From the NCBI GenBank assembly GCA_017822615.1, contig GCA_017822615.1_4530.1: DNA of 64,000 nucleotides; one strand, 5' to 3'. Every line of letters starts with the position of its first letter. Within the stretch, counting starts at the first letter, position 1. Origin of the DNA: a phage. The notes beneath the pieces were generated by a model. The model was not told where the DNA came from and ran no database searches. It worked only from the letters and a program-made list of their open reading frames with translations. Shown here in pieces: positions 1 to 64,000 of the stretch. The translations under genes were made by a program, and so were the position numbers.

Positions 1-296
1 AAAAAAACTTTAAATACTGTGGGCGCGCAAAATTTTTAAAATTTTCCTTGACTTTTGAGTTTTGTTTTGTATCTAACATTTTAAGATAATTTTCCTAAAC
101 TTTAAATTTTGGTTTTCAACTTTCACTTTTGTAAATTCTTAAAAAGTTTAAATAATTTGAGGGATTTTTGAGATAAAAGATAGTGGGAATTTGATATAAC
201 CTTTAATCTTATTGGTAAACCTTCAGGAACCCACTCAGATCGAATCCTAGTGATGCAAACTGAAAAAGACAAGGGTTTGTATAGGACAAAATAACA

Positions 297-332
297 GGCT
301 CTCTACGGTGCTGTAGGAGCCTTATTTCTGTG
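297..332. terminator. hairpin terminator at end of leftward early operon (possibly bidirectional)
   Basis: GGCTCTCTAC-ggtgct-GTAGGAGCC stem-loop (297-321, one bulge) followed by TTATTTCTGTG; lies just past the stop of the 378..920 gene. Confidence 0.45.
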
Positions 333-377
333 CTACAAAGTGACACCTTTGTTCTAAAAATGAAAAAAGTTAAAATA

Positions 378-920
378 TCACAAATATCGTCTTTGCGGTA
401 TTTTGTCTGGGAAAAGTATTTCGATCAGTTTATTATGATATTTGCCTAAAAGATTCTGCCCTTTCCAGGTAGCAGGGTTTAGCACCCCTGGTTCATACAT
501 TCCCATTCCAATACCGTAAACCTTATCGTAAGGACTTGCTTCAACAAACGTTTTGTATTGGTAAAGGTGTAAGTCTGCATACAAATCTGGATTCTGTACA
601 TATTTCAAGCATAAGCCTCGCATAACAATACGCTCACGGTTCTCTTCCCACATATCATTATTAAAACCAGATACCGCTCGACCCATACGTTTGTAGTATG
701 CTTGTTTCCTCTCGTTGTCACGTATAGTTGAGTGATCAAGGATAGCTGCTGCAATCGCATGATCCTTGAACAGCAAAGCCTTACGCCACATCATATATTG
801 CTCAACACAACAGAAAGTCTCATTGTAACCTGGTTCAGTTTCTGTAAAGGGTGCAATATACCAATTACTAAACACATCTTTATGTGAAAAGAAGAATACA
901 TATTCATCAGTTATTCTCAT
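378..920 (-). CDS. NADAR-domain protein (YbiA-like, DUF1768)
   Basis: 180 aa ORF; N-terminal FFFSHKDVFSNWY...PFT and central EQYMMWRKALLF resemble the conserved NADAR/YbiA core by eye; last gene of leftward operon. Confidence 0.6.
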   Translation of the reverse strand: MRITDEYVFFFSHKDVFSNWYIAPFTETEPGYNETFCCVEQYMMWRKALLFKDHAIAAAILDHSTIRDNERKQAYYKRMGRAVSGFNNDMWEENRERIVMRGLCLKYVQNPDLYADLHLYQYKTFVEASPYDKVYGIGMGMYEPGVLNPATWKGQNLLGKYHNKLIEILFPDKIPQRRYL

Positions 921-1132
921 TTTTTCATGCCTTCTAAAACTTTAGCTTGCCCGTCTTGAAAAGCTTTCATCAGAACTATCTTAAGATTGACTTCCAAACG
1001 TTCTTCATCCTCTCTATAACAATCCAACACTGCTTTAAGTTCATCATAGTGGTTCAGAATAGGTTTAAAGATTTCATGATCTGCTAAACGTGCCATAGTT
1101 TCTCCTTTGTTAGTCCATCCACCAGTAGCCAT
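917..1132 (-). CDS. hypothetical protein
   Basis: 71 aa ORF, 4-nt overlap with downstream gene (translational coupling), same strand as operon. Confidence 0.4.
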   Translation of the reverse strand: MATGGWTNKGETMARLADHEIFKPILNHYDELKAVLDCYREDEERLEVNLKIVLMKAFQDGQAKVLEGMKK

Positions 1133-1475
1133 AAACTGCGTCTGCGTCGATGAGTTTGTGTTTGTTGTTCCGCATGTAGTCTAAGATAAGTAGACGTTTA
1201 TTGTATCTGGAGAGATTATGACCCTCTTTTCCGCCATAGTCAAAATATTTTGCAAGATCTTTACACTCAAACAAAATCAGTTCGGGAGTTTCTTCACACT
1301 GGTCTGTCTGGTACACTTGACGAATGATCATGTATACATCGTCGTCTTCCGCTAAATGCTCTACTGGTCCACATCCAGCAGGAACAAATTCATAGTCCCA
1401 TCTGATCAGATGTTTCTCTACTGCTTCAAAGAAGTCCATTCTTTCGTTGCGCATAATTTGAACGTCAACTAACAT
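1110..1475 (-). CDS. hypothetical protein
   Basis: 121 aa ORF in leftward operon; start may lie downstream of the track start. Confidence 0.4.
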   Translation of the reverse strand: MLVDVQIMRNERMDFFEAVEKHLIRWDYEFVPAGCGPVEHLAEDDDVYMIIRQVYQTDQCEETPELILFECKDLAKYFDYGGKEGHNLSRYNKRLLILDYMRNNKHKLIDADAVYGYWWMD

Positions 1476-2929
1476 GTTTCCTCCTCTCTCATTATTCCAC
1501 CTGCTTGGTTGATAGCACTTAAGACGATAGCCAAATCCTCGCGCAGGAAGGTTTCACTATGACCATCTTTCATGTGCAAGCGTTCTACACAGCCAATAGA
1601 CGGTAGAATCTGATCAGTCTTAGACTTTAGCTTACTCTCTAACGCCCTGCAAGCTTGGTAGGACGGCAGATCGAACAATGCTATACGGCGCATAGAGTAA
1701 TTGTTGTTTGCATTCTGCCCTTTGATCCTGATATCACTGTCCTTTGCAATCCCCAACTTGTAAGCTCCCGTGTCTTCTCCGTACTCATCAAGAATAATAT
1801 TGATGTAAAATTCTTGCATATTTCTGTTCTTACAGCCTGGACAACCTTTCCCATTGAGATAATCGGTAGGTGTGATCGTTTGCTCTCCATGCTCCCTACA
1901 TAGATATTTAAACTTGCTGTTATTGCTTACCTTATCAATGAATCCTATAAATTGATCCCCTCGTTCCTGGCAAGCTTTGGTCATACGGTAGGCCCATTGT
2001 TCAGGAGTGTAATGATAATATTTAGAACAACGGCAAGGAAGGCCACCCCTTTTCAAATGACTCATCTTCATCTCAAATTTATTATCGCATAAGCCTTCTT
2101 TACAATAATCATCCTCTGCACATATAGGACATTCTACAATCCAGTAAACCTGACGACCTAATCTATCTACTCTATCGCTACGATAATATTTACGCTCTAC
2201 ATTATCAGGACAAGCTTTTATAAAATCTTCAACATGTTGTTTATCCTCCATTGTATTCCTTTGTTTCGTCATTTCTCTTTGACAACTGTAGCATCCAGTC
2301 CCTTGTTTAGCACTGTTTACAGTGGTAGTGCACCATTGACCATGAACCTTACACTCACAAATCAACTTAGTGCGGGAACCGTTCCACGGTTCCACATAGC
2401 CTCTAACAATCCAGGGTTTTTCTTTATAAGCTTCTTCTACTTCTTCTTTATGTTTCTCCCATGCAATCGATGTTCTTTCTCTGTTTGCTTCTCCCATACA
2501 CTTCCTGCATCCACTCCCGTTTTTCGCAGAAGATATAGAAGTAGATCTCCACTCCCCATGTAAAGCACAACAACAAACCAGTTTAGTATTCCATCCTTTC
2601 CATTCTCCGTGCCATCCTGTAACAGTCCAAAACTTACCTGCCTGATTGTAAGTGGTTTGCACTTCTTCTTTATATTGCTCCCAGGTTTTTGATTTGTTTA
2701 TAGATACTGCTTTACTTATAATCTCCCTACCGCATTCTGGACAACCCCTCCCTAGTTTAGCGGTATTTATGCTTGTTGTTTTCCATTCTCCATGCAGAGC
2801 ACAGATGCATCTAAGTTTAGTTTTATTGCCGTTCCACGGCTCAATATAATCTACAACAGTCCAAGACTTACCTTGATAAGCTTGTTTTATATCTGTTTTA
2901 TATTGTTCCCAAGTGACTATTTTTGGCAC
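1469..2929 (-). CDS. Cys-rich protein with three tandem ~60-aa zinc-ribbon-like repeats
   Basis: 486 aa; three repeats of W-x-YK...EPWNG-x-KTKL-x-C-x-CALHGEW-x-TT/S-I...AK-x-G-x-GC-x-x-C in the N-terminal ~210 aa, then further CxxC pairs (CPICAEDDYC, CPGCKN). Confidence 0.5.
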   Translation of the reverse strand: MPKIVTWEQYKTDIKQAYQGKSWTVVDYIEPWNGNKTKLRCICALHGEWKTTSINTAKLGRGCPECGREIISKAVSINKSKTWEQYKEEVQTTYNQAGKFWTVTGWHGEWKGWNTKLVCCCALHGEWRSTSISSAKNGSGCRKCMGEANRERTSIAWEKHKEEVEEAYKEKPWIVRGYVEPWNGSRTKLICECKVHGQWCTTTVNSAKQGTGCYSCQREMTKQRNTMEDKQHVEDFIKACPDNVERKYYRSDRVDRLGRQVYWIVECPICAEDDYCKEGLCDNKFEMKMSHLKRGGLPCRCSKYYHYTPEQWAYRMTKACQERGDQFIGFIDKVSNNSKFKYLCREHGEQTITPTDYLNGKGCPGCKNRNMQEFYINIILDEYGEDTGAYKLGIAKDSDIRIKGQNANNNYSMRRIALFDLPSYQACRALESKLKSKTDQILPSIGCVERLHMKDGHSETFLREDLAIVLSAINQAGGIMREEETC

Positions 2930-2979
2930 ACCTCCCCCTTTAGCTATTAGTGCGAGCCTACAACAAAAGAATAACTAAA

Positions 2980-3013
2980 ATCCCTCCATAACAAATGCCC
3001 CTTGCGGGGCATC
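2980..3013 (-). terminator. intra-operon hairpin (ATGCCCC-ttgc-GGGGCAT)
   Basis: perfect 7-bp GC-rich stem at 2995-3012, U-rich on the minus-strand RNA downstream (rc of AACAAA); between ATPase gene and repeat-protein gene. Confidence 0.45.
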
Positions 3014-3017
3014 TTTA

Positions 3018-4157
3018 TTAGAACACGCTACCAAGTGTAGTGGAACGTTGTGTTACAGGCTCCAGCACCACTCGCAAAGTGTTTCCTGGTGTAGTGCTCA
3101 TAACCAGAATCTTACCACCTTCAATCAGATCACAAGTTAGACCATCAGCCGTTGCACATAGATCAATATGTGGATCACCATCTTCATCCAGGATAACATA
3201 ACTGTTGGTTTCCATTGCTTCCACTTCATCATCTTTCAAACTTTGTAGATAGATGTTCAGGGAACAAGCACCCGACAAAAACTTAGTAGGGGTGAAGTCG
3301 TGCCAGTTATTGATCCAATTCACCTTCAAGGTTTTGCCATTAGCTACGATAGAAGCCACATTCCATTTAGCATCGTTCCCTAAAGAAATACCCATCATTT
3401 CAAGACATTCTTTAAAAGTCATTTTTGGATAGAAATTCAATTCTTCTACAATGCCTTGAATAACATCGAAAGACAACTCTGTGCTAACATCCCATAAACG
3501 TTGGAAGTTATCTACGTGCTTTTTATTTACCAAGTTCTTATCCAAGTAATCTAACATAGTTTCACTAGACAGTTTATCGTAATTGAAACTGTAGTAGATA
3601 CGACTAGGACGGTTTACAAAATATTCCGAGATATAACCACTATTTTTAGTGAGGATGTAAAGTTTATTCCCACTTCCTGTTCCATCCAACAAGGTCAACA
3701 GTGCTTCCTGATCTTCTTTCTTAGCGTACACTTTATCAAATTCGTCAAATAAAACAACAGCACGATCTGTAATTTTACTCATAAATTCTAAGAAGCCAGC
3801 ATCTGTGTAAGGCTGTGTAACCAAAATGGTTGGAATACCTAAACCTTCTGTGGACATTAGAGACATGCTAATTAGTTTAGCTAACATCGTCTTACCACTG
3901 CCTTTTGTCCCTGTCAGTAACACCCCAGTATTTTTACCTTCTTTACTACGACGAGCAAATGTTTTAATAACATGTGCGGCGCGATCTTTAGTTTCCCCAT
4001 AAAGAGTGTTCGGAAGAGAGAAACTTTCACCACGCACTAAAGAGTAGTTACCGTGCGGATCGCAGTTGACAACCCAAACTCCAGCAGGAAGTTTATTAGC
4101 TTCAACGCCATATTCCTTATTTACAACAGCTACATCTCCAAAAATAGTGTATTTCAT
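3018..4157 (-). CDS. P-loop NTPase (AAA-type ATPase-like)
   Basis: 379 aa; Walker A GTKGSGKT and Walker B-like VVLFDEFD. Confidence 0.55.
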   Translation of the reverse strand: MKYTIFGDVAVVNKEYGVEANKLPAGVWVVNCDPHGNYSLVRGESFSLPNTLYGETKDRAAHVIKTFARRSKEGKNTGVLLTGTKGSGKTMLAKLISMSLMSTEGLGIPTILVTQPYTDAGFLEFMSKITDRAVVLFDEFDKVYAKKEDQEALLTLLDGTGSGNKLYILTKNSGYISEYFVNRPSRIYYSFNYDKLSSETMLDYLDKNLVNKKHVDNFQRLWDVSTELSFDVIQGIVEELNFYPKMTFKECLEMMGISLGNDAKWNVASIVANGKTLKVNWINNWHDFTPTKFLSGACSLNIYLQSLKDDEVEAMETNSYVILDEDGDPHIDLCATADGLTCDLIEGGKILVMSTTPGNTLRVVLEPVTQRSTTLGSVF

Positions 4158-4513
4158 TAGAACGTTTCTCCTTTTAAAATAATTACTGTAAACTTTGCAG
4201 TTTTTTCACTCTTAATATTCTTGACTAATAAGTATTCTCCTCCAGGGGCATCTTTGTATTGTTTAATAGCTACTATTTCATTTTTGCAAGTAGCTATAAT
4301 CGAATAAAAAGGACGTTCCGTGTTATCTTCTTTTCCCGTATATGCCTCAACATCTTTACACTCTTCTAGAACACCATTCCCAGGTGTATAGTAAAACTTG
4401 TTGCCTGTGATCACAACATCTTTACCAATATCTGTTTTAACTGCTACAAATTTTTGAGCGTAAGTGGTGAAGCTTACGGTAGCCAGCAATGTGGCTAAGA
4501 TTAGTTTTTTCAT
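4157..4513 (-). CDS. secreted/periplasmic protein with signal peptide
   Basis: start moved to MKKLILATLLATVSFTTYAQK (cat at 4511-4513) preceded by GGAGG RBS; classical signal peptide. Confidence 0.5.
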   Translation of the reverse strand: MKKLILATLLATVSFTTYAQKFVAVKTDIGKDVVITGNKFYYTPGNGVLEECKDVEAYTGKEDNTERPFYSIIATCKNEIVAIKQYKDAPGGEYLLVKNIKSEKTAKFTVIILKGETF

Positions 4514-4524
4514 AAACTTCCCTC

Positions 4525-4689
4525 CTATTCCCACAACATACAAATCGCAGCGACAAACATATTAGCAATAGCCGCACCAAGAACTATAAACATCGCCAGT
4601 TCAGAACAATATTCACCAACCAAAGGGGATACTATTGCACAGAGTAACCCCAATGTCAAACACAAGTTGATGATGAAGTTTAAAATCAT
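4525..4689 (-). CDS. small hydrophobic membrane protein (54 aa)
   Basis: not in ORF track (<60 aa); MILNFIINLCLTLGLLCAIVSPLVGEYCSELAMFIVLGAAIANMFVAAICMLWE, AAGGAG RBS, fills the gap between flanking genes. Confidence 0.4.
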   Translation of the reverse strand: MILNFIINLCLTLGLLCAIVSPLVGEYCSELAMFIVLGAAIANMFVAAICMLWE

Positions 4690-4698
4690 ATTCTCTCC

Positions 4699-4890
4699 TT
4701 ACAACCAACCTTTTGCCTGATAGCCTTTAGAAAATCCATCTTCCCATTCTTCGAATTCCTTTTTGTGTGTCATTGGACAATATGGATTTACTTTATTAAA
4801 CATACCAAACTTGAACCCTGCGGTATACCCCTTCTTAAAAGCTATTGATTCTAAAGAGATCATATTCTTTCTCCTCTTAGAACTCGACAA
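4699..4890 (-). CDS. hypothetical protein
   Basis: 63 aa ORF in operon. Confidence 0.35.
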   Translation of the reverse strand: MSSSKRRKNMISLESIAFKKGYTAGFKFGMFNKVNPYCPMTHKKEFEEWEDGFSKGYQAKGWL

Positions 4891-5128
4891 TGATTTTGTC
4901 TAAGTGTTCTGCTTCAACTTGGGATAATGTTAACACCTGCACCAAACCTCTGTCAATACCAATTTTAATGACTTGCAAATAATCACCAAAAAGATCTGAT
5001 AAAGAAATAGCATGTTCCGTAACTACAATAACTTCATTACCTTTAGTGTATTCTTTCCACACCCGACTACATTTATAAATGTAATCTTTTTGATCTTCAG
5101 TAATCATTTTAGGTTTGATACTTAACAT
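4877..5128 (-). CDS. hypothetical protein
   Basis: 83 aa ORF, tightly packed in operon. Confidence 0.4.
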   Translation of the reverse strand: MLSIKPKMITEDQKDYIYKCSRVWKEYTKGNEVIVVTEHAISLSDLFGDYLQVIKIGIDRGLVQVLTLSQVEAEHLDKIIVEF

Positions 5129-5493
5129 TACATACTCCCGTATTCTGGTTCAATATTATGTTTACGACAAATGGTATCCCAACGTTCATTACCAAAACTT
5201 CTTCCATGTAGAGCGTTAAATGCGAAATGCTCTGCCAACCACAATACTACATCATCAGGATCTGTGTCAAGAGGAATTCTAAACTCTCGATCATAACGCA
5301 TACGCAGAATAAAATCCTTATCATCTTCAAGGAGATACATGTGACTTTTAGCCCGTGATGCCAAATCAAAGAAAGGAGGCTCATCTTTCCAAACGTGACG
5401 CTCAACTTCAACACCATGATCTACTACCAGAGTAGCGATCACCTCTCTCATTTCTTTACTAAACATATTACCTCCATTAACCAATGAGTTCAA
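5128..5493 (-). CDS. hypothetical protein
   Basis: 121 aa ORF, start/stop overlap with neighbours. Confidence 0.4.
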   Translation of the reverse strand: MNSLVNGGNMFSKEMREVIATLVVDHGVEVERHVWKDEPPFFDLASRAKSHMYLLEDDKDFILRMRYDREFRIPLDTDPDDVVLWLAEHFAFNALHGRSFGNERWDTICRKHNIEPEYGSM

Positions 5494-5665
5494 CTGCTTT
5501 GCAGATGTAGATCCAAACCGGAGTGAGCATAAGAGCTATACCGAATGCACAATTCCACTTAATTCCCATTTCCTCTATTAGAGACATGATTAAGCCAACA
5601 GCACTAATAATCAGATAGATCCCTAAGAAAGCCATTGTGAAGAATTCAGACATATTTAGCTCCAA
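5477..5665 (-). CDS. small membrane protein
   Basis: 62 aa, two hydrophobic segments. Confidence 0.4.
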   Translation of the reverse strand: MELNMSEFFTMAFLGIYLIISAVGLIMSLIEEMGIKWNCAFGIALMLTPVWIYICKAVELIG

Positions 5666-6012
5666 AGATTATCAAAATAACTAGCGAATAAAAGACGGCC
5701 CTCTAACCGTGCCTTCCTTTGATCTTCAGCATACACGATTTCTGGATTACCACTATCAATAAAAGCATTCTCCATCTTTTCTAAAATATTTAACCACTCT
5801 CTTCTACCTGTCTCCTCTTCTTCATCTGTATACGGCGCACTTCTATTTGGATACAAAACACGCATCAGTTTAGTGGGGATCATGACAAACGTGCTATTGT
5901 TTGCCTTCTCACGGAAGGCTTTAATTCCTGCATAGATTACCTTCCCCAAAGCTGCATCCAAATCCATCAGGTCACTTTCTTCTATTTGAATTTCATCGTG
6001 TACAATTTTCAT
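5656..6012 (-). CDS. hypothetical protein
   Basis: 118 aa ORF in operon. Confidence 0.4.
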   Translation of the reverse strand: MKIVHDEIQIEESDLMDLDAALGKVIYAGIKAFREKANNSTFVMIPTKLMRVLYPNRSAPYTDEEEETGRREWLNILEKMENAFIDSGNPEIVYAEDQRKARLEGRLLFASYFDNLWS

Positions 6013-6296
6013 CGTGCCTTCTCCCGATCTGCGTCCAATTTCAACAAGAAGGTTGCATACTCTTCTGAGCCTTGATGCAAGAACATACGATAAGAACTTA
6101 CCAGTTTCTTGGTCGTTGTATAACGTTCCATTTCCCCAACAACACCTCCACCCAGGGTGTAGAGCACAACACCCTCAAACCCAACATGAGTTACTACTTC
6201 AACCAAGTCTGTGTTATCCCAATGGTAGTTAGGTGACACAATAAGATCGCCAACTGCCAGTTTAATGTTTGCTACTTCATTTTGTGAATAATACAT
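6009..6296 (-). CDS. hypothetical protein
   Basis: 95 aa ORF, ATGA overlap with downstream gene. Confidence 0.4.
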   Translation of the reverse strand: MYYSQNEVANIKLAVGDLIVSPNYHWDNTDLVEVVTHVGFEGVVLYTLGGGVVGEMERYTTTKKLVSSYRMFLHQGSEEYATFLLKLDADREKAR

Positions 6297-6308
6297 TTGG
6301 TTCTCCTC

Positions 6309-6602
6309 TCACATTAAGACACGTTTTGTATCGATGGGTGCATTATCAAACATGTTAAGAACATTGTCAAGCAGTTTTACTAATTCATTTGTAATTTGTT
6401 CTTTTGAACGGGAGGAAGTGAGCACTTTGCTTTCACCAACGATATGCATAACTTTTATAGGAGCATCTAAAATAATGTTGTGCTGACGATCCTCTTCAAA
6501 AGAAGCCAACCATTTCTCGTTGTTACCGTGTAAGGCTACAATGACACCAAAACCGTTAATTGTCTCAGAAATATTCTTAGTTGCTAAAGTAATGTTCATC
6601 AT
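6309..6602 (-). CDS. hypothetical protein (first gene of leftward operon)
   Basis: 97 aa ORF directly downstream of the divergent promoter region. Confidence 0.4.
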   Translation of the reverse strand: MMNITLATKNISETINGFGVIVALHGNNEKWLASFEEDRQHNIILDAPIKVMHIVGESKVLTSSRSKEQITNELVKLLDNVLNMFDNAPIDTKRVLM

Positions 6603-6627
6603 CTACCTCTCTTGTTAATGTTCATAT

Positions 6628-6655
6628 ATGATACCTGAAAATAATTTCAGATCAA
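6628..6655 (-). promoter_or_regulatory. sigma70-like promoter for leftward operon
   Basis: on minus strand TTGATC (-35, 6650-6655) N16 TATCAT (-10, 6628-6633). Confidence 0.4.
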
Positions 6656-6658
6656 GTA

Positions 6659-6686
6659 TTGACATGCTTTTTAGTCCTGTTAAGAT
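6659..6686 (+). promoter_or_regulatory. sigma70-like promoter for rightward operon
   Basis: TTGACA (6659-6664) N16 TAAGAT (6681-6686); AGGAG RBS and ATG at 6717 follow. Confidence 0.5.
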
Positions 6687-6716
6687 CAACTCATACAAAA
6701 CAAGAGGAGAAAACAA

Positions 6717-7151
6717 ATGCAAAACATCAAACTGACTTGGACCGAAGCTAAAGAAGCAATGAAGGAAGGTAGACGTGTTGAGCACAGTTATTTTTGCGGT
6801 GGTGAATGGTTTGAGATGCGAGATGGTGTTATTCTCGACGAACAAGGTTATAACATGGAAACTTGGTTCAGAGGGGAAGCTTGGCAGGAAGAGGGTTGGT
6901 CTGTAATTGAAAAAGAAGACAGTAAGGAAGAAGGCGTGTTGTCTAATGTAGAACGCAAGATGAGGGAAACAAAGATACCTGCTTTGGATTTTGTATACCT
7001 GGAAGAACTTGTGGCAGCATCTTTTGTAGCAGGAAATCTTTGGAATACACCTGTTAGCCGACTGGAGAACCAAAATAACCCATCTGCTCGTAATCACAAG
7101 CTTTATAAGGGTAAAGGTCACAACAAATTAAAGAAAGGAAAGAAGAAATGA
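6717..7151 (+). CDS. DUF2829-like protein (family that includes Thoeris anti-defence Tad2)
   Basis: 144 aa; N-terminal LTWTEAKEAMKEGRRVEH and later ETWFRGEAWQEEGWSV resemble the DUF2829 pattern by eye; Lys-rich tail. Confidence 0.4.
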   Translation: MQNIKLTWTEAKEAMKEGRRVEHSYFCGGEWFEMRDGVILDEQGYNMETWFRGEAWQEEGWSVIEKEDSKEEGVLSNVERKMRETKIPALDFVYLEELVAASFVAGNLWNTPVSRLENQNNPSARNHKLYKGKGHNKLKKGKKK

Positions 7152-7294
7152 TCTACAAAAACAAGTTCACTGGTTGTCTCCGTAAATTTATCGATAAGAA
7201 AGGGTATGTTTCTCTTGACAACGGGGTTACATGGACAGAGAATGGCACTTCAGAACAGCTGATCAAAGCTTTGCCTTACTACGAGGAGGTTTAA
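7148..7294 (+). CDS. small hypothetical protein (48 aa)
   Basis: not in track; ATGA overlap with upstream stop and TAAATG junction with the next gene. Confidence 0.3.
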   Translation: MIYKNKFTGCLRKFIDKKGYVSLDNGVTWTENGTSEQLIKALPYYEEV

Positions 7295-7618
7295 ATGTCA
7301 AACAGTTTGTTTAGCGTGTCAATTGCACCACGTGTCAACATCCGTTGTCAGTTTGTTACTTTACCTGGTGTAACGCATATCACATTAGAATACGATCCTC
7401 GCTCACGAGACAACCCAATCACAGGGAAAATTGATTGTGCTTATGGAGACTTTGTTATGGATCACCAAACCCTCTTATGCTGTGTGCAACGCTTACAGGC
7501 AGGATCTTTATACATCTTTAAGAAAACAGTGTTCCAAGAGATTGCTCAAGCAGTTGAAAGCGGTATGGAGACTCTTAACGTTATGATTGAAGCAGCCAAC
7601 CAGAAGGAGGTTTTATGA
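7295..7618 (+). CDS. hypothetical protein
   Basis: 107 aa, GAGGAGG RBS. Confidence 0.45.
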   Translation: MSNSLFSVSIAPRVNIRCQFVTLPGVTHITLEYDPRSRDNPITGKIDCAYGDFVMDHQTLLCCVQRLQAGSLYIFKKTVFQEIAQAVESGMETLNVMIEAANQKEVL

Positions 7619-7872
7619 CACTTTATCACGTAACCACTGAAGGCGATACCGAAGGTCGTACTACGAAAGATTTAGGGTATGTTGAAGCAGATTCCCCTGA
7701 ACACGCAATTAAGTATTTGCATTCCATCGGTAAATATGCGACTTATGAATATACTATCTACAAGGTTGAAGTTAGCCCTATACAAGTGGCAACTCCTATG
7801 GTAGAGTTGAAACATCTTAAGGCAAAAGTAAGACCTGGTATAGTGTCCGATTACAAAGGGGAGGTAAAGTGA
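7615..7872 (+). CDS. hypothetical protein
   Basis: 85 aa, ATGA overlap. Confidence 0.45.
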   Translation: MTLYHVTTEGDTEGRTTKDLGYVEADSPEHAIKYLHSIGKYATYEYTIYKVEVSPIQVATPMVELKHLKAKVRPGIVSDYKGEVK

Positions 7873-8081
7873 GTGGATGGATTAAAGTATCTGGTACCGA
7901 GGATGTTCCTATCGGAGAGTGGCTTGTAATCATGGCAAACGGCAAGAAGGGATTCTGTGAAGTTAACAAAACACGCAATGGCACGATAGCTGTTATCAAT
8001 GGTCATTTTTATTTTGACTTGGCACCTGTGATCGCATACCATGCACTACCAACATATGAAGAGGAGATTAACAATGGCTAA
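7869..8081 (+). CDS. hypothetical protein
   Basis: 70 aa, GTGA overlap with upstream gene. Confidence 0.4.
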   Translation: MSGWIKVSGTEDVPIGEWLVIMANGKKGFCEVNKTRNGTIAVINGHFYFDLAPVIAYHALPTYEEEINNG

Positions 8082-8397
8082 CAAAGAACCACATGTATAC
8101 ACTGCACTGGTAAAGCACTTGAACAAAGAACGTAACAAGATCATTGCAGATTATCGTAAATTTAAACGTAGTAGTCTAAATCGTAAATACATGCCACATG
8201 CAGCTTTTGACGCTACACGTGCAGTGTTTCGTGCAAAGATTGCAGAAATGGATAATCTGCTTAAGCTTGCACGATTATCTATTCAGGCATCCAAAGTAAC
8301 AGGAGTCACTCACTTCTTTGACTTCGATACTAAAGCACTATATGCACCAGAAGCAGGTGAACAATTGATTTATCTACTTACCAAAAATAAGTGTTGA
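8074..8397 (+). CDS. hypothetical protein
   Basis: start moved to ATG 8074 (MANKEPH...) with GAGGAG RBS at 8061-8066. Confidence 0.45.
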   Translation: MANKEPHVYTALVKHLNKERNKIIADYRKFKRSSLNRKYMPHAAFDATRAVFRAKIAEMDNLLKLARLSIQASKVTGVTHFFDFDTKALYAPEAGEQLIYLLTKNKC

Positions 8398-8422
8398 CTT
8401 TTTTCAAAAAATATGCTACCCT
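8394..8422 (+). promoter_or_regulatory. sigma70-like promoter
   Basis: TTGACT (8394-8399) N17 TACCCT (8417-8422), start of a 170-bp non-coding leader. Confidence 0.4.
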
Positions 8423-8566
8423 AACCCCGAAGGGTCGAGCGATAGCGAGTATAGATTATGTAATAGATTAATCTCTATCGTTAGATGTTCGAAGAACAGA
8501 GATTTAAGTACTTGTTCTTATCGGTAGATGATCGTAAGATCAAGAACAATAATAGGAGAGTGTGTT

Positions 8567-8764
8567 ATGTTAGTCAGTGAAATACTACCTGACTCTAATG
8601 GTAATCAGATCACTATTGATTGGTTTCCTGGTACTGGTACACTAGATCTAACTGCTGAATGGTCTGGTGATATTTATGGAGAAGGTGTGTTATCATTGTC
8701 TACAGAACAAATGATCATCCTTCGTGACTTCTTAATTAGTTTAGATCTAGGAGAAAACAAATGA
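8567..8764 (+). CDS. hypothetical protein
   Basis: start moved to ATG 8567 (MLVSEIL...) after AGGAG RBS. Confidence 0.4.
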   Translation: MLVSEILPDSNGNQITIDWFPGTGTLDLTAEWSGDIYGEGVLSLSTEQMIILRDFLISLDLGENK

Positions 8765-9030
8765 GTAAAACTTCTGTTGAGTTTATCGAGAAATCCCCTG
8801 TTCCAAAGTTATACCGTTTATCTGAAATTGAACCTATGTCTGTTTTCTATTACTACAACTCAGAAGTAAATGAACAAGAACGGGACTACTACTTAGCTAC
8901 AGATACAGGTGCAGTTTGCTTAACAGGTTCTCGTGCAGGAGAATACATTGCAAATAGTCGTTTTAATGAAGCAGATTCCTGTTGGGCTAAGGTTGAAACT
9001 AAGATCGTCATCAACATCATCAATCATTAA
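8761..9030 (+). CDS. hypothetical protein
   Basis: 89 aa, ATGA overlap. Confidence 0.45.
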   Translation: MSKTSVEFIEKSPVPKLYRLSEIEPMSVFYYYNSEVNEQERDYYLATDTGAVCLTGSRAGEYIANSRFNEADSCWAKVETKIVINIINH

Positions 9031-9052
9031 GATTAATCTCACAAAGAGTTAC

Positions 9053-9082
9053 TTGACATGTGCAAAGCTCTTTGTGTAGAAT
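9053..9082 (+). promoter_or_regulatory. sigma70-like promoter flanked by 9-bp inverted repeat
   Basis: TTGACA (9053-9058) N18 TAGAAT (9077-9082); CACAAAGAG (9040-9048) and CTCTTTGTG (9068-9076) bracket the -35. Confidence 0.5.
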
Positions 9083-9112
9083 AAAGATTCACTTACTAAG
9101 GAGACTTTATAA

Positions 9113-9310
9113 ATGGCTACAAAGAAACAGAAAATGAAATGTCTTACTCTTACTGAACTGGGTCAAGCTTCCAACTGCGTTACTGTTGGTAAGATTTATT
9201 CTACAGTTCTTGATAAAGACAACAACAGTTTTACTTTCAAAGATGATAACGGAAACCCTCAAGTTGGAATCTACCCTTCCTGTGCTTTTGGTACTTGGGA
9301 AAAAGTGTAA
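9113..9310 (+). CDS. hypothetical protein
   Basis: 65 aa, AAGGAG RBS. Confidence 0.4.
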   Translation: MATKKQKMKCLTLTELGQASNCVTVGKIYSTVLDKDNNSFTFKDDNGNPQVGIYPSCAFGTWEKV

Positions 9311-9353
9311 CTAATTAGAGGGTATACTTGTAAACAAGATTAAGGAGGCATTT

Positions 9354-9527
9354 ATGGGAGATAAACAAAGTAACATCCGTTACGCGCTTTATGGAAGAAT
9401 GGGTGCAGATTGTGAATGGATGCTTCTGTCGCAACGTATACCCTCTTACAAAGAGGCTCTTGAAAAAAGAGACTATTATAAACAAACATGGCGTTTTGTC
9501 ATTTGTAAACACTATTTGGAGGCGTGA
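9354..9527 (+). CDS. small hypothetical protein (57 aa)
   Basis: not in track; AAGGAGG RBS at 9342-9348, ATG 9354, TGATG junction with next gene; replaces minus-strand shadow ORF 9315..9542. Confidence 0.35.
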   Translation: MGDKQSNIRYALYGRMGADCEWMLLSQRIPSYKEALEKRDYYKQTWRFVICKHYLEA

Positions 9528-9835
9528 TGAGTACATTATCATTAGCAGTTATGGTACATCAACAGTATGAAGAAGCTGTGAAAGATTCAGAAAACCCTTC
9601 TACATTGGTGTTTGAAGATCGGACTGGTCTTAAATGGGTAGAATCTTGTGGTGAACTTTACTTTTGGTATCCACAAGGTTGCACAAGTAATTCTAATCTG
9701 TATAGTTATGAATTGGAGTATCGTGCGCCTGTAGACGAAGATGATAATTACATCATGTATTATGTTAATAATGGTTGCGGTGAAATGTTTAATGTAGTAT
9801 TCTCTAAAGCCTTGAAGTCCGACGAGGAGATGTGA
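9527..9835 (+). CDS. hypothetical protein
   Basis: ATG at 9527 preferred over GTG 9524 because of GGAGG spacing. Confidence 0.45.
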   Translation: MSTLSLAVMVHQQYEEAVKDSENPSTLVFEDRTGLKWVESCGELYFWYPQGCTSNSNLYSYELEYRAPVDEDDNYIMYYVNNGCGEMFNVVFSKALKSDEEM

Positions 9836-10194
9836 TGAGAAAAGTGCTGTTTGCCTTGCTGTTATTAGCCTCTACTGGTGTTTTTGCTCGTGACGGCTTT
9901 AAGGTTGGGGCAGATCGCACTAAATTCTTCACATGGTTCGGAGGTGAAGCACTTTACCAAGACGGTAAAGATAAAATAAAATGTAAGTATGTAGAAACAT
10001 TAAAAGGTGTGGATGATTGGGGCGATGCTTATCAAGCAACAGGCTTCTCTTGTAAGAAACACCTTTACATTGTAGTAAAAGAGTTTCAAGATATAAATAA
10101 ACAACTTTTTATTTTAGTAGATCCTAGTAAATTTAATGAACGGGCAGCTTATGAAGTTGACATGTTCTTAGAATACAAGAAGGAGGAAAAATGA
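9832..10194 (+). CDS. secreted protein with signal peptide
   Basis: MMRKVLFALLLLASTGVFA signal peptide. Confidence 0.45.
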   Translation: MMRKVLFALLLLASTGVFARDGFKVGADRTKFFTWFGGEALYQDGKDKIKCKYVETLKGVDDWGDAYQATGFSCKKHLYIVVKEFQDINKQLFILVDPSKFNERAAYEVDMFLEYKKEEK

Positions 10195-10553
10195 GAGAAA
10201 CGATTGTAGATGTTGTTATTAATGGTCAACGTTATGTGCCTGTTGTAGATAAAGCTGAACCAGATGCTTTAGATGTTGTTTTTGAAGACGATGATCTTGG
10301 CACTGTTACTGTGCGTGAATATTTCAGACGACTGCTCTCTACACTTTGGGAAGAAGAAGACAGTTTCAGTGGAAAACGTCCTTTCGGTAATTCTTGTTGG
10401 CAGTTCGATTTGATTATTGGTTTGATCGATGCTGGGTACCTGGAAGGTAAAGTTTATCGTGACGAAGATGGTGGTATAGAAGATACCGACTATGATCGAG
10501 AAGAAGCAGATAAACTAATTCAAGGTCTGATCGCACGTATGTGTTTAGGTTAA
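10191..10553 (+). CDS. acidic hypothetical protein
   Basis: 120 aa, D/E-rich. Confidence 0.45.
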   Translation: MRETIVDVVINGQRYVPVVDKAEPDALDVVFEDDDLGTVTVREYFRRLLSTLWEEEDSFSGKRPFGNSCWQFDLIIGLIDAGYLEGKVYRDEDGGIEDTDYDREEADKLIQGLIARMCLG

Positions 10554-10554
10554 T

Positions 10555-10923
10555 ATGAAGGTATTAAACTTTTACCATTTAGGCAAAACAATCCCAGAAG
10601 GTGCTGTTTATATTGGTAGAGCAATGCCACACATGGGACTAAAAGCCTCCAAGTTTGCAAACCCTTTTAAGTTAAAAGATGATGAACCACGAGGATCAAC
10701 TATACAAAGGTATAAAGAGTGGTTGTGGGAGCAAATTCGTTGTGGTAAGATCACTCTTGAAGATTTATTAGAGCTAGAAGGGAAAGATTTAGTTTGCTTC
10801 TGCTCCCCTCAACCTTGTCATGGAGATGTATTGATAGCAGCCGTGGCTTGGGCTAGAAAAGAGTGGGACAAAAGGCATCCTACTTATGTAGACAATTATT
10901 GGATTTGGGAGGAGAATTTTTGA
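10555..10923 (+). CDS. DUF4326-like protein
   Basis: 122 aa; YIGR...FANPF...Y..WL...L..L.GK.L.C.C.P.PCHGDVL pattern recalled for DUF4326. Confidence 0.4.
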   Translation: MKVLNFYHLGKTIPEGAVYIGRAMPHMGLKASKFANPFKLKDDEPRGSTIQRYKEWLWEQIRCGKITLEDLLELEGKDLVCFCSPQPCHGDVLIAAVAWARKEWDKRHPTYVDNYWIWEENF

Positions 10924-11273
10924 AAAATATTATTGATGTAGATGTGTTTGGTATCACAACACTACAAGACAAACAAGCAACACTGTATTATCATAAAAAA
11001 GAGGACCAAGCTTACATCTACATCGGGGCAGAAAAGTTTGGTGTTGGAGATATGGTTTTAAATGTTGAAGGAGATCTTCCTTTAGAACAAAAGTTGAAAG
11101 TTTTTCGTTTCACAGGAGATGTTAAACTAGACGGCGTTATCGCAATCCTACAAGAAGACCATTATTATATGGTAACTTTCGTTACTCCTGCTTTCTCTGG
11201 CCTTAATGGAGAAGAAGCCCTTAACGATGTTATTATCTTAAAGATTGGTAATGCTCTAAACGATGTAAACTAA
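10920..11273 (+). CDS. hypothetical protein
   Basis: TTG start at 10920 after GGGAGGAG RBS; the track's 10863 start would overlap upstream gene by 60 nt. Confidence 0.35.
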   Translation: MKNIIDVDVFGITTLQDKQATLYYHKKEDQAYIYIGAEKFGVGDMVLNVEGDLPLEQKLKVFRFTGDVKLDGVIAILQEDHYYMVTFVTPAFSGLNGEEALNDVIILKIGNALNDVN

Positions 11274-11283
11274 AGGAGGGAGT

Positions 11284-11793
11284 ATGTTCTTTGATGCAAA
11301 TTCTCTTTTTGTATCTACAGCAGGGCAATCTGCTGTTAATGCAGAATTTGAGGAAAGAGAAGAATGGATTGATAATCACAACTATGATCCAAGTAATTTA
11401 AACTGGTGCAGTTTGGATGTTGGTAATCTTAGTAGAGATAATGCACTTAGAGCATACTACTCTGTATATACTGTTGACAATCTTTATCAATACTATGTGT
11501 TTCGTAGTCTTATTGTTAATCTTAATTTAGCTGGACGTTTAAAGAACAATAAGGCATTCACATTGGGACATTATATTCCCTTCCGTAAAGGTGGTGTGCA
11601 TTTTCCATGTAATTGGATTATTCAAACACGAAAAGAAAACAGTTTAGCAGGAGATACCATGCCAAGATTTAAAGATAAGTGGACATGGGAAAAACAAATG
11701 GGATACATTAATGCACATTTGCCACCTAATCTAAAAGAACCTTATGCCAGCAGAGCTAAGGAAATGATGAGGATTGTCAAGAGTTTTTATTAA
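11284..11793 (+). CDS. hypothetical protein
   Basis: 169 aa, GGAGGGAG RBS. Confidence 0.45.
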   Translation: MFFDANSLFVSTAGQSAVNAEFEEREEWIDNHNYDPSNLNWCSLDVGNLSRDNALRAYYSVYTVDNLYQYYVFRSLIVNLNLAGRLKNNKAFTLGHYIPFRKGGVHFPCNWIIQTRKENSLAGDTMPRFKDKWTWEKQMGYINAHLPPNLKEPYASRAKEMMRIVKSFY

Positions 11794-11807
11794 GAGAGGA
11801 GAAATAC

Positions 11808-13400
11808 GTGTCTACACAGTTGAGTTTTACACCTACCGACGAACAATACGCTATTGAAAGTGGGTATCAAGAAAATCGTTTCGTTACAATTCAAGCTAAA
11901 TCCGGGTCAGGTAAAACGTCAACACTGTATATGTTGGCTAATGGCACAAATGATAGTATTCTATACTTGGCGTTTAACAAAAGTATGGCAGAGGAAGCTC
12001 GACGTAAAATGCCGCCTAATGTTATGTGCCGAACGCTACATTCAATCTGTTACCAGCGTCTTCCACAAAACCTTCGACACAAATTGTCTCGTCCAGAAGG
12101 TCAATATGTTAACGTAGCTGGAACTGGTAGTGAGATTGCCAAAAAATTCAAGATTCAGAATTTGATTGATAAGAATGGTAAAGTGCTACTGACTCGTGCA
12201 ATGATCGGGTTAATGGTAAAACAAACTTTAGCTAAATATGAGTTTTCTGACGATGAACATATTGGACATAAACATTTTCCTAAAGTGCATATGTCAGATC
12301 TTAAACGTAAGAACATCAACGAACAAAAACTTATTAATGAAGTTGTTAAATATGCGAAGCAACTTTGGCGTGAGCGTATTGATCCTAAATCAGAAACCAT
12401 TATGACTCATGACACCTATGTGAAACTCTTTGAATTGAGTAAAGAAGATTTAGGATACGATATTATTTTTGGAGATGAATTCCAGGATGTTAACCCTGCA
12501 TTCCTGTCTATCCTTCGCAATGCTAAATCGGCTAAACGTATTGTTGTTGTGGGTGATGAATTTCAGAGTATTTATCAGTTCCGTGGAAGCCAGAACATGA
12601 TGAAGCAAACGGCTACATATGGGGTTGAGTTGCCTCTGACAGCTTGTTTTCGCTTTGGTCCTAAAGTTGCGGACATTGCCAATGCGATCCTTTCTGATCG
12701 CTCACCTCTGAAGCATCCGCTGGTAGGCAAAGGTTATGATACTGTCACTGGAAGTTTTCATTCTGATGTGGTAGATTATAGTAAACCTTACACCATTATT
12801 TTCCGTAAGAATTTGACCCTGTTGCTCGAAGCTATGGATCGAATCGCTAACGGAGAAGAGATTATTATTAACGTAGATACCAAAGATTTCATTTCTATGG
12901 TTGATAGTGTTAATGCTTTACGTAGAGGTGATTTGGACAAAGTTAAGCATGAGACAGTTCTACCTTACACTTCTTGGGAAGAATTTGTAGAGTGTGCAGA
13001 ATCAGATCCTGATGCAAAACGACTTTTAAACATTGTTGTTTCTGGTAAAGCTAATAATATTGCATACACTTTACGTATGCACCGTAACTCTCCAACGGCT
13101 AAAGTTACTTTAACTACAGCCCACAAATCAAAAGGTTTGGAATGGGATCAGGTTATTGTTGCAAATGACTTCCCTTCTAATTACGATAAGAAGGGTGAGT
13201 GGGTAGGTCTTGAAGAATCAGAACGAAATCTTCTGTATGTTGCACATACACGTTGTATTAAATGTCTGCAATGGAACCGAACTGTTCAAGAGATTTTAGA
13301 CATGCATCGTTTAGGTAAGAGCACGGCTCCTGTATCTGAAGAAGATAAGCTTATAGCTGCCCTTGCTCGTAAGATTAATCAAATCAGAGAGGATCGTTAA
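11808..13400 (+). CDS. SF1 DNA helicase (UvrD/Rep-like)
   Basis: Walker A AKSGSGKTST, motif II FGDEFQD, motif III VVVGDEFQSIYQFRG, C-terminal TAHKSKGLEWDQVIV. Confidence 0.75.
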   Translation: MSTQLSFTPTDEQYAIESGYQENRFVTIQAKSGSGKTSTLYMLANGTNDSILYLAFNKSMAEEARRKMPPNVMCRTLHSICYQRLPQNLRHKLSRPEGQYVNVAGTGSEIAKKFKIQNLIDKNGKVLLTRAMIGLMVKQTLAKYEFSDDEHIGHKHFPKVHMSDLKRKNINEQKLINEVVKYAKQLWRERIDPKSETIMTHDTYVKLFELSKEDLGYDIIFGDEFQDVNPAFLSILRNAKSAKRIVVVGDEFQSIYQFRGSQNMMKQTATYGVELPLTACFRFGPKVADIANAILSDRSPLKHPLVGKGYDTVTGSFHSDVVDYSKPYTIIFRKNLTLLLEAMDRIANGEEIIINVDTKDFISMVDSVNALRRGDLDKVKHETVLPYTSWEEFVECAESDPDAKRLLNIVVSGKANNIAYTLRMHRNSPTAKVTLTTAHKSKGLEWDQVIVANDFPSNYDKKGEWVGLEESERNLLYVAHTRCIKCLQWNRTVQEILDMHRLGKSTAPVSEEDKLIAALARKINQIREDR

Positions 13401-13652
13401 ATGGCAGGGTATCACATAACAGACATTAAGAAACAACCTTATGGCAGCATAGAAAAGATTAAAGAGGAAGTAGAAGAACTTTTTGATGCTGTTGAGCAGG
13501 ATTGCAAAATAATGCAACTTGTTGAATTGTCAGATATTATAGGGGCTGTCGAGGGAGTTTTAGAACAACAGTTCCCAGATATGACTTTACAAGATTTAAT
13601 CATTATGTCCAACATTACTAAACGCGCTTTCCGCACAGGAGGAAGGTCATGA
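13401..13652 (+). CDS. MazG-like NTP pyrophosphohydrolase (small)
   Basis: 83 aa; EKIKEEVEELFDAVEQD resembles the MazG E-x-x-E-x-x-E-x-x-D metal-binding helix. Confidence 0.35.
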   Translation: MAGYHITDIKKQPYGSIEKIKEEVEELFDAVEQDCKIMQLVELSDIIGAVEGVLEQQFPDMTLQDLIIMSNITKRAFRTGGRS

Positions 13653-14206
13653 ACACAGGTGTGATTGCCGAAGCCATCCAGAGTTATGGACGCTTTGCTG
13701 AAATGTTAGATGTTCCTTATTTAGTGGATGCAGATATTTTGGCATTCACACTGCCACCTGGCAAAGAAGATGCTCCTTTGGGGCATCCTAATGGGAAGTT
13801 TTATGTTGCCAGTGCCGAGCAATCATTCTTGCAAATGGAAAAGGATGGCTACGAGTTTATCGCTGGTCATCCCTACATGGCCCTGACACCATGTTACCGC
13901 ACAGAGGAAGTGTTGGATGATTCTCACTTCAACATCTTCTTGAAGCTGGAGTTGATTGAGTTCTATCCCAGCTTTGGTGAAGTGAAAGAGTATGCCGAAG
14001 AAATGCGATACTTCTTCTGGACCTACTACAAAGTCCAAACAAGAATTGTAGAAACAGAAATAGGGCTTGACGTGGAAGACATGAATGGTTTAGAATTAGG
14101 GTCATTCGGAACAAGATTGTCCCCACAAGGTCATCCATATATTTATGCAACAGCCATAGCCGAACCTCGTGCATCTATGGCAATTAACAGGAGGAATCAT
14201 GATTAA
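13649..14206 (+). CDS. hypothetical protein
   Basis: 185 aa. Confidence 0.45.
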   Translation: MNTGVIAEAIQSYGRFAEMLDVPYLVDADILAFTLPPGKEDAPLGHPNGKFYVASAEQSFLQMEKDGYEFIAGHPYMALTPCYRTEEVLDDSHFNIFLKLELIEFYPSFGEVKEYAEEMRYFFWTYYKVQTRIVETEIGLDVEDMNGLELGSFGTRLSPQGHPYIYATAIAEPRASMAINRRNHD

Positions 14207-15584
14207 TAAATTTGCCCGTAAACAGGAAGTTGCTGAAGCAGCACGTCGCGCTGGTGTGTATGACAAATTGTGTGAAGGTATTGTGAAGGTGTATGGCTGG
14301 GAGGGAGAAGATGATCCAACCTGTTCAGGTGATTTTGCAATGAACGATATGACCTTCCCATATATTTCCTACAATGCCTCCACTGGTGAAATAAACGGTG
14401 TAACCAGCACCAGTGTTGATCGTTATCCAGACGCAGAACAAACCACAGGAGGTTACATGTTAGATTTGATTCTTAAGAAATCAGGGTTATTGGGAATCGA
14501 AGACGTTTTCGTAGATGCAGATAGTTTATCATTAGGAGATGTTGTTAAACTACTGGTAGACTTTAGATTTGCAACAGGTAAAAGCTTCTGGAAGCCAGAA
14601 GATGCTGAACGTTTGAAGACAATCGATCCAAGTATGTATGAACTGCCACAATATAAAGATAAACAATTCCGCAAGGTTATCTTCTTTGATCGTCAAGCAG
14701 GCTTAGATGCAATGCATATTGAAGTTGGGGATTTACCACGCCCACACTCTGCTGCTACTGGTGATCGCGGCCTTGTAGAAGTCACGGCTCAAGAATTTAA
14801 AAATATGTTTGCTGCGAAATACGATGAAGCTGCGCCTGTGCCAAGTATTGAGGAGCAAGAGGAAGAACAGTTTGTAGCGGAAGATACTGCATTTGAATAT
14901 CTGCCGAACACAGGTGTTATGCCTTCGGAAGATTTCGTGCAGGTTCGCTTCAACAATGGTCAAACAGATGTTGCTAAGGGAACAGTATTCACTTGGAATA
15001 TCGACAATCTGGAAGAGTGGGCGATTAAAGAATACTTCATTCTCCCGCGCACGGCAAAATACAACTATAATAATGGTGGACACCGCCCTTGTGGTGGTCA
15101 CGTAGAAGTTCTCTTTCGTGACGGAACTACGGATAGTGGATCGGCTACGCATTTCACTTGGGGTCATGTTGGATATGATCGGGATATTGTTGGTTGGCTT
15201 CCAACTAACAACCCTAAACCACGTTACCGTAAGCCTCGTAAGAAGCCTCCGGTAGGTAAGAAGAGTGTCGTTCGTGTCCTCTACACTACGCAACAGACCT
15301 ACACATTTAAAAATGTGGTAGACGTGCAAGTAACCGAGGAGCGAGTTTATATCCAATATGATCGTGAAGTTACAGAGGGTATCAAAGAATCGGTTACTAC
15401 CGAAATTGAAAATAAGCTTGTTATGGCAATCATTGTGGAAGAAAGTAAAGTAGAGAACGGTAAAGCCTATACTGTTCGTGATAGCTTCTTGCGTAATATC
15501 GATGGAACCTGGGATTACAATGGACACGATGGGACCGCTGTGAAGAACGGTAAGATCATGGGAAGACAATTCCTCTCCAAATGA
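14199..15584 (+). CDS. hypothetical protein
   Basis: start moved to ATG 14199 (MINKFARKQ...) after AGGAGG; 461 aa, no recognised motif. Confidence 0.45.
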   Translation: MINKFARKQEVAEAARRAGVYDKLCEGIVKVYGWEGEDDPTCSGDFAMNDMTFPYISYNASTGEINGVTSTSVDRYPDAEQTTGGYMLDLILKKSGLLGIEDVFVDADSLSLGDVVKLLVDFRFATGKSFWKPEDAERLKTIDPSMYELPQYKDKQFRKVIFFDRQAGLDAMHIEVGDLPRPHSAATGDRGLVEVTAQEFKNMFAAKYDEAAPVPSIEEQEEEQFVAEDTAFEYLPNTGVMPSEDFVQVRFNNGQTDVAKGTVFTWNIDNLEEWAIKEYFILPRTAKYNYNNGGHRPCGGHVEVLFRDGTTDSGSATHFTWGHVGYDRDIVGWLPTNNPKPRYRKPRKKPPVGKKSVVRVLYTTQQTYTFKNVVDVQVTEERVYIQYDREVTEGIKESVTTEIENKLVMAIIVEESKVENGKAYTVRDSFLRNIDGTWDYNGHDGTAVKNGKIMGRQFLSK

Positions 15585-15592
15585 TAAAACTT

Positions 15593-15617
15593 AAAGGCGC
15601 ACTTTGCGCCTTTTTTG
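15593..15617 (+). terminator. rho-independent terminator
   Basis: AAAGGCGCA-ctt-TGCGCCTTT then TTTTTT. Confidence 0.6.
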
Positions 15618-15687
15618 ATTTCCCTCAAAGCTTTTTTCGGTTGAAAGAGGTAGAATAATAGTTCTACTCACAAAATAAGGATTAATA

Positions 15688-17502
15688 ATGAAAGATTTGT
15701 ACCAAGATGTTTTTTCTTTTTTAGATCGCACTTCAGAAACATACACTAGAGAGAATGCAAACAAACCTTCCCACCTTGTTAACACGCACAGGGATCTCTT
15801 GGCGGGGATTTTAAGCAAACATATGGCAATGACACAGATACTGCCAAAAAACTTGTCAGAATGGCATACAGAAGGTTTTGGACATATTCACGACTTGGAT
15901 TATCTGCTCTCTCCTCTTACAAACTGTTGTCTTGTTAATTATCAAGATATGTTAGAGAATGGTTTTAAGATCGGTGCTGCACAGATAGAAAAACCAAAAT
16001 CTATTGGAGTAGCTACTACAGTGCTAACTCAAATCATCCAAGCTGTTGCCTCCAGTCAGTATGGAGGTCAGACGTGTGCGCACATTGATAAAGGTCTTAG
16101 TCCTTATGTTGAAGCCAGTTTCCTTAAAAACATGGAGATAACCAAACGTCGCTACGGTTGTTATGCAAGGAAAGAAGCCCTAGAAATGACCGAACAAGAT
16201 GTATATGACGCTATGCAAACTCTTTTGTATCAGGTTAACACTTTAATGAGTGTTAATGGACAATCTCCTTTTATTACAATCAGTATGGGTCTGGATACCT
16301 CTGTTTTTGGCAGAATGATCACAGCTAACTATCTTAAAGTGCATAGTAACGGTCTAGGTAAAGATCATGTAACGCCTGTATTCCCTAAAGTTATTTTCTT
16401 TTTACAAGAAGGTGTTAACATGAAACCTAGTGATCCTAACTACGACCTTAAGCAACAAGCTTTGGCATGTTGTGCTGATCGTATTTATCCAGATTTTATT
16501 TCTGTTCCTTTGAACAAAGAAGTTACGGGATCAGCAGATGGTACCGTTACGAGTATGGGTTGTCGTTCCTTTTTGTCGTACTATGCCACCGAACAAGGAG
16601 AAAAATATGATGGACGATTCAACCTTGGAGTAGTTTCTATCAACTTGCCTCTGATTGCTGCGGAAGCGAGAAGTAAAGGAGAATCTTTCACCGATCTTCT
16701 TAATAAACATATGGAGATAGCCTACGATGCTCACATGCTACGTGTAAACCGTATCAGACATACCAAAGCATCTGAAAACCCTATTCTTTTCATGGAAGGG
16801 GCTTTAGCGCGTTTAAATGCCAACGATGAAATTGGTGCTTTGTTTGAAGGTGGTTATGCTTCTATTAGTATTGGTTATGTAGGTCTTGCCGAAGCTTTGG
16901 AAATCCTTTATCCAGAGGAAAAAGATAAAAAGGAACTAGGTAAAAACATTCTGCAACATATGAAAGATGTGTGTGCTGTGTTTAAAGAACGATCTAAGTT
17001 GGCATTTAGTCTTTATGGAACTCCAGCAGAATCCTTGTGCTATAAATTTGCAACAGCTTTAAATGAAAAATATCCAGGTCTGGTAGAAAGAGACTATCTT
17101 ACTAATTCTTTTCATCAACCTGTATGGTTGGTAACAAATCCTTTTGAAAAATGGGATTATGAAGCAGGTTTTGCACAGATTAGCAATGGTGGTAACATAA
17201 GTTATGTCGAAACACCAAACTTAAAGAATAACTTAGAAGCTTTGGAGACTTTAGTAGACTACGCTTATGAACATATTCACTATTTTGGTATTAATCAGCC
17301 CGTGGATCAATGCTTTAAGTGTGGTTTTCATGGAGAATTTAAGGCAACGGCTAAAGGGTTTGAGTGTCCTAATTGTGGCAACCATGAAGAAGAAACTATT
17401 TCTGTAGTTAGACGTGTATCAGGGTATCTTTCTGCCCCTAATTCACGGCCTTATAACAAAGGTAAAATGCAGGAAGTTTTGCAAAGGGAGAAACATCTTT
17501 GA
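15688..17502 (+). CDS. nrdD: anaerobic ribonucleoside-triphosphate reductase
   Basis: 604 aa; C-terminal Zn ribbon CFKCG...CPNCG followed by glycyl-radical motif RRVSGYL. Confidence 0.85.
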   Translation: MKDLYQDVFSFLDRTSETYTRENANKPSHLVNTHRDLLAGILSKHMAMTQILPKNLSEWHTEGFGHIHDLDYLLSPLTNCCLVNYQDMLENGFKIGAAQIEKPKSIGVATTVLTQIIQAVASSQYGGQTCAHIDKGLSPYVEASFLKNMEITKRRYGCYARKEALEMTEQDVYDAMQTLLYQVNTLMSVNGQSPFITISMGLDTSVFGRMITANYLKVHSNGLGKDHVTPVFPKVIFFLQEGVNMKPSDPNYDLKQQALACCADRIYPDFISVPLNKEVTGSADGTVTSMGCRSFLSYYATEQGEKYDGRFNLGVVSINLPLIAAEARSKGESFTDLLNKHMEIAYDAHMLRVNRIRHTKASENPILFMEGALARLNANDEIGALFEGGYASISIGYVGLAEALEILYPEEKDKKELGKNILQHMKDVCAVFKERSKLAFSLYGTPAESLCYKFATALNEKYPGLVERDYLTNSFHQPVWLVTNPFEKWDYEAGFAQISNGGNISYVETPNLKNNLEALETLVDYAYEHIHYFGINQPVDQCFKCGFHGEFKATAKGFECPNCGNHEEETISVVRRVSGYLSAPNSRPYNKGKMQEVLQREKHL

Positions 17503-17969
17503 ATTTTGCAGGATATGAACCTGTAGATCTTATTAATGGTGAGGGAGTTAGGTGCTCCCTCTGGGTTAGTGGTTGTAGCCACGGTTGTCGTGGCTGTTTT
17601 AACCAGAAAGCCTGGTCTTATTCTTATGGGAAACCGTTCACTAACGAAAATGTAGAGCAAGTTTTAAAAGATTTGTCAAGACCGTTTGTAAAAGGTTTAA
17701 CAATTTTAGGAGGAGAACCATTAGATCCGCAGAATATTTACAATGTTAAAAACCTTATAGAAAAGGTTAGAGACGTTTATGGGTCAAGCAAAGATATAAT
17801 GGTGTATACAGGATATACTTTTGAGGAAGTGCCTTTGTATATTAAAAATCTTGTTGACATTATTGTAGACGGAAAGTATGAAATAAACAATCCAACCACA
17901 AAACCTTTCAGAGGGTCAGATAATCAAAGATTATGGACCAAAACGGCGAGTGGTTGGCAATCAGATTAG
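17499..17969 (+). CDS. nrdG: anaerobic RNR activating enzyme (radical SAM)
   Basis: CSLWVSGCSHGCRGCFN cysteine cluster; ATGA overlap with nrdD. Confidence 0.8.
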   Translation: MNFAGYEPVDLINGEGVRCSLWVSGCSHGCRGCFNQKAWSYSYGKPFTNENVEQVLKDLSRPFVKGLTILGGEPLDPQNIYNVKNLIEKVRDVYGSSKDIMVYTGYTFEEVPLYIKNLVDIIVDGKYEINNPTTKPFRGSDNQRLWTKTASGWQSD

Positions 17970-17982
17970 CGTAGGAGGTTTT

Positions 17983-18174
17983 ATGGTTACATATTTTGCT
18001 GTAGGAGATAGGGTAGGGACGGCAGGAGAACTTTTGAAGAACAGTGATCGGGACGTTAAGGACATTCTTGCAACCCTTGTGGATATTTTACAAAGAAAAG
18101 AGTTGCTTTCTGATCGAGATGTTGCTAAATTACTTGATATCGGAGGAGATGAACTTCAAAGACTTCCATTTTAA
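17983..18174 (+). CDS. hypothetical protein
   Basis: start moved to ATG 17983 after GTAGGAGG RBS. Confidence 0.35.
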   Translation: MVTYFAVGDRVGTAGELLKNSDRDVKDILATLVDILQRKELLSDRDVAKLLDIGGDELQRLPF

Positions 18175-18189
18175 GTGAGGAGATAAGTA

Positions 18190-18795
18190 ATGCAACATAG
18201 TGTAGTAGTCAACATGCCGAATAGTGGGGATAAATCTTTTGGTGTCCCTGCTAAAAAAGTGTGGAAAGCCCATTTTCATCTTACTTTATCTAACGTTAGT
18301 TCTGAAGAGTTGATGAAAGCAGCTAAGATCATTGGTGCCAAATGCACAACAATTGATTTACATCGGGATACAAAGTCTCAACGTGATCGTATGTTAACAA
18401 AGTATCAAAGCGATCTCGACACTACGTTAATGTTGCAATGTGTAGAAAAACTTGAGAACGCAGGTTTCAATGTTGTTCGTTACAAACTGGAACGAATGTT
18501 TAAACATGTTGCCTGTGTTCTTTTCATGGATCTAAGCAAAGAAAATTACGGAGAAGTTCACATTAAAACTTCAGCAAGTGATCCTGAAGTAGAAACAAAC
18601 TTCTTCCGTATTTCTTCTAATGCTGAAGAACTTGATTACCGATTTTACAATGCTCGCTTATATTCCGCAGAAGATAAGTTGCGTTTCAATGAAGCATATG
18701 ATATGCTCTTGAACAGTGGGATACAGATAAAAGGCTACCACATAGAACAAGTTGTGGTAGACAGTAACTTAAATCTTGATGCGTGGTGGGCCTAG
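18190..18795 (+). CDS. hypothetical protein
   Basis: 201 aa, GAGGAG RBS. Confidence 0.45.
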   Translation: MQHSVVVNMPNSGDKSFGVPAKKVWKAHFHLTLSNVSSEELMKAAKIIGAKCTTIDLHRDTKSQRDRMLTKYQSDLDTTLMLQCVEKLENAGFNVVRYKLERMFKHVACVLFMDLSKENYGEVHIKTSASDPEVETNFFRISSNAEELDYRFYNARLYSAEDKLRFNEAYDMLLNSGIQIKGYHIEQVVVDSNLNLDAWWA

Positions 18796-18796
18796 T

Positions 18797-19453
18797 ATGA
18801 CAATAAAACATATTTCTTTTGATGTATGGAATACTCTTATTTCTGCCAATCAAAACTATGCAGATGCACGTACGCACACTATTGCTACATATGGTAGAAT
18901 GTCTGAACGTGCGGCAAAAGAAGCATATAAAGATGCCAAAGAAATTATGGATAATGCTGCACTAAATGGGTGTGCAGAAGGTGTAGCATATGCATGGAAT
19001 ATGTTGGGAAGAAAGATAGGTTTAACCCCTGTAGAATCTGCACAAATGCGTTTTGAGTGTGAGCAATGGTTTCTTAAATTTCCTCCACATATCGCTTTAG
19101 ATTTGCCAGTTTGTTTGCTATACTTGTCTGGTAAATATGATCTTAGTATTAAAAGCAATACTAATTTTATATCTGGGAATATTTTGCGTCGTGCTTGTAT
19201 GTTCGACAGTTGGAATTGTTTTGAATTTATGCATTTTTCAGACGAACATCTGTTATGTAAACCAGATCCTAGATTCTTTGTTAGGACCGCCACATATTCA
19301 AGCATTCCTTTGAAGGCTGAAGAGATTTTACATGTTGGGGACAGCGAAGAATTTGATGGTAAATGTGTTGACATAGGGATTAACTTCTGTCATATTAAGA
19401 ACCCTAACGATTTACTAGAGAAACTTAAAAGAGGAGAAATTGTAAATGCGTAA
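18797..19453 (+). CDS. HAD-superfamily hydrolase (phosphatase/nucleotidase-like)
   Basis: N-terminal FDVWNTL (HAD motif I DxDxT-like) and C-terminal HVGDSEEFD (motif IV). Confidence 0.5.
   Translation: MTIKHISFDVWNTLISANQNYADARTHTIATYGRMSERAAKEAYKDAKEIMDNAALNGCAEGVAYAWNMLGRKIGLTPVESAQMRFECEQWFLKFPPHIALDLPVCLLYLSGKYDLSIKSNTNFISGNILRRACMFDSWNCFEFMHFSDEHLLCKPDPRFFVRTATYSSIPLKAEEILHVGDSEEFDGKCVDIGINFCHIKNPNDLLEKLKRGEIVNA
19368..19396 (+). promoter_or_regulatory. sigma70-like promoter inside 3' end of HAD gene
   Basis: TTGACA (19368-19373) N17 CATATT. Confidence 0.3.
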
Positions 19454-20273
19454 TCAAACTCAAATTTTTGCAAATAAATTTGATGACCTGGAAACTGCTA
19501 CTTTTGATATCAAAGACTATTCAAAATTGAAATTTGGTAGTAACCAAGCTGCGCGTCGTATGGGTAAAGAATTGGCACTTCAGTTTTTTGCTCAAGTGGC
19601 AATGAAACATATTGGGGAACAATTTGTTATCATCCCTTCTCCTTATAACCATGTGCACAATGCTGCAACAATGATGACAGATCATTTTATTAATTACTTT
19701 AATATGTTGCAAGCACAATATGATCAAGGTCGTTCAGCAGAACTGGATATTATTCATCGTAAAGTTAGCTATATCAACGATTATGGTTTCTTGGATAAAG
19801 CTAGTCGTAAGAAACTTATTGATGGGGATACATTCTACTGCAACAAAGAATTCTGGGGTGATAAGAAGCTTGTGTTCATTGATGATGTAAATATCACCGG
19901 AACTCATGAAGACAAACTGATTGAGATTCTTGATGAAAATCAAGTTAAAAATGATGTTTACTTCTTGTATTTTGCAAAATATGAAGGTAATCAAGCAGAT
20001 ACTGAAGCTAAACTGAATTTTAACTACATCAATACACCAGAAGCGTTTGTTAAAATGATTAATGAAGAACGTGATGCACAGTGTCTTGTTCGTCCTATTA
20101 AGTATCTTATGGGCCAAAATCACGAAGACTTCAAAATCATTCTTAGCCAATTGCCACACTACTATGTAGAGCAACTTTTCTTCGGATGTTTGGGAGAAGG
20201 TTACAACCGAATTTCAAAGTATGCTGAAAACTTTGAATTCTTGGATCGTTACACAAAACAACACATTCTGTAA
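19446..20273 (+). CDS. phosphoribosyltransferase (PRTase)-like protein
   Basis: KKLVFIDDVNITGTHED matches the type I PRTase PRPP-binding loop pattern. Confidence 0.5.
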   Translation: MRNQTQIFANKFDDLETATFDIKDYSKLKFGSNQAARRMGKELALQFFAQVAMKHIGEQFVIIPSPYNHVHNAATMMTDHFINYFNMLQAQYDQGRSAELDIIHRKVSYINDYGFLDKASRKKLIDGDTFYCNKEFWGDKKLVFIDDVNITGTHEDKLIEILDENQVKNDVYFLYFAKYEGNQADTEAKLNFNYINTPEAFVKMINEERDAQCLVRPIKYLMGQNHEDFKIILSQLPHYYVEQLFFGCLGEGYNRISKYAENFEFLDRYTKQHIL

Positions 20274-20286
20274 TAAGGAGCTAAAA

Positions 20287-20760
20287 ATGCTTAAAATGAA
20301 AACAGGTAATCTTATTGATGCCGCTAAAGCAGGTGAAGTAACTGTTATTGCTCATTGTTGCAATTGTATGTGTAATATGGGAGCAGGAATTGCTCCGCAA
20401 ATTAAACGAGCATTCCCTTATGCATATGCGGCAGATTTAGACACAATGGCTGGTGATCAAAGTAAGTTAGGTTCTTTTAGTTTAGGGGTGCCAGACGAAC
20501 AATCAGACCCTTTGGTATATAATCTATACGGGCAATACCGTTACGGATACAATGCTAAAGGTCGTCAGTTGGACTATGATGCACTTTACGATGCACTAAT
20601 AGCTATGGCTAATGATTTGCTTCTCCGTGACCAAAAATGTAAGATCGGTTTACCTATGATTGGAGCGGGACATGCCGGAGGTAATTGGGCTATCATCCAA
20701 GTGATGATTGAAGAAACTTTAGTAAAAACAGGTCACGATGTGACTATTTATAAACTTTAA
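20287..20760 (+). CDS. macro-domain protein (ADP-ribose binding/hydrolase)
   Basis: start moved to ATG 20287 after AAGGAG; VIAHCCNCMCNMGAGIAPQI and GLPMIGAGHAGGNW match macro-domain glycine-rich loops. Confidence 0.65.
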   Translation: MLKMKTGNLIDAAKAGEVTVIAHCCNCMCNMGAGIAPQIKRAFPYAYAADLDTMAGDQSKLGSFSLGVPDEQSDPLVYNLYGQYRYGYNAKGRQLDYDALYDALIAMANDLLLRDQKCKIGLPMIGAGHAGGNWAIIQVMIEETLVKTGHDVTIYKL

Positions 20761-20772
20761 GAGGAGATTAGT

Positions 20773-20994
20773 ATGGGTGTTTTTGCAGGTATTGTTGCAG
20801 TGGTAAGCTTTTTTGTTATTGCTTTTATGCTTAGTTTGATTCCAGCTTGGTTACTGTTGCTGGCTTACAACTATGTTGCTGAAGTTATGGGTCATGCAGA
20901 TATCACTGTCCCAGTAACCTTCTGGACCGTGGTTTGTGTTTCGTTTATTTTGGCGGTATTACGAGGAATCTTTTCCTCTCATTCAACAAAATAA
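20773..20994 (+). CDS. small membrane protein
   Basis: 73 aa, two hydrophobic helices. Confidence 0.45.
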   Translation: MGVFAGIVAVVSFFVIAFMLSLIPAWLLLLAYNYVAEVMGHADITVPVTFWTVVCVSFILAVLRGIFSSHSTK

Positions 20995-20997
20995 GTG

Positions 20998-21025
20998 TTG
21001 ACATAGTTCTTAAAAAGAGTAAGAT
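20998..21025 (+). promoter_or_regulatory. sigma70-like promoter upstream of terC
   Basis: TTGACA (20998-21003) N16 TAAGAT (21020-21025); leader contains GCGGGGA-atagt-TCCCCGC hairpin at 21038-21056. Confidence 0.5.
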
Positions 21026-21073
21026 ATATCACATGAAGCGGGGAATAGTTCCCCGCAAAGAGAGGAGAAAAGA

Positions 21074-22048
21074 ATGCAACTCGGTTTCCCAATTATTGAT
21101 GTAGTTGTTTTAGTTGGTATTTTAGCATTGTCTATTGGTATCGATTTCTTTGGTCATAAAGAGAATAAAGAAATTGGAATTAAATCTGCTTTGCTTTGGT
21201 CTGTTTTTTGGATTGCTTTAGCTTTAGGGTATTACGCATTCATTTGGGTAGAACATGGTAAAGAGTTTGCCGCGCTTTTCCTAAGTGGCTATGTGTTGGA
21301 AAAGAGTCTTTCTGTAGATAACCTAATGGTGTTCATGGCAATTTTTGCAAGCTTTGGAATTAAGAGCACACATCTCCAACATAAGATTCTACTTTGGGGG
21401 ATTGCAGGAGCCATTGTCTTCCGAGGTATTTTTGTTGCAGCAGGGACCGCTTTGTTTAACCTTCATTGGTCGGTCCAAGTGTTGTTCGGTTTGATTGTAG
21501 CTTGGTCTGCCGTGGCTATCATCAAAGGTGGTGACGAAGAAGAGGATATTGATTACTCTAAACATTGGGCTGTTCGTTTAGTAGGTAAAGTTATGCCTGT
21601 GCACAATGCACCGGATGGTGAAAAGTTCATCACCATTAAGAATGGTATTAAATATGCAACTCCTGCTCTTCTTTGTGTGTTTGTTATTGAGCTTACAGAT
21701 ATTGTCTTCTCTTTTGATTCAGTTCCGGCTGTGATCGGTGTGACACAAGAACCTCTGCTAGTTTATTCTGCAATGCTGATGGCTGTTCTTGGTTTACGTG
21801 CACTTTTCTTTGTGTTAAGTGTAGCTGTGAAATATCTGGTTCACTTAGAGAAAGCTGTTGCTGTGGTTCTGGTGTTTGTTGGTGCTAAACTTATGTATCA
21901 CCCGTTCGGTGAAACACTTCATGCCAAGTGGTCATTCCTCCCGCATGATATTTCCCCTAACGTAAGTCTGATGATTGTTCTAGGCACATTATCTCTTGGT
22001 GTTATTGCAAGCTTTATCTTCCCTGAAAAAGAAGAAGCTACTGTTTAA
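21074..22048 (+). CDS. terC: TerC-family integral membrane protein
   Basis: 324 aa polytopic membrane protein with the TerC signature EKSLSVDNLMVF. Confidence 0.8.
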   Translation: MQLGFPIIDVVVLVGILALSIGIDFFGHKENKEIGIKSALLWSVFWIALALGYYAFIWVEHGKEFAALFLSGYVLEKSLSVDNLMVFMAIFASFGIKSTHLQHKILLWGIAGAIVFRGIFVAAGTALFNLHWSVQVLFGLIVAWSAVAIIKGGDEEEDIDYSKHWAVRLVGKVMPVHNAPDGEKFITIKNGIKYATPALLCVFVIELTDIVFSFDSVPAVIGVTQEPLLVYSAMLMAVLGLRALFFVLSVAVKYLVHLEKAVAVVLVFVGAKLMYHPFGETLHAKWSFLPHDISPNVSLMIVLGTLSLGVIASFIFPEKEEATV

Positions 22049-22054
22049 TAAATG

Positions 22055-22080
22055 AGCCTCCTTCGGGAGGCTATTTTATA
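22055..22080 (+). terminator. rho-independent terminator
   Basis: AGCCTCC-ttcg-GGAGGCT then ATTTTAT. Confidence 0.6.
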
Positions 22081-22090
22081 GGAGAGACTT

Positions 22091-22441
22091 ATGAGTAATT
22101 TTGATGAAATTCAAGAACTTGTTTGGGATTTATCTGGTGATGTGGATTACGTTTTAGATTATCTTTCAAAAGTTTACCCTGGGGTAAGCGTTATGATCGT
22201 GACCAAAGATCCAATTAATTTGCCTCCTAATGTGGTAGCTTGTTGTGGGAGTGGTTCAGGGGAAGTGGAGCCTGTATCCCGTTGGGAATTAACTAAAGCT
22301 GTTTCAAAACGAAACGGTGAAGTTTTGAATATTGATATCGAGCAAATATGGACTTCTCCAGCAGCTAAATGGAATGATCCGAATGGTTGGGACTTGTTCT
22401 TCTGGGATAATGAAACTGATGATGAGGTATTTTTAAAATGA
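22091..22441 (+). CDS. hypothetical protein
   Basis: 116 aa. Confidence 0.45.
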   Translation: MSNFDEIQELVWDLSGDVDYVLDYLSKVYPGVSVMIVTKDPINLPPNVVACCGSGSGEVEPVSRWELTKAVSKRNGEVLNIDIEQIWTSPAAKWNDPNGWDLFFWDNETDDEVFLK

Positions 22442-22683
22442 AATACTTGTTGGTTGTGTTTGAAAATATTTGTTTTGCAATAGGGTTGTTTGTTGTAATT
22501 TTTGTATTGACAAGCGTAATCAACGGCAGTAAAGTGAGTTTATACCGAGATGGAGAGCAACTTTATTGCTTCTCTGGAGATTTCAAACACAGATGTATTA
22601 ATAGCCAAAACGAGGAAAGCAAATATGAAAAAACTAGCCCTGATTTTAATTGGTTGTATCTTTTTAACAGCTTGCGAGGATGA
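22438..22683 (+). CDS. possible small membrane protein (overlaps lipoprotein gene start)
   Basis: 81 aa, hydrophobic N-terminus; contains an internal promoter-like TTGACA-N17-TAAAGT at 22507-22535. Confidence 0.3.
   Translation: MKYLLVVFENICFAIGLFVVIFVLTSVINGSKVSLYRDGEQLYCFSGDFKHRCINSQNEESKYEKTSPDFNWLYLFNSLRG
22507..22535 (+). promoter_or_regulatory. sigma70-like promoter upstream of lipoprotein gene
   Basis: TTGACA N17 TAAAGT. Confidence 0.35.
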
Positions 22684-23062
22684 AACAAATCCTGCACAAT
22701 ACCAACAACCTCCTCAACAATACGCTCAACAAGGATCTGACGGAGATACAACTATTATCAACAATGGTGGCGGTTCTAGTAGTAGCGGTGTTGGTGAGTT
22801 TGCTACAGGTATGTTGTTAGGGCATATGATGAGTGGCGGTAGTAATCGTAGCAGTGGGGATTATAACGATAACAGAACGATTATTAATAAGCATTATAAT
22901 ACACCTAAACCGAAAACTAATTTTTATAGTAAGCCTAAACAAGAGATAAAAACTTATGAAAAGCCGAGACAAACTTTTAAAACAAATAGTAGCTATACAA
23001 CTCGTAAATCTTACAATAGCCCTTTAAGTAAAAAGAGTTCATCTCGTAGCAAGCGACGTTAA
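22625..23062 (+). CDS. lipoprotein (Q/S/N-rich)
   Basis: start moved to ATG 22625; MKKLALILIGCIFLTAC lipobox; low-complexity C-terminus. Confidence 0.55.
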   Translation: MKKLALILIGCIFLTACEDETNPAQYQQPPQQYAQQGSDGDTTIINNGGGSSSSGVGEFATGMLLGHMMSGGSNRSSGDYNDNRTIINKHYNTPKPKTNFYSKPKQEIKTYEKPRQTFKTNSSYTTRKSYNSPLSKKSSSRSKRR

Positions 23063-23076
23063 TAAGGAGAAAAACA

Positions 23077-23670
23077 ATGACAATTTCTATTCGTACTTCC
23101 ATCGTAGGTGTTAAAAGGTTGCCTAATGCTTTGCAAATCACACGCGCTTTGAGGGATACATTCTCTGCTGTGGACGAGCATAAGATGCTTGATAATCTTT
23201 CAAATTGGCCCTATTTCCATTATTTTAAAAATGAAGATGACGAGTTTATAGACGCTGTTTCTTATGGTTATGATTTCGGTAAGGAGGTTTCTGCTGAAGA
23301 ATTTGTAGCTATGGTGTTCCCAAACGGTTTGCCTACTCGCAGTAAACGTAAAAAAGGACCAAAAAACAAGAAACGTGCTACTAATAAAGCTACCATTTTC
23401 TTTACTGATGGCACACAATATACGATTAAAGATTTTGAAGAGGTATCTTATACAGCAGGTGGGAATCTTTCTTTCTACACCATCAAAAAACAAAACTCTA
23501 CGTTCAGCCATGTTTCTAACATGATTGAAATGTTAGTAGAAGATATTGAAAGCGTAGCTGTGTTAGGTATGCATAAAAGCTTTTTAATTACAAATATTTC
23601 AGATTTCAGTGCACGTTTATCTGGTCCTGATTTTGAAACCACGACCACGCATTTCACTTTTAAGGTGTAA
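23077..23670 (+). CDS. hypothetical protein
   Basis: 197 aa, basic patch SKRKKGPKNKKR. Confidence 0.45.
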   Translation: MTISIRTSIVGVKRLPNALQITRALRDTFSAVDEHKMLDNLSNWPYFHYFKNEDDEFIDAVSYGYDFGKEVSAEEFVAMVFPNGLPTRSKRKKGPKNKKRATNKATIFFTDGTQYTIKDFEEVSYTAGGNLSFYTIKKQNSTFSHVSNMIEMLVEDIESVAVLGMHKSFLITNISDFSARLSGPDFETTTTHFTFKV

Positions 23671-23673
23671 GTT

Positions 23674-24264
23674 ATGTATACCGAGAGAGACTTGCAACTC
23701 TTGTGGTGGGAAGTGATGCAGGAAATAAAAGAAGATTTTCCTGTTTACTACAACATGTTACGTGAAGCAGGATATAAAGCTTGTGTTAGAAACAAAGTGA
23801 ATAACTCTTTCGGTTGGTGCAACTACCGAGATAAAATTGTTGTTGTAAATTGGCACTTGCATAAGAACTCTACAAGAGATATGATCGTGGATACAATGAA
23901 GCACGAAATTGCTCATGCTATTGATGGTTGTATGGGTAAGTTTAGTAGACACGGTGCTCATTGGCAAAAACTGGCAGCAGAGTTAGGGGCTAATCCTAAA
24001 GCCACTTCCAAAGAGCCGTTGAACCACGAATATAAATATGTTCTTGTTCTGGTAGATAGGTTTGCGACAAGATGTGTTAGAGGTTATAATCGTAAACCTA
24101 ATCGCATGTACCCAGGTAAGCAACCTAATATGTGGTTGAAATCAGATAAAGAAGGGACCGAAGGAAAATTATGGTTGTATAAATGGGACGATTGGGTTAA
24201 AGTAGCTAAAGAGTACGGTGTTTCACCATATATAAGAGATGCAGAAGAGGAGAATGAAGAATGA
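23674..24264 (+). CDS. SprT-like zinc metallopeptidase
   Basis: HExxH motif in MKHEIAHAIDGC plus downstream His/Cys. Confidence 0.5.
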   Translation: MYTERDLQLLWWEVMQEIKEDFPVYYNMLREAGYKACVRNKVNNSFGWCNYRDKIVVVNWHLHKNSTRDMIVDTMKHEIAHAIDGCMGKFSRHGAHWQKLAAELGANPKATSKEPLNHEYKYVLVLVDRFATRCVRGYNRKPNRMYPGKQPNMWLKSDKEGTEGKLWLYKWDDWVKVAKEYGVSPYIRDAEEENEE

Positions 24265-25373
24265 CAAGTCCATTTTTAAAAGCAGCTACTGGCGGTCAGA
24301 AGAAGCCTGAAATGAGCGTATTTGCTGCAACAACAGATGCAAGTAAATCTGTATTCGCTCCAAGCGTGTTAGATGCCAGTCCTGTTTATGCACCAGCGGC
24401 ACCGCAAGAAGTTCCAGTTTTGCCTTCTATGACCCGACAAGAGATCGAAGAGATTGGGGCAGAGGCAGGAACAACCTTGCGTTCCTTGAATGCCGAGGTA
24501 TTAAAACATCAACGTAGTAATCAAGGCGATCAGATGAGTGAACGACTCACAGCTTTGATTAAACAGGCAAAACAACTTGATCCAAACTCTATTAAACAAA
24601 GCAAGGGTATTACTAAACTCATTAAAAAAGTTATGGGTATGAAAGAAGATCTGTTTGGGGAGTTTGATAATGTTAATAACCGTATTGAAGAGTTGGTAAA
24701 AAACCTTCAAATGGATATTCGCAAAGAAGAAGATTCCTTGGTATATCTTGAAAAGCTACATCAAGCTATTGGACAATATGCTGCAAGTTTGAACCGAGAT
24801 ATGCAGCTTCTAACAGCAACCTATGAAAAAGAAGAACAAGCTTTGGCTGCTCTTCCAGAAGATGCAGTAGAACAGCGACAAGTGATCCGAGATACTTTGG
24901 ATCTTCTGGAGATTCGTATTGCAGATTTAAAAGCATTGCGCCTACTGTGTGTCCAAATGGGACCGCGTGTACAAGGTATGCAAAAAGTTTCTGCAAGCTT
25001 AATGCGATCTGCGCGTAACATAGTAAATAATGTTATTCCTGCTTACTCTGCTAACTTCTCAATGTATATCGAGAGCTTACGTCAAATGAAAGCAGCAGAG
25101 ACGCAGAATAACGTTCTTGATGAATTTAACCTGGCAATTAAACTGGGTAGCGATCTTGCCACACAGAATCAGATCGAAGCAGCAGCACTGGCTAACCGTC
25201 AAGTGTTGGATATTGAAACTCTGCGTCACGATCAGGAAAACTTGGTTAAGATGTTGGAAGAAACTAACCGCATCAATACGGAAGCCCGTGCTGCTCGTGT
25301 TGATTATATTAATGAAGTTCAATCTTTGGAAGACGGGATGGTAGCTGCTGTGAAACGAGGGCTTGGTAAATGA
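24261..25373 (+). CDS. TelA-like (toxic anion resistance family) coiled-coil protein
   Basis: 370 aa largely helical; size, composition and ter-locus context suggest TelA; assignment by recollection only. Confidence 0.4.
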   Translation: MTSPFLKAATGGQKKPEMSVFAATTDASKSVFAPSVLDASPVYAPAAPQEVPVLPSMTRQEIEEIGAEAGTTLRSLNAEVLKHQRSNQGDQMSERLTALIKQAKQLDPNSIKQSKGITKLIKKVMGMKEDLFGEFDNVNNRIEELVKNLQMDIRKEEDSLVYLEKLHQAIGQYAASLNRDMQLLTATYEKEEQALAALPEDAVEQRQVIRDTLDLLEIRIADLKALRLLCVQMGPRVQGMQKVSASLMRSARNIVNNVIPAYSANFSMYIESLRQMKAAETQNNVLDEFNLAIKLGSDLATQNQIEAAALANRQVLDIETLRHDQENLVKMLEETNRINTEARAARVDYINEVQSLEDGMVAAVKRGLGK

Positions 25374-25570
25374 GAATCCGTATCTATATAATTGATGAGG
25401 ACATTGGTGTCCGTTATGATGACGAAAAACGATTCGCGCCGATGGGAGGCATATATCCCCCAAGTGTTCTAGCAGTTTGTCGTGATTGTTATATTTATGA
25501 AGGTTGTCGTAACTTCCGTAAATTCGAACTCCTTGCAGATATTGACTTCAATGAGGAGGAGGAGGAGTAA
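25370..25570 (+). CDS. hypothetical protein
   Basis: 66 aa, acidic C-terminus. Confidence 0.4.
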   Translation: MRIRIYIIDEDIGVRYDDEKRFAPMGGIYPPSVLAVCRDCYIYEGCRNFRKFELLADIDFNEEEEE

Positions 25571-25743
25571 TGAAAATATTACGAGTGAATATTGAAACTG
25601 CTTGGTGTGGATGCAATGAGGTTGTGGATATCGAAATTGAAGATGATATGTCTCAAGAGGATATAGAAGATCTTGCACACGAAACCTTTCAGGACTATTG
25701 TAATTACGGGTTCCATATTTTAGAGGAGGAAGAGGATGTTTAA
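25570..25743 (+). CDS. small hypothetical protein (57 aa)
   Basis: not in track; TAATG junction upstream and ATG overlap downstream. Confidence 0.35.
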   Translation: MKILRVNIETAWCGCNEVVDIEIEDDMSQEDIEDLAHETFQDYCNYGFHILEEEEDV

Positions 25744-25939
25744 CTACGATAACGACCCTAATATTATCCAGTTAACCCGACAAGAACTGATCACAATCAT
25801 TGAAGATGCTTTTATTGATGGCTGGAATACACAAGACAATGATTGGGGTGGACCCGAAGCTTTTCTGGAACATCATAAAGCTTATGGAGAATTTTGTGAA
25901 ACCACTGTAGCTCTTGATAATCTGAAGGAGGGTTTGTAA
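25736..25939 (+). CDS. hypothetical protein
   Basis: 67 aa. Confidence 0.4.
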   Translation: MFNYDNDPNIIQLTRQELITIIEDAFIDGWNTQDNDWGGPEAFLEHHKAYGEFCETTVALDNLKEGL

Positions 25940-26502
25940 TGGGTTGTTTTAGCTTTTTGTGCAAAGAATCGGGCAAAGCTGCCCTTTCTACTTCTTTCGA
26001 CGGATCACCTTGTTATCTCTTTCTTTTGAAGGACGGTGTTGTTATTGAAGAGATGTATGGCAACTATGATAGTTATGGTTGTGTTTTCTCTGGAAAGGAG
26101 GATGAAAATGGCGTTCGTGAACGGTTCGAATGGGCTATGGATTGGGGTAAGGTTTGTGATTTAATGCATTCCTCGAATCCAAGGGATGGTATCGCTATGG
26201 TGCTGGAAGAGTATTTTACAGGTGAAATCCCTACAGAACAATCTGACGGAGATCCTAACCAAGGTTGGGGTGATGGCGAAGAAGATCCAGATTGTTTTTT
26301 CAGCACAGAAAAGAATAAGTTTAAACGTGTTGACAACCCTTATCACAAAGTGCATAATACTCTCATTGAAACAGAAGATGACAAGATGGAAATTGAAGAA
26401 GATGATCCTCTTGTAACACTTCCTATAAGTGAGTTACAAAAGATCACTAAGGAAGCTTACGATTTGGGCTTCAAAATTGGTAGAGGAGGTATGCGTGTTT
26501 AG
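25939..26502 (+). CDS. acidic hypothetical protein
   Basis: 187 aa. Confidence 0.45.
   Translation: MGCFSFLCKESGKAALSTSFDGSPCYLFLLKDGVVIEEMYGNYDSYGCVFSGKEDENGVRERFEWAMDWGKVCDLMHSSNPRDGIAMVLEEYFTGEIPTEQSDGDPNQGWGDGEEDPDCFFSTEKNKFKRVDNPYHKVHNTLIETEDDKMEIEEDDPLVTLPISELQKITKEAYDLGFKIGRGGMRV
26330..26358 (+). promoter_or_regulatory. sigma70-like promoter (internal to preceding gene)
   Basis: TTGACA (26330-26335) N17 CATAAT (26353-26358). Confidence 0.4.
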
Positions 26503-26773
26503 ATTCAATATTCAAGAAGAAAAAAGTCAGGATTTACCTATTGCTTTCGAAGATCTTGACGTAGGGGCCACATTCATGTATTATGATGCCTATGAAGACG
26601 CAGGGTTGGATACCTACCGTAACTTGGTGTTCATTAAAAATTCCACAAACAGTGCGATTTGTATTAATGGATCACTAGCACAACGAGGCTATACTCATTG
26701 CATCCCACCAGATACAAATATGGTGGAAGTAGATTTAGAAGTTACCAATATTACACTTAAGAAGGAGAAATAA
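26495..26773 (+). CDS. small protein, paralog A of a duplicated family
   Basis: GTG start after GAGGAGG; shares FxIxEEK...DLDVGxTFxY...GLD...EVxLxVTxITLK with 27795..28064. Confidence 0.45.
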   Translation: MFRFNIQEEKSQDLPIAFEDLDVGATFMYYDAYEDAGLDTYRNLVFIKNSTNSAICINGSLAQRGYTHCIPPDTNMVEVDLEVTNITLKKEK

Positions 26774-26774
26774 T

Positions 26775-27569
26775 ATGTCCGAGAAAATCAGCCTGAAAAA
26801 ACGTCAAGAAAACCTTGCTTTCTCTCTGAAAAAGAATAAGAACCTGAATGAAGGTAAGATTGTTCTTCGTGTAGCATGTGCTCTAGATATTTCTGGTAGT
26901 ATGCATGGTCTATATTCTAGTGGGGTAGTGAGTGATTTTGTAGGTAAACTGCTTCCTTTTGGTATGCTGTTCGACGATAATCAACAAATTGATATGTGGG
27001 CCTTCAATACGAGTTCCCAAGAGCTTACTCCAGCAACAGCAGACGTTTACGATGACTATGTTGGTAAATGTATGCGTAATGTTCGTATCGGAGGTGGAAC
27101 AAATTACGCCCCTGTAATGGCAGATATCTACGATGAGTATTTTGGCACTGTTACCAAATATATTACCACTAAACAAGTGGTACAAGAGGAGGCTCCAAAG
27201 AAAGGCTTCTTTAATCGTCTGCTTGGTAAAACTGAAACAGTATCTGTAGAGCGTGAAAAGGTTGTAGCTGTGTCTGAACCAGGTGCTGACGTTACCCCTG
27301 GTGTTGTATTCTTCCAGACGGATGGTGAGAATGGTGATCCTAGTGCTGTTCGTCGTCTTATTGAAGAGAATAAGAATAAACCTATTTATTGGTTCATGGT
27401 TGGCGTTGGTAATGAGAAGTTTGGCTTCCTGAAAGAACTGGCAAATGCTTATGATAATGTTGGTTTTATTGGCATTAAAGATTTAGACTTGACAGATTCA
27501 GAGCTTTATGACAAACTCTTATCTGAAGAGTTCGGAGAGTGGGTTGTTAAAGTAGGTGCTAAAAAATGA
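26775..27569 (+). CDS. vWA-domain protein (TerY-like)
   Basis: MIDAS motif DISGSM with downstream GGTNYAP; N-terminus KISLKK...FSLKK resembles TerD N-terminus. Confidence 0.6.
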   Translation: MSEKISLKKRQENLAFSLKKNKNLNEGKIVLRVACALDISGSMHGLYSSGVVSDFVGKLLPFGMLFDDNQQIDMWAFNTSSQELTPATADVYDDYVGKCMRNVRIGGGTNYAPVMADIYDEYFGTVTKYITTKQVVQEEAPKKGFFNRLLGKTETVSVEREKVVAVSEPGADVTPGVVFFQTDGENGDPSAVRRLIEENKNKPIYWFMVGVGNEKFGFLKELANAYDNVGFIGIKDLDLTDSELYDKLLSEEFGEWVVKVGAKK

Positions 27570-27814
27570 TCGACGAGCTTGCCTCTCAAGTCATAGAAAA
27601 TTATTGGCGCGAGAGAGAAGCTTTCATTATGCGCAGTCTCAAAGAGTATTTCATTGGGACTGTGCGAATGGAAGATATTGTAAGTAGAGTAGAGATTCAT
27701 GTATGGCCTGATTATGAAGAATGGGTTGACAAAGAAAATGAAAATGCTATAATTCTTCGTATATACAAACCGGAGATAACATTAGGAGGAAGAAGTGTTA
27801 AACTTCGAAATTGA
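27566..27814 (+). CDS. hypothetical protein
   Basis: 82 aa, ATGA overlap. Confidence 0.4.
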   Translation: MIDELASQVIENYWREREAFIMRSLKEYFIGTVRMEDIVSRVEIHVWPDYEEWVDKENENAIILRIYKPEITLGGRSVKLRN

Positions 27815-28064
27815 TGAGCAAAAAGTAAATAAACGATGCCTTACCATTAAAGATTTGGATGTAGGAGATACTTTCGTCTATGAAAATGCATTTGACGAAA
27901 ATGGTTTAGACCTTAGTGAAATCATTGTTTATTTAAAAGTAGATGATGGGGAAAATGATTATTCTGCTGTAGAACTAAACCATCATGCACAATTAGTATC
28001 AATCCAAAACACATCTAAGCTTTTGGAAGTAGAATTGACTGTAACTGGTATTACACTTAAATAA
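27795..28064 (+). CDS. small protein, paralog B of a duplicated family
   Basis: GTG start after AGGAGG; see paralog A. Confidence 0.45.
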   Translation: MLNFEIDEQKVNKRCLTIKDLDVGDTFVYENAFDENGLDLSEIIVYLKVDDGENDYSAVELNHHAQLVSIQNTSKLLEVELTVTGITLK

Positions 28065-28079
28065 TAGAGGAGACAAAAG

Positions 28080-28682
28080 ATGACTGATAAAATTTCCCTG
28101 AAAAAAGGTTCTAGCGAAAAAATTTCCCTGAAGAAAGTTGCTCCGGCTCTGAAAGAACTGCGTCTGGAATTCTCTTGGAAATCTGATTCTAAACTGGATC
28201 TGGATGTAAGTGCACTGGTTTGTCGTCACAATGCCGCTGGCAATCCTGAAATGCTGTCTGCACGTCATCTGGTTTGCTATGCTAACAAGTTTGATCCTGA
28301 ACGTTCTACCTTCGCTGGTGACGATGTTCGTGATGGAACTGGCAGCATGGAGCAGATTGATATTACTCTGGCTAAAATCTCTCCTGATGCACAAGAGATT
28401 GCCTTTGTTCTGACCATTGAGGATGATACAGGTCTGAAACGTTTTGGTCATGCTTCTGAAGGTATGCTTAAAATCTTCGACTCCGAGCGCAATGTGGAAA
28501 TTCTGGATTTTGACTTCCTGGCTCCTGAAGTAGCTGGCAACACAATCTGCCACGTGGCTTCCCTGGTTCGTGAAGATGGAGAATGGAAGCTGAAAGCATA
28601 TGGTGTAGGTAAAGCTGGTCTGGATATTTGCGATGTGGTGATGGCCTTCGGTGGTAAAAAAGAATGGTATGAATGTCCATAA
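28080..28682 (+). CDS. terD: TerD-family protein
   Basis: 200 aa aligns end to end with canonical TerD: N-terminal ISLKKG..ISLKK, LDLDVSALV, GDDVRDGTG, DGEWKLKAYGVGKAGL. Confidence 0.85.
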   Translation: MTDKISLKKGSSEKISLKKVAPALKELRLEFSWKSDSKLDLDVSALVCRHNAAGNPEMLSARHLVCYANKFDPERSTFAGDDVRDGTGSMEQIDITLAKISPDAQEIAFVLTIEDDTGLKRFGHASEGMLKIFDSERNVEILDFDFLAPEVAGNTICHVASLVREDGEWKLKAYGVGKAGLDICDVVMAFGGKKEWYECP

Positions 28683-28698
28683 TAATTAACAAATGATT

Positions 28699-28718
28699 TT
28701 GAGGGGGAGAAGTCCCCC
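28699..28718 (+). terminator. GC-rich hairpin after terD (weak terminator)
   Basis: GAGGGGGA-gaag-TCCCCCTC; only TT following. Confidence 0.35.
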
Positions 28719-28781
28719 TCTTGCAATAAAGCCTCTATCGTGTTATACTAGAAGTTCGTTAACTTAAAAAGGAGGCAAAAT

Positions 28782-29588
28782 TTGCTGATAAAAAACTTTG
28801 TAACAGTTGCGTTACTATCCTTAACTGCTTTTACATTTACACCTGTTGTGGCGAAAGCCGAAGCTGCAAACGTAAAAACCGCTAAAGTAGTTCACAAATG
28901 TACAAAGCAATATAATGATAAAATTCTATTAGCTTGTGCAATTTACGCAGAAGGTCGCGGTCTGGGTAAAAAAGGAATGAATGCCGTTGGGAATGTGGTA
29001 ATCAACAGAAGAAATGATGCCTACTTCCCTAACACAGTCAAGGGAGTCTTGTTCCAGAAAGGGCAATTCTCATATGCGAAAACTTTTAACGTGACAGAGA
29101 AAGATAAGTGGCAGGAAGCAAAAGCAATAGCGGAGCGTTTACTTTATTTAGAGAAACATTTTCCTGAATTGCGGTCTGTTTTAGATGTTACTAAAGGTGC
29201 TCTATACTTCAAGAAACGGAATATAAGGACACACTGGGAGCGTGATATGCGTCTTGTTTATCGAGATAAAGTGCATGGTTTCTATCTACCAAAGGGAGTT
29301 AAAATGCAAGAAGATAATACTGTTGTTGTAGCAAGTTACCTGGTTGTCGGTCTTACCGAAGAGGACGTATACTACACCCGTAAACATTTGGAAGCATACG
29401 CTACTTTGTTTATGGAAGATGAAAAGGATGTAGATAAATATAGCATTGATATGATCAACGACAGTATTTATCCTTGTATGGTTCTTAAAGTAGATGCTGT
29501 GCTGTGGGAGCGTTTTGCAAGGACTCATGATGCTGTAGAATGCTCCGCAGTAATGTCTCAAAACAACATTTTAGGGGAGATTCACTGA
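28782..29588 (+). CDS. cell-wall hydrolase (SleB/CwlJ-like) with N-terminal signal/SAR segment
   Basis: TTG start after AAGGAGG; hydrophobic N-terminus then LLACAIYAEGRG...VGNVVINRR...QKGQFSY matching the SleB-type hydrolase core. Confidence 0.5.
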   Translation: MLIKNFVTVALLSLTAFTFTPVVAKAEAANVKTAKVVHKCTKQYNDKILLACAIYAEGRGLGKKGMNAVGNVVINRRNDAYFPNTVKGVLFQKGQFSYAKTFNVTEKDKWQEAKAIAERLLYLEKHFPELRSVLDVTKGALYFKKRNIRTHWERDMRLVYRDKVHGFYLPKGVKMQEDNTVVVASYLVVGLTEEDVYYTRKHLEAYATLFMEDEKDVDKYSIDMINDSIYPCMVLKVDAVLWERFARTHDAVECSAVMSQNNILGEIH

Positions 29589-29818
29589 TGGGAGAAGTCA
29601 TTGAAGTAAATTTTCGCACTAAACAAAAAGTGCAAAAATATGTTGTTATTAAAAACATTTGCGTTGTCTGCTTCAATACTGTAATATACGATTCACGACG
29701 CGGAGAAAACGAAAATGAACCTTACATTGAAATTTCTAAGAACAAAGGTCAATGTATTTGTAAGAACTGTGCAGTAGCTATTAAGGAGGTTGTAAATGAA
29801 AACGCTTGGGACCAATGA
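29588..29818 (+). CDS. small Zn-finger-like protein
   Basis: start moved to ATG 29588 (MGEVIEV...); CVVC...CKNC pairs. Confidence 0.4.
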   Translation: MGEVIEVNFRTKQKVQKYVVIKNICVVCFNTVIYDSRRGENENEPYIEISKNKGQCICKNCAVAIKEVVNENAWDQ

Positions 29819-29987
29819 AACTGGTGAGATCTCTCTTCAAGAAGTGACAAACGACAAGCTGATTAAACTACGGGATGTAGCTCGTGACCATCTCCAAGAA
29901 TCTTTTAAAGAATATATGGAAGCACGAGATCGTGTCATCCAAATCCAACAAGAAATGATTAAACGTGGGATTGTAGCTGACAGTTAA
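29796..29987 (+). CDS. hypothetical protein
   Basis: 63 aa. Confidence 0.35.
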   Translation: MKTLGTNETGEISLQEVTNDKLIKLRDVARDHLQESFKEYMEARDRVIQIQQEMIKRGIVADS

Positions 29988-30003
29988 TATAACGGAGGGG
30001 AGA

Positions 30004-30567
30004 ATGATTTATTATATTACTCCCTATCTGACAGGAAATATCGGCAAGGCTATCAATGAAGCTATTGCCGTTCTTCCAGATGATAGTTGGGTGTGCTTAA
30101 GAGATACCGATACAATGTTCCTCCTGCCTGATCAACCATCTATGCTTGAAGAGCTTATTATGTCAAACCCGCCTTTTGATGTAATAGGTGCAACTTGTAA
30201 CAGGTTAGGTAGTGGTTATCAGCTTTTCTCTAACCAAATTAACGATGATCCAAATATTCTAAACCATATAGAATATGCTAAGATTGCAAGAGAATATCAT
30301 AAAGTGAGTGTTGAAGAAGTTCCTTTCGGAACACCTCTGGCAGGTTTCTTTTTGCTTTTTAGAAAATCATTGTGGAATGAAATTCCTTTCGAAGAAAAAT
30401 CTATCCAATTCGACCTAATTTTCTCTCGCACTTTACATGAAAAAGGAAAAAGGTTAGGATTGATGCGGGGAATGTATCTGTTTCACATTTACAGATTAGG
30501 TCAAACAAATCCTCAACGGTCTATACATCATTTATTACACTGTCACGATCACAGTAAAACTATCTAG
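30004..30567 (+). CDS. putative glycosyltransferase
   Basis: 187 aa with DTD acidic motif; weak. Confidence 0.3.
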   Translation: MIYYITPYLTGNIGKAINEAIAVLPDDSWVCLRDTDTMFLLPDQPSMLEELIMSNPPFDVIGATCNRLGSGYQLFSNQINDDPNILNHIEYAKIAREYHKVSVEEVPFGTPLAGFFLLFRKSLWNEIPFEEKSIQFDLIFSRTLHEKGKRLGLMRGMYLFHIYRLGQTNPQRSIHHLLHCHDHSKTI

Positions 30568-30575
30568 GAGAGAAA

Positions 30576-31259
30576 ATGGAAAATATTAAAATCGGAGTGG
30601 GTGTTATCACTGTAGGTGTCCGTCCACTTAAAGACTATCTTGTAACAGATCCACATGCAGATTTTCGAGTATTCAACGATCCAGATCGTAAAGGTGTAGC
30701 TTACGCCAGGAATGAACTTATGCACCAGTTTTATGAAGAAGGTTATGATTATTGGTTTATTTTTGACGACGATTGCTACCCAATCATGGAGGGATGGGAA
30801 ACATATTTTGTAGATCAAGCTGTCTCTGGAGGATGGGATTTCTTTGGTATGCCGGAGTATTTCAAAGATAAAGTTGTTGGGAGTAAAGGAGAAGTTATTC
30901 TCTGGGAACTTGCAATGTGTCAATTTGCAATGTATTCTCGTGCCGTTGTTGAGAAGATGGGTTATTTCCGCCCTTACACTCACGGCTATGGTTTTGAAGA
31001 TGCTGAATGGGTACACCGTTTGAAAGCTGCTGGTTTGAATCAGGGCATTCAGGCAATACCTTGTCCACTTCGTATCATGGCTTATATCCACCCAGACGAT
31101 GTTTTTGGAAACAATCCTATGCCTTTTGCTAATCTGACAAAAGAAGAGAAAGAAGCTGCTATTGGCATTAACTGGGAAGAATATAAAGCGTCTTTAGAAG
31201 ATATTAAAAATGGGAAAATCCGAATTTCTTATGAGGAGGCACTGGCACATGTCAAATAA
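30576..31259 (+). CDS. glycosyltransferase, GT-A (family 2-like)
   Basis: GVAYARN and FIFDDDCYP (DxD) motifs. Confidence 0.5.
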   Translation: MENIKIGVGVITVGVRPLKDYLVTDPHADFRVFNDPDRKGVAYARNELMHQFYEEGYDYWFIFDDDCYPIMEGWETYFVDQAVSGGWDFFGMPEYFKDKVVGSKGEVILWELAMCQFAMYSRAVVEKMGYFRPYTHGYGFEDAEWVHRLKAAGLNQGIQAIPCPLRIMAYIHPDDVFGNNPMPFANLTKEEKEAAIGINWEEYKASLEDIKNGKIRISYEEALAHVK

Positions 31260-32196
31260 AAAATGGACTAAACTGAAAATTGATGCAAAACCTCACAGTG
31301 GTTGTGATTATCATCGTATTGTTATACCATTTAACAACAATAATTTTCAGCCTAAGAAAGATGTTGTCGTGTTTAACCGTATTCATTCTAAAGGGGCAGA
31401 ATATGTTCTGTCCCTGAAACGTCAAGGTGTTAAGATTGTTGTAGATTTAGATGATTTCTACCAACTTAATCCAGAACATTATTTAGCAAGTTTATATGAG
31501 TCAAACACTCATGCTATTGTAGCTATGGTTAAGCTTGCCGATGTGGTCATTGTGACTACGGAATATTTGGCATATAAGATCCGTCACTTAAATAGGAATG
31601 TTGTTGTGATCCGAAATGCACTTCCTTTTGATAGCGGACAATTCACTTTGTCAAATGATCGTTCATCCGGTACCCCTGTTGTATGGGCTGGCGGTGCTAG
31701 TCACGAACCCGATTTACGACTAGTCTCTAATACTTTCGATGATGAACTTCTTACTATTGCAGGATATGAAGCATCGCAGAGTATCACAGGGCAAGAGTGG
31801 ATTAAGATCCGTAGAAATTTACCAAATGCCAAATATAAAGCTGCTGTAAAAGATTTAGATAATTACATGAGTGTTTACGAAAGTCATGCTATTGCTATAG
31901 CTCCTTTGGTAGATAATGATTTTAATAATTGTAAAAGTAATCTCAAAATCCTTGAAGCTGGGGCAAAAGGTATTCCGATTGTTTGTTCTAAGGTATTACC
32001 TTATTTTAACCCTGTAGATGCTCGCGCTGTTGCTTATGCAGAGAATAAAGCAGAATGGCATTACGAAATTGTTAAGCTTCTTCGAAATCCGAACTATCGG
32101 GAAGATCGCGGCTTGTTCTTAGCGGAACATGTTCGAACACATTATAATCTGGCAGATGCAAACGAATTGCGACGCCAGGTTATTGAAAGTTTGTAG
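31249..32196 (+). CDS. glycosyltransferase (GT-B-like), paralog 1
   Basis: start moved to ATG 31249 after GAGGAGG; C-terminal NCKSNLKILEAGAKGIPIVCS. Confidence 0.5.
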   Translation: MSNKKWTKLKIDAKPHSGCDYHRIVIPFNNNNFQPKKDVVVFNRIHSKGAEYVLSLKRQGVKIVVDLDDFYQLNPEHYLASLYESNTHAIVAMVKLADVVIVTTEYLAYKIRHLNRNVVVIRNALPFDSGQFTLSNDRSSGTPVVWAGGASHEPDLRLVSNTFDDELLTIAGYEASQSITGQEWIKIRRNLPNAKYKAAVKDLDNYMSVYESHAIAIAPLVDNDFNNCKSNLKILEAGAKGIPIVCSKVLPYFNPVDARAVAYAENKAEWHYEIVKLLRNPNYREDRGLFLAEHVRTHYNLADANELRRQVIESL

Positions 32197-32203
32197 GTGA
32201 AGT

Positions 32204-33147
32204 ATGGGACAAATAATTCTTGACAATCGTAACGGAATCAATTATAGTGTCTGCGATTTCCATAGGGTAGTGCTGCCTTACTCAAGGCAGTTCTCTTCAC
32301 AACCTAAACACAACGTTTTCGTTTTTAACGGAGTGCCAACAAAAGGTAAAGAGGGCTTTTAGCCCTTAAAAACCTGGGCTTTAAAATGGTTATGGATTTG
32401 GATGACTCTTTAGTTATTCCAAAAGGACACATGTTAGAAGGTATTTTTGAATCAGGTATTCGTGAACATTTAAAATGGTTTTTAGAGCACAGTGATCTTG
32501 TTACAACTACGACACCTGCCTTGCAAGTTGAACTTTCACAATACAATGATAATGTGCACATAATCCCTAATGGACTTCCTTACGATGAAGGTCAATTTGT
32601 GTTGACCCGTGATCGCTACTCCAAAACTCCATTAGTCTGGGCTGGAAGTGAAACACATAAACAAGATTTGGCTATCTTGCCCGATTTTGGTAAAGATCTT
32701 ACAATATGTGGTTTTCGTAGGGATTCTGAAGTTTTAAGTAGTCGTGAATGGTCTTTAATCAGGGAAAATGTAGCACCAACTTGTGTTTATGAAGGTGTAA
32801 GACCATATGCCAACTACATGGAATCTTACGATGGTCATCAAATCAGTCTTGCACCATTGATCGATAACGTGTTTAATAATGCAAAAAGCAATCTTAAAAT
32901 TCTTGAGGCAGGTGCTAAGGGTTTACCTTTAATCTGCTCTCCTCGTGAGAATTATCATACACAAGAGTTTAAAGATTTGTTATTCTTTGCTGAAACACCT
33001 TCCGAGTGGAAAGATATTACGGAATACTTATTAAGTGCTCCCGATGTTTGCATGGAGAAAGGATTAGCATTAGCTAAGTATGTCAGGACTCATTATCACA
33101 TTGATGTGTTGAATGAGCGTCGTAGACTTTTATTTGAGGAGCTATAA
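32204..33147 (+). pseudogene. glycosyltransferase paralog 2, interrupted by an apparent -1 frameshift in a TTTT run
   Basis: 52-codon N-terminal ORF (32204-32362) aligns with paralog 1 N-terminus then hits TAG; C-terminal ORF from 32386 continues the alignment in the -1 frame; junction at GGC-TTTT-AG (32354-32362). Confidence 0.45.
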
Positions 33148-33425
33148 TGATTAACACTTTTGATTTTGAATACACCACTCGTAACGGGAAAGCCTTGGTC
33201 GTGGAGGTGGATTACTATTATGAAGAACCTAATCCACTTTCTCGTGAAAGCGATTGGGATTACCACGGAGGGCTTTTAATTGACGGTATTCGTTTTTATG
33301 AAGGATCTACAGAAGTTTTTGAAAAAGATTTAAATGTAACTGTAGCAGAAATTGCTTTCCAATTTAGAAAGCACATGGAAGAACTAGAAGCAGAATATAT
33401 GATGGAGACTAACGAACCATTTTAA
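33147..33425 (+). CDS. hypothetical protein
   Basis: 92 aa, ATGA overlap. Confidence 0.45.
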   Translation: MINTFDFEYTTRNGKALVVEVDYYYEEPNPLSRESDWDYHGGLLIDGIRFYEGSTEVFEKDLNVTVAEIAFQFRKHMEELEAEYMMETNEPF

Positions 33426-33437
33426 CAGGAGAACAAA

Positions 33438-35216
33438 GTGTCGCACATTATAACTAAATATGGATTTGATGTTGATCTTAGCAAGGAAGGGCATACAGGT
33501 TGTCCGCGCTGCATGAAAAATGGCAAGGATCGCTCTCGTAATAACCTGATGGTTTATGGATTAGATTCTAATGGAGAGCATAAAGGTGCTAAGTGCTTTG
33601 CGTGTGAATACACTATTCCTAGCGTAGAATGGTTACGAGAAAATGGTGAAGTTTTAGAAGAAGAGGAGGAGATTGTGGGTTCGGAATTTAATAAACAGAT
33701 TCATCGTAAAATTGTTCAAGAAACATCAACCAACCCACGTGGTTATCGAGGCATTAAAGAAAAAGTTTCATCTTTCTATGGTGTTCGTTATGAATACCGT
33801 CAGGAAGGGGATCAGATGGTAGTAGAAAGTTGTTTATATCCAACTACTATCGGTAAAGAATTGGTTGGTTTTAAGCGTCGTATTCATCCTAAAGATTTCA
33901 GTAAACCTATTGGTCAAGTAGGTAAAGATGTAGATCTTTTTGGACAAATTCGTTTTGCAGACCGTTCTCATACTGTGGTAATTACAGGTGGTGAACACGA
34001 TGCTCTGGCAGCTTATCAAATGCTGTCTGAAAACTTGGACAACAAATATGAACTTCCAGCAGTAGTTAGTGGCACAACTGGTGAAACCAGTATGTATAAA
34101 CAAGTTCAGGCACAATACCCTTTCTTTGAAAAATTTAAGAAGATTATTGTTTGCATGGATAATGACAAAGCAGGTAATGAGGCATTTGAAAATATTGTTA
34201 AGGTGCTGCCTCGTAACAAAGTCTACCGTATGCAGATGGATCTTAAGGATGCCAATCAGTATCTGGAAGAAGGTCGTGCAAAAGATTTCGTAAAAGCTTT
34301 TTGGAGTGCTCGTCTATACACCCCAGCAGGTGTTTATGCTTCTAATGTCTTGTATGAAGCTGCATTAGAATGCTTGGAATCCAAGATGATTACCTTGCCT
34401 CCTTTTATGCGTGTTGCTGCAAATATGCTGGGTGGTGGTTTAGTAGAGGAAGAGATTACAGTCATCCTGGCAAAGACCAGTATCGGTAAAACTTTGATGG
34501 TGAACGAGATCACCAAACATATTATTGTTGCGCACCCAGAACATACCCTAGGTATTCTGTCCTTGGAAGCAACTTATAAGAAATATTCTCGTAACCTGTT
34601 GTCCTCGTTCCTGCATATTCCTCTACACAGGAAAACACCGGAAGAGAAATTTCAAATCTTGGAAGAGAATAAAGAAAAAATCCTAGATTTTTACGAAAGA
34701 GAAGATGGATCACCACGTTTTTATGTGTGTGATGATCGTGGAGCAGATGTGGAGTCTATCAAAGAAAAAGTTTTGGAGATGATCATCTATTTTGGAGTAA
34801 CAATTCTTGTTATCGACCCTTATTCTGATTTGCTTTCTGGTATGGATGTTCAAGCCCAGGAAGAGTTAGCAACATGGTTGAAGCGCATCATGAAAGAGTA
34901 TGCTATAACTATTATCGTCATCTCACACGTTAAGAAATCGGCTAATGGTGGCAATGAACACTTAACAGAGGACGATGCAATGGGTAGTAGTTTCTTGGCT
35001 AAAGGTGCTGGTATTACCTTGGCTTTGGAACGAGATAAAGCCGCTGAAGACCCTGTAGAACGCAATACGACTCATTGCTTTATCCTAAAAAACCGTGAGT
35101 TCTCGGAAACTGGTCCGGCAGGGCAGTTTTACTATGACATTAGAACTGCAACTCTGCATGACAAAGAGCAGTATTTCAACAATCCTGCTAATTTGCCTAC
35201 GGATAGCAACTACTAA
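33438..35216 (+). CDS. bifunctional primase-helicase (Zn ribbon + TOPRIM + DnaB-like helicase)
   Basis: GTG start; CPRC...CFAC zinc ribbon, TOPRIM acidic motifs (GGEHD, CMDNDKAGNEA), Walker A AKTSIGKT, Walker B VLVIDPYSD. Confidence 0.8.
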   Translation: MSHIITKYGFDVDLSKEGHTGCPRCMKNGKDRSRNNLMVYGLDSNGEHKGAKCFACEYTIPSVEWLRENGEVLEEEEEIVGSEFNKQIHRKIVQETSTNPRGYRGIKEKVSSFYGVRYEYRQEGDQMVVESCLYPTTIGKELVGFKRRIHPKDFSKPIGQVGKDVDLFGQIRFADRSHTVVITGGEHDALAAYQMLSENLDNKYELPAVVSGTTGETSMYKQVQAQYPFFEKFKKIIVCMDNDKAGNEAFENIVKVLPRNKVYRMQMDLKDANQYLEEGRAKDFVKAFWSARLYTPAGVYASNVLYEAALECLESKMITLPPFMRVAANMLGGGLVEEEITVILAKTSIGKTLMVNEITKHIIVAHPEHTLGILSLEATYKKYSRNLLSSFLHIPLHRKTPEEKFQILEENKEKILDFYEREDGSPRFYVCDDRGADVESIKEKVLEMIIYFGVTILVIDPYSDLLSGMDVQAQEELATWLKRIMKEYAITIIVISHVKKSANGGNEHLTEDDAMGSSFLAKGAGITLALERDKAAEDPVERNTTHCFILKNREFSETGPAGQFYYDIRTATLHDKEQYFNNPANLPTDSNY

Positions 35217-35236
35217 GGGCTTCGGCCCTTTTATTA
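35216..35236 (+). terminator. short hairpin terminator
   Basis: AGGGC-ttcg-GCCCT then TTTATT. Confidence 0.45.
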
Positions 35237-35246
35237 AAAATACCTG

Positions 35247-35275
35247 TTGACAACTTTGCGGAAGGGACTTATACT
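35247..35275 (+). promoter_or_regulatory. sigma70-like promoter
   Basis: TTGACA N17 TATACT. Confidence 0.5.
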
Positions 35276-35308
35276 TGTCTCATCAACCAAACAAGAGGAG
35301 AAGTAAAA

Positions 35309-35740
35309 ATGCGTATGACAATCGATCTGAATGCAAAAGTTAAAGCTGCTGGTGCTCTGGGTGCTGGTGTTATTAAACACAAACAAGCGTTGGCATTTGC
35401 CATCCCACACATGATTGTTGAGGATCATCCTGAAGAGTTTGCTGTAAAAGTTGTTGAGAACAATGTCTCTGTTATTGAACATATCCCAACTGGACGTTCT
35501 TACCGTGTTGTTTCTTCTAAAGGTTTCCGTTTCGATGTAAGCCCTTCTTTCACAAAAGGTGCTGGTCGTAGTAAAGTGGGTATTCTTTCTTACAAATATT
35601 ATATCGATAAAGTTGCAGATGGTGTTGCATTCTGTCGTGTAAGTGAAGGTAAAGTAGATATCATCTTTAAAAATACCAAAAACATGGTTATTTCTGACGA
35701 TGGTAAAGTTGACCTCACTATTGAGTTCGCTAACAACTAA
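35309..35740 (+). CDS. hypothetical protein
   Basis: 143 aa, AGGAG RBS. Confidence 0.45.
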   Translation: MRMTIDLNAKVKAAGALGAGVIKHKQALAFAIPHMIVEDHPEEFAVKVVENNVSVIEHIPTGRSYRVVSSKGFRFDVSPSFTKGAGRSKVGILSYKYYIDKVADGVAFCRVSEGKVDIIFKNTKNMVISDDGKVDLTIEFANN

Positions 35741-35749
35741 GGAGGACTA

Positions 35750-36544
35750 TTGAGCAAGTTGAACACACTTGATCAATATTACACTAACCCCGCTTATGCG
35801 GGGTTCTTATGTGATAAGATCAAAGAAATTTTTGGAGAGGAAGCTAACTACGTAGAACCATCTGCGGGAGAAGGAGCTTTCTCTTCTTGTTTTAAAAACA
35901 TAACTTCTTTTGATATTGACCCTAAGTTTGAAGATTGTATTGAGGCAGATTTTTTAGCTCAATCTGTTGAGTCTGTTGGTAGTGTAACTGCTTTTGTCGG
36001 TAATCCTCCGTTTGGAAAAAATGCTAGTCTTGCCATTAAGTTCTTTAACCATTGTGCTGAAATGTTGGATAACGAAGGTGGTATTTGTTTTATCTTGCCT
36101 CGCACATTTCAAAAAATCTTTTTTGCACACAAACTAAATCCCCACATGCATCTTCTTTACGAAGAAGAATGTCCAAAAGGATCTTTTATTCTTCATGGAG
36201 AACCTTGGGATGTTCCTTGTGTATTCCAGATATGGATTAAACGCAACGAGAAGCGTTCTCCCGTTGTTTTAGGAGAGAATCGACTATTCGTATTAGGTAA
36301 CAGTAAAGACTACGATATAGCCGTTAGGAGAGCGGGAGCAAGTGCAGGTAAAGTGTTATCAGAAGAAGATTCTTTATCTGAAGCATCTACCTATTTTTTA
36401 AAAGCCTTGACTTCTGATCTTAAAACGCGTATCATTGAGGCTTACCCGTTACTTAAAGCTGAAGCTAGTAAAACTGCGGGAGTAAGAAGTTTAAGTTTAA
36501 AAGAACTTCAGTGGGTTCTGGAGAACATTAGAAAGGAGGAATAG
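35750..36544 (+). CDS. N6-adenine DNA methyltransferase (orphan)
   Basis: TTG start; SAM-binding EPSAGEGAF and catalytic NPPFG motif; no adjacent nuclease. Confidence 0.65.
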   Translation: MSKLNTLDQYYTNPAYAGFLCDKIKEIFGEEANYVEPSAGEGAFSSCFKNITSFDIDPKFEDCIEADFLAQSVESVGSVTAFVGNPPFGKNASLAIKFFNHCAEMLDNEGGICFILPRTFQKIFFAHKLNPHMHLLYEEECPKGSFILHGEPWDVPCVFQIWIKRNEKRSPVVLGENRLFVLGNSKDYDIAVRRAGASAGKVLSEEDSLSEASTYFLKALTSDLKTRIIEAYPLLKAEASKTAGVRSLSLKELQWVLENIRKEE

Positions 36545-39141
36545 TGAGTAAGTTTACATGGGATATTGAAGCAAACGGATTGTTGAATAATGACACTATT
36601 GATTATTTAGCTAGTCCTTATCGTCTCAAAGACACATTTCAAATGCACTGTATTGTCTTAGAGAACCATGAAACAGGAGAAATAGTAGCTTTCCACGATG
36701 GCCCTAAATACATCTTTGATGGGCGTCCTTATGAAGAGTCAGATGGTAAATACACATATGTTCTTAAAGAGTATGTGGCGCAAGATTACACGCATTTTCA
36801 ACTAAAAGATTTCCCAGACTTTATTAATCATGAAGGTTATTTTAAAGACAAGCCTGAATATCTGGTTGAAATGGCTGTGGCTCACAACGGTATCAACTAC
36901 GACTGGTTGGCTACAAAACTGTTTTATGGATTAGATTACAGTGTTAAATATAATACGTGGGGCAAAAATAAGGTAAAACTTATTGACTCCTTGATTTTGA
37001 GTAAAGTGTTAAACCCAGATCGAAAGATTGAGGGCAAATCAGGACATAGCTTGGCAGCACTTTCTCGAAAAGCAGGTGGTGATGTAAAAATAGATTTCCG
37101 TAAAGAGATTCCAGAAGAAGATCGATTTAAGACTTTTGCTGCGGATATGCTTTATTACTGTATCTATGACAACAAAGCCAATACTAGCGTATATAACTAC
37201 CTTATGGAAGAATGGGGTGATTATGATAAATGGGAAGGTCCATTTGAACTTGAACAACGTGTAGCAGACATTATCACACGCCAAGAACACCGTGGGTTTG
37301 CTTTTAACATGAAGCAAGCAGAAGAGAACCTTGCTTTTTTGGATGCAGAAATGGAGCGTCTTCGTTTACTCGTTGAGCCTATTTTGCCACCTAAACCAGC
37401 AACAAAAGGCTATCTTAAGGCTTTTATTCCACCTAAGTTGCAAATTAAAAAGAACTTAGAGCCAACTAACCATATGATCAATTTTGCTAAGAAACATGAT
37501 GGTCATTTGGAAGAGAGGGATGGCGATTGGTGGTTAGTTATGTTGGGGAAAGAGTGGAAACTGCCAGTTGCAGCAGATGAACCTCTATGTGATCCTAACA
37601 TCCCTGCAACATTGAACGATACAACCCATATTAAAAACTGGCTTGTAGGATTAGGTTGGGTACCGTCTGAATATAAAGATAAAGACTTAACTCTTAAATC
37701 TGGCACCAAGATTAAAAAGAGCGAGGAAGAACTTCAGAAAGGTATTCGAGCTTACGTTGAGCAAACTCTATCTTCTAATTTTTGTCAGGATCGTTGTGAT
37801 CATCTGGAGTGCACACCGGAAACCTTGGAAAGGAAGATTCAAGAGCGTATAGCAAAAGGTAAAGGTCGCGGTCTTAAAGTATTGACTAACCCATGTTTTA
37901 CCAAAGGTCAGGAAAAAGAAATCTGTCCTAACCTGCAAGCTTTGGGTGAGAAATTTCCTTATGCTACTCAGATTGTAGAATACTTAACGTATAAGCATCG
38001 TAGGAACTCTATTTTAGGTGGCGGTGCTGATTGGGAAGAAGATGAAGAAGATCAAGAATACGATAAAGGTTTCTTAGCCGCAGTAAGGGCGGATGGGCGT
38101 ATTCCTACACCAGCCGCTACATGTGATGCTGCAACCTCTCGTATGAAGCATAGGTCTGTAGCCAATATCCCTCGTGTCACATCTTTGTTTGGATGGGAGA
38201 TGCGTAACTTGTTTGGTGTAGAAGTTCCTAAATACTTCCAGATCGGTTATGACTTCGACTCTTTGGAAGCAAAGATTGAGTCGCATTATTGTTGGCGCTA
38301 CGAACCGGAGCCTCATGAATACTGTAACGCTCTCTTGTTAGAGAAGCCTAACGATGTTCATACCATGATGGCAAAACGTATTACAGATACTATTGGGCGT
38401 AAGTTTGAACGTAGTCCGGCGAAATCTGTTAAATACGGGATCACTTATGGTGCACAAGCAGACAAGGTTGCTAAAACAATTGGTAGCGATAAATACACAG
38501 GGCAACTGGTGTTCGATGCTTTCTGGGAAGCTGCATTCCCACTGGCGCGTCTTAAAGAACGTTTAAACGATTTCTGGGTTAAGACTGGTAAACAGTATGT
38601 TTTGGGTATTGACGGTCGTAAGGTTCCTACTCGTTCTGCTCACGCGATTCTTAACTCTCTGTTCCAAAGTGGTGGGGTTATCTGTGCTAAACGTGCAATG
38701 GTTATTTATGACGACATGATCGAAGAAGAAGGGCTAAGTGTTGACTTCTTTAAAGATGACTGGAAGAATAAAGACTTCGTGCAACAAATGATTGCATATC
38801 ACGATGAAGCCCAGCTTGAAGTTTCTCGTAACCTTGTAGAATTCAAATGGTTTTCACCTGAATCATTAGGTTGGAAGAAAGTAGACGATCCTGAAGAACA
38901 AAAGAAAATTGATAAAGAATGCCTTGCTAAAGTTGAAGAATGGAAGCATAATAAGGAAAAAGAGACAGGGCAAATTTGGGCTAACATTCATGAATCTCCC
39001 AAAGGTGGATGGTTTACAGCCTATAGTCGGGCAGGTGAACTTGCTGCTTTAGCTGTTACTAAGGCTGGAGAATTTTACAATCTTAATGTTCAGCTTACTG
39101 CCGGATATGATGTGGGTAACTCCTGGGCGTCCTGTCACTAG
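36544..39141 (+). CDS. DNA polymerase, family A, with 3'-5' exonuclease domain
   Basis: GTG start; Exo I WDIEANGL; polymerase motif B KSVKYGITYGA and motif C YHDEAQLEV. Confidence 0.85.
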   Translation: MSKFTWDIEANGLLNNDTIDYLASPYRLKDTFQMHCIVLENHETGEIVAFHDGPKYIFDGRPYEESDGKYTYVLKEYVAQDYTHFQLKDFPDFINHEGYFKDKPEYLVEMAVAHNGINYDWLATKLFYGLDYSVKYNTWGKNKVKLIDSLILSKVLNPDRKIEGKSGHSLAALSRKAGGDVKIDFRKEIPEEDRFKTFAADMLYYCIYDNKANTSVYNYLMEEWGDYDKWEGPFELEQRVADIITRQEHRGFAFNMKQAEENLAFLDAEMERLRLLVEPILPPKPATKGYLKAFIPPKLQIKKNLEPTNHMINFAKKHDGHLEERDGDWWLVMLGKEWKLPVAADEPLCDPNIPATLNDTTHIKNWLVGLGWVPSEYKDKDLTLKSGTKIKKSEEELQKGIRAYVEQTLSSNFCQDRCDHLECTPETLERKIQERIAKGKGRGLKVLTNPCFTKGQEKEICPNLQALGEKFPYATQIVEYLTYKHRRNSILGGGADWEEDEEDQEYDKGFLAAVRADGRIPTPAATCDAATSRMKHRSVANIPRVTSLFGWEMRNLFGVEVPKYFQIGYDFDSLEAKIESHYCWRYEPEPHEYCNALLLEKPNDVHTMMAKRITDTIGRKFERSPAKSVKYGITYGAQADKVAKTIGSDKYTGQLVFDAFWEAAFPLARLKERLNDFWVKTGKQYVLGIDGRKVPTRSAHAILNSLFQSGGVICAKRAMVIYDDMIEEEGLSVDFFKDDWKNKDFVQQMIAYHDEAQLEVSRNLVEFKWFSPESLGWKKVDDPEEQKKIDKECLAKVEEWKHNKEKETGQIWANIHESPKGGWFTAYSRAGELAALAVTKAGEFYNLNVQLTAGYDVGNSWASCH

Positions 39142-39158
39142 TTAACTCATTGTTTTAT

Positions 39159-39180
39159 AAGGGGCTTCTGCCCCTTTATA
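39159..39180 (+). terminator. rho-independent terminator
   Basis: AAGGGGC-ttct-GCCCCTT then TATA. Confidence 0.5.
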
Positions 39181-39189
39181 GGAGGAGAT

Positions 39190-39381
39190 ATGCATTACGA
39201 TTTAGATTGTCTTGGTATGCCTTACCTACCAGATGAATTTGAAGGTGAAGAAGAACGTGAATGGGACGATGGGGATATCCGTTGTTGGTCTTGTGGTAAA
39301 GATATGTCCTATGAACAACATATGCACAATGATGGTTTCTGCATACATTGTTATAATGAAATTGATCTGGAGGAAGATTAA
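39190..39381 (+). CDS. small C4 zinc-finger protein
   Basis: 63 aa; CWSCGK...CIHCY. Confidence 0.45.
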   Translation: MHYDLDCLGMPYLPDEFEGEEEREWDDGDIRCWSCGKDMSYEQHMHNDGFCIHCYNEIDLEED

Positions 39382-39548
39382 TGGGAAATGGTATCATGAT
39401 TTGCTATAAAATTGTGCATATTGTCGGAGACGAAGTTATCACTCGGTATTTTATGATAGAGTCTCAAACCGATGAGGTTTACAATGACTGGCTTGAAAAA
39501 GGTGGATACGATTTTGTATCTAAAGAAACTTTCCGTTTAGAAGTATAA
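39381..39548 (+). CDS. small hypothetical protein (55 aa)
   Basis: not in track; TAATG junction with upstream stop. Confidence 0.3.
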   Translation: MGNGIMICYKIVHIVGDEVITRYFMIESQTDEVYNDWLEKGGYDFVSKETFRLEV

Positions 39549-39558
39549 GGAGAAAACA

Positions 39559-39777
39559 ATGCGTAAATTAGTGAGCTTTAATGTTTCAATTCTTGTTGAT
39601 GAACAAAATGAAGATGTTATTAAAGGTCTTGCAAATAAGATTGCAGGCGGAATGACGGAAGCTGAAGTGTGGGAAGAATGTGCTCGACTTTATGAGGAAG
39701 GTGTTATTGAGGTCTTGGGGGATGAGATTAATATGGACGATGTTGTAAAAGTAACTGTGGAGCGTATCCATGACTAA
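39559..39777 (+). CDS. hypothetical protein
   Basis: 72 aa, AAGGAG RBS. Confidence 0.45.
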   Translation: MRKLVSFNVSILVDEQNEDVIKGLANKIAGGMTEAEVWEECARLYEEGVIEVLGDEINMDDVVKVTVERIHD

Positions 39778-40363
39778 ATCAAAACAAATCAATATTGCCA
39801 AAGAAATTCTTACCGTATTAAAGATTGCTGATCCTAATTCTGTCTTGGCTGGCGGCGCTGTTCGTGATTGGCGTATTCTTGATATTGCTGGACGTGATCT
39901 GGATTTTTACACGTCTCTTCCTGCACATCGATCAGAAGAGCAAATACAAGAATTGATTGCATCTGCTTTGATGGGAACTAATGTTCGTAAATTAGGAAAC
40001 AAAGAAGCTTCGGATAACTACGAGGGTGTTACTGGTCTTAAACACGTTTTTGAGTTTGAACGTGATGGTCAGCTTTGCAACCTTATGATTATGGAACCAA
40101 GCGTAATGACAACCTTTCTAAATGAGTTTGATCTGTCCATCTGCCAGGCTGCATTTGATGGGAAGGATTGTTATTACTCTAAAGATTTTGAAACAACTTT
40201 GGAAACAGGGATCTGCTTCTTGCACAAAGATGTTAGAGAAGATGCCAAACACGTTATTAAAATTGCTACACGTTTCCCATATCTTCGTTTTGTGAAAGAG
40301 GTTAAGGTTCCACGTCCACCTCAAGTAGATACCAGATTGGAAGAAGATGATATTCCTTGGTAA
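39770..40363 (+). CDS. hypothetical protein with acidic SSB-like C-terminal tip (EEDDIPW)
   Basis: 197 aa, last residues LEEDDIPW. Confidence 0.45.
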   Translation: MTKSKQINIAKEILTVLKIADPNSVLAGGAVRDWRILDIAGRDLDFYTSLPAHRSEEQIQELIASALMGTNVRKLGNKEASDNYEGVTGLKHVFEFERDGQLCNLMIMEPSVMTTFLNEFDLSICQAAFDGKDCYYSKDFETTLETGICFLHKDVREDAKHVIKIATRFPYLRFVKEVKVPRPPQVDTRLEEDDIPW

Positions 40364-40370
40364 TTAAAGC

Positions 40371-40400
40371 TTGACAATATTAAACATTTTATGATAGGAT
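40371..40400 (+). promoter_or_regulatory. sigma70-like promoter
   Basis: TTGACA N18 TAGGAT. Confidence 0.4.
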
Positions 40401-40408
40401 AGCATTCA

Positions 40409-40801
40409 ATGACTGAACGTTCTAAGATAGCTGTTGAAACTGTTTATGGAAACTACACCAGTTTGACACTAGTTGAGAAAAATGTTGTAGGTCTTGACAA
40501 CTCTTTTTATTTTCAAATTTTGGTTATTCAAGGTGGAAACAAGAAGCTAACTGCTCGTGTCGAAACATCTGAAATAATTGAAACCACTGTTACAAACAAA
40601 GAATTCATTTCACTGCAAGATACAATCCGAAACGTTATAGACGAAGAAGGCAAAGCTGCCACAATTAAACTCGGAGGTTTCCCAGTGCAAATAGTTCATT
40701 TTCCTAATGGTGAAATTGGAGTTGGAATAGGTAAAGGTAAATACCTGTTAGAGCAAGATGATATGGAAAGACTCCGCTCTTTCTGTGCAAAATTAATGTA
40801 A
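40409..40801 (+). CDS. hypothetical protein
   Basis: 130 aa. Confidence 0.45.
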   Translation: MTERSKIAVETVYGNYTSLTLVEKNVVGLDNSFYFQILVIQGGNKKLTARVETSEIIETTVTNKEFISLQDTIRNVIDEEGKAATIKLGGFPVQIVHFPNGEIGVGIGKGKYLLEQDDMERLRSFCAKLM

Positions 40802-40817
40802 TGTAGAGGAGATAATA

Positions 40818-41705
40818 ATGTCCGTAATTAATACTGAAACTGATCGTAAAGGCAAAACCGTAACTTATGCAACTGGTATCGTAGACTACGTTAAACTGGA
40901 TAAATTCGCTGAACCTAAAACTTTTCATTGGGAAGGAAAAACGATTGTTTCAACTCACCGAGCCTCTCTTGTTCTGAAAGAGAAAGGTGCTAAACCAGAT
41001 GAGAAAGGTGTTTGGATTTCTCTTGGTGACATTGAACTGAAAGAAGGTTATGAAAACCTGCAAGTCAAAGAAGGTGATAATTGGATCACTATTGAAAAAG
41101 GTGTAGAAGTAAGTATTGATATTGATCGCGTTGATAATAAAGGCGGTAAAACTTACTACAATACTAAAAAATCTCGTATTACAGTATTGTCTACCGATGG
41201 TGTTCAGAAGTCTAACAAATCTTCTGGCAATAAAGGTTCCAACGATGCTGCTCCTAAGCAGTCCTATAAAAAACGTGATACTGTAGGTCTGGAAACTGGT
41301 CACGCAGTAAATGGTGCACTGGAACTGATTCGTAATGGTGTTAAAGGTGATGCTTTCGATATCGCTGGGGTTGTTCAATCTGCAACTGTCACGCTGAAAT
41401 CGGAAATTGCTGAATCTCGTGGCGTTGATATTAATGATTATGATCTTGGGGCATCTGTTGGTCACGCTATTCTCAATGCTTGTAAAGACCATACCATTAA
41501 GACTGTATCTGTAGAAGATCTGATTGACTCTGCTCGTAAAGTTCTAGCTCTGTCTGATAAAGTTGCTGCTGCCATTCGTGGTTCCGCAGAACAACCTAAG
41601 AAAGAAGAGAAGAAAGAAGTTAAGAAACCTGAACCACAACCAGAACCAACTCCAAGCAATCAAGAAGAACCTCCAATGGACTTCGATGATGATATTCCGT
41701 TCTGA
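40818..41705 (+). CDS. ssb: single-stranded DNA-binding protein with E. coli SSB-type C-terminal tip
   Basis: 295 aa; flexible G/S/K-rich linker and terminal PPMDFDDDIPF, which matches the C-terminus of E. coli SSB as I recall it; the N-terminal domain does not resemble E. coli SSB. Confidence 0.6.
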   Translation: MSVINTETDRKGKTVTYATGIVDYVKLDKFAEPKTFHWEGKTIVSTHRASLVLKEKGAKPDEKGVWISLGDIELKEGYENLQVKEGDNWITIEKGVEVSIDIDRVDNKGGKTYYNTKKSRITVLSTDGVQKSNKSSGNKGSNDAAPKQSYKKRDTVGLETGHAVNGALELIRNGVKGDAFDIAGVVQSATVTLKSEIAESRGVDINDYDLGASVGHAILNACKDHTIKTVSVEDLIDSARKVLALSDKVAAAIRGSAEQPKKEEKKEVKKPEPQPEPTPSNQEEPPMDFDDDIPF

Positions 41706-41730
41706 TCTTATTGATTTATAAAGAGTTTTT

Positions 41731-41768
41731 ATAAAAGAAAAGGGAACCTTTGCGGGTTCCCTTTTTAT
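41731..41768. terminator. bidirectional terminator at convergent junction
   Basis: GGGAACC-tttgcg-GGTTCCC flanked by A-run upstream and TTTTTATT downstream; between stop of ssb (+) and stop of 41768..44443 (-). Confidence 0.65.
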
Positions 41769-44443
41769 TAGTCGTAATATTTCAAACCTGTAATGAACTT
41801 CGATCCCCAATCCGCACTTGCGGCGGTGAACGTCAACATCCAAGTTGTAGCTGTACCAGTGAAGACCTCTCGTTGCACAGTACCATCAGTGTGGTAAATG
41901 TCCACGCCAGTATGTCCATTCTTAGGAATAGTGAAGGTAACAGCACTGGTAGTGTCTCGTGCATAAGAACAAACAAATGGTGTCCCAGCCCAAACTGGAT
42001 TTGTCATATCACCCATCTCAAGCTGTGGAACCCAAGCAATAAGACCTGCCGTACCATCTCCTGCGAAAGTGTCTGATCCACTTGCATTCAAAGCTATAAT
42101 CTCATAGGTTATAGATGCTTGTTTGGCAACTGTCACTTTGTGTAGAATTACACGATACCAACCATTCCCCATATCGATTATGTTTGCATCTGCACCTGTA
42201 AATGTTCCAGCTACAAGATCATAAGTCCCTTCGTTAATCTCATCTCCTGAAGTCAATTTGAGTTTCACTTTAGTGATCCCGTCTGGCTTCAAGAATACGG
42301 ATGCCGCCCAGTGCTTACCTGCTGTAATATCAGAAGCTGTATTCACTGCTGATAAAATATGTTGTCCTGAAGTTGTAGAAGGTGTTAACTTGTAAGTGTT
42401 AGCTGTAGTTCCAACCGGAGAGTTGATTGTTGATGCCGTGACTGTCAAGTTCGTCTTCAACCACGGGGAAGCTGTTGTCAAGTTATTGTTGATAAAGATA
42501 TGTGTACGGTTGGCTGCTACAACACGTCTACCTTGTGGAGTTGTACCAACATATTCTAAAGGTGCTACGGGAGCAGAACTCTCTGTAGGTACAAGGATAT
42601 CTCCAGAAGCCCTGGCATAACGGTTACTCCTGTTGACCTTTACATCCGCCGGAATAGTTTCTTGCGTCAAATCATAATCCATCACAATCACCACAGCATT
42701 CACTGTGAGATAAGAACTATCTTCGGCAGTTACCACACCTTGATAAGTTGCTCTACAACCGATACGACAACCTCCATCAGCAACCGCTGTAATAACGCCT
42801 GTAACGGGGTCAACTGTTGCTACCGTAGGGTCATTAGAGAAATACTCAACAACCATACCAGGTAAGCTTGCTGCTCCTGTTGGCGTTATTTCTGCTACCA
42901 TTGTTTGTGTTGTTCCTACATCCATCGCAGATAAGCTAGGGGTGTAAACACTCAATGTTGAAGCATATCCTCCAGAGGTATCTGATAAAGTTGTTCCTTC
43001 AGCGTTTAAGGCTGTCATACCTGCATCAAAACCACCTTCTGCATGGAAAGTCATTAAACCAGTAGATGATATTGTCATGTTTGCAGGGGCAGAAGAAGTG
43101 TATTTAATATTGAAAAGTTTGCCTCCTTCTGGGCTAACAGAATGTGTCAACTGTTTAGTTCCACCTACAATACAAATTCCTAAAGAATCTGTAGTTAAGC
43201 CTGTTGCCAGAATATCGCCCGTAATCACGGAGCTTGCTATTGGTGTGAATTTATTATAGTTTAGACCACTATTGAACAGATACGAGGCTTTCCCATCTTT
43301 CCAAATACCGGAATAATACATATCTCCATTATAAACGAAAAAGGTTCCTTGATAACCTAATTGGTTAGTAACATCCATATTCAGCGTATGAACGCTTGTG
43401 AGCTTGTTTATATCCCAAGAACCCACTCCTTCAGGTTTAACTGGTTTTCCCACTTGGAGTGGATCTCCGCTCGCAGAATCATACCCCAAACCTAAGTTTG
43501 CAGTGTAGTTCTTACCAATAGCCCACAAGGAATTATTGATCCCAACGAAAAAAGAGTGGCGGCTTGGTGGAAACTTCCATGTTGAGAAACCTGCTGCAAA
43601 GGTATCCAGTTTAGTGTAGGTTGTTTCTGTATTAGATCTAACATATAAGTAGTTTACTGTACCCGTGCCACCGGAGGTATCTCCTACAACTATTGTCTGG
43701 GAAACTGTATTGATGTAATCTTTGACATACACTGTTTCAGTAGTGGATATTGTGGCATTGACAAAAGCTGTTGTTGTGTTATTATTACCTGCTAAACCTT
43801 TACTAGCTCCACAAACACGCAAGGTTCCCACATTGTTGACATAAGAGCATTGGTTGTAACCTGCATCAAAAGCAACTGCTGCGCTTGTTATCTGACGAGG
43901 AGTAGAAACTTCGTTAGTAGTGCTTGCACCTAAACTACCTACTGTGTTTTGACCCGATCCATAAAGAACACCACTATTCATTAACCAGAGAGTATTGTTA
44001 TACCCTCCTTTAACCTCTTTAAGATTGGCTAAAGAAATAGTCCCTGTTATTACAGATGGAAAGCTGGTCCAGGTAGTTACACATGCATCCGTACCACCTG
44101 CTGCTATAGATCCTACCAACCCTGCTGTCAATCCTGAATATTGCCATCCCCCACTGTTAGTTTTAATAACAAAACAACGATCTGCGGTAAACACATCCGC
44201 TACTACAGTAGAAGCTAAGTGGAAATTATTGAATCGTGCACTACGAGTTCCATCTGCAATCTCACCAAAGAGGTTTGCGCCTTGAGTAAACAATCTACCA
44301 TCATTAAGCAAAATTGCTAAACTGCTGTTAGAATTACCAGCGTTATCTGGGTAATCTAAAGTGATTACTTTTTTAACAATACCTGCTGGCAGAGGAACGA
44401 CACCAGTGCTGGTCATAATAGTAAATATTGGAATTGGAAACAT
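41768..44443 (-). CDS. tail fibre-like structural protein
   Basis: 891 aa, G/S/T/N-rich, distal end of structural operon. Confidence 0.45.
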   Translation of the reverse strand: MFPIPIFTIMTSTGVVPLPAGIVKKVITLDYPDNAGNSNSSLAILLNDGRLFTQGANLFGEIADGTRSARFNNFHLASTVVADVFTADRCFVIKTNSGGWQYSGLTAGLVGSIAAGGTDACVTTWTSFPSVITGTISLANLKEVKGGYNNTLWLMNSGVLYGSGQNTVGSLGASTTNEVSTPRQITSAAVAFDAGYNQCSYVNNVGTLRVCGASKGLAGNNNTTTAFVNATISTTETVYVKDYINTVSQTIVVGDTSGGTGTVNYLYVRSNTETTYTKLDTFAAGFSTWKFPPSRHSFFVGINNSLWAIGKNYTANLGLGYDSASGDPLQVGKPVKPEGVGSWDINKLTSVHTLNMDVTNQLGYQGTFFVYNGDMYYSGIWKDGKASYLFNSGLNYNKFTPIASSVITGDILATGLTTDSLGICIVGGTKQLTHSVSPEGGKLFNIKYTSSAPANMTISSTGLMTFHAEGGFDAGMTALNAEGTTLSDTSGGYASTLSVYTPSLSAMDVGTTQTMVAEITPTGAASLPGMVVEYFSNDPTVATVDPVTGVITAVADGGCRIGCRATYQGVVTAEDSSYLTVNAVVIVMDYDLTQETIPADVKVNRSNRYARASGDILVPTESSAPVAPLEYVGTTPQGRRVVAANRTHIFINNNLTTASPWLKTNLTVTASTINSPVGTTANTYKLTPSTTSGQHILSAVNTASDITAGKHWAASVFLKPDGITKVKLKLTSGDEINEGTYDLVAGTFTGADANIIDMGNGWYRVILHKVTVAKQASITYEIIALNASGSDTFAGDGTAGLIAWVPQLEMGDMTNPVWAGTPFVCSYARDTTSAVTFTIPKNGHTGVDIYHTDGTVQREVFTGTATTWMLTFTAASADWGSKFITGLKYYD

Positions 44444-44452
44444 TTAAACCCT

Positions 44453-44481
44453 CCATAAAAAGAAAGCCCCTTTCGGGGCTT
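44453..44481 (-). terminator. hairpin terminator/attenuator between tail fibre genes
   Basis: AAGCCCC-tttc-GGGGCTT with U-run on minus-strand RNA (rc of CCATAAAAAGAA). Confidence 0.5.
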
Positions 44482-44484
44482 CTG

Positions 44485-46509
44485 TTATCGTGTTACAACA
44501 ACCATGTCCACGATATCACCCACACCAGGATACGTTAATTGCAAAATTGTTACTGCGTTAGCAGTAGTTGCTATTTCTGTATCATTTAGTGCTCCATAAG
44601 ACGCATCTAGTGTAACCGTGTGTCCCGTTGTATCTTGAATCAAATAAATCATTGCTGAAAACGCTTTAGGTTTTGTAGAGCCAGTGACACCAGGCCATGC
44701 TCCAACTGTCAGAGCGTCAGTTACTGTAACAAAATACATATTGGAAGTTCCAGAAGGAGTCCAAGATGCTCCAGAGTTGGCAGTAGTTGTTTCAAGTTCC
44801 ATGAAACCTGCTGTAACTCTAGTTGGTGTTATAGCTTCCGTAGGATCTGATCCTGATATTTCGATCCAATTTCCATCAGACCTACCATACGTCAAGCCGT
44901 CTTGAGGGGCTTCTGGTATACTAGGAAGAGTGCCTATAAGCGTCCACGTAGAAGAATCTGTTTTCTTAAACACTGCTCCAGTGGTAGTATTGAAGGCGTA
45001 ATCATTGATAACACCGTCTCCTGCGACTGGATTAGTTGTTGCTACAAACCACTGTGCGCCGTCCTTACCGTTGGTCCCATCAGTACCGTTGGTTCCGTTT
45101 GTTCCAGGATCACCCTTATCTCCTTTATCCCCTTTTTCACCTTTGTCGCCTTTAATACTTCCCATGTCAACAAAAGATGCGGAATTGGTGTCTTGATCGT
45201 AGGTATAGATGTAAAGATTACTAGTGTCTTCAGTTAAGTAAGCATCACCATAGTTATTGTAAACAGGGAGAGCTTCACTGTTCGGAACATGACCTTTAGC
45301 TGTAATTGATGTTCCTCCAAGACTGCCAACATTCATCCATTCCGTAGCATCTTGGACCCAAACATATAAATCATTATTAATTTTATATGCGTCACCTACT
45401 TCTCCAGTCGGAGGAAGTTCAGCTTCGCTGTTCAGAACCCCGATAATCTCTAAGCCTGATCCTGTTGCACCCACTGGTCCTTGTGGACCTAGTTCACCTT
45501 GTGGACCTCGCTCTCCTTGATCACCCTTGTCTCCTTTTGGACCTTTAAGTGAGGCAATAAAATCTACTTCTGTCCCTTCATTACCAGCATCCAGCCAACT
45601 TTGATATGCAGATTTCCCTTCATCTCCATCTGTTCCATCTAGACCGTCTTTTCCTGCCTCGCCTTGTGGACCTTGAGGACCAACAATATTACCCATGTTG
45701 ACCCAAGCTGTCCCATTAGAGACATAAAGATTACCATTGATAGAATAAGCTTGGCTTACGTTTTCAGAGGTAGGTTGTGGTAAGTTACTTGTAGAAGGCA
45801 AATCTCCACGATAATCAAAACCGTTGGCGTTAACACCAGGTGCTCCCTGTGGCCCTGTAGGACCAACATCGCCTTTATCACCTTTTATAGAGGTAAGGAA
45901 ATCATAAACAGATCCTGTATTACCATCTGCCAACCATACCTCGTAAGCTGATTTACCTTCTGGCCCAAGAGAAGAAATAAGTTTCCAAACAGAACCATCC
46001 CAAGCGTAGATTACATCACCTACGATATAACCATCCCCTGCAACGTTACCTGTGGATGGTAGTTCACTAGTACTTGCTAATGATCCTTTAATATTAAGTT
46101 GAGCACCAGTATCCCCTTTCAAAGAGGCAAGCCACTGTGCTTCTGTTCCAACAAAACCATTATCAAGTGCGATCTGATAAGCCGATTTACCAGCTTCAGG
46201 TATTGTTTCCGACAGATCATCAATTTGTTGCTGCATTGCCGTAAACTTGGCATTGATAATTGCTATATCATCAGCGGTCCCAACACTTTGCCATGCAAGG
46301 GAAGAAATACCACCTGTGGTGGCTGGCGTAGAGTTTGCTGGAACCACTTTAGGAAAAGTTCCTTTCCATTGGTAATAATTCCCTTCTGCTGCTAACAGCA
46401 AAACTTCACGGGAATTACGTAATGTAAAACCTGCCTCAAAGCTGCGACGTTTTCGATAAGTAGCTTCTACCAGATCGGCTATCGCACTATTAGGTCTTGT
46501 TAAATTCAT
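44485..46509 (-). CDS. tail fibre protein with collagen-like Gly-X-Y repeats
   Basis: 674 aa; GDKGDVGPTGPQGAPG, GPQGPQGEAGKDGLDGTDG, KGPKGDKGDQGERGPQGELGPQGPVGATG, KGDKGEKGDKGDKGDPGTNGTNGTDG; three repeats of GKSAYQ/E..W...G....DF..S.KG. Confidence 0.6.
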   Translation of the reverse strand: MNLTRPNSAIADLVEATYRKRRSFEAGFTLRNSREVLLLAAEGNYYQWKGTFPKVVPANSTPATTGGISSLAWQSVGTADDIAIINAKFTAMQQQIDDLSETIPEAGKSAYQIALDNGFVGTEAQWLASLKGDTGAQLNIKGSLASTSELPSTGNVAGDGYIVGDVIYAWDGSVWKLISSLGPEGKSAYEVWLADGNTGSVYDFLTSIKGDKGDVGPTGPQGAPGVNANGFDYRGDLPSTSNLPQPTSENVSQAYSINGNLYVSNGTAWVNMGNIVGPQGPQGEAGKDGLDGTDGDEGKSAYQSWLDAGNEGTEVDFIASLKGPKGDKGDQGERGPQGELGPQGPVGATGSGLEIIGVLNSEAELPPTGEVGDAYKINNDLYVWVQDATEWMNVGSLGGTSITAKGHVPNSEALPVYNNYGDAYLTEDTSNLYIYTYDQDTNSASFVDMGSIKGDKGEKGDKGDKGDPGTNGTNGTDGTNGKDGAQWFVATTNPVAGDGVINDYAFNTTTGAVFKKTDSSTWTLIGTLPSIPEAPQDGLTYGRSDGNWIEISGSDPTEAITPTRVTAGFMELETTTANSGASWTPSGTSNMYFVTVTDALTVGAWPGVTGSTKPKAFSAMIYLIQDTTGHTVTLDASYGALNDTEIATTANAVTILQLTYPGVGDIVDMVVVTR

Positions 46510-46571
46510 TTATCTCTCCTATCATTAGACCATTCTATTGGAAGAAGAGGGGGAATCCCCCCTCTATTCCA

Positions 46572-49500
46572 TTAGGTTGTTGGCACATCTACTACTGGCG
46601 TTGGGCGAATAACCGCAGTATTACCTACAGAAACATTACTGGAATCATTAGGTATGGTTTTAATTCTAACTCCAGCACTTGTAGGCGTTACAATTGGATC
46701 TGCAATGTCTATTTTAACTGGGTTAGTCCACGTATCATTATCTTGATAAGGTGCACGAGTAATAACTGTGTCCAAATCTGCTCCACCTACGCCAGCACCA
46801 GGAATACGGATACGTGTCCCTGCTGACAGAGGGTAATGATACAACCAAGAAGCATTTGTTGCTGTCCCGTTAGGAGTCAAGTTCTGTGTCAGGAAGGTAT
46901 CTCCTGCCTGTGTAGCTCGAATACCGAAAGCTGGGATATCTGGAATATATGCCCCACTTGTTGTTACAAGGAAGAACGTATTATCCGCTTTGACTATCAT
47001 ATCACCTTTGTCAAACTCTTTCCCTGTTGGGAAATGCATTCCATCAATGTTTCGACTAGGATTAGGCTCTAAGTAATAAACTTTGCCCGTTGTCCCTACA
47101 ATAGCTCCAATACCACCTGCGATATTGGTATACATATTAGCTTCAACATTACAGTTGACACGATGAATATCCGAGTAACGGCAACGGCTCCACTGTGGAC
47201 GACCAGTAACCATCGTCTTGCCATCTGGGTAACAGTTTACGTTAACCATTTCAAGAACAGATTTTTCTCTACGGAAGAATCCATCATAAAATGTCCCTGG
47301 ACCAGATTCAGGTTGACCAACACAATCGAAGATATTACAGGTGATGTTAGACATTGAAAGCCAAGAAGCTATACCGAACAACTGCAATGCAGCGCAACGA
47401 ATATTTTCAAAGCTAACTCTGTTTTCATAACCTGGCCCAGCGGAAACTCCCGCAAAAACACGCCCAGTTTTGGTGTGAATGTTACGAACAGAATAGTTAA
47501 AGCATGGATTTGAAGGTCTGCCCTGTGCCGGAACTACCGGATTACCCTCTTCGTCCAGAACTGCGTTAGTTCCCCACTCCAAGTAAATCATACGGATATT
47601 ACTTGCAAGTGTGCTACCGTCTGTTTTAGGCTCTCCATAAACACCATCAATCGTAAAGTCTTTACTTCCATACATTACAACTGCGCCAGTTGCCAAACCT
47701 GTCCCAACAGATACGGTTTGATCTGGATCGCCATGAATGTTTTCGATAGAAATATTACGACCAACTTCTACGTGGACAATCTGACGGCAACGTTTTGCAA
47801 AAACGTTACGAATTGTAATGTTCTTACAATATTGATCATCAGGGATTCCGTAACCATATGGTCCTTTACCAGCTACACCGATACCGATACCCCAGTTCGA
47901 CAGAGGAATAGGAGCATTAGTTCCATCGATATTAGACAGGTAAATATTCTCAATCACACAACCATCGTCATAATGTTTATTGATGACGTTCAGTTCTATT
48001 GCATCACCTTGCATGTCCATGAAGGTAAGGTTACGGAAGACACCACGTGTTACTGGTTCCCCTGTTCCTTGTTGAAGGATGCCGTATAACCCATTTTTAA
48101 AAGTACAATTATCAATTTCAAAAGTACCTGATATTGGGTTGCCTTGGAATACCAAGCTACCAACTTGACCCGCGCGAGGAGCACCGTCCCACAAACAATC
48201 GAACATGCGCACAGCACCACCCCAATACATAACACGAGAGTTACGGAAAGTTGTGCCTTCTACTGTAGCATTTTGCACACGATAGTCGCGTTGACCACGG
48301 AACACACCCCCACGCAAAGTGATACCTTGAATATCAAAAGAGCTTGTCGTGAAAGTCATATCGCAACCGTAAGCATCGAGAATCTTGCTTTTCGAAGCTT
48401 TTGCTGCTAACAGTGCCGCTTGGAAAGCTGCTTCTGGTGTGGTATATGCTGTTGTGTTGTTAGCAAATTCTGACAAGTAGACAACATCGAATAAATCGTT
48501 GTATGTTCCACCACGAGGGGTTAACAGTCCTTCTGTATTGGTCAGAACCCATGCATTTGGACCTAATCCACCGCTTGTCTCCAATGTATCGGAGGCCAAA
48601 ATACTTTTTGGTAAACTTCCAGCCCAACGATAACGACCAGCGCCACGTCCAATCGTCTGATTTTTAGCTGTCAGAGTTACATTATTACCAAAGCTTGTAG
48701 GCAAATGAACAAACTGTCCACGCTCAACAGCCAGTGCAGAAAGGTCTACAGATCCTCCAGAATAAGTCATTACTCCAGAAACAGACAAGGATGTTAAAGT
48801 GCCTGTAATGTTAGGAGGTAATGTGTAGGAAGACTGCGCTACCGGATCATACAGAGCTTTAATCCCTGTTAACGATTGACCTGCTGTTGCGTAAGCCACC
48901 TCATCATCTAACAAACCATACTTACGAGCAATAGTTTGCAGAGGGACTTTATCCATGCTTTCTGTTAGTTCTTCCGTTTTTGTTTCTAAACTAACAAGAC
49001 GGTTCTCTAGATTAGGATCTGTATCTGCTGAAGCTACGATTTTGCCAATATAAGCAAAAAGTTTGTTTGGCAGTCCTGTTGCAGGATCGTGTCCCAAAGG
49101 TTCAGATAAGATGATCTTACTATCTTCTATACGGAAAGCTTCCCCCAGAACCTGAATAACACCATTGATCGTAACAATAGCACTATCAAAGATGTAAGGA
49201 GGACTAATTACTGTTTCATAACCAGTTGCACCAGAATATACCCAAGGGGTGACTTCTGTTGCCAATTGTTCTGTCTTCAGTCCCCACAATACCCAGTTGT
49301 TATCTCCTACTGGAGTCCCTTGCATAGGGATTGGGTTAACCAATGTAGCGTTAGGGGCATAGTAATAACCGCTCAATACTCCATTCTGGAAATAACGAAG
49401 TTGGTTAAAAACTGTTTCGTTTGTGCCTTGCGCCCAATCCAATGGGCTTTTAAAGAAAAAGTTGTCAACAAGGGCTTTTCTCAGGGTTGGTATCAACCCT

Positions 49501-49625
49501 GATTCTGTTTCAATACTCTCTGTAGCACTTCCATTAATAACATCATGGAGTTGGTTAGATGAGAAAATAACCAGGTCTACGCCCTGTTCGAGAGACGTTG
49601 CTGGATATGTTGGGAATGTTGCCAT
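46572..49625 (-). CDS. tail fibre/tailspike with beta-helix-like (pectate-lyase-type) central region
   Basis: 1017 aa; repeated short segments such as NITIRNV...ISIENIHG...FTIDGVYG typical of right-handed beta-helix. Confidence 0.5.
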   Translation of the reverse strand: MATFPTYPATSLEQGVDLVIFSSNQLHDVINGSATESIETESGLIPTLRKALVDNFFFKSPLDWAQGTNETVFNQLRYFQNGVLSGYYYAPNATLVNPIPMQGTPVGDNNWVLWGLKTEQLATEVTPWVYSGATGYETVISPPYIFDSAIVTINGVIQVLGEAFRIEDSKIILSEPLGHDPATGLPNKLFAYIGKIVASADTDPNLENRLVSLETKTEELTESMDKVPLQTIARKYGLLDDEVAYATAGQSLTGIKALYDPVAQSSYTLPPNITGTLTSLSVSGVMTYSGGSVDLSALAVERGQFVHLPTSFGNNVTLTAKNQTIGRGAGRYRWAGSLPKSILASDTLETSGGLGPNAWVLTNTEGLLTPRGGTYNDLFDVVYLSEFANNTTAYTTPEAAFQAALLAAKASKSKILDAYGCDMTFTTSSFDIQGITLRGGVFRGQRDYRVQNATVEGTTFRNSRVMYWGGAVRMFDCLWDGAPRAGQVGSLVFQGNPISGTFEIDNCTFKNGLYGILQQGTGEPVTRGVFRNLTFMDMQGDAIELNVINKHYDDGCVIENIYLSNIDGTNAPIPLSNWGIGIGVAGKGPYGYGIPDDQYCKNITIRNVFAKRCRQIVHVEVGRNISIENIHGDPDQTVSVGTGLATGAVVMYGSKDFTIDGVYGEPKTDGSTLASNIRMIYLEWGTNAVLDEEGNPVVPAQGRPSNPCFNYSVRNIHTKTGRVFAGVSAGPGYENRVSFENIRCAALQLFGIASWLSMSNITCNIFDCVGQPESGPGTFYDGFFRREKSVLEMVNVNCYPDGKTMVTGRPQWSRCRYSDIHRVNCNVEANMYTNIAGGIGAIVGTTGKVYYLEPNPSRNIDGMHFPTGKEFDKGDMIVKADNTFFLVTTSGAYIPDIPAFGIRATQAGDTFLTQNLTPNGTATNASWLYHYPLSAGTRIRIPGAGVGGADLDTVITRAPYQDNDTWTNPVKIDIADPIVTPTSAGVRIKTIPNDSSNVSVGNTAVIRPTPVVDVPTT

Positions 49626-49628
49626 TAA

Positions 49629-49964
49629 TTACCCCTTATTCTGTGTACGTTTAACTATGTCATCTAGCATCATTTGGATAGTCGCATTCTTGAGGTCCAT
49701 AATCTTTTCAATTTTTTGCTCAAGGGTGTTATTATTTGCCATTAATGTAGAGTTAATTTGATTTAGCATCTGGGTAAGTTCGGCTTTAGTTGCATAAGTT
49801 GATTCAACAAAGACCAACTTCTTCTCTAGCTCTCGACTTTTCTCCTCCATTTCCTCAAGATCAGAGCCGAATTTATCCATTTTTTGTTTGAAAAAGAACC
49901 AGATGACTCCGATTAAAGGGATTATTGCATCCTTTGCAAGTCCCCATGCTTCTTGAAATTCCAT
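49629..49964 (-). CDS. small membrane-anchored coiled-coil protein
   Basis: 111 aa; N-terminal hydrophobic segment then coiled-coil heptads. Confidence 0.4.
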   Translation of the reverse strand: MEFQEAWGLAKDAIIPLIGVIWFFFKQKMDKFGSDLEEMEEKSRELEKKLVFVESTYATKAELTQMLNQINSTLMANNNTLEQKIEKIMDLKNATIQMMLDDIVKRTQNKG

Positions 49965-49973
49965 AGTGATCCC

Positions 49974-50519
49974 TTATTCTGTCGGTAATGTAGGCCAATC
50001 TATAGCGTAAGGATAGTCTTTTTGAAGCGGAACACGATTTAGTTTAACTACATAAACTTGAAGATTTTTAAGATAAGCTAATTCGTCTTCAGTAGCCATT
50101 TCTAAATCTTTAGCATACTGTAAAGGTGTTATAAGTGCTACCGCTGTTTCTTGTAAAGAGCGAATTTTTGCACTAGCTTGTGTCATCAACTCTTCACGGG
50201 AATACTCTTTATCCTTAAGAGTTAAGGTTTCTAAATCCAGAACCTTGTTCCTAATATCCTCAAAAGTATCTATATTAAAGTCTACTTGTGCTATAGAAAG
50301 ATCTTCAGGGCAAAGCAGTGTAGGATCAGTATTCCAAAACACAATACGATTTTGATCATCAAAAACGACTTTCATTTTATCGTTATTGAATTCTGTGCTA
50401 CGTAAATCATACCAATCGTAACCTTGATCGCAACGAAGAAAAAGAATGTTCTCTGCTTCTACCAATTCTTTTAGTTCAGGGTCTTCAGGAATATATTTTT
50501 TAAAGTTTGTAAATATCAT
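49974..50519 (-). CDS. hypothetical protein (possible tail fibre assembly factor)
   Basis: 181 aa immediately downstream of a fibre gene; by position only. Confidence 0.35.
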   Translation of the reverse strand: MIFTNFKKYIPEDPELKELVEAENILFLRCDQGYDWYDLRSTEFNNDKMKVVFDDQNRIVFWNTDPTLLCPEDLSIAQVDFNIDTFEDIRNKVLDLETLTLKDKEYSREELMTQASAKIRSLQETAVALITPLQYAKDLEMATEDELAYLKNLQVYVVKLNRVPLQKDYPYAIDWPTLPTE

Positions 50520-51581
50520 TTAGCCTCCAATATCGTACCAGTTTCCGTTAACGTTGCGCTGGAGGCGTTTGAAGTAAACCCCACCGATGTTATCCGCAGA
50601 GCTACGTCCTGTTTCCTGTACGATAATACCAGAAAGAACATAACCAGAAGAACAGATATAAGTCCAAGAAACCTCGTTCCCTGGTGGATAATACACACCT
50701 TGGCTAGTATAACGAATATCTCTTACAAAGGTTCCGTTAGCATAGTTGTAGTTATTTGTAATCTGACTTTGATGATTACTTTCTACATTGTTTATACGAG
50801 AAGAGAGGTTGTTGTTAACATTATTCAAGTTGTTTTGAACAGTGTTAATATTCGTCTGCAATGTGTTCTGAAGGGAAGTCAAACGAGAGTTCAGATAATC
50901 TAAACGAACTAAAGCATTTCCGTTAGAAGTATCTTGTCCACTGTTTGATCTTGGATTATCTATTAGAACATAACCTGCGTCATATAAACGAATACCTGCC
51001 GATACACTACCTGTGCTAGGATTTCTACGATAGATGTAAAGCTGACCTCCGCTTTGATACTCGGCAGAAATCTCACCATTTGTTTGTCCTGCAAAGTTTT
51101 TGAAGAACAGTGTTGCAGGATCTGTTGTGGAAGTACCGTTAACATAAACATCGCCACCATAAATAGCACCACCCGCATCACGTTTTACCAGCACGTTTGG
51201 TGTTACTGTTGAACTAGTGGCATCTGTAATGTTTGCCGACAAGTGATTATGACTGTTATCTTGAACTTGGATAGATAAAGTAACTTCTTTGTTACCGTTC
51301 CAAGTAGCCTCACCAGTAGCATCACCTGCCATTGTAATCTTAGTTCCCACTAAAGGCAAGTAGGTATTAGGTAAAGTTGGAAGAAAGTCATCCACCAAAT
51401 AGCGAATCCATAAACCGATATTATTAAGAATCCAGTTCATTTCTTCGCAAGTCATGATTTGACCATAATCCATACCAACTGTGCGGATGGTTTCTTTAGG
51501 TCTAATTTTGTTTGTGTTTAAAGTTCCTGGGAGCGTTACAGTTTGTGTAGCCCAGTCAGGATAATATATTGGCTTCGCCAT
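50520..51581 (-). CDS. tail fibre protein
   Basis: 353 aa, N/T/S/G-rich with NLNNVNNNLSSRINNVESN repeat. Confidence 0.45.
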   Translation of the reverse strand: MAKPIYYPDWATQTVTLPGTLNTNKIRPKETIRTVGMDYGQIMTCEEMNWILNNIGLWIRYLVDDFLPTLPNTYLPLVGTKITMAGDATGEATWNGNKEVTLSIQVQDNSHNHLSANITDATSSTVTPNVLVKRDAGGAIYGGDVYVNGTSTTDPATLFFKNFAGQTNGEISAEYQSGGQLYIYRRNPSTGSVSAGIRLYDAGYVLIDNPRSNSGQDTSNGNALVRLDYLNSRLTSLQNTLQTNINTVQNNLNNVNNNLSSRINNVESNHQSQITNNYNYANGTFVRDIRYTSQGVYYPPGNEVSWTYICSSGYVLSGIIVQETGRSSADNIGGVYFKRLQRNVNGNWYDIGG

Positions 51582-51590
51582 TTAAACTCC

Positions 51591-52220
51591 TTAATCTATT
51601 TGCTTGAGAAGCGTACACATGCGTCCTGTTTCATCCCCAGTAGATTCCATGTACAGGGAACCTAAACCACCAATACCATGAGGCGGTTTGGTAGCATAAT
51701 AAGAACTAAAACCAAAAGCTGATCCTGCTTTTGCTCCAAGACGGTAGCTACTAATAATAGGGAAAACACTTAGCAACTGCTCTAAAGCTTGATCAGATTG
51801 AAGACACAGGTTGTAGAAAAACACATCAAAGGTTTTATTCAAACCTACGTAAGTATTAAGCGTTTCACGCTCTGTTCCTGTGAAACGGGCGAAGATATCA
51901 ATTATGTCACCACGAGTCCCCGATGAGGCTACGCGGTAAGCCCTGATTTTTAATATTGTTCTATACTCTTCATCATCAGAGCCATTACGTTCGATCCCCA
52001 TTTCTTCCCCTAGAATATCTAGGTATTTGCCTGTGGCTGTAGAGATCAAGCGGTGTTTAGCAAGATAGATCATTGCCTGATCTATCTTTTGCTTTTCACT
52101 GGATACGATGTAGAGGAGCTTGACAATGTTAGGAGAAGATTTAAAATCTTCAATCAGAAGGTTTTTAACGTCTTCATTGATACTGGCCCAAGTTGTTACA
52201 TGGTCAACACTCACTGCCAT
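51591..52220 (-). CDS. baseplate protein (gpI/XkdU-like)
   Basis: 209 aa; position after J-like gene and weak pattern similarity. Confidence 0.4.
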   Translation of the reverse strand: MAVSVDHVTTWASINEDVKNLLIEDFKSSPNIVKLLYIVSSEKQKIDQAMIYLAKHRLISTATGKYLDILGEEMGIERNGSDDEEYRTILKIRAYRVASSGTRGDIIDIFARFTGTERETLNTYVGLNKTFDVFFYNLCLQSDQALEQLLSVFPIISSYRLGAKAGSAFGFSSYYATKPPHGIGGLGSLYMESTGDETGRMCTLLKQID

Positions 52221-52222
52221 TT

Positions 52223-53710
52223 TTACACTCCATACTCGTAAGAAATGTTATCAAGGTCAAAAGAAGGGACAACATTATAAGCAGGAACTATATTATTCTC
52301 TGTATATTTACTGTCATCCTCAGTATTAAGTTTAACATAAACACGAAGAGAAGTCAAGCGTCCAAAAGCAAGTGCTGCATAAATAACACCTTTGATTTGA
52401 TCGTTCGTTACTGAAGAACCTAATTCAAAGTAAGCTTGCAGGTTTTGTAAAGCTTCTACGATGTTTTGTTTTTCTGTTCCACTTAAAGTTGTTCCGTTGA
52501 CAGTTTGATAAACAAGTTTTACAGAATACATAGCAGAAGCACCAGGAGAGAAGCGAATAATTTCTTGTCCTCCATCTTCTGTTGTAACTGTTATGTTAGT
52601 TGTTCCGTGTGTCAAAGTGTTGATTGGTTTGGTTTTATAAATAACATTTGCAATTTCTTCTGCACTGCCACCATAAACTATAGTCTGGAAAGTCATAGCT
52701 GGAGCGTGTTCTTGATCATGTAACGTAGGGTTATCATAAATCTTCACCTTAGTAACACCATCTGTAAGCAACAGAGCTTTCACAATAGCTGCTCGTGTCC
52801 CTGCGTTAGCTTCATCAACGTTGTCATTGAAACGAGAGCGGAATTCTGCGTCTGTCTCAACATCTCGACCAGGAGAAAATGAATAGAAGTTACCACTGTC
52901 AAGATAACCTGTAAAGGTAGAAGATATCCCTGTAATAGACTCCACACCAACAGGATTGTATCCTTTCTCTGCTGCAACTACCGGAATCTCACTCCATTTG
53001 GTTCCAACCGGAACACTAGCATAAAATTTAATAGGAGTTACCAGCCCCACTGGAGTATCACTGGTTAAAGAAGTAAAACCAATTGATAAGTTACCTGAAT
53101 CAGAAAATACAAGACTACGATCAGCTTCTGTTAAATTTGCCTTGATAAAAGTTTCAAGATCGGTTATAAATGTAGAAGAACCAGGTGCAAGTGTTTTACT
53201 GTTTAGTCCTCCATCGACCGCACTTTGTGCATAAAAAGTAATATTTGGAACACCTGTAGCAGTTGCATTAGCACGAGAGATTTGATAAGCTGCAATCTTA
53301 GCATTCAACATAGTTGGTGTGCTAACATAGTAGTTCATATCACTATCAGAGTTGAAATAAATATCTGTGCCTAGCTCATAAGTCCAAGCTGCTTTGTTAT
53401 TACTCTTAACATATGCATAACCTGTACTTGCTGCTGCACCTGCTCGATAGAAACCGCGTTTAGAAAAGATTTCATCAAGATAAATACCTTCTGCACCATC
53501 CAGTGTTTGAGTATTATAAACACCTTGCATACCTTCCCACAATGTGTAATCTGTGTATGCAATTATTCTAAACAGTTGTCCGATCACAGTATCTTCCGAA
53601 GTGGCTGCATCTGCACCAAATGTGTTTTTTACTGCTGTCATGTAGTTGTTTAAAACATCGTCAAAAGTCGGGATTACAAATCCCGCATCTGTCAAACCAT
53701 ATTCGTCCAT
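52223..53710 (-). CDS. baseplate wedge protein (gpJ-like)
   Basis: 495 aa; N-terminal PTFDDVLNNY...GQLFRIIAYTDYTLWEGMQGVYN pattern resembles Baseplate_J family. Confidence 0.45.
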   Translation of the reverse strand: MDEYGLTDAGFVIPTFDDVLNNYMTAVKNTFGADAATSEDTVIGQLFRIIAYTDYTLWEGMQGVYNTQTLDGAEGIYLDEIFSKRGFYRAGAAASTGYAYVKSNNKAAWTYELGTDIYFNSDSDMNYYVSTPTMLNAKIAAYQISRANATATGVPNITFYAQSAVDGGLNSKTLAPGSSTFITDLETFIKANLTEADRSLVFSDSGNLSIGFTSLTSDTPVGLVTPIKFYASVPVGTKWSEIPVVAAEKGYNPVGVESITGISSTFTGYLDSGNFYSFSPGRDVETDAEFRSRFNDNVDEANAGTRAAIVKALLLTDGVTKVKIYDNPTLHDQEHAPAMTFQTIVYGGSAEEIANVIYKTKPINTLTHGTTNITVTTEDGGQEIIRFSPGASAMYSVKLVYQTVNGTTLSGTEKQNIVEALQNLQAYFELGSSVTNDQIKGVIYAALAFGRLTSLRVYVKLNTEDDSKYTENNIVPAYNVVPSFDLDNISYEYGV

Positions 53711-53952
53711 TAGTCATCCTCTTTGGTAGATTGTGATCTGCCCCAGCGTAAATCAATAAGATTTTTCATGAGGCGAGAAGGAGTTATCATGAAAACAAAA
53801 GCCCAACCCATCCATTCAGGAATTTCTTTTTCTATTCCTAAAAAGATAAACATGCCTGTCATAACCGACATGCCTACAGCGTTCCAGACTTTCGTAGAAC
53901 TGACTTTATTATCAGGATATGTACAGAACATACCTATTAAAAATTTTCTCAT
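53710..53952 (-). CDS. small membrane protein
   Basis: 80 aa, two TM segments. Confidence 0.4.
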   Translation of the reverse strand: MRKFLIGMFCTYPDNKVSSTKVWNAVGMSVMTGMFIFLGIEKEIPEWMGWAFVFMITPSRLMKNLIDLRWGRSQSTKEDD

Positions 53953-54098
53953 AGTGCGTTCTCATTACTTTTTAAATCACGATATGCAGCTAATTCCCCA
54001 AGGTCTACAGAACCCGCTGAATGCACAAGTACAGCAGCACTAAGACTAATGGCAGTAGTACCTGGGGCAATACCGCCTTGGGAGAACATTTCGTTCAT
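53949..54098 (-). CDS. small hypothetical protein (49 aa)
   Basis: not in track; AGAGG RBS, ATGA overlap with downstream gene. Confidence 0.3.
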   Translation of the reverse strand: MNEMFSQGGIAPGTTAISLSAAVLVHSAGSVDLGELAAYRDLKSNENAL

Positions 54099-54148
54099 AA
54101 GTACCTCTTTGTTTTTCTAAGAAACCCCCTCCGAAGAGGGGTTTGTTA

Positions 54149-56131
54149 TTAAGATCCTGAAGACTTAACCCATGTAAAGGTGTCTCCACGATAAATAACT
54201 TCGTATCCGAGAGTAGTGTCGAAATACTTTTGCCATGCGTAAGGCTGGCTAGGTCTATTGGCTGTAGTACCGCCTTCGTTTAGCCCGTAACTGAAGCGTC
54301 CGGTGCCGTTTGCGCTAAAGAACTCACCTCGCACGGTATCGATACTCCAAGTATTTAATAGCTTCTTGCAAATCATCTTACCTGTGGCAGTGCTACGCAC
54401 TTCAGTAGTACGCGCCTCCAACATATCAGTAAAGATGAAATTCATCTGATTGCCTGATGTGTTGTAGCAGGTAAATTGCATTTCATCTGTACCATAACCA
54501 GCCTGAATAGTTACGGCAATAGGCCTGGTTGCATTGGTATTACGCACCTCATTACACCAGCGCGAGTTAGTAACTGTACCTGATGCAGTGAACTCCTGGT
54601 ATATCTTAGAGTTCGTGCGAATGCCTGCTGCTGCCGGGTTATGAATCTCAGGGTAAGTAAACTTACTACGGTCATACGTTATGTTGTTGAAAGTATAATT
54701 GCCGACATCTCCCGATATATTGTTTGTAATGGCAATAGGGTGAGTAAGCGTAGTACTACGGTTAATGATGTTTAGGTTATCAATTGTGATACCACCTGCA
54801 GTACCCCCTGCATAGTTATTGTAAATACCAATAGCTACACCATACGGGGAACTGGTATCACCTACCTGGTTACAGTTCAAACTTGTCATATTACGGATAT
54901 GGAACTTACAATCATCTCGCCACTTAACAGTTTGCAGTTCCTGATTCTTACTGTTACGCCCATAAACGGAATCAATAGTAATATTGCCGGACACGCCCCC
55001 GTCACCACGGATTTCTATACAACGTTGGCATCCAATAGATGATACGGACCCTACGGTAACGTTTATAGGTTGTGATACACCAGTAAGTTGGTGTACTGCA
55101 AACAGGAGTGCAGGCCCAGCGTTATTAACACCTCGTACAGAACCTATTACTAAATCAATGATAAATTCAGAAGATACGTCAGGCTCCACGTCAATAGTAG
55201 CCCACGGACCTGCCGAAGCTCCTTGAATACTAACTCCTACACTATCTTCGATATATAAACCACGGCATGAGATAACACTTATACCTTGTCTACGAGAACG
55301 GGTGTATACACCAGTACCGGTAATTGCACCTCCGTACTGTTGGTCGTCGTTAACGAACCAAAGGATACTATCGCCCCAACAATAACTGATGTTTGGTGAA
55401 TCAATCACAAGGTTGCTACTGTTGAAGTTGCGAATACCATAACCCCATTCACCTGTAGTCCCTGTATGTGTTTCAACATCACCAACAATAACAGGGTTAA
55501 TTATTTTTGAGTTATGAGCATAGTAAGCGTCTATGATGACATATCGCCCTGATTCTACTGCATCCATTTTTAAAGACGCACCAGCAGAAAATTCGATGTC
55601 TATATTTTGGCGGGTCATTCTCAGCCCCATAGGATATGTTTCACTCCTGACAGGGTCCAAAGTATCCACGAGAACAATTCTATGCTCTCCTGGCGGAATG
55701 GTTACTTTATTAGGGGTCAATTCATATGCGGTTTTCAGAAGAGGCATGATGTCGTCTCCGCTTTTTACAGCCCCCCAATTTCTTAAATCGTCGATATCAA
55801 ATCCATTAAGTAATCCAACGCACTGCCACGAGTCGTCAGGGGAGGAACCGGCACCTACAGTTATAGTGCCGTATTTGGGTGTGTAATAATAACCGTTTGT
55901 TGTGTTTTTTAGAGCTGATACACCCTCAGTTGCGCTTCCTCCTGATAAGAAAGATCCTTCAGACTTAACTAATTGGAGTGGTTTTAGTGTATTATTAGCC
56001 CAGCTTCCAACCGTGTCAGTAAGAAAGTTGGAAACTGTGCTTTTAACAGTCTTATCAGGTTGGTCTAAAACCAGGTAATCAGAACCATTAACTTTTGATG
56101 TTTCGGGTAAATTAGTAATTGTAGTTGACAT
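54149..56131 (-). CDS. tailspike-like protein with beta-helix signatures
   Basis: 660 aa; IDLVIGSVRGVNN...INVTVGSVSSIG...ITIDSVYGRN repeats. Confidence 0.5.
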   Translation of the reverse strand: MSTTITNLPETSKVNGSDYLVLDQPDKTVKSTVSNFLTDTVGSWANNTLKPLQLVKSEGSFLSGGSATEGVSALKNTTNGYYYTPKYGTITVGAGSSPDDSWQCVGLLNGFDIDDLRNWGAVKSGDDIMPLLKTAYELTPNKVTIPPGEHRIVLVDTLDPVRSETYPMGLRMTRQNIDIEFSAGASLKMDAVESGRYVIIDAYYAHNSKIINPVIVGDVETHTGTTGEWGYGIRNFNSSNLVIDSPNISYCWGDSILWFVNDDQQYGGAITGTGVYTRSRRQGISVISCRGLYIEDSVGVSIQGASAGPWATIDVEPDVSSEFIIDLVIGSVRGVNNAGPALLFAVHQLTGVSQPINVTVGSVSSIGCQRCIEIRGDGGVSGNITIDSVYGRNSKNQELQTVKWRDDCKFHIRNMTSLNCNQVGDTSSPYGVAIGIYNNYAGGTAGGITIDNLNIINRSTTLTHPIAITNNISGDVGNYTFNNITYDRSKFTYPEIHNPAAAGIRTNSKIYQEFTASGTVTNSRWCNEVRNTNATRPIAVTIQAGYGTDEMQFTCYNTSGNQMNFIFTDMLEARTTEVRSTATGKMICKKLLNTWSIDTVRGEFFSANGTGRFSYGLNEGGTTANRPSQPYAWQKYFDTTLGYEVIYRGDTFTWVKSSGS

Positions 56132-56139
56132 TTTTACTC

Positions 56140-58293
56140 CTATATATAAAATTTTTGTGTTGTTACCAAATCTTCTCCAGATTTAGTAGCTAATGTAATT
56201 CCACTTATGGTAGCAATCTCAACATTTGCTTGTTTAAGAGTGATATCTTGCAAATAACAATTCAAAGGCACATTACCCATATAGAAAACTTGGGATTGAG
56301 AATTAACTACCGTGATGGAATCATGCATTATTTGAGGATAGGCCCATATATATTGTGTAAGCCCATTGAACTTATTGGCGTTCAACACTATATTACCTAT
56401 AATCATCTTCCAAAGATATGTGCGGTAGTTTGATTTAGGATCAAAGCCATACAAAGGTGCAAGAGTAGCATCTGGAACAAAACCTGAAAGGTAGTGAATA
56501 TCAGAATATTCAAAACCTAATTTTTCATGTGGTATAGTAATTGCATCAAATGCTTTCATCATCTTACCTTCCAGAAGCCAGTCATAACACTCTGAACAGT
56601 AAAAATCAAAAGCTTCAGGAATGTAGTAATCAGACGGGAAGTTAACTTTCTCCATCAAACCGTTGCCGATAATTGATGGCAAGAACGGAAGCAATGTTAC
56701 CTTGGCTCCTGGGTAAGTTGCTCTAGTATCTGTTGCAAACTTTGTAACTCTTAATCCTAGTTTACGAGACAAAAATGCATAATATTCGTCAAACGGCGTT
56801 CCTGTTTTATAATTATCTATTGTTCCTGCATCTTGTGCAAATAAACCTGTTTCTGTGTTGAATGCCAGTTTGGTAGTGTAATCATATATGCAAGGCATTT
56901 TACTTGCTGTATTATACCACCACCAAGGCTCACCAATTTGAATGACAACTGGAATATTATTAGCTTGCGAAATAGATGCTATTTTATTAATAACATTTTG
57001 CAAATATTCCATACCTTCGTCAATAGTTGGAGACAACACATAACTAGGAGGTTCATACCCTGTTGCTGCAAGAGCATCGTTCCAATCATGCTGGACCCAT
57101 TCTACAGGACAAACTGTGCTCATCAATTCAAAACTTAAAGAGTTCATTATTGTGTAGCCCTTCTCGTTTGCTATAGAATGGAAGCTGTTAAGCCAAGCTT
57201 CTGTAGCCGGATTCAGGAAAACAGATTTATTTAAAGCCCAAGATGTTCCATTCCATGAGAACTCATAATAGTGAGACATTCCGTTATAATGGTTAATCAT
57301 CCCACGATAACCTAGTGCATATGTATTATAAATAACTCTCTCTGGAGTCAGGTTATACATATCATCATAAGATGTGCACATGCGAATATCATGTTCAGGC
57401 TGGACAAGGTTGCTGACTTTCATCATACTGTAACCAGAGGTAGGTTCAAGAAGAGTGAAAGTAAACCAAGCCTCTTGACTGTCAATAGGTACAACCTCTT
57501 CTATTTCTTCATACCTTGCTGTAATCAAAGAGAAGAAAATATTATCTACAGCACTCATATCCAAAGGAATATCATTATTAGGGCCAGAAAAGATATTACC
57601 AAAATCTAACTTGATTGTAGCTGTTTTACCATCTTCTGAAATATCTGAAGCGTAGAATCCTAAACTGACATAATGAACACTTTTATCCAGGAGAGTTACA
57701 GTCAAAGTCGGCACCAAAGGTTCTTCTTTAAAACCTGGCATGTTTTGACTAATTTCCATTTTAAACCAAAGTTTCTCTGAACTTAAATCTGTGTGGGGTA
57801 AATACCCAACACCTTTATGGTCATATTTGTCAACTGTGCTCCAGATAACCCCTGCCAAACCTGCTGTTGTTCTGTTTACAAATCTTGCAGTAAAAGAGTC
57901 TCCATGAGATACAATAGAACAACTTTCCGTTGCTTGAGAATCTATTGTCCAATACATAGGAGAGAACATTTTAACGTCTTTTGTAGTCCAAGTTATTGGA
58001 GTAGTATTTTCTTGGATAGTAGTTATAATACAATTGATGGTTGTTTCAACCATCATGTTATTTTGACTAATCCCTGAAACTTGGAGGGAGAAGTTAAGAT
58101 CTATTGAGTTCTTTGGTCGTTCAAATACTTCAACCACAATGGTAGCAGAATCAGCATCATCAGGGAACACAAGTGTTCCCGATTTTGCAATATAATCTCT
58201 ACCAGCGACTGCTGTTCCATCAACAGTCGTGTAGTTAAATGAACTCGCATTTACTCTCTTGTCTCGCGTGACAGTAAATATAGCTTGTTTCAT
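56140..58293 (-). CDS. large structural/tail-associated protein
   Basis: 717 aa, aromatic-rich, within structural operon. Confidence 0.4.
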   Translation of the reverse strand: MKQAIFTVTRDKRVNASSFNYTTVDGTAVAGRDYIAKSGTLVFPDDADSATIVVEVFERPKNSIDLNFSLQVSGISQNNMMVETTINCIITTIQENTTPITWTTKDVKMFSPMYWTIDSQATESCSIVSHGDSFTARFVNRTTAGLAGVIWSTVDKYDHKGVGYLPHTDLSSEKLWFKMEISQNMPGFKEEPLVPTLTVTLLDKSVHYVSLGFYASDISEDGKTATIKLDFGNIFSGPNNDIPLDMSAVDNIFFSLITARYEEIEEVVPIDSQEAWFTFTLLEPTSGYSMMKVSNLVQPEHDIRMCTSYDDMYNLTPERVIYNTYALGYRGMINHYNGMSHYYEFSWNGTSWALNKSVFLNPATEAWLNSFHSIANEKGYTIMNSLSFELMSTVCPVEWVQHDWNDALAATGYEPPSYVLSPTIDEGMEYLQNVINKIASISQANNIPVVIQIGEPWWWYNTASKMPCIYDYTTKLAFNTETGLFAQDAGTIDNYKTGTPFDEYYAFLSRKLGLRVTKFATDTRATYPGAKVTLLPFLPSIIGNGLMEKVNFPSDYYIPEAFDFYCSECYDWLLEGKMMKAFDAITIPHEKLGFEYSDIHYLSGFVPDATLAPLYGFDPKSNYRTYLWKMIIGNIVLNANKFNGLTQYIWAYPQIMHDSITVVNSQSQVFYMGNVPLNCYLQDITLKQANVEIATISGITLATKSGEDLVTTQKFYI

Positions 58294-58301
58294 TTTACCC
58301 C

Positions 58302-61178
58302 TTACTCGGTAACGTCCACACTAATGTTTGCCATTGTCAAAACAGTAAGTGCAGGAATATTGCTCGAATCCAAAACAGGTAATGCATTTTGGGGATTAAG
58401 TTTTTTGTATAAGGCATACAACCCAAAACCACGTAACAACTCTCCGGCGTGGAAGCCAAAGAAGACTCCGTTATCACTGTCTGGTCTAGGAGCAGCACTC
58501 CAACAACCATTCATAACGTGATTAGGACCAAGAACAATATAATTTTCCTGAATAAGTTCAAAACAGCGATCTGCTACTATTTTAATGTTAGGAATTTCTG
58601 AATCATATCCAGCCATCCCCATTATAGCACATCCCGCCATAAAGAGCGCAGACATGTGACTTGTAAAGTCATCTACAGGCGCAGCCACTTCTCCGTTGGG
58701 ATAAAATATTGTTGGTGTTCTTCCTTCGTTGTTATCTTGGAACCACTTCAGATAATTGATCCAGTTTTTACAAACTGTTAAAAGTTTTGCAGGAACTTCT
58801 GCTCCTCGTTGCTTCAGTTCGTATACTGTATGACACGCACAGAAGAATGCTCGTGCTTCATAACCATCCCAAGCTTTATCGTTCCAATGATACATTGTGA
58901 ACTCATTCTTGTTTCCATATTTATGAGCATCCCAACGATCCCAAACATAAGCTTGTGCCATTGGCCCAGGCATCACAGGGGCAAACTTATTATAAAACCA
59001 CATTTGTGAATCATATAAAAAGTCTATACTGTTGTTCATACGAACCCAGTCAATATCTCTCCCTTTAAAACAATATAAGGATGGGTATTGATAACCTGGG
59101 TAAGGAATACCACGCCAACCATCATACAATGCTGTGTTAGGATCACTAATATTGGAAAATGGAATGATTCCTGGAGTATAATTCAAACTATCAAGTTTGT
59201 AGTCCAGTATCGTACAATCTCCAAGTTTTGCTGTATAAGGCTTTTCAGACGAAACTGTAACCCTGAAGTACATTGTGTAGTCATCGCCAGTGGCTGAAGA
59301 ATACAAAGATGGGATATCGTTAACGCAATAAAAGTCGATTGCCCCTGTCAAACCATTTGCAGGTTCAGAATCCAATGCAATGTTAATCTGATCAACAGTA
59401 GTCAGGTTTATTGACGAAGGTTTTGTCTCTGTGTCATTGTGATTAGGTTGCCAAGTACTTAATTTGAAATCAGCAGGACTTAAAGCTTTAGTAACCCATG
59501 CAGAATTTGTTTTTTCTAACATGGCCCACCATCTCCAACCTGCGGAATCCGTAATAGTGATGTTAAAATCATCTGCGTATGAACGATACGTAATAGATTT
59601 TAAATTGGTTGTTTTAGTTGGTGTTAACCAAAACCCAATAGTAAAACCACCATCTGAATCCATATTAGCAGAAACTATCTGATCACTATTTGTCCCAGCA
59701 ATACCAGTTGCATATTTATATTGTATCACAGTATTGCTTCCCCAGTCAACAATGATTCTAGGTTCAGCAATAATATATACACCACCTCCAGGAGGTTCAG
59801 TGCGCATAAAACTGGATAAAGGTATATCCATCTTAGTCATATTAGCTGCACCAAGAGGTAAGCCACAACGATATGTCACTGTGTCTGTTTCACTCTTAGT
59901 CTTGCTTAATTCTAACTCTGGACGGAAAAGAACACCTTCCCCTGCATCATCTACGCCTTGAAACTCAATACGCAGTTTTGAATTCTGATCCACTCTGAAC
60001 CAAACTGCTTGTTGTTCTAGAGTTGTTTGTGCTGCAACATCTTGGCGAATTACTGTGTATCCTAACTCGTCACGAGAATATTTAGGTATTGCTGTAGATG
60101 GGTATGAGTAATCATACGAGATACCATCTGTAAAAGGAATTATTGCTGTCGTAGATCTACGGAAGAATTTATCAAACATATCGATGTTTGAGTAGTCTTG
60201 ACACAACAATAAAGAAGATTGCCAGCAAAGCCAGTATTTTCTCTCTCCTGTGATTTGATACATCAAGTAGTTTGCATCACACCACCACGTTTCAGCATCG
60301 GAAGCATTATCTTGATAACCTAACTCTACCGGAACGTTTACAGGACGGTTATGCCACATCTCATTACGCTTAAGCAGATATCCACCGTGTTCTACAGGAT
60401 TGCATGTAGCGTAGTTGAATTTATAGTCCCCGTTCACAGAAGCATTTTTAAGTTGCACTGTTCCATATTCTGCGAAGCTGTGCCCTGTAGATAAAATGTT
60501 ACCGTCCCAATCAACTTTACGTCCTAGACGATCTATAATCCATTCAACGTCCCACTGATCTCCATATTCTTTCCAGTTGGTTGAACCATCTGGGTTAGTT
60601 GCATAAACTGTTGCGTTAACGGAGTTCCAACCAAGATTGCCATTGAAAGCAAACCAAGCTTTATCTAAGTATTCCCCCCAATGCGGTGCACCTTTAGGAA
60701 TAACAGTCCTTCCGTTAATCCAAGTCATCATGCTACCTTTGAACCCGCCGTGCGTAGGATACCCATCATCTGTGAGAGGGTAATGTGCTAAACGTGGTTC
60801 TTTACCATTGATGATCCAGTTGGGACGATATTTAGCTGGAGGATCAGGAATAGGTTGGCCCCCGAAGAAGTGATCTATATAGGCTTGCCAATACTTCTCG
60901 GCAGATTCAAGATATTTTTTATCCCCTGTAGCCAAATATGCATAAGCAAAACCAGTGATAAGCACAGATTGACCTTCGGTAGTAGCGTCACCGTTTGGTT
61001 GCCCTTCCTGCGCTGTCCAGTTAATAAAGTGTCTGTTGTTCGCCAATACGTTTTGTGGGTTGATAATGTAATGCTGAACCGTAGGATCTATGGTAAGCCC
61101 AGTATTTCTTTCCAAAAACTGAACCAACCCTTCAATCAACTGAAACGTGTTGTCAATATTGTGCTTAACTCTTGACAT
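58302..61178 (-). CDS. large tail-associated protein, Trp/Tyr-rich (possible carbohydrate-active domain)
   Basis: 958 aa with many W/Y and acidic residues; no motif assigned. Confidence 0.35.
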   Translation of the reverse strand: MSRVKHNIDNTFQLIEGLVQFLERNTGLTIDPTVQHYIINPQNVLANNRHFINWTAQEGQPNGDATTEGQSVLITGFAYAYLATGDKKYLESAEKYWQAYIDHFFGGQPIPDPPAKYRPNWIINGKEPRLAHYPLTDDGYPTHGGFKGSMMTWINGRTVIPKGAPHWGEYLDKAWFAFNGNLGWNSVNATVYATNPDGSTNWKEYGDQWDVEWIIDRLGRKVDWDGNILSTGHSFAEYGTVQLKNASVNGDYKFNYATCNPVEHGGYLLKRNEMWHNRPVNVPVELGYQDNASDAETWWCDANYLMYQITGERKYWLCWQSSLLLCQDYSNIDMFDKFFRRSTTAIIPFTDGISYDYSYPSTAIPKYSRDELGYTVIRQDVAAQTTLEQQAVWFRVDQNSKLRIEFQGVDDAGEGVLFRPELELSKTKSETDTVTYRCGLPLGAANMTKMDIPLSSFMRTEPPGGGVYIIAEPRIIVDWGSNTVIQYKYATGIAGTNSDQIVSANMDSDGGFTIGFWLTPTKTTNLKSITYRSYADDFNITITDSAGWRWWAMLEKTNSAWVTKALSPADFKLSTWQPNHNDTETKPSSINLTTVDQINIALDSEPANGLTGAIDFYCVNDIPSLYSSATGDDYTMYFRVTVSSEKPYTAKLGDCTILDYKLDSLNYTPGIIPFSNISDPNTALYDGWRGIPYPGYQYPSLYCFKGRDIDWVRMNNSIDFLYDSQMWFYNKFAPVMPGPMAQAYVWDRWDAHKYGNKNEFTMYHWNDKAWDGYEARAFFCACHTVYELKQRGAEVPAKLLTVCKNWINYLKWFQDNNEGRTPTIFYPNGEVAAPVDDFTSHMSALFMAGCAIMGMAGYDSEIPNIKIVADRCFELIQENYIVLGPNHVMNGCWSAAPRPDSDNGVFFGFHAGELLRGFGLYALYKKLNPQNALPVLDSSNIPALTVLTMANISVDVTE

Positions 61179-61651
61179 TAAATAACTCCTGCTAAAACTA
61201 AGCTACCTGTCCAAGTTGCTCCATTATCATAACTGATAAACTCAAAAGTGTCTGTTGCACCTTGACGATAACTCAAAACTGGGGAACGACCAAAACTCCA
61301 TTTTACAGAAGAAGGCCATACGACTTTATTTGCACCACTTCCTTGACGCAAAGCTAAAGTAAAGTTTAAAACTGCATTTGTTGCTACTGGAATATTAGTA
61401 AAACTAATTGTGCACGTTGCAGAAGATAAAGTTGCTGAAAAATATTCTGCCGAACTAATATCTAATGCTAGGGTGCTAGTTACTGTTCCCCGTGCATTCA
61501 GACGGTTTCTAGTTACCCCTGCACCACTCAACAGCACTTTCAAAGAAGTTTTCTTTGTTATTCCAGCCTGATCTGTTACAAAGAAATCTGTATCAGACAC
61601 AGAGGTTGTTTGGGTAAGATCAGAAACTTTGATCGTAGTTAAATCTGCCAT
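61178..61651 (-). CDS. structural protein
   Basis: 157 aa, S/T-rich beta-type composition. Confidence 0.4.
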   Translation of the reverse strand: MADLTTIKVSDLTQTTSVSDTDFFVTDQAGITKKTSLKVLLSGAGVTRNRLNARGTVTSTLALDISSAEYFSATLSSATCTISFTNIPVATNAVLNFTLALRQGSGANKVVWPSSVKWSFGRSPVLSYRQGATDTFEFISYDNGATWTGSLVLAGVI

Positions 61652-62277
61652 TACTCTTCTACTCCTGTCATAGCTGTTATACCGAAATTATTGTTTGTAG
61701 CTAATGCATCACCTTTTTCGTTAACCATGATTCTTTCCACTGCTGACTCTGTAGACCATTCATTCCACCAAGTAGAGTAGGTATCACGTGGCAAACCAAC
61801 AAAGTTGATAAAGCGATAAAGTCTATTCGAATTCTCAACAATACTGTAAGCTTCGCAAGTGATCGCTGCATTGTCTTCACCAGCTTCAGGGTAAATAAAC
61901 TCTTCAGAAGGTTGAGTATTGAATATAGATGTTACTGTATCTGCTCCAACTGTGACCATAACTGTCATTGAGTAATAACGTTGATCCATGTCATACGCAG
62001 ATTTATAACTGTTTATTGTATCAATGTAAACGTTTTTGGCAATCTCTGCTAAAAATATTCTGTCTACAATATCTTTCTTTCTGGCAACACCAATAATCTC
62101 TTGTAAGTAAGGAACACCGAAGTTAGTATTTAAAAACCACTCCCCACGATACGTGTTCAGAGTTATCCCAAGAGTTTGTGCTGCAATTTCTGTTCTGGTT
62201 GTAGTGAGGACCAAATCCCCATCATCCATGATGAGGTCGTTGTTTGGTCCAAGCTTTAAGTCAAAAGGGATTCCCAT
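61651..62277 (-). CDS. baseplate protein (gpW/XkdS-like?)
   Basis: 208 aa; position after spike gene. Confidence 0.35.
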   Translation of the reverse strand: MGIPFDLKLGPNNDLIMDDGDLVLTTTRTEIAAQTLGITLNTYRGEWFLNTNFGVPYLQEIIGVARKKDIVDRIFLAEIAKNVYIDTINSYKSAYDMDQRYYSMTVMVTVGADTVTSIFNTQPSEEFIYPEAGEDNAAITCEAYSIVENSNRLYRFINFVGLPRDTYSTWWNEWSTESAVERIMVNEKGDALATNNNFGITAMTGVEE

Positions 62278-62278
62278 G

Positions 62279-63013
62279 TTAGGCTCCTGTTGGTTTTAAG
62301 GACTCGGCACTTGAGCTACCGCTCTGAATGTTACGAACCGTGTGCGTGTGAGTATGGAATCCGATGCCATTACCATCTGTCATCAAACCGTTCTGATCTA
62401 TTTTAAGACCATTGATATCTGCCACGCCGCCTTTGAAAGTTAAATTACCACCTTTTAGATCCAAAGTCCCTGTGCCATCTGTAATAGTAATACCAGAGGT
62501 AGTAATATCTATTTTCATCCCTTGACTATTCCATATTGAAATATTACCTGTAGGGTCGAAAGAAGCGTACGTGTTTTTGTTGTTAGAAATAACTACCTTT
62601 TCAGAATCTACAGCTTCTGTTGAATCTGTTCCTGTAGCTATTTTGGGAATAAAACAAATAGGGTATAATCCACAAGGCTGCATAAAAGTGGATGATGAAG
62701 AGGTTTCTCCACTAGTTTGCAGTGCATTAGAAGGATCTCTTTCAGAAAATATAACAGTTCCTAAATCGCCAGCTTTAATAGGGAATGAGATTCTTCCTGT
62801 CCCACCACCATTAACCATAAAAGGAACATCTTCAAAAGTAGGGTAATCTATTTCATCTTCGCTAGATCGTGTGTTTTTAACAATAGATTCTAAGGTGACA
62901 GTCTTAGCACCATAATTAACGCCAGTCACACGGACTGGCAGGGCTGTATGGACTTCTGCTAATTGTTCTGTCATTAAGCCACGCATTGCTGTGACAAAAT
63001 TTAATGCATCCAT
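62279..63013 (-). CDS. baseplate central spike-like protein with HTHTHT metal-binding motif
   Basis: 244 aa; C-terminal GIGFHTHTHTV resembles HxH apex motifs of gpV-type spikes. Confidence 0.4.
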   Translation of the reverse strand: MDALNFVTAMRGLMTEQLAEVHTALPVRVTGVNYGAKTVTLESIVKNTRSSEDEIDYPTFEDVPFMVNGGGTGRISFPIKAGDLGTVIFSERDPSNALQTSGETSSSSTFMQPCGLYPICFIPKIATGTDSTEAVDSEKVVISNNKNTYASFDPTGNISIWNSQGMKIDITTSGITITDGTGTLDLKGGNLTFKGGVADINGLKIDQNGLMTDGNGIGFHTHTHTVRNIQSGSSSAESLKPTGA

Positions 63014-64000
63014 TATTTCTCCTTAGTCATTATTTCAGACACGGATACACACTCCACTTCAGTAACCCACTCTTTACCCTCTTTATCACCATTGTGAGAA
63101 ACAGAAACAACTTTAAATGGACCATCATAATCTCGGCTTTTTAACCAGATTGTTTTTTCTGGTAATATTGCACCATTCATTTGACATTTGAATTTAACAC
63201 CATCTGTAGGTTTCTTTGCCTTCTTAGAGGACTTGGTAACTTTTTTAGTAGGTTTTATATCGTTGTGGAATGGTTCTGGACTTCCTATCAGACCAGTTTC
63301 AGGGCTAATATAGGCGCTACGTGCACTAGACATTTGTGAACGAGGCGTGACATAAACAGATCCATCTTGTATTGACACATTGTGATCAATACTTTTACAA
63401 ATATGTTCTAGGTAATGTGAAGTGTTTCCACACATAGCTGTTGCTGAAGATAAGGTTTGATCATTATCTACGTGTATATTACCTTCTGTAGTTCCTAAAT
63501 CCTTTACCAAATCTGTCACAACACGTTTTATTTTAGTTCCTTTTGGATAACTGCGACTTGTTCTTGCTTCTGCAATGTTAATACCGCCATCTAAACAGTG
63601 TAAAGTGGTTTTCCTGTCTACCGAGTCAAAAGTATCACTAACCCACTGGATAGTTCCTTTGAAGATCATAACCAACTCTTCACCTTCGTATCCTACCGCT
63701 AAAGCAACAGCCAAGTTATTTCGGATACCACGGTTTATATAGTTAACAGTATCATCCGAAAGGTTATAAACTACAATCTCTGCTTGGTTAGGATCTTTGT
63801 TATTATCTTTCTTAATACTGAAGGTTATTTGATGGTCTTGCAACAAATACAAATTAGAAGAGGATTTTTCTGTTGTCCCTAACTTGGTATCCAAATCTAC
63901 TGTAGATTTAAATGCCGAGTTCTTAGTTCTCTTCTGTATTGTGTTTGTGGCAGAACCAATTAATAATTTGTATGCCCTGTTTAAATTAGGGGCAGGAGCT
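63013..64000 (-). CDS. structural protein, 5' end beyond window
   Basis: reading frame stays open upstream of the track's TTG start through position 64000; gene is truncated by the window edge. Confidence 0.45.
   Translation of the reverse strand, partial: APAPNLNRAYKLLIGSATNTIQKRTKNSAFKSTVDLDTKLGTTEKSSSNLYLLQDHQITFSIKKDNNKDPNQAEIVVYNLSDDTVNYINRGIRNNLAVALAVGYEGEELVMIFKGTIQWVSDTFDSVDRKTTLHCLDGGINIAEARTSRSYPKGTKIKRVVTDLVKDLGTTEGNIHVDNDQTLSSATAMCGNTSHYLEHICKSIDHNVSIQDGSVYVTPRSQMSSARSAYISPETGLIGSPEPFHNDIKPTKKVTKSSKKAKKPTDGVKFKCQMNGAILPEKTIWLKSRDYDGPFKVVSVSHNGDKEGKEWVTEVECVSVSEIMTKEK

Follow-up and report, generated by a model that had tools for sequence, protein, structure and literature searches.

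A gene of a Phapecoctavirus encodes an orthologue of the phi92 central spike with a predicted iron-binding HxH apex

Introduction

Electron cryomicroscopy (cryoEM) of phage phi92, reported in 2026, has shown that its trimeric central spike consists of OB-fold, beta-helical and apex domains, that a ferric ion in the apex is coordinated by three HxH motifs, in agreement with the crystal structure of 2012, and that the spike is located at the centre of the baseplate and dissociates from the tip on contraction (PMC13450770). In gpV, the spike of phage P2, His-197 and His-199, each present in three copies, cage the iron octahedrally. The HxH motif alone is universally conserved among such spikes and can serve to identify the apex domain, and spikes that lack it carry a separate PAAR protein. 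Deletion of the P2 apex or replacement of its histidine cage leaves infection in the laboratory unchanged, and an unfolded, hence thicker, apex lowers plating only about 2-fold (bioRxiv 10.1101/2023.02.25.529910). Since the apex and cage mutants of P2 still infect, the iron cage is not strictly required for piercing.

The present analysis concerns one gene of the window, which is the whole stretch of 64,000 nucleotides of phage DNA that was analysed. A first-pass annotation had proposed that its product is the central spike with which a contractile system pierces the membrane, and this is borne out by full-length orthology to the phi92 spike at 73% identity. The gene product is almost certainly the central spike in the contractile tail of a Phapecoctavirus, that is, of a phAPEC8-like myophage of Escherichia coli, with a trimeric state, an iron-bearing apex and a piercing role that are predicted from the phi92 and P2 spikes. 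A spike with an HxH apex is already known: near-identical genes have been deposited as baseplate spike, and crystal and cryoEM structures are available for the prototype, which is 73% identical. Nothing specific to the genus was found when the literature was searched for Phapecoctavirus in combination with the central spike.

The Spike Gene and Its Baseplate Neighbours

The spike gene and the elements that flank it are as follows.

62279..63013, minus strand: baseplate central spike gene, orthologue of the phi92 spike by homology; open reading frame of 244 amino acids plus stop
63019..63024, minus strand: Shine-Dalgarno sequence AAGGAG of the spike gene, within the 3'-terminal part of the hub gene, as seen in the sequence itself
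63013..64000, minus strand: baseplate hub gene, orthologue of phi92 gp137, immediately upstream of the spike gene and cut by the end of the window
61651..62277, minus strand: sheath initiator gene, gp25-like, orthologue of phi92 gp139, immediately downstream of the spike gene

In the list of open reading frames, a frame running from ATG to TAA fills positions 62279-63013 of the minus strand and gives a product of 244 amino acids. Its translation includes ...GNGIGFHTHTHTVRNIQSGSSSAESLKPTGA and has the C-terminal end ...DGNGIGFHTHTHTVRNIQSGSSSAESLKPTGA. Inspection of the sequence places the AAGGAG 5 nt before the ATG of the spike gene. The stop codon of the hub gene and this ATG overlap as TAATG, and the gene after the spike gene begins one base past the spike stop codon. 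The hub, spike and sheath initiator genes are co-oriented and tightly packed, and the reading frame is confirmed as a real gene.

The order of hub, spike and sheath initiator matches gp137-gp138-gp139 of phi92. The hub protein matches Phi92_gp137 (PDB code: 21vq_M) with an E-value of 1e-165, the alignment starting from chain residue 45, and also matches the Pfam E217_GP41 hub and phrog_196. The sheath initiator matches Phi92_gp139 (PDB code: 21vq_L) with an E-value of 1e-102, the sheath initiators of PhiTE, Pam3 and Bas63, and phrog_120, a baseplate wedge subunit. The TTG start at 63894 that is listed for the hub reading frame is an artefact; the phi92 hub aligns from residue 45 and the orthologue in phage nepoznato is 1011 nt long.

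At 99% identity the 3-kb region around the spike gene is shared with a dozen E. coli phages, and at 95-99% with about fifty others. In the RefSeq genome of the 99%-identical phage nepoznato (Stephanstirmvirinae, Phapecoctavirus), the orthologue of the spike gene is annotated as 'baseplate spike'; upstream of it lie genes for the tape measure, the tail sheath and the major head component, and downstream of it those for the baseplate wedge and fibres. The spike gene is still labelled as hypothetical protein in several deposited genomes with 99% identity over the region. It can confidently be named a baseplate central spike with an HxH apex that is predicted to bind iron; beyond correct annotation, the finding matters little.

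Domain Organisation and Relationship to the phi92 Spike

The protein is divided into three domains.

62696..62941, minus strand: N-terminal OB-fold domain, residues 25-106 (PF18352), predicted from the phi92 and P2 structures to dock the spike to the hub
62366..62596, minus strand: beta-helical trimerisation domain, residues 140-216 (PF21930)
62282..62365, minus strand: apex domain, residues 217-244, aligned with that of the phi92 spike

PF18352 matches residues 25-106 with an E-value of 8e-11 (42.3 bits against a curated cutoff of 26.1) and also matches all of the 24 aligned homologues. PF21930 is matched over its full profile (positions 1-75 of 75) with an E-value of 8.5e-32 (109.4 bits against a cutoff of 27). 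Both of these Pfam domains were built on the phi92 spike, and both matches pass the curated cutoffs. A phmmer search of the PDB matches the phi92 spike over residues 1-243 with an E-value of 5e-117, both in its crystal structures (PDB codes: 3PQI and 3PQH) and in its cryoEM structure (PDB code: 21VQ).

A BLASTP comparison with the phi92 spike gives 177 identical residues out of 244 (73%) with a single one-residue gap. The two proteins are of nearly the same length (244 and 245 amino acids), and the identity extends from end to end over a common plan of OB fold, beta-helix and apex. The HTHTH sequence lies at an equal distance from the C-terminus in both, both genes have the hub gene upstream and the sheath initiator gene downstream, and both phages belong to the subfamily Stephanstirmvirinae, although the window phage is a Phapecoctavirus and phi92 belongs to another genus. 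The differences comprise about 27% of the residues, mainly on the surface of the beta-helix and in the last 20 residues (TVRNIQSGSSSAESLKPTGA versus PVRGVETGGSTVTSDKPNG), and a one-residue deletion after Asp-179, and none of them is a difference in kind. Weaker sequence matches in the PDB are to the spikes of PhiTE, E217, Pa193 and SN, with E-values of 3e-10 to 8e-6, and these do not extend into the apex, ending at query residues 171-219.

The protein has every testable property of the phi92-type spike family and of the HxH-apex class except a match to PF18946, the 'GpV Apex motif' of Pfam. PF18946 gives no match at E-values up to 10 to the window spike, whether the whole protein or its last 41 residues are searched. 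At the same threshold it matches the apex region in eight of the 24 aligned homologues, and in distant members of the family the match lies exactly over the HxH. The best of these matches, in homologue P0041, has an E-value of 3.9e-06 over residues 218-237 (27.2 bits against a curated cutoff of 20.8) and covers the HTH of that protein at 222-224; P0041 is the only one of four homologues checked individually that passes the cutoff. Because the PF18946 model is short, with 23 positions, and was built on gpV-like sequences, its failure to match the window spike reflects a limit of sensitivity and is not evidence that the apex motif is absent. The window spike on its own does not reach Pfam Phage_base_V either. 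PHROGs v4 gave no family for the spike at E-values up to 0.01, and all five neighbouring proteins match this library strongly; since the Pfam and PDB results are unambiguous, the miss is read as a gap in the library.

Conservation of the Histidine Motif

The motif is divided into two elements.

62342..62350, minus strand: HxH motif His-222-Thr-223-His-224, with both histidines kept in all 42 homologues; predicted histidine cage for Fe, present three times in the trimer, after the phi92 and P2 spikes
62354..62356, minus strand: His-220, the extra first histidine of HTHTHT; a feature of closer relatives, not conserved

The sequence GIGFHTHTHTV covers residues 216-226 of the spike, and HTHTHT covers residues 220-225 (window positions 62339-62356), with 19 residues beyond it. 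The protein has four histidines in total, three of which are within this motif. The first-pass annotation had described the motif as C-terminal. This is right in so far as it lies in the C-terminal tenth of the protein; it does not form the extreme end, and about 20 further residues complete the tip. His-222-Thr-His-224 itself sits 20 residues from the C-terminus.

A search of a collection of 5.8 billion proteins gave 42 homologues of the spike with identities of 45-98%, and conservation of the motif was assessed from an alignment of 24 of them and from a direct scan of all 42. His-222 and His-224 are invariant in every homologue, down to 45% identity, and Thr-223 almost so, being kept in 21 of the 24 aligned sequences. 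The positions that flank the invariant pair, 220, 221 and 225, are variable. Residue 220 is histidine in 23 of the 42 homologues, which are the closer relatives including phi92-like ones, and Asp, Asn or Ala in the other 19; in the alignment it is His, Asp or Asn in 23 sequences and Ala in one. Since His-220 varies, the functional unit is taken to be the HxH of His-222 and His-224 and not the whole HTHTHT, and the triple motif appears from the alignment to be a clade feature rather than a functional unit. The proposal that HTHTHT is the histidine-rich apex is thereby narrowed to the invariant HxH. That constraint acts on HxH only, and not on HxHxH, is the small addition made by the family alignment.

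His-222 and His-224 are predicted to be the HxH that cages iron, as in the phi92 and P2 spikes. An alternative is that the protein is a central spike whose HTHTHT has no metal role and is a chance or low-complexity His-Thr repeat, the tip being held in another way or capped by a PAAR protein. Such a repeat would be compatible with the variability of His-220 and with the infectivity of P2 whose cage has been replaced by a hydrophobic core (bioRxiv 10.1101/2023.02.25.529910), and metal binding by the window spike is predicted from the prototypes. Against it, His-222 and His-224 are kept in 42 of 42 homologues while positions 220, 221 and 225 vary freely. HxHxH arises in 0.04% of 200,000 shuffles of the spike's own residues; HxH alone arises in 4.9% of them, and conservation of the two histidines is a stronger argument against chance than these shuffle statistics. 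Besides that of the spike, only one HxHxH occurs among the 95 stop-to-stop segments of at least 100 amino acids in the window. Furthermore, the phi92 orthologue carries the same HTHTH with iron density in both the crystal structure and the cryoEM map (PMC13450770), and a PAAR cap is absent from the class of spikes that have a C-terminal HxH (bioRxiv 10.1101/2023.02.25.529910). A motif with no metal role is therefore highly improbable.

Predicted Fold

AlphaFold2 was run on the protein as a monomer with the family alignment of 24 sequences. As a prediction of a single chain the model is mediocre, with a mean pLDDT of 66.7 and a pTM of 0.41. It has an N-terminal helix followed by a beta-rich domain with strands at residues 24-90 and a ladder of short beta strands at residues 140-205, where the pLDDT is 75-91. 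The confidence in the apex is low (pLDDT 41-53), and the model is uninformative on the geometry of the cage.

Foldseek comparison of the model with the PDB gave 3PQI as the top match with an E-value of 3e-22. The 24 that follow are without exception central spikes, from phages, pyocins, extracellular contractile injection systems (eCIS) or type VI secretion systems (T6SS), namely those of PhiTE, SN (Orf41), E217, Bas63, Pa193, R2 pyocin, Pam3 and two eCIS, P2 gpV and VgrG. The C-terminal fragment 3PQH is matched with a TM-score of 0.83 normalised to the target. The spike-like fold for which a structure prediction had been proposed as a check was thus found, the opposite of the outcome that had been named as a refutation.

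These matches bear on whether the protein could be a tail fibre or tailspike with an HxH that forms an intermolecular histidine cage keeping trimeric fibres in register: HxH cages do occur in phage tail fibres and tailspikes (bioRxiv 10.1101/2023.02.25.529910) and a large cluster of genes for fibres and tailspikes follows closely downstream of the gene, but this identity is effectively refuted by the 73% full-length identity to a protein placed by cryoEM at the centre of the phi92 baseplate (PMC13450770), by an N-terminal OB fold typical of spikes, by central spikes making up 25 of the 25 top fold matches, and by the position of the gene between those for the hub and the sheath initiator.

Comparison with Other Central Spikes

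The spike of P2, gpV (PDB codes: 3QR7 and 3QR8; Pfam Phage_base_V and Apex), shares with the window spike an OB fold, a beta-helix and an HxH apex. In gpV the beta-helix is intertwined and the conical apex holds iron, and both are predicted for the window spike. The proposed drill-bit mechanism is also common to both, and gpV is recovered as a fold match (3qr8) with an E-value of 4.5e-3. The sequence likeness is near nil, with 9% identity in the fold alignment, and the window spike has the phi92-type pair of Pfam domains instead. The spikes of PhiTE (PDB code: 9CUY), of the Pseudomonas phages E217 (gp43), Pa193 (gp44) and SN (gp41), and of R2 pyocin (PDB code: 4S37) are, like the window spike, short single-chain central spikes of contractile tails, and show 13-24% identity to it in fold alignments.

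T4 gp5 and VgrG of the T6SS occupy the same position at the tip of a contractile tube and have the same role, with an OB fold followed by a trimeric beta-helix, and the window spike gives weak fold matches to VgrG. These are far larger proteins in which lysozyme or effector domains may be present, and their blunt end needs a separate PAAR cone, whereas the window spike has an HxH apex within the same chain of 244 amino acids. An assignment to the type with gp5 or VgrG plus PAAR was rejected on its length of 244 amino acids, the presence of only the two phi92-type domains and the HxH apex of its own.

Proposed Working of the Spike

By analogy with phi92 and P2, the spike would be a needle built from three chains. 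Their N-terminal OB folds would rest on the trimeric hub where the tail tube ends, the central segments would wind around one another as a triple-stranded beta-helix, and the last 28 or so residues of each chain would converge to form a conical apex. There, the six histidines contributed by His-222 and His-224 of the three chains would hold one iron ion in an octahedral cage, and this cage would keep the tip folded, narrow and rigid. On contraction of the sheath, the tube would push the spike, acting as a mechanical drill bit, across the outer membrane, and the spike would then leave the end of the tube, allowing the tape measure protein and the DNA to exit. Why the histidine cage is so conserved although the P2 apex is dispensable in the laboratory is a question for the prototype systems, which this orthologue makes no more testable.

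His-220, which extends the motif to HxHxH in the phi92/phAPEC8 clade, could conceivably point to the three-fold axis, its three copies forming a second site, for an ion or for water, stacked over the iron cage and tuning the stability of the tip. Since residue 220 is His, Asp or Asn in all but one of the aligned homologues, almost all of its variants are possible ligands. The inward orientation is suggested solely by the way side chains alternate in a beta strand, and a second site of this kind is considered unlikely.

Fibre Genes Downstream of the Spike

Further downstream, the window encodes a Baseplate_J-like wedge protein, tail-fibre assembly proteins and tailspike proteins; there are no tRNA genes in the window. 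A gene for a tail fiber protein of 157 amino acids (61178-61651, minus strand; phrog_9017, E = 2e-68) comes right after the sheath initiator gene. The fiber gene overlaps both of its neighbours: its start with the stop of the sheath initiator gene, and its stop with the start of a gene for a tail protein of 958 amino acids.

A protein of 717 amino acids in the fibre cluster (56140-58293, minus strand) has Calx-beta, NCTSP_N and TIM-barrel_NCTSP domains, the TIM-barrel_NCTSP match having an E-value of 3e-79. The latter two are Pfam domains named after 'non-contractile tail sheath protein' and occur here in a contractile-tailed phage. The protein matches the chains Gp64 and 'Non-contractile tail sheath' of PDB entry 9lc0, and its RefSeq orthologue is annotated as hypothetical. 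It may be a TIM-barrel fibre module that binds or degrades glycans and is shared with a siphophage.

A reading frame of 660 amino acids (54149-56131, minus strand), which has no Pfam match, stands at the place of a tail protein of 921 amino acids in nepoznato that is endo-N-acetylneuraminidase-like there. The difference points to a receptor-binding or depolymerase module in the window phage that has been swapped or is of another kind. At 41768-49625 (minus strand), three large tail proteins are encoded in a row. Two of them have the N-terminal adaptor domain of TSP1/Gp66 tailspikes, one of these also having collagen repeats, and the third has RCC1-like beta-propeller repeats and Big_2. Together with the fibres, these three proteins fit the multi-fibre architecture described for phi92 (PMC13450770).
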